Below are positions 1 through 64,000 of a stretch of 64,000 nucleotides of DNA, piece after piece. This DNA comes from Tubulanus polymorphus (lineage: Eukaryota; Animalia; Nemertea): the NCBI RefSeq assembly GCF_964204645.1, contig NC_134036.1, forward strand, positions 3,534,001 to 3,598,000. Reading direction: 5' to 3'. The stretch's first letter is position 1. Each line of letters starts with the position of its first letter. Both the position numbers and the translations under genes were made by a program. Below the pieces are notes generated by a model, which worked only from the letters and a program-made list of their open reading frames with translations, had not been told where the DNA came from and did no database searches.

Positions 1-624
1 ATCTACCATAATGAAGGTTTGTGGTCGTGCAGAAGTCCCGGCTCCAAATCTACAGTGGACTATGCTGAAGTTGGGTTCTTTCGGGACTGTAAATATATGT
101 CCGACTTGACTGATATCTGAGTTGATATTTCAACAAACATACATTTTCCGACGTACCACAACATTGATTTGCTTTGGATCTGAAACACTCTGAAATTAGA
201 AAATGAAGTCTGACATTTTTGAATTTTTTGATGTAACCATCTTCATATTTGTTACAATGACAGAGGCCCATCGGCTCATCACTAAATAATCGGTCCCATT
301 ACAATCGAGATGGTTCGCTTGTGGACATTGCGTTGGCAAAAAAACATGTCATATATAGAGATTTGAAGACCCTTAGGATACTCTGCTGTTACTACATTGG
401 AAGTACCTTCAGTTTTAAAAAAACCCGAAATATTCACACATTGACCTAATTTTGTGGGATAAAGGTCGCTTGAACTATTTTAAAAGAATACGAATGAAGT
501 TTCAAAATGAGACAATTTTCCAGGCATTGAATGTTAGTAACTCAATTTAGAATTTAGAACTAATAAGACAAAACAATACACAGCCTGGAAACACCCTTTC
601 GGACATTTACAATTTGTAGCATAG

Positions 625-945
625 CGTGGACGATGCGTTTTGAAAGTGTGCTGATAAAATGCCTAATACCTGGTGTTGGTTTTCTAAATTTTCACTGGTG
701 AAGGCCTAAACACATGTGAAGTGTGGCCGATCGGTTTTTGACAATGTGCTGATCAAATTCTAATGTCTCATTTCCAGTGAGAAATGTTTCAGGTGAAGCA
801 CTGAACACATGTGTGGATGATCAGTTTGTGAAAGTGTGCTGATAAAATGTCTAATATCAGGTGTTTGTAGTTCATTTTAAATTAAAAATGTGTCAGGTGA
901 AGTTCTGAACACATGTGGGCTGTGGGTGATCAGTTTTTGTGCCGA
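625..945 (+). repeat. About three degenerate tandem units (~105 bp) of a dispersed repeat family
   Basis: Recurring blocks GATCAGTTTT..GAAAGTGTGCTGATAAAATGTCTAAT..GTGTTTGTAGTTCATTTT..CAGGTGAAG..CTGAACACATGTG. The same family recurs at 9050-9246, ~10490-10530 and, inverted, at ~31790-31960. Confidence 0.8.
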
Positions 946-1573
946 TAGATTAATCAAATGTTTTTTTTTTGTCTCCCCAAAAAGACATTCAGCTCATACA
1001 AAAGTAAACTAATCAATTCTACAAGCGTTAAAGTTCGATCGGATGAAACGATAGATTTTATGATTTTTACTGCGTGAAAGTAATCAAAATCATCCATAAC
1101 ACATATGCAATGTAAAACTGATATTATTGACTTTAACACTGATGACGAGTCACAGCTGTAGATATGAATAGTGACATCGGGGCGGACAATCACTCAACAC
1201 ATGTTGCGAATGAAACGCATCTATTCAAACAAGTTTCAGAGGTTCCGATTCAAGTCATTGAAGATCTCATCACGACTGGTATTTGGTGTGGCTTCCAGTC
1301 GCCAGGCCTCTATCCCTTAAGAGTAGGAAAAAGAAACGTCAAAATCGCTTCCATACACCTTTTTTTAGTAAATAGGCTTAAAAAAATTCCTTGACCAACT
1401 CGGACGAAAACGAAAAATCATTTTCGTGATTTCCTAGGTTTATTGTATGAACTTATGAAGTGCGCACATGTATAGCTGTTAATAAACCGATATTGTTCAT
1501 GTACGATACTTATAAACTTATATCGCGAATGTAGAACTATCGATATTTATTGTACAGCTGTCTATCAGCCGCG

Positions 1574-1674
1574 TGCGACCGCTCTTGCGACCGCTCTTGC
1601 GACTGCTCTTGCGACTGCTCTTGCGACACCGCTCTTGCGACCGCTCTTGCGACTGCTCTTGCGACCACTCTTGC
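1574..1674. repeat. 12-bp minisatellite (GCGACYGCTCTT)n, about 8 copies
   Basis: Direct reading; it produces the spurious CDRS/ATAL repeat ORFs. Confidence 0.95.
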
Positions 1675-2097
1675 TCTCAGACAATCGGTAATGAAAAATC
1701 GAGCTCGAATCGTTTCGATACGTACGTATTCAAACAAACAAATGATTAAAATCACGTCGTATCCGTTGACTGTCGACGGTGGTGGCCTATTGTTCGGCGG
1801 GATCGGGTGAGATTTTTTTTTAATCGATTTTCGAAACAGCTGTCGACGCGACGTGATCAATCGACCCTAAACCGCACATCTTTCATGCGATATTCATTCA
1901 TACGTACGGATATATTGATAGAACAGATAATCGTTGTTTCAAAATTTGCGAACCCAATCGATCATCGTATCTATTCGATTCGATTTCATGCGCGTTACAC
2001 CACCTGTTGTGCGCATCTGATCAGCAACCAATTGAAATATGTTCGACATAATTGAAATATGAAAGAGAAAAGGTTGAGAATATAAGTAATCAGTAAC

Positions 2098-3155
2098 ACA
2101 TTTTTGTTCAAATTAATCAGTAATCAAGAGGGGGTAAGACATTCAGTAACGCCTTACCCATTTGTGTTCAAATTGATCAGTAGTCAAGAGGGGGTAAGAC
2201 AGTCAGTGACACCTTACCCATTTTTGTTCAAATTGATCAGTAGTCAAGAGGGGGTAAGACAGTCAGTGACACCTTACCCATTTTTGTTCAAATTGATCAG
2301 TAGTCAAGAGGGGGTAAGACACTCAGTGACACCTTACCCATTTTTGTTCAAATTGATCAGTAGTCAAGAGGGGGTAAGACAGTCAGTGACACCTTACCCA
2401 TTTTTGTTCAAATTGATCAGTAGTCAAGAGGGGGTAAGACAGTCAGTGACACCTTACCCATTTTTGTTCAAATTGATCAGTAGTCAAGAGGGGGTAAGAC
2501 ACTCAGTGACACCTTACCCATTTTTTTCAAATTGATCAGTAGTCAAGAGGGGGTAAGACACTCAGTGACACCTTACCCATTTTTGTTCAAATTGATCAGT
2601 AGTCAGGAGGGGGTAAGACATTCAGTAACACCTTACCCATTTTTGTTCAAATTGATCAGTAATCAAGAGGGGGTAAGACATTCAGTAACGCCTTACCCAT
2701 TTGTGTTCAAATTGATCAGTAGTCAAGAGGGGGTAAGACAGTCAGTGACACCTTACCCATTTTTGTTCAAATTGATCAGTAGTCAAGAGGGGGTAAGACA
2801 CTCAGTGACACCTTACCCATTTTTGTTCAAATTGATCAGTAGTCAAGAGGGGGTAAGACACTCAGTGACACCTTACCCATTTTTTTCAAATTGATCAGTA
2901 GTCAAGAGGGGGTAAGACACTCAGTGACACCTTACCCATTTTTGTTCAAATTGATCAGTAGTCAGGAGGGGGTAAGACACTCAGTGACACCTTACCCATT
3001 TTTTTCAAATTGATCAGTAATCAAGAGGGGGTAAGACACTCAGTGACACCTTACCCATTTTTTTCAAATTGATCAGTAGTCAAGAGGGGGTAAGACACTC
3101 AGTGACACCTTACCCATTTTTTTCAAATTGATCAGTAGTCAAGAGGGGGTAAGAT
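2098..3155. repeat. 60-bp tandem satellite, about 17-18 near-identical copies
   Basis: Unit TTTTTGTTCAAATTGATCAGTAGTCAAGAGGGGGTAAGACASTCAGTGACACCTTACCCA. Some units are 58-59 bp through shortening of the T-run. There are no unique spacers. Confidence 0.98.
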
Positions 3156-3304
3156 GCTCTATAAAATCTTTCATATTTCTCTCAAATTAATGACTACTTA
3201 TTGGGGAAACTGCTATAACTTGGGCAGACCCTCGCTTGCCGCAGCCACGACACTTGGCCTCGTTCGCACGAAAGAAGCTTACCGAGGCTTACGCCTAGTT
3301 GAAG

Positions 3305-3319
3305 TAGCGCCATCTGGTG
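3305..3319 (-). promoter_or_regulatory. CTCF-like binding motif
   Basis: Minus strand reads CACCAGATGGCGCTA, close to the CCASYAGRKGGCRS consensus. A second match, CAACAGGTGGCGCCGC, lies at 26884-26899 (-). Confidence 0.45.
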
Positions 3320-3724
3320 ATCGATCGATCGCGATCCACCTGTTTATCGTCGTATACATTATTTACCTATAGTTAATCGGTAAAGTTTCGAATTCGTCGA
3401 TACACTTAATTCAATTCGGCCCTCGTTCGTCACGAGTGTTATAGCTACTATATGTAGAATATCGATAGTCTTATTGATTAATATTCCCGGGTCTGTCGTT
3501 ATATTTATTTTATATTACATAGAAATGATGGTTGAATCGAAGTTACATAGTTCAATAAAACGAATAATTGGCGTATGGTTCGCCCAGAATATTCTCACGG
3601 TTCGCCAAGAGGTTAAATCGTATATCTATATTATTGAATTGCCTGCGTGAGGTTTACTCGGTTCTCTTCATGTTACTTTGTTTGTCGACTTTAGTGTCAC
3701 AGTAGACTTTATTTGGTTCCACTT

Positions 3725-3909
3725 AGGGTGGCCGCTTTCCTCTCAGGTTTTTCCATGTGATTACACAAAATTTCGCCAGAGTGAATCAGTGAATCGGCAT
3801 CACCGAATTCCCCGGGGTTTTCCAGATTTTTGGTAAAATTTGTCATATTTTTCAGAGTTTCCCCTAATTTTTATGACTCCTTAGGTTTTCCAGGTCAGTG
3901 TCCACCCTG
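3725..3909. mobile_element. MITE-like element, family with (C)AGGGTGGCCAC...GTGGCCACCCTG termini
   Basis: Ends AGGGTGGCCGC ... GTGTCCACCCTG with TTCCC/TTTCCAG-rich interior. Related copies at 7448-7869, ~21710-21901 and ~27016-27231; the last two share TCTGCTAAGAATCCAATCAATTAACAC. Confidence 0.7.
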
Positions 3910-6644
3910 CTACTTGTACCTTTGATTTTATCATGCTGAAACACCTATCGGCAAATGTAACCCGTGGTACCATGGTATTTAGGTAGGTTTTCGAATGGGC
4001 TGTACCGTTTCGGGAATTCTCTTCTGGCACATTGTTTCCACCAGAATACACACTACCTTTTCCGGAATAGTATAATCTGTGAACCTGATAATAGTGGCCG
4101 GAAGAGAGTTCGTTTATCATCCTAAACGAGAATAAGTTCTATCGGAACCTGCCTTAAACACTTGGTCGACATAGCCATAGCCGACATGGCAACTGAATCC
4201 GATACCGTGGTTTACAATGGACAACCAGTTAGCAGCTGACATCCGTACCATGGTAATTCACCCCTGAACGAAAAAAAACAACAACAGCGTAAGGCTATTT
4301 TGTTAGTGCAATAAAATTTGAATTCACAAAAAATGTTTGCACATCATGTTTGCTACCAGTTAAAATGATCCTCTACATTATGCGTGGGATTGATTTGTGG
4401 ATAACTCCCCAGTACACATAGGTTCCATTTTTATTTACATACGGGCAGATGTGTTTTTCTACTTGAGGCAAATGGAGTTGCGCCTGAAAAATGAATATAC
4501 GCATTACAAAAAGACACCATCCATCATAGGCCTATAATATCTATGCTTTTTCGCTATACGTTTTCTTCGCAAGGTCGCGATTAGCCGCCAATACTCACCC
4601 ATACTCCTATCGGTCTAGTTGGCGACAAAAATGGCGACCAAAAGTTCTGTGCCTGCGTCGTTGAACGGGTCTAGCGCTTGGTACGAGGGCGGGAAGGCCA
4701 CGTGCCACAATTTTCGATACGTCTAACATAGGGACAGAGTCAATTCAAGTGAGTTCGACAGACCTGTCGACCTATCATCATTTACCACATCAGCGATGAA
4801 AATGGATGAAAAAGTAAATTTTCAGGGACACTATATGGAAAAATATAGAATTAGAGCATATGTTTAGAGGGACAGTAGAAAATTGACTTCAATTGCATCA
4901 AAAGACATAATCAGAGACAGTGAGGCATTTTCAGGGCATGATAAGTTGGCAGCTAATGGTGGCATTTTCAGGAACTGCCCCTGACAATCAGCTCCAAAGG
5001 CTCTAAGTCGGCGATATTTTTTTTCTCAAAAATGATTGCGCATTTCCGAGGCGAGGCAGGTCGCTGCGATTAGCCGACACCCGATCCGCCGTCACTGACA
5101 CCGCGTCGGGCAATTTTTAACGTAAACAAAACGAACAATTTTCAAGCCACGTTGCTGAATTGTAATAACTTCCTTTATGGTTCTCTCGTTATATCAAAAC
5201 ACCGAACACCTGTTCCACCTCAAACCGATAAAAAGATAATAATTAAATAATGCGGTCTAAGCTGAATCTATTCAATATGAATATTCAAAGCCCTTGTCGT
5301 CGAATCGGATCGATCCGTTAAAACCGAGTTATTAATTTCGGTATCAATTTATTTACGTCGTAATTGATGATTTAGACGACGAACGAGACGCGCTTTATTA
5401 AAAAATTCATCCCGATTACAATAATCGTCTTGTAAACGTAATAATCCATGAACGACGAGGCTTAGACTTCTATCGGCGTGATTGTTCCGTAAATGGTTGT
5501 TGTACAATCCCGGTCGCTCCCAAGCGGGGTTCTTACGCGTTTTGGAATACGGGAAAGTATTTTCCAGGCCTGCGTAAAGCTGCGGACCTTTTGCCTATTT
5601 TTTGTCGCCCATGGCTTTGGAAAATCAGAAAATAGTCTCAAAATGAAATTTCCCTTCTATTTTGAATTTCAGGCCTTATGCCTGAATGTTGTACTTAACA
5701 ATTGATAACAGAACCTTTCTATTGATCATTGGCACTTATCTACTTTGAGTAGGCCTACATTACTGCCTGTTGTAGGTTGGTGATGTGTAACTTAGGGGCA
5801 CGGAAAATTTATAATCTCAATATGGAAAAGGTAATAACGGAAAATGAAATTGGGAAACGCCTAAGAACCCTGGTCAAGTCGTCATCGGATGAGTCATCAG
5901 CATTTTTGAGTCCCAATTTGTATTTCCAGTTCAATTTACTTAGTCTAGATCGTGTTTCGGATTAGTCGCCGAGTTCCCGACTAAGAGGACGTAAAAGCGA
6001 GTTCCGCTGTATTTGAAACGATGGATTTACAATGCAAATTGCCCGAGTTTCAGTGGAATTAGTAGAACGGAAGGAATAATCCGACATTTTGTGGTATTCG
6101 ATAAACGCTCACGCTCTTTATCTAATCCACAGCATAATATTGTACGTTAAACGATAAACACTGATTTGCATTGAAAAACAAAATGGCTCCGGCGAGTCAT
6201 CTCATCAAAACCGCTGCGTAAAAAGACTTTCACGACGAAAAAACAAATGCAATGAAACTTTAGGCATGAGACCGCAATTAGATAAGTGTAACTTAAGATG
6301 CGTAGGGCAGCACCCAAATAACAGTGCCTAGAATGTAAAACAGGTCCCCCGTAAATGATGCCATAGTTCGACAAACTGCTGGAGCCTGTGCTGTACACCT
6401 TCTTTCTAAAGGTTTGATCATTTCAGAAGTTATTTGGGTAGGTGGGGACGAAAACCACTTCAATGCGTAGCTAAGATGCTGGCCTAGCAGCTGTTAGAGG
6501 ATTTCCCCTGCATATATGTCCTTATACGTGTATATGTATATGGAATGAACCCTTAAATTTCTGATGTCTACTATAGGATATAGAAGATTTTGGAATAAAG
6601 GTCTGAGCTCTTCTTATTTCGTCATATTGTTTTCTCTTTTTTAG

Positions 6645-9600
6645 CAGAGCGAAATGTCGAACATCGAAGCGAAAATCTTACACATCGAACGCGTGCTGAA
6701 AGAGAACCACGACACGGTGAACCTGATACGCGATACGGTACGCGACCTCGCCAAGGGCGACACGGCCAAACTCGAGAAACTCAACGATCTTTTCAAACAG
6801 GACGTCGCGAAGGGTCTCGTCGAGAACATGTCCAACCGGAAGGAGCCGATAGTTCCTAAAGGTAATGGTCAGGGGTCAATAAACACCGTGGAATTTTCAA
6901 ATCATCTCCAGCACGTTCGGGTATTGATTAGTCAACATTGAAAGGTTTGATTTTATCTGTGTTATAACTGATTACATTTAAGGTTCCGACCTGATGATCC
7001 CATTGAAGAAATCGGCGATGACCTATCCGGCTGAGGTTTGCGCGGTAGGCGAGAAGGCACCACCTAAGATAGAAATTCAGGTAATTCTAGATAAGTACAT
7101 CCTAAATTACCAAAGAATTTTACTTATCTCGGGCACAGAAATGTGACAGACGTTACTGTGGGTCTTACTATTGATTAAGACCTTATTGAAGAAGAAATGA
7201 TTCTGATTTGACAGGCTTTGCGTACAGTTAACGCAGCGTTTCGATTTCCCTGTCGTTTTGTAGATGCAAGAAGCGTTCGACGCGATTCCGTTCAACAATC
7301 CGGACGGCGGCGTTTGGAAACAAGGTTATCCGATTACGTACCAGGAAAACCAGTGGACCGACGCGCGCAAATTGAAGGTCTTCATCGTGCCGCATTCGCA
7401 CACCGACCCGGGTGAGTGATCGCGGGGCCCAAGGGCACGTCATAGATCGGGGTGGCCACTTTCTGGCCCTTCCCTATGATTACACAAAATTCCCGTGTAT
7501 CATGTACAAACAATGGTCAATAGCAGTATGTGATTTCCCCAAGTTTTCCAGGTTTTTGGTATAAAATGTCAAATTCCCCGAGTTTTACCTGATTTCCTTC
7601 TAGATTTTTCTGATTCCCCGAGTTAGGCCAAAAAAAATTGATACCTTGTTTCTCCGCTCTGCTGAGCTTAAATGTTGACCCGGCCGGCCGCCTATCTACC
7701 CTATACATTACTTTTTTTAAAATCGTGATCAATTTCACCATAACAGACCCGGCCGCTATAGAAATGAACTGTTTATAAATTTTATCATATTTTACAAAAA
7801 TGACCCGGCCGCTGCGGAGAAACGAGGTATCATTTTTGTTTAGCCTTATCCAGGTCAGTGGCCGCTCTGTTAAGATTTGACTTACTTGCATCGTTTGATA
7901 CGTACCCCGTGGTGCAAACTTTAATAGCGGCCATCTTTCACTTTCTGATTCGCGTCGTAGGTTGGTTGAAGACGTTCGAACGTTACTATTACGACCAGAC
8001 GCAGAAGATATTCGAGAACATGCTCGTCAAATTGAAGGAGGACCCGCGACGCAAGTTCATCTACGCCGAGATGTCGTTCTTGAGCATGTGGTGGTCGGAG
8101 ACGACTGAAATTAAACGTCAGACGATGAAAAGGTCAGTTGTATGTTCGATGCGTAGGCGGCGTAGAGGTCTACAGCGGACCTCGCTGCGCCAATTGGAGT
8201 CTGTGATAGATGACCCATCCGAGTAATCATTGTACTAACTCACTCCAGGTTCAGGGATTGATGACTGATACACAGTCACAGATATAGACTTGGGGTAATG
8301 ATATCAATGTCACTTCTCTCCAGGTAGGGCCGACTGATACAGTTTCATATATAGGCTAGGGGTAATAATACCAATAGCATTTCTCACCAGGGAGAGATGC
8401 CTGGTACACTGTAGGCTAGGGCTCATAATAATATCCGAGTGCTTCAGTTCTATGTAAAGGGCTTTCGATCAGCTGTCAATGTATCAATTTCATTAATTTT
8501 ATTTAACCCGCCAGCTGAAATGTCTTTATGGTCTTTATGGATCGTGTTTAAAAAACATTATTTCATTATTGAAATGCTCCCCTAGCCACGTATGTATTGT
8601 AATATCACAGCGGTGCTATTGTGTACCGCGCCATCTAGTAATAATTATAAAAATCGGCCGTTGTTACTGTTTACTCTCGGAATCGGATAAATCATTACTG
8701 GTATTGATTGGGTTAACCGTTGAGGCTCTACACGCCACCGACAGCGCAGCGGATGATGACGGACATCTGTTTTGGAGTCCCAGCTGCAGGTGACAGCTGC
8801 GCTTGTATTTAATACCTCATCTAGCTTGCGATAGCATCGGTTCAATCGTTTATTTATAATAAAGAACGTTATTATTACCACCGCGATCCCTGTCGATGAT
8901 TATTAAAAGTAAGGTTTTTCTGGTGATCGTAACGCTTCTGTAGTTTTTGTCGTTGCGAAAGAAGTTGTGAAAATAACGTAATGATTATGTCTTGCTTGTC
9001 AGTACATCTCCCCGTTCATTCACCGTGCTACTGCATGAAGCCTTACCTTGTGTGTCGATGAAATGTCTGACGTTATAGGTTTTTGTAGTTCATTCTCAGT
9101 TAAAATGTCTCGGGTGAAGTCAGATAAAATATCTAATGTCTCGTGTTTGTAGTTCATTTTCAATTAGAAAAATGTTTCACTGAACACATATGAAGTGTGG
9201 ACGATCAGTTTTTGAAAGTGCGCTGATGAAATGTCTAATGTTTCAGTCTGATACGGAACGGTCAACTAGAAATAGTCACCGGAGGTTGGGTGATGACGGA
9301 CGAGGCTAATTCGCACTATTTTGCGATGGTCGATCAACTCATAGAAGGTCATCAATGGTTAGAGCACACCGTCGGTAAGTGCTGAGCCGCTGAACTCGCA
9401 AAATTCCCCCTGAGTGAATTAAAGGAATTTCTAGGTTTAAAATGTAACAATTCATTCATGTTTCATTGATTTCAGGAGTGAAACCGGTGAGCGGTTGGGC
9501 GATCGATCCGTTTGGACATTCACCGACGATGGCGTATTTACTGAAGAGAATGGGCATGAAGAACATGCTCATACAACGCACGCACTACTCGGTGAAAAAA

Positions 9601-12600
9601 TATCTGTCAAAGAACAAACAACTTGAGTTCATGTGGAGACAAACATGGGGTGAGTTTTTGTATTTTCGTGAAATGTTGGATGCGTGCGAAGTCGTATCCT
9701 CCTTTGGCAGGAGTTGAAACCTGATAGCATCGCTAGACTCACCGATGTTCCTCCAGGACTCCTTCGAGGTTCCTTGGCAGGAATTCAAACCTGGTGGCAA
9801 CGTTTGACTGCTTTTTGTTTAATCGCTGCGGCTAATCTCATGGATAAACTACGAAAAGAAAAACCTGAGCTAGTAAGAATAAAACACAAGATTTCTGAAC
9901 GGCTATTAATGACATCATCTAAGCTGCCCACTCGGGCTAGTGCAGGGTTTTTGCCGTGGCTGAGTCTAGCGATGCCATCAGGTTGGAATCCCTGCTGAGT
10001 GAGGATTGCCAAGTCTGGACACTCAAAATGAATGATGGTGAATTGATGAATGTCTGAAAAGGTGCAGGCTTTGGATTGATACGTACATCACAGCCTGAGC
10101 TCTAAGAATCTACTTCTTGATCTCCATAGTCACTCTCCATCTCTTGCTTTTGTAGATCACTCTGGAAAGACGGACATGTTTTGTCACATGATGCCGTTTT
10201 TCAGCTACGACGTTCCGCACACTTGCGGACCGGATCCGAAAATCTGCTGCCAGTTCGATTTCCGTCGATTGCCGGGCACCAGTCGCATCAGCTGCCCGTG
10301 GAAGGTGCCACCGATCGTGACAACTGATCAGAATGTCAAAGAGAGGTAATACTTACTCGACAGCAGTCTATATACATAGATAGGGTCCCTGGATTTCTTG
10401 AATAAAACGGAAAAGTTTACTGAACTTACAGTTTACCGAGATAAGCAATCGAAGGAGTCAACTGTAATTGGAATATGAACAGCATCGAATTAAAAATGTC
10501 TCAAGTCGTGAACACATGCGAAGCGTGGACAAATAGTCACTTGCAAACACTTTCACCGACTTTCGCCATAGATATTAAGGTCTGATTTCTGATTTCAGGG
10601 CGAGATTGCTGCTAGATCAGTATCGGAAGAAAGCGCAGCTATACCGTACAGACGTCGTGTTAGCGCCGGTCGGAGATGATTTCCGTTACGATACGCCGAT
10701 GGAGTGGGACCGGCAATACCAGAACTATCGCAAAATCATCGACTTCGTGAACAGCCAGAAGGACTGGCACGCCGAGGTAATTATCGACGAAACTGTCGTG
10801 AGCTATGGGTTAAGCAGAAATTGAACTTTCTAAACCAGAAAAAGCGTTCACTGTTCACTGTACAAAGTAGAGAGGTGTTCTTCATTTGAAGGCATTGATG
10901 TATGGATGGTATTTTGGGAACGGGTAAAATGGTCTTCATTAAGGCTACTATAGCTAGGTGTTAAGCGAGGTTCTACTGTAGTTCCATTTGTTGAAAGAAC
11001 GAATGTCTTAGGGGACCAGAACCTGAAAATAGTTCATTATCATTATCCTCATCAGACTTTTATCGCTGAAGAAGGTCGTCATCAATTTTTTTTCTCGACT
11101 GCAGCTTCAATTCGGCACGTTGACCGATTACTTCAACGCCGTCTACGAACGTACGAACACGTCGCCGGGACAACGACCGCGCGATTTCCCCATACTCAGC
11201 GGCGACTTCTACACGTACGCCGACCGCGACGACCACTACTGGAGCGGATACTTCACGTCGCGTCCGTTTTATAAAAACCTCGACCGTCTCATGGAAGCTC
11301 ATCTTAGGTATTTATTTCTTTCCAAATCTCTAATGAGGCTCCCTACGACACTAATCCATCTTAGAATGGTAGCGTATTAGGTAATATTTTATCCATTGTT
11401 GGAATCGCTAAGATTTTAAAGACTGGTGCATTTCATTTTTTCAGTGATTTTTTGCAGATTTTCTACGTACAGTTCGGTAAAAACCACTGAATTTCATTCT
11501 GCGTTAATTCATTTAAAGATTTTCATTTTCGATTTATTTACCGATTTCTCTCTTTACAAAAATTGAGGTAATTTTGGGACTTTTCTTATGAGCATTCGTT
11601 TCTGTTTTTTCAATGACTCCTAAATGATTTTGGTCAAGAGGGATAAACTACCGGAAATTCTGGACAAAAAGGGGCTTTTCTGGCTAGCTCTTATCAGGGC
11701 CCATTACAATTTGCAAAAATATTTTTCCAGAGGGCACATTCGAATTTTTGAAGGGGTTGGATGGGGTGGACCCTAAATCCACCCTCTTAGCGTTCAGATG
11801 ATCTTTTTGTGGTATTGTTCTCTTTCTTAGTTCTCTACTATTGTCTATCGTTATTTCAGGTCGGCGGAGATTATCTACTCACTGGTATTAGGCGTCAACG
11901 ATAAACAGAACTTCCCGCAGGTCGCCGCGATGAAGGATCTGATCTTGGCGCGGCGCAGTCTCGGCCTGTTCCAGCACCACGACGGTATCACCGGCACCGC
12001 TAAAGAACACGTTGTCGTCGACTACGGAAACAAGTAAAATGATTATTATTATTATTATTAATATTAATCATAATCGCGATAATATATCATAATAGTTCAT
12101 TTTCAATTAGAAATGTCATGGGTAAAGTACTGAAGAATATGTGTGATGTGTGGATGATCATAAGTTTGAAGAATGCTTGAAAATGAAATGATTTCGAATA
12201 ATCTTAATTTCTGCTCTTTCAGATTGACGAAGTCGTTGATGAACATGAAAAAGTTGATATCGAAAGCGAGCGAGTTTCTGTTGATGAACGACCGCACGAA
12301 ATTCAAATCGCAAGAAAATGCCGAATTCTTCAACATCGTAAGTGAAAATGTCAGTGACTCGAATTGTAGATGAAAAAGTGTGAACCGAATGCGAGGGATT
12401 GATTGATTATTTCGTGAAATTTTCAGGACGAAGCGCGGGTTTCTCATGATTCTTTGCCCGAGCGGACAGTTCTACAACTCACTACTGATAAAAGGTATGA
12501 AGGAAAATACGGTCCCCTACCTTCTGGGTGGTTCTTCGTAAGTACCTTTCACATGTGTGAAGTGTTGCCGGGGTTTAAGTTGAATTACCTGAGGTCTAAG

Positions 12601-15600
12601 TTGTCCGAATTGGAAATCTATACTAGCCTAATCTGTTACGTATCTCTATTGGAAGATGGCAGCACCTGAAATTGTAGTAAGTAATGATAATGATTTAGTA
12701 GATACTGATAAGCCCGTTATTCAACACTCTGGGGTGGAATTTTTTAAACATTCAAATTATCTCCAGCACTTCAGGTTGCTAATTAGCAAGTACCGAACGG
12801 GTTAATCGATTCTAAATTGCGTTGGTTCCGTCTGTATTTCAGCGTCGTGGCGTTCTACAACTCGTTAGCTCAGCACCGCGAACAGATCGTCCGCGTTTAC
12901 GTGTCGAAACCGCATTTCATCGTACGCGACGGAAACGGCTCGGTCGTCGACAGCCAGGTCGATCCGTTCTGGGTGAACAACGAGGACATGGCCGAAAATC
13001 AATACAAAGTTCGTATACCTTCCAACCTTTAACCTCGTCTCTATCCTTCGCCGTCGTTTTAGTATCTGCACCTTAGTCCCTCGTCCTCCTGTCGGGTGAG
13101 GTTCAAACCTCATCCTTCCTTTCACAAACAAACATCAAAAAACACAACAAGAGAAATCCCACAATAAGTTCAGCCAAAACGAGAAACTTGAATAGAAGAG
13201 TTATATATATTTGCGCAACGTTTCGGCTAAAGACTATTAGCCATCATCAGTACGCCTGATGATGGCTAATAGTCTTTAGCCGAAACGTTGCGCAAATATA
13301 TATAACTCTTCTATTCAAGTTTCTCGTTTTGGCTGAACTTATTGTGGGATTTCTCTTGTTATCTTCTTACACGGATATTGTGTATCTTCTCGTCTCATCA
13401 AAAAACACGTTTATACTCCTGTTGTTTCAGGCACATTTTCTGGTGAAGGTTCCGCCACTGGGAATCGCGACGTACACCATACAGGAAGTGAGCCCCGGCG
13501 AAAACCCGAGGAACTACCATTCGGAGACAACCATGTACAACAGCGGTAGCGTTTTGACCGAGATTTATAAGTAAGTTCGCGTGCGCGTTAGCCGACGGTT
13601 TCAGATTTAGCCAACCGTATATGAAAAACAACGCGTACGCTATTTTTCCAGGGGTCCGTTCAAGATAATTAAGAAGAATCCGGTCGACTACACCTTGGAA
13701 ACGCCGTATTTAAAAGCGGTCTTCGACGGCGACAGGGGTACTCTGAAGGCGAGTACAATTTCAGAACCATTCGTACCCTAGCTAACCTACATAGTAAATA
13801 CAGCAAGATTCTATTTGCGCTTTCGCTATTTTACAGTCGACGTTGAGCAAAAGCGACAATCAGCAGACGACGACTAGAGTCGAATTCGTTACGTACGGAA
13901 CCCGATTGACCCGAGAAAAAAGCGGAGCTTACTTATTTCTACCTCAAGGAGAGGCGAAGGTCAGCAACGAGACCTAAATGGGAGGGAAATTCGGCGTAAT
14001 GCGTAAAATGTACCGACCACTGTGGTCTATGTTAGTGATTATATCGCGATGATTTTCTATTCGGCAGGCTCTACCGTACAACAATCCGTTCACGAGGATC
14101 GTACGAGGTCCTCTCATACAGGAGTCGCATATATTCATTCCTCACATCGAACATATCAATCGCGTATTCAACTCGCCGAGTAAGTTCTATCGAAGCGAGG
14201 CGTCGTATTTTTGTTACCCAATTGGGCGGTTCTCTTGCAGGGAAGGCAAATACAGATTGCAGCGACTCAGGTTTCATAGACAAAGGAACAAATTTTCTTT
14301 CCAGGATATATTACTGTCAGTTGGCATCAACAGACCTGACTACCTTGATATCTACTTTTTTTTTAGTTTTCATCACAAAAATAGAACTTTTAATTAAAAT
14401 GAACTGAATCGAAAATGAACTAAAGTCATCATGATTTAGAGCAAGTTCTGATATTTCTTCGAGTAACCAAGAATGACTGCTGTCACATAGTAGTCGCAGT
14501 CAAGTCTGCATCAATTCTTTTATCTCTGGGCACTATAGAAACCCATGCCTAGAGTTGACTTGTTCCTGTGTCTTTGAAAGCTGGGCTCGTCGCCTTAATT
14601 GACTCTCGCTCCGAATTGAGCGTTTCAATTTTTCGTTGCTTTGATTTCTCAGATGCCGATGGAAACGCCGTTCAACTTTACAACATCGTCGATATCCGGC
14701 GTACGACGAACTACGAGTTGGCGATGCGAGTTCACACGGACGTCAAAAATAACGACGGGGAATTCTACACAGATTTAAACGGATTCCAGGTCAGTTCAGC
14801 CTTAAGTCTATTTCAACTCCGCTCGAGATGGCAACGCGTCGCCTGGCTCTGTCAGTTTTGTTAGTAGACCTACATTCCTCCGTTTGTGGGATACGAACCT
14901 GATAAAATCGCCAGACCCAGCCACGTTCCTCCCTCGCAGGGATTTGGACTGATGGCATCGTGAGACTCTGCCACGTAACGTGATGGCACTGGAGACTCTG
15001 CCACGTAACCTGATGGCATTGCGACTCTGCCTTGCCATGCATGACATATAAGCTCAAAAGCTGTATTTGCAAAACAAATATGATCACCTTAACAAAACAA
15101 AGAAATAAATGTCTAACACGAAGGAATTGTTCGGTTTCAGATAATAAGGCGGAAGACATTGAAGAAGTTGCCGTTGCAAGCGAACTACTACCCGATGCCG
15201 ACGATGGCTTTCATTCAAGACGCGAAAACCAGATTCAGCGTACTTTCCGCTCAGTCGCTAGGCGTCGCTAGTCTCCAGGAAGGTTAGTAACGATCTCACC
15301 GCCGAATACCATGGTTAACATGAATCAACCTTTGAACGCACAACTCCAGTACCACGGTACACAGCGAGTACAACCATTACCCTACAGCCGCCCCTGATAA
15401 CGTGCGTGTATTATTTGTAGGAGTATTGGAGGTGATGATGGATCGTAGATTGAATCAGGACGACGGACGAGGTCTGATGCAGGCGGTCGTCGATAACAAG
15501 CGTACGCCGAATAAATTCATACTGCTGATCGAACGAAGACATAACAAACATAAAGTACGTGTCATACCCCGCCGGGAATTCTCTGTGTTCCAAATCTATC

Positions 15601-16868
15601 AACTTGCTGATATGGTACCATGGTTCAACACTGATCTCACTTTGAGCCAGCGATCCCTGTACCATGGTACCCATAGCGAGCAACATTTATTCAACCACCG
15701 AGCCCTGTACATTAGTATGTTAACAGACATACAGTGCAGTAAAACCTCTCTATGGTGAATGCCTGAGGGAGGTTAATGGAACCTTCACTACCAGGAAAAG
15801 TGTTCACTGTTCATTATGTCAGGAGGTACTGAATTGTATGTATTTCAATAGAGGTTTTACTCTACATTTATTGACTTCGTCTATTTCAGATACCGGCTAT
15901 ACAACCGGGCGGCTACGCTTCGTTACTCGCTCACCAGATGTCGCTGCAGCTCATTCACCCGTTGCACGTGATGCCGCAGCGAATCGGCGCGTCGACGGCG
16001 CAGATGGCGCCCGAGCACCGGCCGATGGCGGCGGCGTCGTCGTTGCCGTGCGACGTTCACATGTTGAATTTGCGTACGTTACGCGACGGCGATCACACGG
16101 ACGCGCCGCGTACCGACGCGGCGTTGATATTACATCGTCTGCTATACGACTGCAGTCTACCGGCAGACGGATTAAAATGTTCCACTTATTCCAGTTCCGT
16201 AAGTTTTGTTCTCTATTCACCGAGTATATCCATATTTTTTACAATTTAGGGAGTAAATCGAGCTGTAAAAAGAGAAGAAACCACTCTCAAACCGTATTCA
16301 CAGTCATGTCTGCCTTTGCCTAATATCATTTCCTAATTCATCAACTCAAACTCAATACATTCATGCCTGCAATGATGATATTTGAGCCCAAGAGGTACAG
16401 ACAACAGAAGTGCAGAAAGGATAGTCTCACTGTCTTCATACCATCCTCACTTGCCAGGGTTTGATTGCCTCACACTAACACTAACCCGGCTGCAGACCCT
16501 TCATTGGTCCATTACAATGTCCATGATTTCTTGGGTGGACAGGTTGCGGCTCAGCAACCACCAGTCTATGTCTAGCCAATCAGATGCGTTGCTTTGAAAA
16601 TGGGCCACACCGGCCCGGCCACTGCACTCGATACTGCGTCTCATTAGGACAACTAAATGTATTTAACGAAGCCGAGCAACTCATATTCACCTGTCGTGTC
16701 GTCGTTTCGTTTCAGGTCCATTTACAAAAACTATTCCAGAATAAATTCAAACATATCCAGGAATCGTCGTTGTCGCTAATGCACAACGGCACCGTCGTAG
16801 GTGGCGCCACTGGCGAGGTGAAGCTCGAGCCGATGGAACTGCACGCGTACCGGGTGAAAATGCGATGA
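6645..16868 (+). CDS. MAN2A1: Golgi alpha-mannosidase II (GH38), 5'-partial, 22 coding exons in window
   Basis: Phase-consistent exons: 6645-6861, 6983-7080, 7264-7411, 7961-8132, 9247-9374, 9476-9649, 10156-10345, 10599-10776, 11105-11307, 11860-12033, 12223-12337, 12427-12494, 12843-13008, 13431-13570, 13652-13748, 13837-13959, 14068-14179, 14653-14789, 15141-15282, 15421-15554, 15890-16198, 16716-16868 (TGA). Hallmark motifs: [24 protein letters not shown] (Zn), [18 protein letters not shown] (nucleophile Asp), [98 protein letters not shown]. The cytoplasmic tail/TM exon was not found in the window. The first acceptor is a NAGNAG (TAGCAG, 6642-6647). MAN2A1 versus MAN2A2 is not distinguishable here. 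Confidence 0.96.
7448..7869. mobile_element. GGGTGGCCAC-family MITE interrupted by a second element
   Basis: Starts CGGGGTGGCCACTTT and ends CCAGGTCAGTGGCCGCTCTG; interior matches the copy at 3725-3909. Confidence 0.75.
7626..7845. mobile_element. PIF/Harbinger-like MITE with TTA target-site duplication
   Basis: TIRs GGCCAAAAAAAATTGATACCTTGTTTCTCCGC and GCGGAGAAACGAGGTATCATTTTTGTTTAGCC, flanked by TTA at 7623-7625 and 7846-7848. A related copy lies at ~59235-59437. Confidence 0.75.
9050..9246 (+). repeat. Copy of the ~105-bp dispersed repeat abutting a mannosidase exon
   Basis: Same blocks as 625-945; ends GAAAGTGCGCTGATGAAATGTCTAATGTTTCAG immediately before exon 9247. Confidence 0.8.
13146..13360. 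mobile_element. Perfect inverted repeat (105-bp arms, 5-nt spacer TACGC), probable Penelope-like element terminal fragment
   Basis: 13146-13250 is the exact reverse complement of 13256-13360. The arms carry CTGATGA..CGAAACGTTG, characteristic of Penelope-like pseudo-LTRs. It lies in mannosidase intron 13009-13430. Confidence 0.8.
13251..13292 (+). ncRNA. Minimal type-I hammerhead ribozyme-like core
   Basis: CGC-CUGAUGA-U-GGCUAA-(UAGUCU)-UUAGCC-GAAAC-GUU-GCG: conserved core, 6-bp stem II, 3-bp stem I, and stem III reduced to the palindrome AACGUU. Confidence 0.6.
14895..15035 (+). repeat. Dispersed minisatellite-like family (AACCTGATGGCATCGYGAGACTCTGCCACG)
   Basis: 4-5 units here, about 8 units at 52255-52650, and fragments at ~9700-10000 and ~63057-63080. 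Confidence 0.8.
15738..15864. mobile_element. Tc1/pogo(Tigger)-like MITE relic
   Basis: Imperfect TIRs CAGTAAAACCTCT ... AGAGGTTTTACT. Related termini (CGAGGTTCTACTGTA type) at ~10966-10980, ~19200 and ~31010-31186. Confidence 0.55.
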
Positions 16869-18352
16869 CCCCCGGCGATATAGCGCCATTAGCTGCTAAC
16901 GTCCGATTTTAGGGGTGATACTAGAGGTACCCGCTTGCCAGGGCAATAATTCAGAAAATAACTTACTATATATATATATATATATATATTTCTAACTCCT
17001 TCCGTAGTCGAATGAGTTCTTAATCGCAACACTGTCATGATTTCATTTCACGAGATGCTACTAGAAAGTCAGAAAACGATCATTTCAGGCGGGATGCCGA
17101 AGAATTGCTGTTTCAACCCATTAGCACTCAGAAATTTCAAGGAATATTCCACATTTATCGAGATGCAGCTCATTCCCAGTTGATTTTCTTGTATTACAAG
17201 TTCGTGTTACTTTGTAGTAAATAGTCAAGGCTTTAATGTGATATAAGATTGATCGAGGTGGGCCACGCGAGTGCAAATGGGTCGAATTTGAACGCTTTCC
17301 GTCGTCCTTCTTCGCGGTTAGTGGGTCTGTTTAAATAACTGCTGTACTTATACGAGATCGGTATTATTCGCCTTCTTTATTTTCCTCTAAATATTTCATA
17401 TCGAAGGCGTGTCCTTTAAATACGACACAATGATGATGTAGATAGTCTAGACGAGAAATTCGCGGTGGAAAGAAATGTGATTTTATACTAATGCGGGTGT
17501 CGGTCTGCTAAATAGAACCACGCGCCCTTCGGACGTTATCATAGTGGGAAATCTTGATCTCCGATACGATTGTCTGCAGTTTATTCCGGATTTATCACAA
17601 ATCGGAAGCATGCTGCTGATGAAATATCTAATGTCTGAGGGCGATGATAGGTTCGTGCACTGCTGCTGATCTGTGAATGTATGTGATGCGCGTATTATAT
17701 TTTTGTTCATGTTGAGTTTATTGTTTACATAATATATCTATGTATTTATTATTATTACGATTATTATTATGTAGTAATAAGGATGTAATGTATAGATGTT
17801 TAGATATTCAAGTTATTGTAAGTAGATTCCCAGGGAAACGGAAACATGATTCCGTGTCGTATGCGTTGAGCTCATACACATTCGCAGCTGGTTTGATAAT
17901 ACAGAGTCGCCCCCTATTGCCGCTACAAATATATTCATAGGTTTGCGCTGGAGCTGTATCGTCGTCGGCCTTCGCTCGAAATTGACGAACGAGCATCGAG
18001 AATGAAACCGAGTTCGTTCACATCACCGGCCAATCATGAACTGTGTCCTTACCGCGCGGCCGAGTGCGAATATCTAACCGTAAATAGGAAGAATCAGCTA
18101 TGAATATATTCGTAGCAGCACTAGAAGTTTGTAGCCGGCAGCAAATGTGAACCAACAATTTATTTGGTGGCATTCATCATTTTCATGTTAGTCCGTTTTT
18201 AGATATTTATCAGTGTATGTAGTCCAGTTATTGACGGTACGTTTGTTTACATAAATATTTAATTTATTTTCGACGTACGTGTATCAGTATTTATGTATGT
18301 TTGTATGTATTGTATGCGAGTTAACTTGCAGCATTGATGACGATATTCGAGA

Positions 18353-18358
18353 AATAAA
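18353..18358 (+). other. Candidate poly(A) signal of the mannosidase gene
   Basis: AATAAA about 1.5 kb after the stop codon, followed by T-rich sequence. Confidence 0.45.
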
Positions 18359-18509
18359 AGTGAATTTTTTAATAATTGCGCGTTGTTTCTCGATAAAGTC
18401 GCCGTTATGTCGGAATACTCGAATCGAGCCTTTTCCGACAGGACGATGACTCGAGCGTGGAGGAGTTGGATATTTACGTGAAAACAACTAGTTGAACATA
18501 AGTGTGAAA

Positions 18510-19020
18510 GTGATATCAGAGTTGGACGATACAGAAGACTCGGATCTTTTGACTTGAGAATGATATCACAGTTAGATGATACACTGACTCTGATAGAGTC
18601 AGGTCTTTTTGACTTTAATGGATATCTGAGTTGGACGATACAGTAGACTCCGCTTAAGTCAGATCTTTTGACTTGAGAATGATATCACAGTTAGATGATA
18701 CACAACCTCTGATAGAGTCAGATCTTTTGACTTGAGAATGATATCACAGTTAGATGATGCACAGACTCTGATAGTCAGGTCTTTTGACTTTAATGGATAT
18801 CTGAGTTAGACGATACAGTTGACTCCGCCTATATCCGAGTTAGATCATACACAGAAGACACCATTCGAGTCGGGTCTTTTGGTACAGTCCTCTGCTCAAG
18901 TTGGTTCTTAATCTTTTGCCTCGAGAGTGATATCGGAGTTGTGTGGTACAATAGTCGGATCTTTTGACATGAGAGTGATATCCAAGTTGTATGGTCAGTC
19001 AACTCCACTCAAGTCAGTTA
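18510..19020. repeat. Degenerate ~50-bp tandem repeat
   Basis: Repeating GATATCWSAGTTRGAYGATACA..GACTC..GTCAGRTCTTTTGACTT, about 9 units. Confidence 0.85.
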
Positions 19021-20050
19021 GGTTTTGCCCAAATGGTGGCGCTTTATGGATATGCAGTGGGACCTCATTTTCAAGCCAAATGCAGAGGGCCAGAAAATCT
19101 GTGCAGATCTAGTCATTGTATCCGGCATCATCAACATTGTCCTATTTAGGATGAGTTTCTGGGTTTGAAATAACACAATTATAATACAAGTGTCACTATA
19201 ACGAGGTTCCACTGCGTATAGGCCGACACATATGCGAGCGGAATTGTTATCCAACTTGAGCAGAGTGTACAGTTTGGTTCCTCTTAGTGTTGAACTTTGA
19301 AAGAGACATACCAAACCTGTTGATTGACAGCGGAAGAATGCCGATATTGAAAAACAAGACAACAAAAATTGAGAATAAAAAGATGATTCTTTGTCACCCT
19401 GACTAGCGACTAGCACTTTCATATTTCAGTTCTTTTATTGTTTCTTTTCTTAAGTTTTATGTGCTTTATTTATTAGTGAATTATACAATGATTGTGTTGA
19501 ACAATGAAGGGTGCTGGAAACAGCGATGAAAGCTGTATCCCTGTCTCCTTATATCTCCATGAATTGGTCCAAGACAGAGGCATCGTCCAGACCAACAATG
19601 TCTCCAGTACTGAGTTTGTGAAATAGCATAACTTGTCAATCCTCCTAAGTCCAGAAACCACAAGTCTCCTCACATAGTCCTACGAGTCCAGAAAAGCAGC
19701 TATCTCTCTGCTAATGAGTCCACCAGGAATAGCCACAACCTCCTCTCCCAACAGGTCGACTAATCTTTTCCAAACCGTCCTCTCGGGGAACAACCTACAA
19801 TTAAGATTCGACAGACCACTTACCCATCTTTTTGCTACCGATGTTCAGCTGAACTGAAATCATCGTCGCAGCTTTGACCGCATTCAAAATCTCCTGTAAA
19901 ATACAAACGAAGAACAGAGCATTAATATTTCATTCAGAACTCTAACACTACAATACTAAACATTTATGACGAAGTCAAAACTAATTTCCATCGCATTAAA
20001 TCCTTGTAAAGTTAAATGAACGTGATAATAAGGATGTTTAGCTGCTAATC

Positions 20051-20116
20051 AAGCAGGCCGGGACGAGTGCAATTTGAATTCGAAACATGCAAATATTGCA
20101 AACATCACAACCTAGC
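20051..20116 (-). ncRNA. mir-92: miR-92 family precursor, copy 1 (mature 3p 20074-20053, AAUUGCACUCGUCCCGGCCUGC)
   Basis: Mature arm matches the miR-92 family (seed AUUGCAC). The 5' arm AGGUUGUGAUGUUUGCAAU pairs with it to form a ~60-nt hairpin. Confidence 0.93.
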
Positions 20117-20167
20117 TCATCGCAATGAATCTCTCGACATGAGACGAGCGGATGATTTGTAGGCCTA

Positions 20168-20240
20168 GATGGCAGGCCGGGACAAGTGCAATTTGATAGT
20201 CAGAGATTTACAAAATTTGCACCTGACCAGAACCGCTATC
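20168..20240 (-). ncRNA. mir-92: miR-92 family precursor, copy 2 (mature 20193-20172, AAUUGCACUUGUCCCGGCCUGC)
   Basis: miR-92a-like mature arm; 5' arm GCGGUUCUGGUCAGGUGCAAAUU; basal pairing GAUAGC/GCCAUC. Confidence 0.92.
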
Positions 20241-20557
20241 ACGAGACCCCGATATACGTAATCCAACCGTCGGATGACCGCCAATATTTCATGAGGTTGC
20301 AATTGATTCGAAATTTCCCGATTCAATATCAACCTGCAGCCTGGGACCAGCCTCGTCAGAAAACTCACTATCATAGCACGTAGTCTGAACTATCGCTTAT
20401 TAAAAGTGTGCTTCAATGTTTAACTTATACCTTGTGTTTGTAGTTAGTTCATTGAATGCTAATTAATCGAACGGTTGTCGGTCCAAGATTCAGATTGATA
20501 TCGATAGTTGCATTAACTACGCCGACAGTTTTTCGGAATTCGTAGAAATATCGACTA

Positions 20558-20633
20558 GATATCGGCAGGCCGGGACCAGTGCAATTTGATAACGGAACTG
20601 AACAAATTGCGCCAGTCGCAACCTGCTAATATC
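20558..20633 (-). ncRNA. mir-92: miR-92 family precursor, copy 3 (mature 20586-20565, AAUUGCACUGGUCCCGGCCUGC)
   Basis: 5' arm AGGUUGCGACUGGCGCAAUUUG; extended basal stem GAUAUUAGCAGG/CCUGCCGAUAUC. Confidence 0.94.
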
Positions 20634-20968
20634 GTCGCCTCGTTACAACGCTGAAATCGAAACAACAGACAACTGCTTACCCGGCACAATTGAACTCGGA
20701 AATAAACGGATACAGTCGAGTTAGGCTTACTCATGCGTTACTATGTAAGATAATTCAAAGATCGTCTAAGCCGTAACTAAGATCATAAACTAGATAAGCA
20801 ATCAACACTTAATAGTAAAGTATCTAGTCGTTCCAGCACTCGTGAGGCATTAACAACTCAACTGTATCCGTAATTTTCAAGCGAATTTTTACATTTTTAA
20901 CGATACCGCGCTCGACCATACTAGCAACGTTTTCCAGTTGCGACGACAGAACGAAGAAGCCGAGCTAA

Positions 20969-21037
20969 ACGCAGGCCGGGACGAGTGCAATTTGAGTAAA
21001 TATTCGTAACAAATATTGCAGCCGCCGCGTCCTACGT
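20969..21037 (-). ncRNA. mir-92: miR-92 family precursor, copy 4 (mature 20992-20971, AAUUGCACUCGUCCCGGCCUGC)
   Basis: Mature arm identical to copy 1; divergent 5' arm ACGUAGGACGCGGCGGCUGCAAU still pairs. Confidence 0.9.
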
Positions 21038-21094
21038 CGAACCGGCAATTCACCACGGCATCGACGACATGTTTCATCTCGTCGCGAGCGTCGT

Positions 21095-21182
21095 GAGACG
21101 GTTTTTCAGATATCAGAATATCAGCATTGATTGATGCAGTAGCAGAACTGACAAAAGTTTTTTCATCATTAAAACCGATCTC
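21095..21182 (-). ncRNA. SNORD38: Box C/D snoRNA, SNORD38 (U38)/snR61 homologue
   Basis: C box AUGAUGA (21169-21163), D box CUGA (21109-21106), terminal stem GAGA(U)CGGUUUU/AAAACCGUCUC. The guide UGUCAGUUCUGCU precedes D' (CUGC) and pairs 13 nt (2 G-U) with conserved 28S AGCAGAACUGGCG, with D'+5 on an A. The layout closely resembles human U38 as recalled (TGATGAAAACT..CAGTTCTGCTACTGA). Confidence 0.88.
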
Positions 21183-23744
21183 GACGCAACCGTAGACGAA
21201 CCGTCTGCTGGCATCCTCAGGTTGGCATGCTGTCTATCAACGCCCGCTGCCTGGCGAGCCTTTTAAGCGAAAATAACTAATGGAAAAATAAAACAGACGA
21301 AAAACAAGCGATTTAACGAATTCAAATGAAATAAAGAGTGCATTCTCTTTCGTAACGGAAGAGAAGAACGTGCAAAAATAAAACTGAAAGCGACTGAAGT
21401 CGTTGAAATCGTTCCCGACTTGAGAAAAATGAACTGCAACTCGAACGCCATCGTAATCGCCACGTGCCTGAGTAAGTCTTGTAGTCTTGTTACGTCGATG
21501 ATATTCTCGCAATGGCGAATCGGGGAAAATCTTGTCCGAAGATCTTCCATCTTTGACCTGTAAATATACAAAGAGAATAGAGGTTATTGCACGAGACGAT
21601 CACTAATATCGAACAGGTAGGAAAACATCATTTTCATGTACAGACTTTCAATCATAAATCTTGACCAACACATCATCATTCGAGAACCTAAATTCAAACA
21701 TTAACACTTTGGGCGGCCACTTGAATTTCACTTGCTTTTTACCCGACATGCACATCTGCTAAGAATCCAATCAATTAACACAGTCAAATACAGAAGTCAT
21801 AGACGGAATCTGTTTGATTCTACACGCGATCTACTAGTCTCAATAATTAAGACTTCTACTTTTTCTAAATCGAATTCCCTGATTTCCAGTTAGTGGCCAC
21901 CATGCATTCTTGAAGACATCTTACTTAAGGCTTCCAACAATTAGAGTACAATGTTAGACTGTTCAGTGCTAATTCTCTTACATCATTGACCAAAAACTTA
22001 TAAAGTCAAAAGACTTTTGCCGAATGACCCATCTTTAAGTCAACTTGGCATGAACCCTCCTTGTATACGACGAATAACTGTCACCGAAACCGTGACCTAA
22101 TATCAACAACATCGATTTGCTCCTCTTAAAAAGAAGGATGGAAAAATGCGCACGAAAAGGAGAAAAGCGTATTTCAACATATCATTCTTTTCATCGACGA
22201 GATCATTCATCATCGTCGTCGCAAGGCTGATCTTAAACTCTGTCAAAAAAAGGTCACGGAAAAAAAAAAAAAAAAACGCGTTAATGCGCGCACGATAACA
22301 ACAACGAGCGAGCGAGCGTCTCCGTCGCGCTCGAGGCATTGTCCGCGTATGTAAAAACATTCATTATCAGTCGAATCGTATTAAAAGTCAATATTGCCAA
22401 AAACGTCTTCGCGTAATAGCTTCTATATACACACACACATACGCAGTCTTATAAAACGATTGTTCAGACTATTGAAACGTGTTCCGTTTAAAAGCCATTT
22501 TTTCTATAGAATAGCTCGATTTTTTTCGCCGCTATTCGCTCTTTTGAAAAGGCTCCGCTACCGAAGGTCGACGTCGACAATAAAGGGCAACGACTGTAAG
22601 GACTAATAACGATATCGCGCGAGGCGCGGGTCGATTAATTCCTAGTTTCGTTATCGAGATCGATAATGAAGGCATCGCCCGAGAAAAAAAAAACGAAATT
22701 AAGTTTTCAGACCGACTGTAGATTAGGTGTCGCTATTGGTTAGGTACCGAAATCGCCAACCTAGAGTAACGGGAATGTAGGACCATTCAAAGTAAATAAA
22801 GGTGCCTATTATCGTTACCGATGACGAAGCCTTTTCATCAACTTTTGATCAAATGTGTAATAAGAAATCAGGAATAAAGCATAGAATTAACGATAAAAAG
22901 AAGATAACATTTCGAGACCATTTTTTGATTTTCCAAAGCCATAGAGAAAAAAAAACAACAAAATATCCATAGCTTCTTCTAGGGCCTGGAGAAAAAATAT
23001 TTTTCGAGCCCGGAAAGAACCCCGCGTACCTAAGCAGACTATAGGCCTAACCTCGATCCTCAGTCACACTAGCAACGCATAGGAATAATGTGTAAACCTA
23101 AACTGCGGTTAGGCCTGAGCTAAAACCTATCAGAAAGACAACTAACCCATTGATTTCGATTCATAAATTCGCAATCCGTATTCAAACAATTACGTGACTC
23201 ATAAAATCTACAATTTACGCCTTTTACGTATCTCACTACATCTAATACATCTAACATACGATTGCCGCGTTTAGGTCACGTATAATAACATTTCTACACC
23301 GAGCAACCCACGAACCATGTCCCGATCATAATAGACACCTGGTGTCCGCGTTACGAGACGGAAACAATTAGCTCATATATACTTTATAGGAGTTTAATAC
23401 GCCGATATTGTAAATCACTAATCTAACCTTAAATACCGATACTCGGAAATGAACTTCTTCTAAACCATTTTATTAATATAAGACGAAACTTAGAACCCAC
23501 ATGATATCCTTAGACGGGACCAAATTATTACTTACACCATCTAATACAAACATAATTGGAGCCTAGTTATGCAATGCCGTCACAACTTTAGTTAACTCGC
23601 GTCAAGCCTTACCATTAATGCTACAATTCTGATTTACAAAGCTGTTAATCGAAAAATGTAAAATTCCAATTCTACCTACTTCGTACTTCGTATCGATAAT
23701 TCCTATCCTAAACCGCGTAGACCTCGGCGTCAACCCGCGCCGCT

Positions 23745-23761
23745 GAAGAGAGGACCATGTG
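23745..23761 (-). promoter_or_regulatory. Candidate TCT/5'TOP-like start (CCTCTCTTC) preceded by a CACATG E-box
   Basis: Minus strand reads GCACATGGTCCTCTCTTCAGCGGCGCGGG in a CpG-rich patch, with splice donors downstream. Confidence 0.3.
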
Positions 23762-26198
23762 CTCGCGTCGCGTCGCTATTCGCATACTACCCCCGGCTCC
23801 TGTCTATAGAGCGACACCCAATGTTCGCCAGCACGTTTTACACGCCATCCAGCTTACACTATAGTATTATAGCCCCGGCACCGTTGAATAAAACCCGAAT
23901 TGAAAAGACCTGCATGACTGTAGATCTTACAAAACGACAATGACTTCGCAAACTCACAATGCACCAAGCTTCACTGGTCATGTATAGATCGGCAGTGATA
24001 ATGGCCTATAACGGGCTGTCGGAAAGGCGGTTTTATTCGCCGGTGGGTTATTTTCGAGGATTTTATGCCAACGCAAGGAATGAATGTATAACAAAGACAG
24101 GTTTTCAACTTTTTCCTAATAACCCTATGTGATTACGCAACCTAAGCCTCCACCTGTGATATAACATTATCGCATTATCTACCCACTGTTTGGATCCATT
24201 AGGGAGTAGGGGGAAGGTGTTAAAAAAACTATATAAAACCACTAGAAGCACAAAGTTTGTGTTTAACCATGAATACCAGTAGAAGTACAAAATAAAGAGA
24301 TCCAGAAATAACTTTTCTCTAGACATTTATCTTAACAGCAGCCCGAAATCAATGGCCCGCACTAGAAAACCGCCAGAAATTGTTAGGAATGAACAAACTT
24401 GAATTCAGAATTAACACATATTGCTGAGAATTTCAAATCAATCGTAAATAAAAATGCTGAAAAATACTAGAAACGCGCTAAACGCTAAATTCTTTTTTTT
24501 TCACTTTCAACTTATATATTTGAATATTATCCGAGTCATCTAGATTCCGACAACGACGACGAGTTTGACAGAGATTAAACAGAGCCGTTCAGTCGAGTCT
24601 GTGCGAACTGTTTAAACGTTCGAATTTGAAGATCAGAACAAACGCCAGCGTAACCCGAGCCTCCTATTTCTATGTGAAAATCTATTAAACCCTCCTGTCA
24701 TCGCGGCAGTCAAAACGAAATATTTCTCTTCCGCTCGTCGGGCAAACGGCCAATTTTAATAAAACTCGAGCGTGCGCCTGCCTTCGTCGAAACTTCGCGA
24801 AAAAGACCTAATTATCCGCGGCCAAAATCTACCCTAACTCGAGCCTAACTGTAGCCGGGAACTTCGCAATTTTTGCCCCAATAAACTTTGTCTTCATTGG
24901 TAGGATATTCTAGCCAGCAACCACTTAGCACAACCAAGAACGAGATCACACCGGCTTAGATCTATTTAGCATATCTAACATTGTTAAGACCCGGGATTAG
25001 TTCCGTAGTCATGGCTTAGACTTAGGACCGATCAAACTTAGTTCACCTATCTAATAATTGAACACCAATCTTAAAATCTAAGACCAGGATCTCGACGTAG
25101 GAACTGGCCGTTTGATTAAGATATAAAACCGCATTCGGACTTAATACGGGCTGCGCAACTGGGTCTAGAAAAGTGAGCAAGTTCCGCTCCTAAGCTCATC
25201 GAAGGTCAAGTTGCACGGTGTCAAGGCTTAGGTTTAAGTCTTCAGCGTCGAACTGACCAAAAAACGACGAAAATTCCAACCACGCGAAAATTAAATCCTC
25301 TCCAACAAAACCGCGCAGACTTATTTGAATAAATTTGTCTACAAATCCTTAAGAGGGATTAAGACCAGCGTTCATTATAGAAATTAACCATTCTCGATAA
25401 CATTAACATCACCGACAATTTCCGAGATGGGACGTTTTGTCTCCAGTCTAAATGGACGGCCACCATGGAGACAATGCCCGAATACGAATAGTTTAGATAG
25501 CTTTATCTGTTTGCAAACAACGCCCTTGTCAGCGGGAGTTCTAAATAAATATCGAAGTCAATATGGGGGGATCAATCAAAATTATTCGAACCCCTAGGCA
25601 GCGAGCTTTGTTACGCGAACATGGAAGAAATTATAATTCCGTATTCAAAATTTATAATTACGACCAATTATTAAGGAGAAATAGATCAGTAGATCATATA
25701 GATTTCCAATGAGCTGAACAAGTGCAATGCATGCATGCATCGGACTGCCGAAGAATTCGAACGGATAAATTCCGACCCCTTTTTACTAATCTTCCATTAA
25801 AATGAATGAATGACTCAATTCAACTTAACATTTACACTATTAGAATTTATAGGTGATCGAATGACAAACGGAACTCAATCGCTCGGAATTGTGATTTCAT
25901 TATTTCGTTACGCAATATTTGAGGACGAACCAACGAGGCCTCGCTATATCATCGCTTACAACAACGAACAGAAAAACCTTAATTCCTTCGGATAATAATC
26001 CCCTCTTCCTTCCATTACTCAACGAATGTCATTAGCTAAGCTTTAATAACTTCCTCACTTGAACCACGGTATTATTCTAAAGTCAGAAGTAAACGTTTCG
26101 ACACTTTGCAAATAAATTAAGAGCGAAGAAGTTAGTAAGTGAAAGTAAACAACACCCTCAACGTAATGGGATTAATATTAGGAGTGAATTAATGAAGT

Positions 26199-26269
26199 GT
26201 AGCCTCAGTTAATGTTTGTAGTTCTCGTCATAAGGTTTTCGGAGACTAGCGATAGGCATCATCGGCTAC
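26199..26269 (-). ncRNA. Box C/D snoRNA, paralogue A of an unassigned family
   Basis: GUAGCC-G-AUGAUGC (C), CUAUCGCUAGUCU, CCGA (D'), AUGACGA (C'), CUGA (D), GGCUAC; 6-bp terminal stem. Confidence 0.8.
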
Positions 26270-26519
26270 GGACGACCAGCAATTTAACCAATCATCTCAA
26301 GATTTATGACAGGGTCCACGCATCAGTCATTCCTGGATAAAACGAGTTTTACGTCAAAAATTTCAAATTTGGAATTTATTAGTTAAATTGTCATTTAACA
26401 CTACCTAAACTAACAGCTAACCGAGACTTGATAAAATATATGATTCAAACACTATTATACCACGGTAGGGAACGAATTATACACGTTATTTAAGTTTTAT
26501 TGCATCCTTAAAACAGATC

Positions 26520-26743
26520 CAAGGATCCTACAATTCCTGGTATCCAGAATTCAAGGACTTTTTAAGGAGTAATTTTGAAAATTCAAGGAGGTTTTCGCGG
26601 TCATATATAAGGAAAAAAAGTCGAAAATCTAAAAACAAAATCCCCGTTTTTTTAAAATCCCCATTAAAGGATTTTCAAGGACCTTGAAAAATATTTTCAG
26701 AAATCAAGGAGTTTTCAAGGATTCAAGGAGTTGTAGGGACCCT
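26520..26743. mobile_element. MITE-like element between the two snoRNA paralogues
   Basis: Imperfect inverted ends CAAGGATCCTACAATTCCT and AGGAGTTGTAGGGACCCTG; internal TTCAAGGA repeats. Confidence 0.6.
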
Positions 26744-26782
26744 GAGATCGATTGAAAATGTGACCGATGAATTATTGTCGCG

Positions 26783-26858
26783 TGTAGCCTCAGTTATTTG
26801 TGAAGTTCTCTTCATATAATCAATATTCAGAGACTAGCGATAGGCATCATCGGCTACA
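26783..26858 (-). ncRNA. Box C/D snoRNA, paralogue B of the same unassigned family
   Basis: UGUAGCC-G-AUGAUGC (C), CUAUCGCUAGUCU, CUGA (D'), AUGAAGA (C'), CUGA (D), GGCUACA. The 7-bp stem is extended by UGUCG/CGACA. The guide is identical to paralogue A while the spacers diverge. Confidence 0.85.
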
Positions 26859-27800
26859 GACGACATCAGCAGCTTCAACTAGAGCGGCGCCACCTGTTGT
26901 TACAATGCTTAAATCAATCAAAGACTTTTACCCACGACTTTAATGATAAAATTTGTCTCTAAATGAAAACAACTTTCGACTTGTTGACTTACGACAAAAC
27001 CAGAGATACTAATCGAGGGCGGCCCTGACACGAACGCTGGTTTCCCTGACTCAATCTGCTAAGAATCCAATCAATTAACACGGTTGAATAAGTGTCAGAC
27101 ATAAGACGGAAACTGTTCAACAAATTTCACTAATTTTTGATTTTTAACAAAATGACCAGACTTTTTTTCAAAAAAAAAAAAAAAAAAAAATTCCCTAACT
27201 TGTCCCTGATTTCCAGGGTTAAGTGGCCACCTGTTAATTACCATCAACAAGCACCCGGTGAAGCTGACTCGGGATATACGGATTAACTGAACTTTAGCGC
27301 GCAGCATCTTGATAACCAACTGACCACTCGCGGTCAGTGTGAAAGGTACACTTGACCCATCGGATTCATCGTGCACGTTTATGAATTTATGACCAATGCC
27401 GTTACTAATGCGAAGAGACAAGTGTCGGAACAATGACGCACTGCTATCATCGGTCGGTCGCTATTGTCAGAAAAACCGGGTCGGCCATTTGTTCCCAGGG
27501 AGAGGACGACAATGACATCGACCGCTCTCGGGAAGAGGTTGATCAGGTGTTAGCGGCATAAATCACCTTTATATTTCCGAGGACGACGAGATATCATTAA
27601 AACGAAGAAGACAACCCGACGAATGTAGGTCGCACGGAGACAAAACCGACCAAGAACACCGAGTTGAGATCTCGAAAACTTCAAAGGACTCCCCTTCGAC
27701 GTCATTATCAAACGCGAGAGAAGAATGAACGTACCAATTCAAAGATGACGAAGTCATAAATTTGTCGTCGAGAATTCCCAGGAAGCTAAAGCTCGGGATT

Positions 27801-27872
27801 GAGAGAGAGAGAGAGAGAGAAGAGAGAGAAGAGAGGAGAGAGAAGAGAGAGAGGAGAGAGGAGAGAGAGAAG
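27801..27872. repeat. GA-rich microsatellite
   Basis: (GA)n with GAG/AAG interruptions. Confidence 0.95.
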
Positions 27873-28825
27873 AGGGCGAGGGTTTACCAATACGAGCCAT
27901 TATAGCGTATATCGCTGGCTCTTTTATGAAGAGAAGATGGCTATAAATGCAATTCTATGGAGTTATTGTTCGCGGTTTACTCAGCTTAGACTATACTATA
28001 CACACACACACTAGGTCATTCAATAATATCGAAACCGACTAAGAGGCCGGCTCCCGAGTAGAAACCACTCCTCGAAACACATTAAACGCCGACATCTCTT
28101 TAGTTAGTACAGATTCATACATCCGACAAACTTATCGCGCGAATTCTAAAGGTTCACGTGCTCTGCATAAAAACCAGGTCGAGCTGGTCCGAAAATTACA
28201 TGGTCCAAGTCTTAACCTTAAGCGGGGTCCAGGCCCAAAAAATTCATCCGATCCTATAATTCCTATATAACAATCCCCATTACCAGGCAGGGGCTTAACA
28301 CCGAAATCTTTTGACGATAGAAAACAGCCAATTGTCGAAAGGTAATTAGTCAATGTCAAGTTTGATGCGCGCACGCACAACGACAAAAATGAATTCCTCA
28401 TTTCTTTATTCATAAATGCCGACAAGAGATGACATTCTGACATCATAGGGGGAAAGAGGAGCGCTTTATAGAAATCGATCCATTTTTGAGTCGACTCTGC
28501 AGGTTTAGCCATTCAGAGCCGTCCATGAGTCCTTCGTGTCAGTCAACTTGAACTGCTAAGGCATTTTGAGTGGGGAGCTCAGAATTATAGAGTATTTTAC
28601 CCCTAAAATTTCGATTTCCTGAATTTTAGGAACTCTGTTATCCACAGTTGTTCATCTAAGTTTGATTTTGAAGTTCAAATGAGCTAATTTCGCAAAAGTT
28701 CTAACTTTTGAGTCTTTGAAAATGTATAACTGCGTAACAGAGTCCAAAATCGCGAAAAATTTTCTGCAGGGTTTGGGTAGTCATCTTACCACTGCGTCAA
28801 CTTGATGGCGAATCTCAAATCTTCG

Positions 28826-28906
28826 GGTGGCAAGGTATCAGAGTTGGCTTACGGTCAGCACTTCAGCAAATCGTTTGACATTGCAGGAACTCTTCATATT
28901 GCCACC
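28826..28906 (-). ncRNA. Weak box C/D snoRNA candidate
   Basis: 8-bp stem GGUGGCAA/UUGCCACC enclosing AUGAAGA (C-like), CUGA (D'), GUGCUGA (C') and CUGA (D). The D'-C' spacing is only 1 nt. Confidence 0.38.
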
Positions 28907-29048
28907 ACATTTTGTACAGTAAATTTAGAGCCCGCATTTGACGCAGGATCAGCCTAAAATTGAAGAGCGAAAAATATCAGATAATCTGATAAACCGTTAC
29001 GGTACAGCCCAGTTTCTGGGGACGAGATGAGGATTGCGTTGTCCGCGA

Positions 29049-29115
29049 AGCAGGCCGGGACGAGTGCAATATTGATTCGATTTATTAAACAACATCGCAC
29101 CAGTCACGACCTACC
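29049..29115 (-). ncRNA. mir-92: miR-92 family precursor, copy 5 (mature 29071-29050, UAUUGCACUCGUCCCGGCCUGC)
   Basis: miR-92b-like mature arm with 5' U; 5' arm AGGUCGUGACUGGUGCGAUGUUG pairs with it; about 8 kb upstream of the four-copy cluster. Confidence 0.94.
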
Positions 29116-29744
29116 CCGACGGAAACTTCTCCAGTTTTTATAATGGGGGGGGGGGGGGTTGGGCTACCGGAAGCACGCTTGACCAATTATCCGCGCTTGT
29201 GAGTTCAAATTCCCCACAATTTTACTTCGGGCAGCATTTGAACCCTGTATACTTACGCAGCACAAGTAGACCCTGATCACGGGATAAATATCATAAAACA
29301 ATATATACAAAACTGGGTTTCATTAATTCGGGATGCCTCGTAATGCCTCTTGCGACTTTATGGTTTTTATATACCCCGGAAACCAGATTTTTACCACACA
29401 ACCACAACCACCCTAGTAATAGGCCTAGATCCAAGTGTTCCCGACAGCTAAACAGCGATAAAAAATCGATTTTAACTCTGCCTAATTTGTGTATTTTGTT
29501 AAATATTTATGAAAAATAAGTCGGAAATAAAAATATAGGAATGACTTTGAGGAGCATAAAAATGACAAATAAATCCGAGATAATTCAAGGTGTTCGAACA
29601 CGAAAAAGGTTACTGAATTTTTTCAACAGATATGACAGGCTTCGAATTAAAGTTTAACTCGCTATAAATAAGATATTACTAACCAGGCGCCATTAACAGA
29701 TAAAAATACTAGCGACAAACAACACAAACACCGAGCCCCGAAAC

Positions 29745-29776
29745 CATGTGCGTTCAACATTGACTTCCGCTTCCGG
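29745..29776 (-). promoter_or_regulatory. Tandem ETS/GABP sites plus E-box; candidate promoter of the host transcript
   Basis: Minus strand reads CCGGAAGCGGAAGT (29776-29763), then CACATG (29750-29745). An Inr-like TCATTC at ~30002 is followed about 30 nt later by a G|GTAAGT donor. Confidence 0.5.
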
Positions 29777-32700
29777 TGGCGAGGGCGCAATCTTTTCAAA
29801 TTTTCCAAAACTCGTTCGATTTTGACTCGTATTTTCTCCCTTTAATCCCCAAAACGACCCCCTCAACGGCGATTATACCGACCTATGGGCCTTCGACTAC
29901 GACTCGGAGAAGTTTTTACGCGTTGACACCGCTTTCAAGCGGTGAAAATAGAGTTACAATTGAGCATTTACTTACCGGAGAATTTAGACGCGGCGAGAAT
30001 GAACGATAGACGGCGCTGTCGTACGTATACACGTAGTGCAATAAACAATGTCGAGTATGTCGAGTCCCGTAATTATCCAGCTCGAACTTATCGTCGATGA
30101 TTTTAATATTTCAGTCTTTCATTTTCCTCTGCATGGATTCTGAATATTATCCGTGTTTTATCCATGGATTAGTTGTTCTCCAATCGAATCAAATGGGAAT
30201 ATACTGTAAAATTCATGTAAACATATTTAGTTTTGAAACACCCTGTTTGTACTATTATAAACATGCCGATGTAGTGTAGATGGTGACTCAACTTCAGGAT
30301 CGTTGCTATTTACTATACTAATAGTCACAATGTTTTTCATCGTTATGACGAAATCTGTCGTGTTTCAGTTATGGCAACAAGAAATTTGTGAATGTTGCTG
30401 TTTTGGTTCTGATAATAAAATATTCCTCAATCAATATGAAATGTCAATTGGACATTAAATTTCTTTATTGTGAAATGATTTATTTTGACATAATATTCAT
30501 CAATATGATTTATAACGTCAATAAGTGACATTAAGATTTCTTGAATTTGCGAGCTTTTGTCAAAGGTTATTTAGTCTTGTAAGTCAAATCGTTTATAATC
30601 TTCTTACAAATTGCAGTTAGTCACCAAAAATGATTACATATCGTGTTTGCATCTCCCCATCTCATCTCCTCTGGTTATTCCTTACTGCAGGCTATTGAGA
30701 AAATTCGATGAAAGTCCAAGTCAGTTCCTTCCTTCGTCCAAGAAATAAATCGTCATCGAATCTCTACGCAATTATTTCATAGACAAAGCATAATATATTT
30801 ATTCCTTCCTATGACAATCATTCATCAAATCAAATTCATAGAATTCTTTACATCGTTTGATAATAGTAGTTAAAGATAAATTAATATATAAATGCAGGCG
30901 CTGCAGCACACGAATTAAACACACCATCGATATCACATGATGTATATATGATTTGATGCTCTGCTGGGCCCCGGAGTCCGGTTGCTCAAAAGTTGGTTAA
31001 AGATTCATTGGAACCTCGTTACAACGAACTCGGATAGGCCTACAACGATTCCTCGCATATAACAAATATAGAATTTCGTCCCAAGTAAGAAAATCTGATT
31101 AATTTCATACTGGATATCATGATCGGTTATGACGAACATATTTTCTGGTCCCCCTGAAGTTCACTGTAACCAGGTTCCCCACTGTAGACACCCGATCAAG
31201 TTAGGGGTTGGTAATGTAAGTGTGGTAGAACCTCTTGCCGGTGGTCGGGGCGTGATAAAGCTCGCGGCGAGTAATCAGTATGATTACTCGGAGGATTCAG
31301 AGCGAATTTAGAATAACTATAATCTATAACATAACAAATGTTGATAAACATTTGGTCACACACAGCGATCAGTAACATTTCTCTTGATAGGATATACGTG
31401 CGAGTGGCAAGCGTGACATTTTTTAGAACTATTCGTAAACCCATCATAATATTTTCATTCGGTAACAAAATTCAGCTCGAATACGTATAGATATTCATCA
31501 CTGAGATAGAACTAACAGTTTTATAGATAAAAAAACAAAAACAAGGTTAATTGCACCGTAAAGTATAAACCATATTCAATCGAATTATCACACTTCTACA
31601 TACAGTTACAACAAAGAAGCATAGCTCATTCATTACTTAGTATATATTTTCTTGCAGTGAAACAGTGAAAATTCATTGCACAAATCTAAACTAACAGAGG
31701 TATACAAATCAATCTGCAGCCTGGTAATTCTCCCAAGATGCGGTCAGGACTTCAACTTTCATGGTGCATATCTCATGTATATATATTCATAACTTCACCT
31801 TGAGGCATTTGTAATTGAAAATGAACTACAAACACCAGGCATTTGATCAGCACACTTCCGAAAACTGATCGCCCACACTTCATATGTGTTCAGTACTTGA
31901 CCTGAGACATTTCTAATTGAAAATGAACTACAAACACCAGGCATTATACATTTTATCAGTCCACAGATACAATGATGATGTATCTAGGGGGACGTGGTTG
32001 CAGGCTGAAGATCGACTGATACCATGCGTATCTCTTTTTCTCGGTCGTAATAGAAAAAAAAACACGCGTGAAATTCATTAAAACTTACATTCATTTTAAA
32101 GTACATTAGAATATATATCTAGTTCAATGTAGTTCATTCGTTAAAACTCTCAAACGGGTTCAATCAACGCGATAAAAATCAGTTCATCGATTTATAAGAT
32201 AATCATTAAGCGACAGGATGTAATATTAATAAATATGGTTGTAATAATAATATCAATACAAAATGTATTCTGTTCTGTACATTGATTCAATAAACACACG
32301 TGTTTTACATATATACACTAATCACTATAGTTCGCACGATATTCCGTTTTTTGCACAGTTAGTTATTGATTTAGAAGAAAAGTTGGCAATTATAGAAAAT
32401 CTTGCTAACCTAGTAAATCAACCTGTCCTTCTCGGTACGTTACGAAATAAGAGAGTTCCATCTCATACCGCTTGAATGTATTACTTTACCGATAATGGGA
32501 TACCGCCACTCTCCTTCCAGAAAACACTGGGTCATTCGTAGTGAAAACCAGTTCATTTTCGATGAAATTTGAACTTGATTTTTAGGCTTCCGAGTCCGAA
32601 AATTATCAAGCCGGTCTTAGAATGGATATACGATTCGCTTTCTCACACGGAGTGTTGTAAAGCTTTCACTAAAAACTGATTTACTAAAAGTTGCGGTAAC

Positions 32701-33521
32701 CGAGTAACCACTAGCGAACCTGGCGGAATCTTTGTTCGCCACAGTAGTGTTGCCGGTATTCCATCATGACGCACACATTTGAATGGTGAAACTAAACTGT
32801 AAACCCTTATTTCGTAACATGGCGAGAGTTTGGGACCGCCGCGCTATCCTATGTAATGACTGGCATCTTTTCTCTATGATATAACGTACCCTTTTCTACA
32901 GCACTAAGGCCTATACACTTGGTCATCATAATGGCATCAACCTGGCATGCAAGTTCAGCTTAGGATACGTTTGCAAGTACCGATAAACTATGGCCGATCG
33001 GCTCTTAGCTTGAATACCAACTAAACCTTCTCGGGATCAACGCGTTAAATGATTTGCCCACGACATGATACTCGCCACTTATACGCAGTTGCTGATGTTA
33101 ATCGTTTAACGAGGAGAATATATACAGCACAAATATTTTGGAACTTTCCATAGTCAAAGACTACGACACGAGCCTCTTAAAATTCGTAACTGATTGTGAG
33201 TGTCGTTGATTACAAAATATGCATAGTTACCGATACGTGGACACAGATCTTGATGACAAATATTCCGATGGTGACAATTTTTTATGCGTATATGATACAT
33301 CTGTACAAATCAAATTGAATCCCTCTATAAACATGACCATACATAGAAACATCGTATACGAATAAAGAAATTCCAACCCGGTCAAAAGTTGTTGAAGTTG
33401 TTGATGCTGTTGATGTTGTTGTTGATGCGGACAGCCTGACTCACTACGTTACTGGTACGAAAATAACAATCTCGGGATAAAATTGCTACACACAAGATAG
33501 GAAAATAATATCTACGACATG

Positions 33522-46333
<12,812 letters not shown>

Positions 46334-48493
46334 CTAAAACGAAATGTAAGCATAGCGTGTATGTCAGTGCAATCTGTTACGTCAGGGGAGTCTGTAACAA
46401 AACAACTTCAGTTAGAAAGATGTACTTGTTATAACAGCTTCTTTACAACGAACTTTGGGAGGCCTGGAAATCTGTTTTTTTACAAAGGCAGATCTACGCA
46501 GCTTTTGGGAAATGTGGGCGCATGTGGAATATTGGGTCACTACTCACACGCCAAAAGCGGGGAGCTTGGCAAAGCCCAATTATGTGCATTCTGAGCATTT
46601 TCCTGATTGAAATAAGGAAAGAAATATGCTCACCATTTCACCATTATTTGGGGGAGGGGGAAGGAATTCCGAGGTCACTCGGCCTAAAAATACCCCCTCG
46701 CTGGAACCGCCCCATTGCAACGAACTTCAGGGCACCAGATCTTCGTGAATACGACCGAACTGAGGAGACCAGAAAATCTTCTGTTCATTATGAAGAAGAC
46801 CGTGGAACATCGTTAGAAACCTCCTAGAGACCAAAGATGCAATCTCGTTGCAAGGAGAGCCACGTTTAAGGGTATGAAGTATGAGTTTTGTGGAAACGAA
46901 TCGTATATGCATAAAAATAAACGTAAAGAGTAATGTATGATGTATAAGGTTTCATCCCACGGCATGTGGGGAACACACTAACTACTCAACACTGCTGGTA
47001 TTGTCTGCACGAGAGCCGACTCATACTATTATTAATACCACCAGCTTACCACCACCACTTGCTTGAGCATTACGTATATCGATAGGCAGGTGTGTTATAG
47101 GAGAAATAATTAATGCATTGAGAAAACATTCACAGCATTGCCATTCCCATTCCTAGAATCATCATCATCATCATCTCATCACATCACATGGCCAATACAT
47201 TAACCCTTCCATTCCCACTCAGTTGTGAGACTTGTACAAGTCCATCAAATTCTCTTAAGTGCCTTTTTTTCATTTTGTCAACAAAACAAAATTGTTGCAT
47301 TTTAGTGGAAGAGTACACATAATATTGCCTTTTTGGACATCAAAATTGGCCTCAGGACCCGCCCTTGCCCAGCAAAAAAAAAACATTGCGGTAAAAAGAC
47401 ATTTTTACCCACCTCACCAGAATCAACCATTTTGACAGTAGTCGTTCGTTCTCTCAATTCTGAATAACTTTTATATCATTAATCAATTAGATCTCTCGCA
47501 ACCTCGCGCTATTCCTATGTATTACTTTAATAGGCATTCACTACTCAAAATCATTGTTTAATGACTGGAAAGTGACTGGGAAATGTGCCGCAAACAAGAC
47601 AATCGTAGGTTCATTGCCAAAACCAGACCATACTATTCAGGTTATCCAACATCCATATCGCGATTCATTTAAGTTCTTTCGTGAAAAGAAACAACTTGGA
47701 GGAAAATTTGGTCGATACAAACCGATAAACCACGTAATCCGAGAAATTTATGAGCAGAAAGATTTTAGCAGAAACAACATTGAATATTGAAAATAATCCA
47801 CGAATGGCTTATAATAATCCAGGTGAAGTCGTCCGTCCGTGCTATTCGGTAAAGGAATGAATAATTCCGTACGTTGCGAAAAGAACTAACTGAGCTTCGA
47901 GTAGAAGAGAAAAGAGCAGTTTCTTTTTACGAAAAAACGCCTCGGTAATCTTAACCGAAACGAGTAATCCATCTATAGACGCGTTTGCATACACACAAGG
48001 AAACTATCCTGCGGCACGGTGATCAAAGTCGTCCACTTGAAATACGAGACCGACACGAAAAAAAGGAGAACACTTTCGGGGTTAGGTACGTTTCTTAATA
48101 CTTTCTAAGTAGATGGCTGTTACTTTAATGAACTGACTGTCTATAATGCCTCTCTCGTGAGCGCATAATGTATAGATACACATATACCTACACTTACTGC
48201 CGGCGAATATACGGGGTCTAACTAGATTTATACGTATTCTAGCGCAGTAAACGTGTATTTATAAATCTTCTCGATGCCGATTAGAGAAAAGAGTTATTTC
48301 TTCTATGCTTTTCTTAACACCAGTAAGCGGCTACAATCTAGATAGGCGAACACGTCATGTATATATACATTTATCTTAGTTCCTGCCTCGTTGATTAATG
48401 ACTACTAATTAGCAATGGATTTAAAGGCCAGAGGCTAATGTAGTACATAGTACTAGCACAAGGGTGGATAGCTTTGGAGTGCTTTAAGGCCAT

Positions 48494-48787
48494 GGGCCCG
48501 CTTCCCTGGTCGACGCTTAAGTCCAAAACGGTCTATAATCCTAGGGAAGGGTTGGTTGCACATTCGTGACTTGAGTCCGAAAGTGGTCATAAAATCGTAA
48601 GACGGGTCTTAAGTTGTTAGGTTGGCTACAGAACAAAGTTTGTCTAAGACTAGTCTTAAGTCTAAGCGTGACTATGCAACTGGCCCGTGAAGCTAGTCTT
48701 GAGTTTTTGGAATGGCTATGCAACTACGAAGGTCTTAGACCGGTATTAAATCTTAGCTATGACCATAAAACCAGCCTCTGCAACCAG
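48494..48787. mobile_element. MITE-like family with GGGCCCAGTTGCA ends and TTAAGAC/GTCTTAA internal palindromes
   Basis: Related segments at ~24940-25165, ~35318-35452, ~43860-44000 and several tandem copies at ~63112-63660. Confidence 0.6.
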
Positions 48788-50935
48788 GTAAACACTTTTA
48801 GAGCATGGCGGTCAGATTATATTCAAAATCTATATATATCATTATTTGCTCCTCTGGTTATGAGCTAAGGAAACTTTCTCCGCGAAGTCTTTTTCAATCA
48901 TTAAGGACATCAGCGATCAGGACCGAGGAATTTATTCTTGAGAAAAATTCAAAATCAATCTACCTTTTTAATGAATGGGAAGCCGGTCATTCATGTAACG
49001 CACACAATGGATCCATAGTCCGTCGCAATGTCAACTTTCACACGATCAAACTACAGTTTTATTTCCACGCCGATTCAAAAGGCGAAAAGGCGGAGAGAAA
49101 CTTATACGCTTGTTTGGATTGAATAGCGAAAAACATTGATATCCGTGAATGTGACACTAAAAAAACCAACCAGTGTAAACACGATTATTACATTCGATGA
49201 ATACCCTGAAACGTCACAAAGACAACGTAAGATTTTATTACTGCACGCATATACAGATAGGTAGTAAAAAGATCAAGTGCCTTTTTAGGATATTCAAATT
49301 GGTCGTTGATCTAGATAGAGCGTCTACGTGCAGGCCTACATAGTAAAAAATGTTTTATTAAAAACAATTGCTCATCTATGAGAAGGTTCAGTAAGGACCC
49401 AGTTGCTAAGTTCTGAGTTAGATTTGAATACAAATAGTGAATCAGCCCCTTTGGAGCTGTGAGTGGAGCATCATCATCGTGGAACGAATCGTTACAGCCT
49501 ATACATAGTAGTTTTGGTCGTTAGGATGTCTTTACCTTGACAAAAGTGAAAAGTCCATGTGCTGGGGTTTGAATAAAGGTATCAAATGAAAGGAAAGAAA
49601 TTCCGGAGACTGTTAACAATAAACGTGGCTATAGTTCCAGGGCAGACCAGACATGTAGAGCCGAACCTGTCTATAATCAATGTACAATCAACCTTAAAAG
49701 AACTATTTGTCACACCAGCCCTTGTCACATAAAAGGGAAATATTTGCCAAGATATATTTTGGCCTCATTCATTCAAAAATATATCAGACGCCAGACTGTC
49801 ATATATAGATCACCAATTTTACTGCCACGATCTAGGGTCACATATTCATGTGTCGTATTCGTATCTAAACGACAACATGCTATTTTGCTGGAAAAATTGA
49901 TCCGTTATGGTATTATGCGAGTCGTATTGTAGCCTGGATATTAATGTGTACGTAAGCGCAGCATTAACATTGACTTCATTTCGTGTTACAGCGCAGCTTC
50001 TAGTATAGTTAAAGAGTGAATCTGGTGACAGTAGTGTGAATGCGGAGCGCTGATTATTCAGGTTATGGTATATTCGCGTTTTTATATGGGTTCTATACAT
50101 AGGCACATTCGTAAAAAGATGGCTGCTTCCTAACTACCGCATAATGACATCATCCGCCGACCGTCTGGTAGTGATTGGATCTTCCGGCTCTTCAGGTGAA
50201 AAATACGGCCTCGATAAGCATCCAATCACGAAGGCACGATCGGATGATTTCGTGCACATTAGCGGGCATCCATCTTTTATGGAAAAGTCTATTTCACTTG
50301 GTCTTAGAATTCGAGTACACCTAAATTGAAAATTTTGATTTTAATATCTCAAAAAAGGAAAAACGTTTCAATAACATGCTCTGACACTAAACATATTGAA
50401 TTTAATCTTTACATGAAATTGGAAATGTAAGTTTTTTTGAAATGTATATATATTTCAATATATGATATGTACCGGGGTATGTATGAACTGGAGCCCATAG
50501 GAGGACAGGAGGGAAGTTATTGATTCCTCCTGAACCTCGGGCTCGCGTTGCATAATGGCCATATCGCACGGCGGTCTCGAGGGTCCAGCTATAGGTTGGT
50601 GATCTGTTAAAGCTAACCCATCACTAACCGACATAAAGCGACAATTACAACTACATTGCCGCTACGGTAGCTATTCGACGGTAAACTAAAACATCTTTAA
50701 GTTGAGCAAATTACCGGCCAACTGTTTCTAGATAAATATAAATCTAACCGATGCATACATGCATATATCGCATACACAACTGATATACGGCATATCTTTA
50801 TATGATATAGCAGGAATAATACACGCAGAGACTCATCAGTATTCACTCTACAGCTGGGGACCGATTTATAGGCCATAACGAGAGTCTGCGCTGATGAGTG
50901 CGTAATTGAATGAAACCATTATTGAAATCGCCGCG

Positions 50936-52151
50936 ATGGAACACGAAAACAACACCGCTACTGCCGCCGGAGCCGCTGCAGCAGCGGCGGGAGATCATCA
51001 CGAGTCCCAATCGATCGAAATGAAAGAACTGAAACCGAAAAATAACACGACCAAGTCGCTCAACGGAACCGGCATGAATTTCATGTATATTTGCAAAAAC
51101 TTGGACGTCGACGATTATTACGCGCACGATAACTATCTGGAGTCGATCAAGAAGAAGCTGAACACGAGCGAATACGTAGAATCGATTCGTGTCTACGTCG
51201 AGGAGGTGCCGGCGATTTTCAGCGACGGCGGTTCGGCGGAAAGCTCCGGGCCGATGTGCTGCGCCGGTTTGGGTACCTTCTCGGCGTTCGTTCCGGCGCC
51301 CGAGTTGGAGAATGCGAAGGATAAGTTCTACCACGCGTTGGTCGTGGTGAAGGTCGCCGACGGCTCGTTCATAGCGTTCGACAAGGGAAATCATTTGTAC
51401 ATACACGTGGCGACGGAGGCGGAGAAATTATTGAAAAAATACGTCGGCGACAGAGCTGGACGTAAGTATGCCATGTTTAGTTATTCTGAATTTACCCCGG
51501 TATATGACATGTCGTTATTTCAGTATGGATAGGGACTTTGTATAGCTTTGCGAGCCAAGAATGCCAGCATTCAAAACGCGCCCACAACTGAATTGTCCCT
51601 TAGCAAGAAAAATCCCTTTTGGGCATAGTACCTAGTCAAAAGGTGATTCCGAGGACTTAGAACTTCTGTATTCCCTCTCTCTCTGCCCAGACGAACATGT
51701 AGGAAGTCTGTATCTTTGTCTGTTTTTGTCGTGTTTTGCGTCGATCGGGTCTTGGTTTCCAAGACTAATTACCCGTGGTAATGCCCACGATAGGACGATC
51801 TTTTAAGAGTTGCACACTGGAAGCAGTCAGCAAAAGTCGAACCCACTCGTCACTGGCAGCGACTGCGTGGAACACCTTCATATTAATGAATGATTCCTTA
51901 ATCTATTAACCGCATACGAAATCATAATCTCTGACTACAATACGTATCAATTCATATTTTCAGTCGAGGAAAACTGCGAGAACATCAATTTACTGCTATC
52001 GAAATCGACGAAACCCGAGACGACCCTGTACGACGTAGTGACGTGGATAGATTCGATGAAATGGGCGATCAAAGGCTACAGTTTGATACAGTCGAGTTGT
52101 CAGGAATTCGCACGAGAAATATTACTCGAATTCGCTACCGATATCGCTTAA
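50936..52151 (+). CDS. Uncharacterised ~237-aa permuted papain-fold (PPPDE/LRAT-like) protein, 2 exons, nested antisense in coronin 5' intron region
   Basis: ATG in GCCGCGATGG context. Exon 50936-51461 (C|GTAAGT) joins 51964-52151 (TTTTCAG|, phase 1, TAA). His motif FYHALVVVKV..FDKG comes before Cys motif YSLIQSSCQEFA. AATAAA at 52789. Confidence 0.78.
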
Positions 52152-52254
52152 ATATCTACAAATATATCGTAATCTCTTCGTTTCGTTAAATGCTAAACAT
52201 ACATTAATAACGCGCGTTAGTAACGTAAAAATATTCAGGAACTTGTAGCAGGAT

Positions 52255-52650
52255 CCAAACCTGATGATACGCCATGACATGGATCTCTGCCCTATAGTGC
52301 GGACCCTTCCCTTCTGCGGTGATTTGAACCTGATCGCATCGCGAGACTCTGCCACGTTCCTCACTCGCAGGGATTTAAACCTGATGACATCGTAAGACTC
52401 TGCCATGTTCTTACCCCGCGGAGACTTGTTAACTTGATGGCATCGCGACACTTTGCTATGTTCTTCCCTCGCAGGGACCTAAACCTGATGGCATCGTAAG
52501 ACTCTCTGCCACGTTCATTTCCTCACTCGCCGAGATGTGTCGATTTCCTTTCACGCAGAGATTTTAAAAACCTGTTGTCACCCCAAGACCCAACCGCGTT
52601 CCTCCCTTGTTGAGACTCGAACTCGATGGCGTCGCGAGACAATGCCACGA
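52255..52650 (+). repeat. ~49-bp tandem array of the AACCTGATGGCATCG family
   Basis: About 8 degenerate units; same family as 14895-15035. Confidence 0.85.
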
Positions 52651-53095
52651 TACGAAACCCAACAAAGTGCCTATACGGATAACCAAAAGCAAATGTTGTT
52701 TAATTCTTGATAATGGACCTATCAATGATTTCAATGTAATTAATGTTCTTTTTATAATGTTAACGTTCTAATGTTTATCAGTATATACAATAAAGTTACA
52801 TCAAAATCGTCATTCGAGGTTGGATTTCGGTAAAAGCATCGCAAATGGTCCCACGTCCTTCGACGACTGACAAGCACTCTATCTACACAACCATGCACAA
52901 GTGACAAGCACTGCAAAGTATTCTACAGCACGTAATCAGCTTATTGGAAAAAGCTTTTGCAATCTATATAATTCTAGTCGATATACTGCTGTATATAATA
53001 TAACAGAATGTATAATTCAATGGTACTTTTTAACGGTAATTACAATATGCTCCTCATTGTCACTGTGACGAACGCACGGTTTCTAACATAGTTAC

Positions 53096-53125
53096 CTTTT
53101 CGTCATCGGTCTCCAAACCGGCCAT
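53096..53125 (-). CDS. Candidate alternative coronin N-terminal coding segment MAGLETDDEK
   Basis: AAAATGG start and AAG|GTAACT phase-0 donor, compatible with the TAG|ATG acceptor at 46333. Confidence 0.5.
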
Positions 53126-54449
53126 TTTGAATTGTCTTTCAGCGCTTTAAACGATCCTTATTATCCTATTAGTTTTTTCGATGATTAACCATTTAATCCG
53201 GTCATACGAAGATCATCATTGTTTCCGAGAATAAAAGTACGGAAAAATCCATTCGAATTAGGAAATCTAGGTGGCTTAAATTTTCCATCAACGATGCCAG
53301 ACATTATCATGCATAGGTTCTAGAACGATACGGACAATCCACGAGTTCAGGAACCAGCACAACCTGTTGCAGCGACGGTTTTCAAAGAATCAGCACGATA
53401 TTAATCTTGTTTTCCAATAGGAAGGCCATAAAGAAAGTCGGGGCGTCTCGTTAGTAGCATTCGCTACATGCCTGTGGAAAGCATAAATCCATATATCGAC
53501 GGCGCCTCTTCGTTACTTAAACGGATCTTAACCGACATCGAAAAATATCTGGTTAATTTCTCTCTCCGTCTAGCGGTTGTCGTTCGCGTTTGTACCGACT
53601 TGACGAACTGGGTGTAGCGTTCTCGTCAGTCGCAGAGAGACACACCCTAACCTCACCTCACTCGACGTCGTACATAGATGTCGTCTATTAGTGTATTTAC
53701 AATTTGAATCGATACGAGGATTGGATGAAGTATTCTCTATCTGTCACAGTCAGGCATCACTTGAAATCTTTCTAATCAACTTAGCGAGTGTTGAATTACG
53801 CGATAATACATAAAAACTAACTAGAAAGTTTATTTACGTCGTCAACCGATGCCCCAATATTGATGACGGAGTGCACATCACGTCCACACGATATTCTAAT
53901 TCATTATCGAAAATTCATGAAAATTCATTAAGGAAAATATAAGGGTCTATAGAAAATCGTAACAAATTGGTCGTTAAGACAGAAGAATGGACCGAATTAT
54001 GACAGTATGAATAGGCCTACCTGCGCAAGAAGGCCAAAGACCGTGGATCCAGGGACTGACGTTGACAGGAGCGCAAAGAAATCATAAGGGCAAGTTACCC
54101 GCTGCATAGACAACGGTCTGGAAAATTTTCAAATTTCAGTACGTTTTTTCATCAATTTTTCGACACTCGAGGGACATTTAAGAAAATGATCTTGCGCTGC
54201 CTATTTAGTTGTGGGTGGAAAAAGTGCCCTGAAAAACATTGCCATTGTATTTTCAAAAGGACGCGAGAAAAAATTGCGACGGGAGCTCGGGCTTCGTGTG
54301 CTCCCGTCTGGATCCGACTCGGAAGGCCTTTATTTTGGCATCCTTGCTTGCCAGGGTTTGATTGCCACCCGCCGATGCCGACGCCAACACAAAACCCTGG
54401 CCGCAAACGCTGATATTATAATGATCTCCGTTTCAGCGTGAATACTTAC

Positions 54450-54644
54450 ATGCCCTTTAAACTTGTTGTCAACTTTCGACTCGTATCGGGTCAACTGCTG
54501 TCGTACGGCTCCGTCGCAGATACCCGGGAATCGTGACGTCACGATGTTCAGATTCCGATGGTGGTGATTCAAATTAGTGTTCGAATTCCTGCCGCGATCG
54601 ATTTCGTTGTTGTTGCCGGCATTTCCATTGGGATCGGTCTTCAT
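54450..54644 (-). CDS. Candidate alternative coronin first coding exon (65 aa, MKTDPNG...KFKGH)
   Basis: AAAATG start, coding-like composition, CAT|GTAAGT phase-0 donor. Confidence 0.65.
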
Positions 54645-57600
54645 TTTCTATACTATTTCTAGTGAGAGGTTTTTGGTTCAAAGATTCTTTGCGATTCGCC
54701 TAATCTGATCCGCCTGGCGAGAACGATGGATTCGAATGAGAGGACGGAAATTAAGAATTCGAAGTCATTAACGACGCGCAACATTTAAACCTCGAAAAAA
54801 TTGATAATACGAAAAATCCCACGATAGAAAAAAAGGAAAGACGAATCCGAAAAGGTTTTCATCGAGCTTGTAGTTTATTTCAACATTTCTATTTTCGCTA
54901 CGTGGGGTTTTTACCGTATCATCGATTCAACACTGACGGAGTTTTTCATCAATATTAAACTACCAATATTTCGGGCCTATGTCTCCGCGACTGGTTCAAA
55001 GTTTATCTATTTTCAACATCACCGATGCCTACCATACAATCAGTAGGGTATTCTCACTACAAATTTTCTATGGCAACTTCGAATTGTGCTTGACAAGATT
55101 AATACACCGCGGTATAGCGACAAGGGTGGTATCGGGCCATACCCCCAACTTACCTCATTTGCAAAACACATGCATACATATCGAAATTTTGAAGACGCAA
55201 ATTCTTTGTACAAAATGCGATAATTACTGTTATATCTACATTATATTCAATATCTTTCCATTTTGTGGAAGCCGACCAACTGTAAGATTCTAGGCGACTT
55301 ATATAGGCCCGTGGGGCCGGGTGTCGAAATTCTCCCCATCAAAATAATTACAAATCAATATTGTAAAGACACATGTTCGAAAAGAATTTATCTATCTATC
55401 TATGATAATAATATGACAGGATAGGCACATTTTTATCATCAACCTTTGGCTGATCAATTCCCAACTGTAATGCAAGTGCATATTTATCTATGACGAATAA
55501 CCGACCGATCTACGTAGAATCAAATCAGAAATTACTCAGACAATATTCAATTCATTTCTTTTTTAAGAGCTGAATTATTGAGAAATAACCGTGAGTCATA
55601 TAACACACCGATGATGTACACAGCTATAATGAGTGTAAGGCGTACAGACTGAGAGCGAGCCAGACCGATATTCAACTCGCTCCGCGGCTCTTCTCTCGAA
55701 TCACAATCGCCATGGAAACGACGTATTTGGTCGGAAGAGAGATGTATTAGGAATTTTTCGTCGACGATATACTACACCACCGGTGAACGATGCTGTGTTT
55801 GTGCGTGATGCTCAGCACGTCGGGTCACGATACGACCATGACGAAACACGAAGGCAACTGGTTGTTTTTCCTCATTATTTTGATGCGGCGTATTAGAAAT
55901 CGAGTTTCAGGTCTGCATAATTCCCTTTCCCCTTTGAACGGAAGAAAAGGATGTCTCAAGATTTTGAAAATGGCGACAATGGCTCATAGAATTGAGTCGA
56001 AACGTCTAGAATATTTTCTAGTTTTTTTTCCACATTTTTATCGTGGTTTTTACTTTATTGATATCAGACAGTCATTTGTCTATGGAAACCAAACAAGGAT
56101 ATCTATACCGTGTAGACCTCTGACAATAGCTGTCTAGGATGTTAATTCTTTTGAATAGTGTTTAGTATCCACGTTTTTTTGTTGTTGATACGATCTTATC
56201 TGATGTATAGGTTTCTGTATAGAAATCGGTATCTACTAGCCTTTATTGCACAACACCAGCTGACTACCTTTTGTTACGGTATATCAAATCCCGATAAAGA
56301 AAAATTGAAATTAAATCGAGACTATAAATAATGGATGGAATCGGAAACGAATTACGTATTTTCCACGCAACAAACCGGTTTTAGAAATCGACCTTGAGAA
56401 TTAGGTGTGACTTGCAAATGGCGATGCCTTGGACCTCATCCTTAATCGGGAGATACACGCGTAAAGCGGATATGAATCTGTTGCCTAGAATCAGATATTC
56501 GCCATTTGAATCTAGACGATCGTTTTTTTGAAATTGCGCTCATAAAATGCTGATGTTTGTATCGTTCATTTTCAATTGAATATGTCTTAATTGATTCCCG
56601 TGACGCCCAGACGATCAAAAATTAAAAAGAATGTGTGGGCGGTGTGGCGATACATGTGGAAATTTTCTAAGATATTTGTAAGAATGATTTCTATTTACAA
56701 GTTTGTCCAACACATACCACATCGATAGAATCAAAAGCAGGCAACGAAATAACTAATGTGTTCTATACACCCGATAACCGTACTGATATGCGCTGATAAA
56801 AACAGTTAATTTGCATATTCATAACGATATATTTATCTTCAAATTATGAATAAAAAGAATCCGTCATAAAAATAAATGCACATCGTATTAAAAAAATAAT
56901 ATTCAGACACCGTACATATACAAAACAATGTTACTTGCGGGCGTTAATGACTTCGAATCCTAAATTCCCGATAAACATATTTAATTTCGCTGTTTTTATC
57001 CGCCGTTTCGAAGATGAATTTACGAGATAAATCCTCGTTACGCGTTTTCAATTTCCCCGATTTTAATGTTTCTGCACAATACGAAAAACTATAACTATAT
57101 TATATATGAAATAGAAAAGAGAATGCTGATGACTAACTACCGAGATTCTTCGCACGAGATATTTCAATATTCTAACACTTAGATTTCGAAGACAAATAAC
57201 GAACTTATGATGATAAACGTGATCATAAATCCCGATGAATTCAAACGCGTGGATAAACCCGGTGATCGAATATACCTAACTCTACACGGAGAAACGGAAG
57301 AATCTGTCGGTGTTTTACAGACACTCCTGTCAGTGTCTAGACGGTGTCGCGGTGGATGGCTCCGTAGCTGCAGTTCGTGTAAAAATCCCGGGACGTGATT
57401 CCGCCATACAGAGCGCTGTTGCGCAGCAGCGCAGTCTCGGAATCAGAATCCGAAGAGAATCAACGCGACAATCCAACAAAATCAGCCCCGATCGGTCGCT
57501 TGCCGGTTCGGGCTGCGTTTGAACGATTGTTTGAATGAACCGAAACCGAAATTTCCCAATTAGGTACCTGGGTACTTCGATTTTAACAACGAATCATGTA

Positions 57601-58456
57601 AATTCGACCGCAGATCACACCACTACTTCGAATCCCGATTTCAAAATCAAACTCCCTGTTTCGATACCGGCAGTTGTGGTGGGTTTGTAACGGACCCCGA
57701 ATCAGGCCGAATCAAACCAAATCTTCCAATCGAATAAATAACAGGGACAATCCCTATTTCAAGATTCAAGAAAATAAGACACAGTGAAATCTCTTGGATA
57801 AAACGATTTATCGCGTAACGAACTCGTGGAATTTCATCGCGGCATAATTTCGATGTAATTAACCCCGCTCGCCGTAATTAGAGTCGTGTCTGTCTATAAA
57901 AACTGATACCTCTCAATTAACTATATACTCATTACACCCGATGAAGCTACTATACGCTATAGTAGCCATGCGAGCTCGTCATATTTACTCTTGATAAAAT
58001 CAAGTCAACCTTTAATATTTGTCTTCGCGTTCAGCTATTCAATACCAGGTTAACTTATAATACGGCTCTGTCACCACTATCCCAAAATAAGACAATTTGA
58101 TTTATTTGACACTGGACACAACGAGCTATCGGTTAAAAACGAACAGATTTTCTGGTCTCCTGAAGTTCGTTGTAACGAGGTTTGAGAATGGATCCAGTCG
58201 GGAGCAAAGGGGGTTCCCTTCATATGAAGATGGCACTTTTTAGTCGTGGCGGTGCCCGAGGAGCGGAAAGCGCGTACAGAGGGGTCTGGGGTCCTCCCCG
58301 GAGAAAAGTTTGAAAATTAAGGAACATTTTTATTCAATTTTAGTTAAGTTCAAGACCACAGTACAGGGAATAAGAATGGATTTTCAAAGGGCACTTGGTC
58401 GGAAGAGGGGGTTCAATATTTGCGTATCAAGTAAACTATAATATAGATTGACTTAC

Positions 58457-58537
58457 CCTTCGCCGATTAGTCGGCTCCGTGTTTCCCAAAGCCCTCAACC
58501 GGGACTGAATTAACGCCGACATCTCTTGGTTGTTCAT
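58457..58537 (-). CDS. Candidate alternative coronin first coding exon (27 aa, MNNQEMSALIQSRLRALGNTEPTNRRR)
   Basis: ATCATG start and AGG|GTAAGT phase-0 donor. Confidence 0.6.
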
Positions 58538-61501
58538 GATTCTTCTATAAATCCGTCAACGAATCAATCAATCAATCAATCGGGTCATTCCTGCGAGTTT
58601 TCATTCCGATATCGGCCAACAAATTTGTACAGACAAATACCTGTGGCGCGCCGGCTTCAAATCCATTTCATATTCCACATTTTCAGTGCGTTATATGTAA
58701 AAATAGTGTATAATTTACAATTCTTGTTTTCATGTATCGCGCACTTCAAAAACTAGACTCGTATAACAGCTGCTAAAACACAAACATCACCCGGAAAATC
58801 TCAAAACACTTATTCCTATATCAGATACTCCGTTATATCGATAAGAATCTCTTTATTCCCCCTTTTGAAATATATAGTCGATACGTTTATTGAGCCCCAG
58901 CAGCCGAAGTCCGTCGATGCGCAATCGCTATATGTCCGATAGTGTTGTCGCGAGTTTCCTTAAATTGAATTAGAACATTGAATAACGTGGAAGATTATTT
59001 CGTTCATTCCGTTGATAGGCCAATACTGTTGAATATAGCGACACTCGAATGTGAAGAGGACACTCGTCTGAAGAATTCGAAGGTCATTCATTTCTCAGAA
59101 GAGATCGGGGCCAACGTGACATCTTTCCTTTATCGCGAACAACGACGAACTTTCGATCGATGATAGAAACATTTTATCAAGAATACACGAGCTCTTTAAG
59201 AAATTAGGCCTTTTCAATTTGACAGCGGGTAACAGGCTAAAGGCTACTCATTTCTGCTGAGCTCGATGGTTGACCCGCCTATTTACCCTACATTACTTAT
59301 TAGGCCTACAAAATCATGATCAAGCTAACAATAACAGACCCGGCAGCTATATAGATAAGAACTGATTATAAATTTCATTTCAGTTTACAAAATGACCCCC
59401 GGCCGATTAGGAGAAACAAGGTATCTTTTTTAGCTTATTGAAAAATACAATAAACATCTTAAAGCTAGTGATAGATGTTTACAGGCCTACTGTTTTGAGA
59501 ATAGTCCCATAGTCTCGACCTCCTCGCTCGATAAACATATTCCTACATATCCTGATGTCTAGATGGCATCCGAGCAATTCCCTTTATCTATATATATATA
59601 TATATATATAATGCAGATAGAATATCTCCAAGCTACAAAAAAGTGTCGTTTCATCCCTTGCGCAATCGCGCGCACTGACAATATAATAGGCCACGTAAAT
59701 TGTATAGCCACGATTTATACAAATACCTTAACACAATGTTCAGCGTAATCACGCAATAGTCGTTCGAATATATACCCGATTGATGTAAAAAAAAAACCGC
59801 GGTCTATATACTCTCAATGTCACGTCGTCATATATGTACATTCATAGTAATACAATCTCGCATATTGGTAACCGTATATACTTACTATATACATATACGC
59901 GTGTAACAGCTTTTGAACGTTGGGTTAAATGGATGAGAGCAGCTTGAACTGGTCTATATTATAGCTATTTATCGATAGGTTGTCCTTTAGCGCGCGCGGG
60001 ACCATTAACAACTAACTGCGCATCCGATTCCCCGATCAAATACGTACGATTCGATCCAATTGACGAATAGAACTGTCTCATGGGTCGGCGTGGATCAAAA
60101 GGCTGTAACATTAGTTTCTTCGACGCGTTAACAAGCCATTGTGCAAGTGTGGGTCAGTGAGCCTAACCCTATGCAGAAAATCCCCGACAATAATGACGAA
60201 AAAATTAAGTAAGAATAGATATAGGCCTAATTCCGGCGTAGCAAAGTCACTGGAACATTTTATAATGTTATCTAACGAATTGTCTTTGACGGAAATCTCG
60301 GGATGCGGGCCGAGTGGGTCTGCTCGCAACGCACCACCCCGTACGGGCCTCGTAGACAGAAAGATATTTTTTGCCTTGGAGAAAAGAAAGTGTGAATTAT
60401 GAAATTACCGATCAATTATCAGCCGGTACTCAAAGCAAGACCACAAGAGACCACCAATCAGAAATTAGGAAAACCACGGAAAACCAGATATAGAATACAA
60501 TGGAAATTATCAAAAAGGCTTAAAAAGTAATAATTGATGATAGCCTATTATCTAAAACACTGACACTAGGCCTAGAAACTGCCGGAATAAATTGCTATGT
60601 CGTAAAAAGCAAACGGGCAGTTTCTAATAATTGAGATTGTATACCCAGATGGATACTAATTACATTCAATTTACTTACTTGAATTGCTTCTCAGTTTTTC
60701 TTGGATTCTATTCGCATATTCATCCAGCAAATTGATTTTTATTGTGTTTTCCTGAGGCACTAGTCGCGTATTCAGCCAGCAAATTGATCTTTATCGCGCT
60801 GGATCGATTCGATTAGGGGTATCTAGTACTATTTTTCTTTGTTTTGTAGTTTATTCAACGGTTTTGTGTAGTTCATTACATAAAATTCGACATTTTCTTT
60901 GACTTTGTGTTTTTCTTTTAGATTTTGAATGATTTTATGTGTAAGGCGCCTTGCTTGCAATTTTCGGGGTTAGTTCGGATTTGAAGAAACAATTATATGG
61001 AGATGGAATATCCGCGCGAGGGTGGTTAAATAGTGTTAGCACTTGTAAAATGGCTAAAATTTCAGCGCCGCAACATCTAGAATTTGTTTCTTTTTTTTAT
61101 TATGTTGATAATTTTCGTTTTAAACGGCCCCGCGCGTTAGCGTCATTCGAGGCGCGCATTTTTGCTCCGCGGCCTTGAGACGTGCACAAATTGACTAAAT
61201 AAATATCTGAATTTTTTTCCGAAATAAAGTTTATTTCTTACAACTGAAAAACTAACTTAAATGATAAAAGAAAAATATGAAAGGAATATACAACAGATTA
61301 CGGAACGCGAGGAAAAAGAAGGAAAAAGTGGCAACTAAAACAAATTCAATTATATTTTATTTCAATTTTTTGTTAACAAAACAAAGAAAACTAAAAATTG
61401 ATAATAGTTACTTAATTGAAGTAGATTACGAGATCAAAAGTTATGAGAAATAAAGAATGGGGATTATCTGATAATTTAAGTGGCGACACCTATAAACACT
61501 C

Positions 61502-61530
61502 GTCACATGACACATCATATTCACTTCCTG
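61502..61530 (+). promoter_or_regulatory. ARL8 promoter: CLEAR/M-box-like GTCACATGAC plus ETS site ACTTCCTG
   Basis: GTCACATGAC at 61502-61511 is one mismatch from GTCACGTGAC. ACTTCCTG lies at 61523-61530. Both are 110-135 nt upstream of the ATG. Confidence 0.55.
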
Positions 61531-61638
61531 GTTCTTTTTCACTGACTAATTCACTTCAAGTCGTCATTAATTCGGGCCGATTTTAGCTTCGAATTTGGCC
61601 CTTAAATCGTCAACGGAAAACCAGGAGCCACCGCCAAG

Positions 61639-62196
61639 ATGATATCGTTCTTCCAACGAATCCTCGACTGGATCAAGAGCCTTTTCTGGAAAGAAGAGAT
61701 GGAACTGACGCTGGTCGGGCTGCAGTACTCCGGTAAGACCACCTTCGTCAACGTGATCGCGTCCGGTCAGTTCAGCGAGGACATGATACCGACCGTCGGC
61801 TTCAACATGCGCAAAATCATGAAGGGCAACGTGACGATCAAACTGTGGGACATCGGCGGCCAGCCGCGTTTCCGCAGCATGTGGGAGCGTTACTGTCGCG
61901 GCGTCAACGCGATCGTCTACATGGTCGACGCCGCCGACCACGACAAGATCGAGGCGTCGCGCAACGAGCTTCACAGTCTGCTCGACAAGCCGCAGCTGCA
62001 AGGCATTCCGATTCTCGTTCTCGGCAACAAGCGCGACCTGCCGAACGCGTTGGACGAGAAAGAGCTGATCGAACGCATGAACTTGTCGGCGATTCAAGAC
62101 CGCGAGATCTGTTGCTACTCGATCTCGTGCAAGGAGAAGGACAACATCGATATAACGCTACAATGGTTGATCCAGCACTCGAAATCCGGACGATGA
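61639..62196 (+). CDS. ARL8: ADP-ribosylation factor-like protein 8 (lysosomal small GTPase), intronless CDS
   Basis: 185 aa: [91 protein letters not shown]. Confidence 0.98.
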
Positions 62197-64000
62197 ACGC
62201 CGAGTTTAGAGCGCGAAATTATATTTACGAACGAATAGGCTGTCGAACGATTTGAGAAGAATGATTCGTTACTACGCGATTAAAAACTGAGTGATTTTAG
62301 TAAATTTGTTTCATATATTCCGTACGTATTTCTCTCTTTTTCTCTGTACATTCGACGAACGATCGAATTTCGAAACGCGCGAAAATACGTCGCTTTTTTT
62401 TTCAGCGTAAATATCGTTCGCGTTGAGAAATTTATCGCGAACGCGTTCCGGCGCGATTTTCTCTTTAGGCAGGTTTCGATTGCGACCGTATTCCGATTTG
62501 CGAATAGCTATTCCGGATTAAGAACTCTCTATCGGCCGCTTCTATCAGGTTTACGCAGATTACGCTTATCCGGAATAGGAAGAGCGTGTTCTGTTTGAAA
62601 GAAGATAATTCAGGAATCGGTAGAGACTAATGGAAACCCGCCTGAGACTTTCTAAAAGACGGTCGCTGAAAATCGTATTTTTCGTGGGAACTGTGAATGT
62701 CGAATTTCACGATAATCCAGATTAAGCGTCGATGATGATGATGATATCGACGATATATACTTTTTTACTCGCTTTGCCCGGCGTGCTTCGGTCATTACAC
62801 TTCAAGAACTTAAATACATGTAGTTATATTAGATAGATAGAACATTGACAACTTGTTCGAAGAACTATTAACGTTTAAGCTTGTGTGCGCGCGTGTGAAT
62901 TGCTTAAAATCGAAACCTCGAAAGATTATTTAAAGTAAGAAGATTAAGAAATGAGCGCGCGCGACCGACTCTAGTCAAAACTGGTTAAAAGCTTGCCCCT
63001 CATGTGAAAGCCTTGGTGGTTTATAACCATCGGATCTAAGTGTGTCTTCCTTCGCCTGGATTTGATGGCATCACAAGACTGTCAGTAGATGTATGAAACC
63101 TGCCATTCCCCAGGGCCCAGTAACACAGTCGTCACTTCAGTCGAAAAGTCGTCTTAGATATCAAGATTGGCTTTTTAGAACTAAGTTAGTATTAGACTCG
63201 TCTTAAATCTTAGCTATGACTGTGCAACTGGCCCCTGGCCTAGTTGTGCCGGCTTCGATTTAAGATCAGTCTTTGGCTATTTAATTGGAATGGCCTTATT
63301 TCCATTTTATTTCTATAGCCAATCTAAGAACTCGAGATCAGTCTTAAGATTGGGCTTAAACACTACTTTTGGACGTGCAATCGGGCCCTGGAGCCATTTT
63401 CATATTTTGCTAGATTTGATTCAAGAGATTGGCTTTTTGAAAATAACTAGTTTAACTCTCAGATCAAATCCAACCCAGATCTCTAAGTCTATTTAACCGG
63501 GTCCCAGTTTCACAGCTGTGAGTCATGAGTCATGGGCCAGTTGCATAGCTGTAACTCAAGTCCACAAGTGGTCTTGGATCTTAAGACAAGTTTTAGGTTT
63601 TTTAGATTGGCTATGTAGAGCTGAGTTGGTCTTGGGCTGGGCTCTAAAGCCATTACTGCGGGATTTGTGTCGGGGTTTCATGTTGTGGCAAGGTCTCTCG
63701 AACGCTATCAGGTTCCTGTCTGTATTGAGGGAGTATGGATTGGTGCACCATCAGTACTGAACGGACATTAAAGACTTAAATGATAATAGTAATTATAATT
63801 AGTATTACAGTAAGATTGTATGTGGGTTTCTGTCGGGGCTCGTAAAAAAAATCGTTCCTCATAGTGAAATAATGACGACGGAAGCAATGATGACATGTAG
63901 TAATAATAGAGATTCTAAGTTCAAATATTTAAAGAGAATTAAAATATGTTTAAAATGCTATCGATAATGAAAAAAAAAGAATTGTCTCTTTCATTCGGGG

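Follow-up and report, generated by a model that had tools for sequence, protein, structure and literature searches.

Genes that unite a snoRNA with a miRNA have been described in plants, where they are dicistronic (for example sno-miR775 and sno-miR779 of Arabidopsis; PMC4660826), and in mammals, where the non-coding genes of the DLK1-DIO3 domain combine arrays of C/D snoRNAs with clusters of miRNAs (PMC6406543). miR-92 can also form tandem clusters of its own, as do csa-miR-92a/b/c of Ciona savignyi (PMC8001136), and mir-92a and mir-92b of Drosophila are cited in PMC4238352 and PMC8001136 as lying in jigr1. We also observed 2-4 tandem miR-92 copies on metagenome contigs of other invertebrates. 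Here, we describe a gene-poor stretch of 10.5 kb, within a window of 64,000 nt of the nemertean Tubulanus polymorphus, which holds five miR-92 hairpins and three box C/D snoRNAs, every one of them on the minus strand. A preliminary description of this DNA had taken such an arrangement to be undescribed; mixed snoRNA/miRNA units are in fact known from the two systems cited first, whereas the particular combination of miR-92 and a SNORD38-type guide was found neither in the literature searched nor in 27 other miR-92 loci. The reading that we favor, with a probability of about 0.55, is that the interval from ~19.45 to 30.0 kb is a spliced, polyadenylated and non-coding Pol II domain of the minus strand, the introns of which would carry the five hairpins and the three snoRNAs.

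The five miR-92 hairpins that had been announced on the minus strand are all present. The 3p sequence is matched at 20054-73, 20173-92, 20566-85, 20972-91 and 29051-70, while shuffled window sequences gave no match, and in the whole 268-Mb genome the only miR-92 matches are the five hairpins of this locus. Each site folds as a hairpin with the conserved arm in 3' (z from -2.0 to -6.7), and the Rfam mir-92 models match all five, none of them reaching the gathering score (best 37 bits versus 47, E 1.2e-6). The 3p arm is invariant across the hairpins, with the seed AUUGCAC, apart from nucleotide 10, which is the sole variable mature position and covaries with its 5p partner. Four hairpins are grouped at 20.04-21.05 kb. 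Hairpin 1 (20040..20125, predicted mature 3p at 20053-20074, nucleotide 10 = C) is an exact 3p match with a fold of -26.1 kcal/mol (z -2.0) and an Rfam mir-92_2 score of 29.8 bits, below the cut-off. Hairpin 2 (20160..20250, predicted 3p at 20172-20193) has a U at nucleotide 10, which follows the covariation with the 5p partner, and scores 27 bits with mir-92_2 (z -3.5). Hairpin 3 (20550..20640, predicted 3p at 20565-20586, nucleotide 10 = G; -41.3 kcal/mol, z -5.9) gives the best mir-92 match, the one that misses the cut-off of 47 at 37 bits, and hairpin 4 (20960..21045, predicted 3p at 20971-20992) has a z of -3.4. The fifth, located 8 kb away at 29.04-29.13 kb (29035..29130, predicted 3p at 29050-29071, beginning with U), has a fold of -48.3 kcal/mol (z -6.7) and scores 36.2 bits with mir-92_2 and 29 bits with mir-92, and a strong acceptor-like site is found downstream of it at 29015.

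The snoRNAs of the locus are of two kinds. A SNORD38-like RNA had been proposed on the minus strand, and Rfam bears this out with a match to RF00476 at 21103-21174 that exceeds the cut-off (46.8 bits versus 45). This SNORD38/snR61-type box C/D snoRNA (21099..21179) has a C box AUGAUGA, a D box CUGA, a variant D' box CUGC and a terminal stem of 7 bp. Its D' guide pairs at 12 of 14 positions with 28S 1473-1486 of the genome's own rDNA, which served as the 18S and 28S reference for the guide pairings, and the snoRNA retains its guide towards the conserved site of the 28S (A1477 by the genome's own numbering). The other two are paralogous C/D RNAs with terminal stems of 6-7 bp and a common block of 39 nt that is 95% identical, in agreement with what had been noticed before. 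Paralogue A (26778..26863, minus strand, D' box CUGA) reaches 32.9 bits with SNORD70, below the cut-off, and paralogue B (26197..26269, minus strand, D' box CCGA) has weak Rfam matches only; downstream of B, a UACUAAC branch-like site lies at ~63 nt, and a pyrimidine tract with AG at ~95 nt. The D' guide is identical in both, and its best target is 18S U1127, through a perfect pairing of 10 bp with 18S 1124-1133 that would arise by chance in ~2.5% of guides. This family is found nowhere else in the genome.

In total, the minus strand contains four distinct C/D-shaped units where 0.23 were expected (P ~1e-4). Of the three to four C/D snoRNAs initially counted, three are upheld, while the fourth (28827..28907, minus strand) gained no support and stays as weak as it was first graded. 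It was detected solely by a purpose-made C/D scanner, it has a variant C box (AUGAAGA) and a terminal stem of 8 bp separated from the boxes by 1 and 4 nt, it has no match in Rfam, and we found no convincing rRNA target for it, the position of the best pairing being ill-suited to the D box. This candidate would sit in a predicted exon and not in an intron, which speaks against the host reading.

The variation seen in genomic DNA (run X1) is unevenly distributed over these elements. Hairpin arms and snoRNA together make up 283 nt and contain none of the 34 variants found in 2,268 nt (P ~0.011), in keeping with constraint. In particular, hairpin 1 shows no polymorphism, and the only two variants of hairpin 4 (21001 and 21002) are both in its terminal loop.

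Support for a common host is indirect and comes from several features of the minus strand. From 19516 to 30000, this strand is T+G-rich, as sense strands are in this genome, a rule upheld in six control gene regions (the DDX6-like gene, the mannosidase, RPS8, two coronin paralogues and an S8e-like gene). The walk of this asymmetry is lowest at 19516 and levels off at 30000, with a slope of 0.097 per nt that makes this domain the steepest 10.5-kb stretch of the window, and positive 500-nt bins number 20 of 21 inside it versus 55 of 106 outside. Such an asymmetry reports transcription of a strand rather than a single promoter, and its size could partly reflect repeats or T-rich tracts. Strong splice motifs are biased in the same direction, with 7 donors and 7 acceptors on the minus strand versus 3 donors and no acceptor on the plus strand. 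A putative first exon (29976..30005) would end with CCG|GUAAGU at the strong donor 29976. At the other end, from 19.9 to 19.45 kb, an acceptor, an exon of 70 nt, a GUAAGU donor, a second acceptor and an AATAAA follow each other: the predicted penultimate exon (19824..19893) is bounded by a pyrimidine tract with a CAG acceptor at 19893 and by the donor UGG|GUAAGU at 19824, and the putative last exon (19450..19514) has an acceptor-like UUUCCAG just upstream of its first nucleotide at ~19514 and its AATAAA at 19469-19474. As for the promoter-type motifs first listed in matching orientation, a tandem ETS-like motif, CCGGAAGCGGAAGU, occurs once (29763..29776), and the two CACGTG E-boxes are at the frequency expected by chance in 11 kb; the splice-like motifs and the terminal AATAAA do have the minus orientation. 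The longest minus-strand ATG ORF inside the unit has at most 126 aa. Judged from these sequence signals, the asymmetry domain, the splice-motif bias, the terminal exon with its AATAAA and the lack of any conserved ORF all fit a spliced, polyadenylated, non-coding unit of the minus strand.

It is possible, if rather tentative, that this domain consists of several independent minus-strand units, with a promoter dedicated to hairpin 5, a small host for the C/D pair alone, and a third unit, starting somewhere at 21.6-24 kb, for the SNORD38-type RNA and hairpins 1-4. Indeed, hairpin 5 might have a start of its own, given the TATAAAA at 29136-29142 that precedes its 5p arm by ~30 nt, although TATAAA occurs 7 times in 11 kb on the minus strand, so that one beside a hairpin is weak evidence, and hairpin 5 has the extended basal stem that is typical of a Drosha substrate within a longer transcript. 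The distance of hairpin 5 from the others, the six AATAAA hexamers inside the unit, and the strong donors at 23536 and 23958 with a CpG-dense patch at 22.0-22.75 kb, which could mark internal starts, also speak for a division; against it, the asymmetry domain is continuous and is flat between the elements in only one 500-nt bin. The TATA-like box and the internal AATAAA thus leave room for several units. It appears very unlikely to us that a protein-coding transcript carries the small RNAs along, whether through a longer 3' UTR or read-through of the minus-strand gene located upstream, or from a small coding gene that has escaped recognition. The interval had been described as lying between the mannosidase and coronin, which must be corrected, as the recognisable exons of coronin are not directly at 30 kb but at 43.1-46.3 kb; between ~30 kb and these exons, downstream of the coronin propeller, lie disordered-protein ORFs (37.4-42.7 kb) of an upstream gene that is on the same minus strand as the small RNAs. 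However, the AATAAA signals of the AT-rich tail upstream of the domain lie at ~30.48 kb, the tail ends at ~30.45 kb, and a sharp change of the asymmetry slope is seen at 30.0 kb. As for a small coding gene, both predicted terminal exons are open in one frame when inspected by eye and unjoined, but a 23-codon exon is expected by chance to be open in one of three frames; moreover, the ORFs tested in the interval have no Pfam match, and the longest ATG ORF has neither a homologue nor a genomic paralogue.

The position of the SNORD38-type copy must also be weighed against its relatives. Seven other SNORD38 copies, with the canonical D' box CUGA, are found in the introns of a DDX6-like gene (G000:C6:3657498-3661374), which carries two snoRNAs per intron and shows that more than one snoRNA in an intron is tolerated in this genome. 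These seven could be the working ones, the copy of the locus being a decaying, non-functional duplicate that is beside miR-92 by accident. We hold this to be improbable. Its CUGC in place of CUGA would suit such a decay, but a degenerate D' box is common among functional snoRNAs. None of 27 miR-92 loci from other invertebrates has an adjoining snoRNA, which is in favor of an accident, and the arrangement is thus not general. However, the copy of the locus outscores every one of the seven in Rfam (46.8 versus 36.6-41 bits), its C and D boxes are intact, its terminal stem is the longest, it has diverged from them throughout save for its boxes, its guide and its C' region, and it contains no X1 variant while its flanks do vary.

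If the domain is indeed a non-coding host, its primary transcript, or overlapping ones from more than one start, would extend from near 30.0 kb as far as the AATAAA of the putative last exon (19.47 kb). The Microprocessor would excise the hairpins, from which Dicer would then produce a 22-nt miR-92 from the 3' arm, while the assembly of C/D snoRNPs would shield the snoRNAs as exonucleases trim the introns around them. Only ~53 nt, devoid of strong splice sites, separate the end of the SNORD38-type RNA from hairpin 4 downstream of it, and for this reason both should be on the same precursor; a Drosha cut may then provide a 3' entry point for the trimming of the snoRNA.

As in the miR-92-only clusters of Ciona and Drosophila, the hairpins are local duplicates with the same seed, spaced by ~0.1-0.8 kb and taken as polycistronic, but they differ in having five copies, of which one is 8 kb off, and in being interleaved with box C/D snoRNAs. 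With MIR17HG, the host of the vertebrate miR-17~92, the locus shares the presence of miR-92 in a non-coding host, here a predicted one. The likeness that had been drawn to miR-17~92 does not extend beyond miR-92 itself: hairpins of the miR-17, -18 and -19 families are absent from the locus, in which only miR-92 hairpins stand out. MIR17HG is not known to carry snoRNAs. The SNORD38-type RNA belongs to the same Rfam family and clan as SNORD38A/B of the human RPS8 introns, snR61 of yeast and Z1 of plants, and it guides the same LSU site, but the host is not that of humans: the RPS8 of this genome is on another contig (C8) and has no SNORD38 match, the copies being found in introns of the DDX6-like gene and next to miR-92. 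The DLK1-DIO3 domain, with MEG8 and the SNORD112/113/114 arrays, resembles the locus in that C/D copies and miRNA clusters share a strand within a non-coding domain, and in that the number of primary transcripts, one or several, is debated. It is an imprinted domain of very large size that is specific to mammals, whereas the present one is compact (10.5 kb), and one of its snoRNAs has the canonical SNORD38 rRNA target, while those of DLK1-DIO3 are orphans. Finally, the plant sno-miR genes also bring a snoRNA and a miRNA hairpin close together on one precursor, as we infer here, with two separate maturation pathways. Those genes have their own TeloSII/TATA promoters and young, non-conserved miRNAs, and one of them has an H/ACA snoRNA, whereas this locus associates, in an animal, an ancient bilaterian miRNA with a pan-eukaryotic C/D guide that is probably intronic.

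A miR-92 3p-arm pattern has exactly five matches in the window (20054-73, 20173-92, 20566-85, 20972-91 and 29051-70), each of them on the minus strand, against none in 100 shuffles, and these five are its sole matches in the whole 268-Mb genome. Every match forms part of the 3' arm of a stable hairpin (folding energies of -26 to -48 kcal/mol, with z-scores of -2.0 to -6.7), and at all five the seed AUUGCAC occupies nucleotides 2-8 of the predicted 3'-arm mature RNA, inside the conserved 22-mer. When these hairpins (numbered 1 to 5 by rising coordinate) are aligned, the 3p arm is unvarying save at nucleotide 10 (C, U, G, C, C), and the 5p partner of that nucleotide covaries with it to give GC, AU and UG pairs; this partner is among the 4 of the 24 consensus pairs that show compensatory changes. 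The pattern and the folds thus confirm the five minus-strand hairpins of the preliminary description. Two features of hairpin 5 can be mentioned here. The predicted 5' end of its 5p arm has, about 30 nt upstream, a TATAAAA (29136-29142) preceded by a C13 run, a spacing that matches the geometry of start-site-defined (capped) pre-miRNAs; this hairpin also has a long basal stem, which is typical of Drosha substrates.

The Rfam mir-92-type models (RF00464, clan CL00137, and RF03554) match all five hairpins, all under the gathering score (the best at 37 versus 47 bits, E 1.2e-6). For comparison, we used 27 metagenome contigs from other organisms that contain the 22-mer of invertebrate-type miR-92 (120 kb in total, 21 of them with at least 400 nt upstream), found with a pattern built so that human miR-92a/b cannot match; we judged none of them to be human. 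Most of these 22-mers lie inside a hairpin matched by the same models, and the hairpins score 23-42 bits, as low as those studied here. Because of this, the gathering threshold does not discriminate for miR-92 in this case, and we took seed, arm and fold as the criteria of membership, by which the five hairpins belong to the miR-92 family, their processing being predicted. A hairpin scan found no other miRNA-like hairpin on the minus strand of the interval, and Rfam returned no other miRNA family save weak overlaps upon the miR-92 hairpins. The locus is therefore a miR-92-only cluster and not one of the miR-17~92 type to which it had been likened, since no miR-17, -18 or -19 hairpin accompanies miR-92 in either search. 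Clusters made only of tandem miR-92 copies are known in Ciona (three copies in about 1.1 kb, intergenic; PMC8001136) and in Drosophila (mir-92a/92b; PMC4238352). In nine of the metagenome contigs, from other invertebrates, miR-92 hairpins likewise occur in tandem (2-4 copies), so this family has been amplified locally in a wide range of animals.

A snoRNA stands next to the main group of hairpins. At 21103-21174 (minus strand), Rfam matches the snR61/Z1/Z11 model of the SNORD38 clan (RF00476, clan CL00051) with 46.8 bits against a cut-off of 45. Of the two families that were expected in Rfam, the SNORD38 clan thus passes its cut-off, while mir-92 is matched but falls short of its own. The RNA has a canonical C box (AUGAUGA), a canonical D box (CUGA) and a 7-bp terminal stem, and its D' box is the variant CUGC. 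To find its target, the 18S and 28S sequences were taken from the genome's own rDNA, which was located by a primer-type pattern and of which one unit was scanned with Rfam. The D' guide pairs at 12 of 14 positions with 28S 1473-1486, in the LSU context ...AAGCAGAACUGGCG..., and by the fifth-nucleotide rule it is predicted to select A1477 (predicted Am1477). We take this position to be equivalent to yeast A1133 and human A1858, and its context to be the target of yeast snR61 and human SNORD38. The Rfam score, the boxes, the stem and the fit of the guide to a conserved LSU site all uphold the SNORD38-like RNA first proposed from the sequence. As for the rDNA itself, an array is present on the contig of the window (C12:6990000-7240000) and rDNA is also found at C16:169878-183571, with adjacent 18S copies spaced by about 13.7 kb; the 18S is 2,012 nt long with GC-rich expansions, and the 28S 4,228 nt.

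Seven more SNORD38-type copies, with canonical D' boxes, are found in the introns of a DDX6/Me31B-like DEAD-box helicase gene (C6:3657498-3661374), where they are mostly paired, about 170 nt apart inside a single intron. RPS8 is the host gene of human SNORD38; the RPS8 gene of this genome (on contig C8) has no SNORD38 match. The turnover of snoRNA hosts is thus visible in this genome, in which SNORD38-type guides sit beside miR-92 and in DDX6-like introns, and none sits in RPS8.

Two further box C/D snoRNAs of the minus strand, paralogues A (26778-26863) and B (26197-26269), lie 588 nt apart and have a common 39-nt 5' block with 95% identity, which includes the entire D' guide; their 3' halves diverge. 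Their boxes (C AUGAUGC, D CUGA, D' CUGA or CCGA, C' UGAAGA or UGACGA), their terminal stems of 6-7 bp and the shared block bear out the two paralogous RNAs of the preliminary description, and no further copy of this family was found elsewhere in the genome. In their guide, the nucleotides at positions 2-11 upstream of D' pair perfectly over 10 bp with 18S 1124-1133, as a random guide would do by chance in about 2.5% of cases. The placement is correct for the selection of U1127, which we regard as a candidate target only; we know of no methylation reported at the equivalent site. Genome-wide, no longer complement of the guide rises above chance, and a 13-mer complement occurs only twice elsewhere, at the control level. 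Downstream of paralogue B come a UACUAAC (after about 63 nt) and a pyrimidine-tract AG (after about 95 nt), a spacing that would be typical of an intronic snoRNA. A fourth C/D RNA had been put forward as weak, and it stays so: the candidate at 28827-28907 has an 8-bp stem, but its C box is a variant, its boxes are offset, and it has neither an Rfam match nor a well-placed rRNA duplex. A single simple scanner, run over the 11.5-kb interval, picked out four C/D-shaped units, all of them on the minus strand, where a background of 7 per 345 kb-strands (the rest of the window and the 27 foreign loci) leads to 0.23 expected (P about 1e-4); the plus strand had none.

All these small RNAs are on one strand, and they probably have a precursor in common, a putative non-coding host of which the sequence offers several signs. 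The first one comes from strand composition. A cumulative (A+C)-(T+G) walk along the plus strand is lowest at 19516, rises by 0.097 per nt to 30000 and is then flat, and this is the steepest 10.5-kb stretch of the window; 20 of the 21 500-nt bins inside this domain are positive, versus 55 of 106 elsewhere. The sign of the slope follows the coding strand at control genes: it is negative for plus-strand genes (DDX6-like, a coronin paralogue, S8e-like and mannosidase) and positive for minus-strand ones (RPS8 and a coronin-like gene). The sole exception is that of disordered coding exons at 40-44 kb, and coding composition can break this rule. Because the rule held at the control genes, the domain argues for a sense transcription of the minus strand that covers just the proposed interval and runs uninterrupted from one element to the next. 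A long (CT)n-type microsatellite (27800-27885) and a T21 run (27170-27192) add to the local T excess of the minus strand.

The splicing motifs have the same orientation. Taking as strong those donors that read GURAGU and those acceptors with a pyrimidine tract followed by YAG, we counted 7 of each on the minus strand, against 3 donors and no acceptor on the plus strand. On the 3' side of the locus, a predicted acceptor at 19893 is followed by a 70-nt exon and a predicted donor, UGG/GUAAGU, at 19824, then by an acceptor-like site at about 19514 and an AATAAA at 19474, all on the minus strand, a layout that reads like the end of a gene. The reported orientation of the splice sites and of the poly(A) signal therefore stands. 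Near the other end, also on the minus strand, position 29976 has a putative donor, CCG/GUAAGU, and an ETS-like motif occurs in tandem at 29776. The E-boxes invoked earlier did not hold, as 2 CACGTG per 11 kb is the chance level. A 5'TOP start is a C followed by 4-15 pyrimidines; pyrimidine runs do occur in the interval (e.g., about 23750), untied to any start. The search for a CpG-island promoter is uninformative here, since CpG observed/expected averages 1.23 across the window. The longest ATG open reading frame of the unit on its minus strand encodes 126 aa, with no Pfam match, homologue or paralogue; no Pfam match was found among the unit ORFs tested, and these include no conserved reading frame. 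Exact-protein look-ups of two ORFs of the window gave no match.

Some features speak for several transcripts rather than a single one: six AATAAA hexamers are internal to the unit, hairpin 5 has the TATAAAA about 30 nt upstream of its 5p arm, and the weak fourth C/D candidate falls within a predicted exon. Set against the continuous composition domain and the oriented motifs, they leave the shared minus-strand host partly supported. The neighbouring genes were also considered as hosts. The GH38 mannosidase gene is ruled out as host, being a plus-strand gene (N-terminal exon at 7.8-8.2 kb) that converges on the locus. The coronin gene is on the minus strand, with recognisable exons at 46.1-46.3 kb and 43.1-43.4 kb; beyond its propeller exons, two long minus-strand open frames rich in Ser, Pro, Gln and His (37426-38049 and 41578-42723), which have no Pfam match, may encode an extended tail of coronin or belong to a gene of their own, and near 30.45 kb an AT-rich tail that contains AATAAA signals comes to its end. 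The locus thus comes straight after a gene of its own strand and immediately precedes the end of a convergent gene. The idea that the 21754/27054 direct repeat is a duplicated exon of the host was rejected, since this repeat is dispersed (a first look gave at least 860 candidates across the genome) and forms no part of the host structure. Its two copies here (21740-21900 and 27040-27250) are about 150-200 nt long with a conserved 30-nt core around 21754-21790. In the DNA runs, depth spikes to several thousand at this element, which looks MITE- or SINE-like. Further along the window, an intronless-looking ORF on the plus strand (61639-62196) encodes a 185-aa GTPase of the Arf/Arl family (Pfam Arf, E 5.5e-47).

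Three public runs, all from one study and all of genomic DNA, cover the locus; none of them is recorded as RNA, for a query with the whole 10 kb, a length at which runs with short RNA matches could be missed. Over the locus, their contigs are unspliced and genomic, with only haplotype variants and repeat junctions, and the contig totals scale with the share of query words in each run. One of these runs, X1, contains a diverged haplotype with 34 substitutions across the 2,268 nt covered between 19400 and 21781. None of them is inside the hairpin arms or the SNORD38-type RNA (283 nt; P about 0.011), while two affect the terminal loop of hairpin 4, and a third is a few nt past the 3' end of the snoRNA. 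In this small sample, the variant pattern fits purifying selection on the small RNAs. Over 19400-23450, the X1 haplotype differs from the assembly by about 1.5% substitutions and by several small indels, one of which removes 13 nt at 22688.

In the shared-host reading, minus-strand transcription by Pol II would begin near 30.0 kb and end at about 19.45 kb, the Microprocessor would cut out the five hairpins, and the C/D motifs would assemble snoRNPs, so that the snoRNAs would be spared during the exonucleolytic trimming of the introns. About 53 nt, without a strong splice site, separate the 3' end of the SNORD38-type RNA from the base of hairpin 4 downstream, and for this reason these two, at least, should share a precursor fragment. 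A Drosha cut at hairpin 4 could then open the 3' side of the snoRNA to trimming. That both are matured from a single intron fragment, with the Microprocessor cut as the 3' entry point, is a tentative proposal with the odds against it; it would give animals an equivalent of the dicistronic snoRNA-miRNA genes of plants and of the Rnt1-dependent release of polycistronic snoRNAs in yeast. If it is true, the output of a growth-associated microRNA is tied to that of an rRNA methylation guide. As single introns of the DDX6-like gene can carry two SNORD38-type snoRNAs, the endonucleolytic separation of intron-borne small RNAs is likely to be routine in T. polymorphus. The locus lets one ask whether miR-92 output and ribosome modification are co-regulated, and it offers a compact natural system in which to see how one RNA accommodates splicing, snoRNP assembly and cleavage by the Microprocessor; its value rests entirely on RNA evidence for the predicted shared precursor.

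The pairing of miR-92 with a snoRNA looks lineage-specific, because none of the 27 invertebrate-type contigs, drawn from a collection that may lack relatives of this genome, has a snoRNA beside miR-92 (by Rfam and the C/D scanner). The preliminary description knew of no account of such an arrangement, but the mixed kind is known: Arabidopsis and rice have dicistronic snoRNA-miRNA genes, both products of which are matured independently (PMC4660826), and at the mammalian DLK1-DIO3 locus C/D snoRNA arrays and miRNA clusters lie on non-coding genes, for which one versus several primary transcripts is debated (PMC6406543). Human non-coding hosts are otherwise treated as two classes, SNHG and MIRHG (PMC7719101). 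What sets the present locus apart from the known mixed units is that an ancient miRNA family is joined to a canonical rRNA guide, in a compact form and in a non-vertebrate animal.
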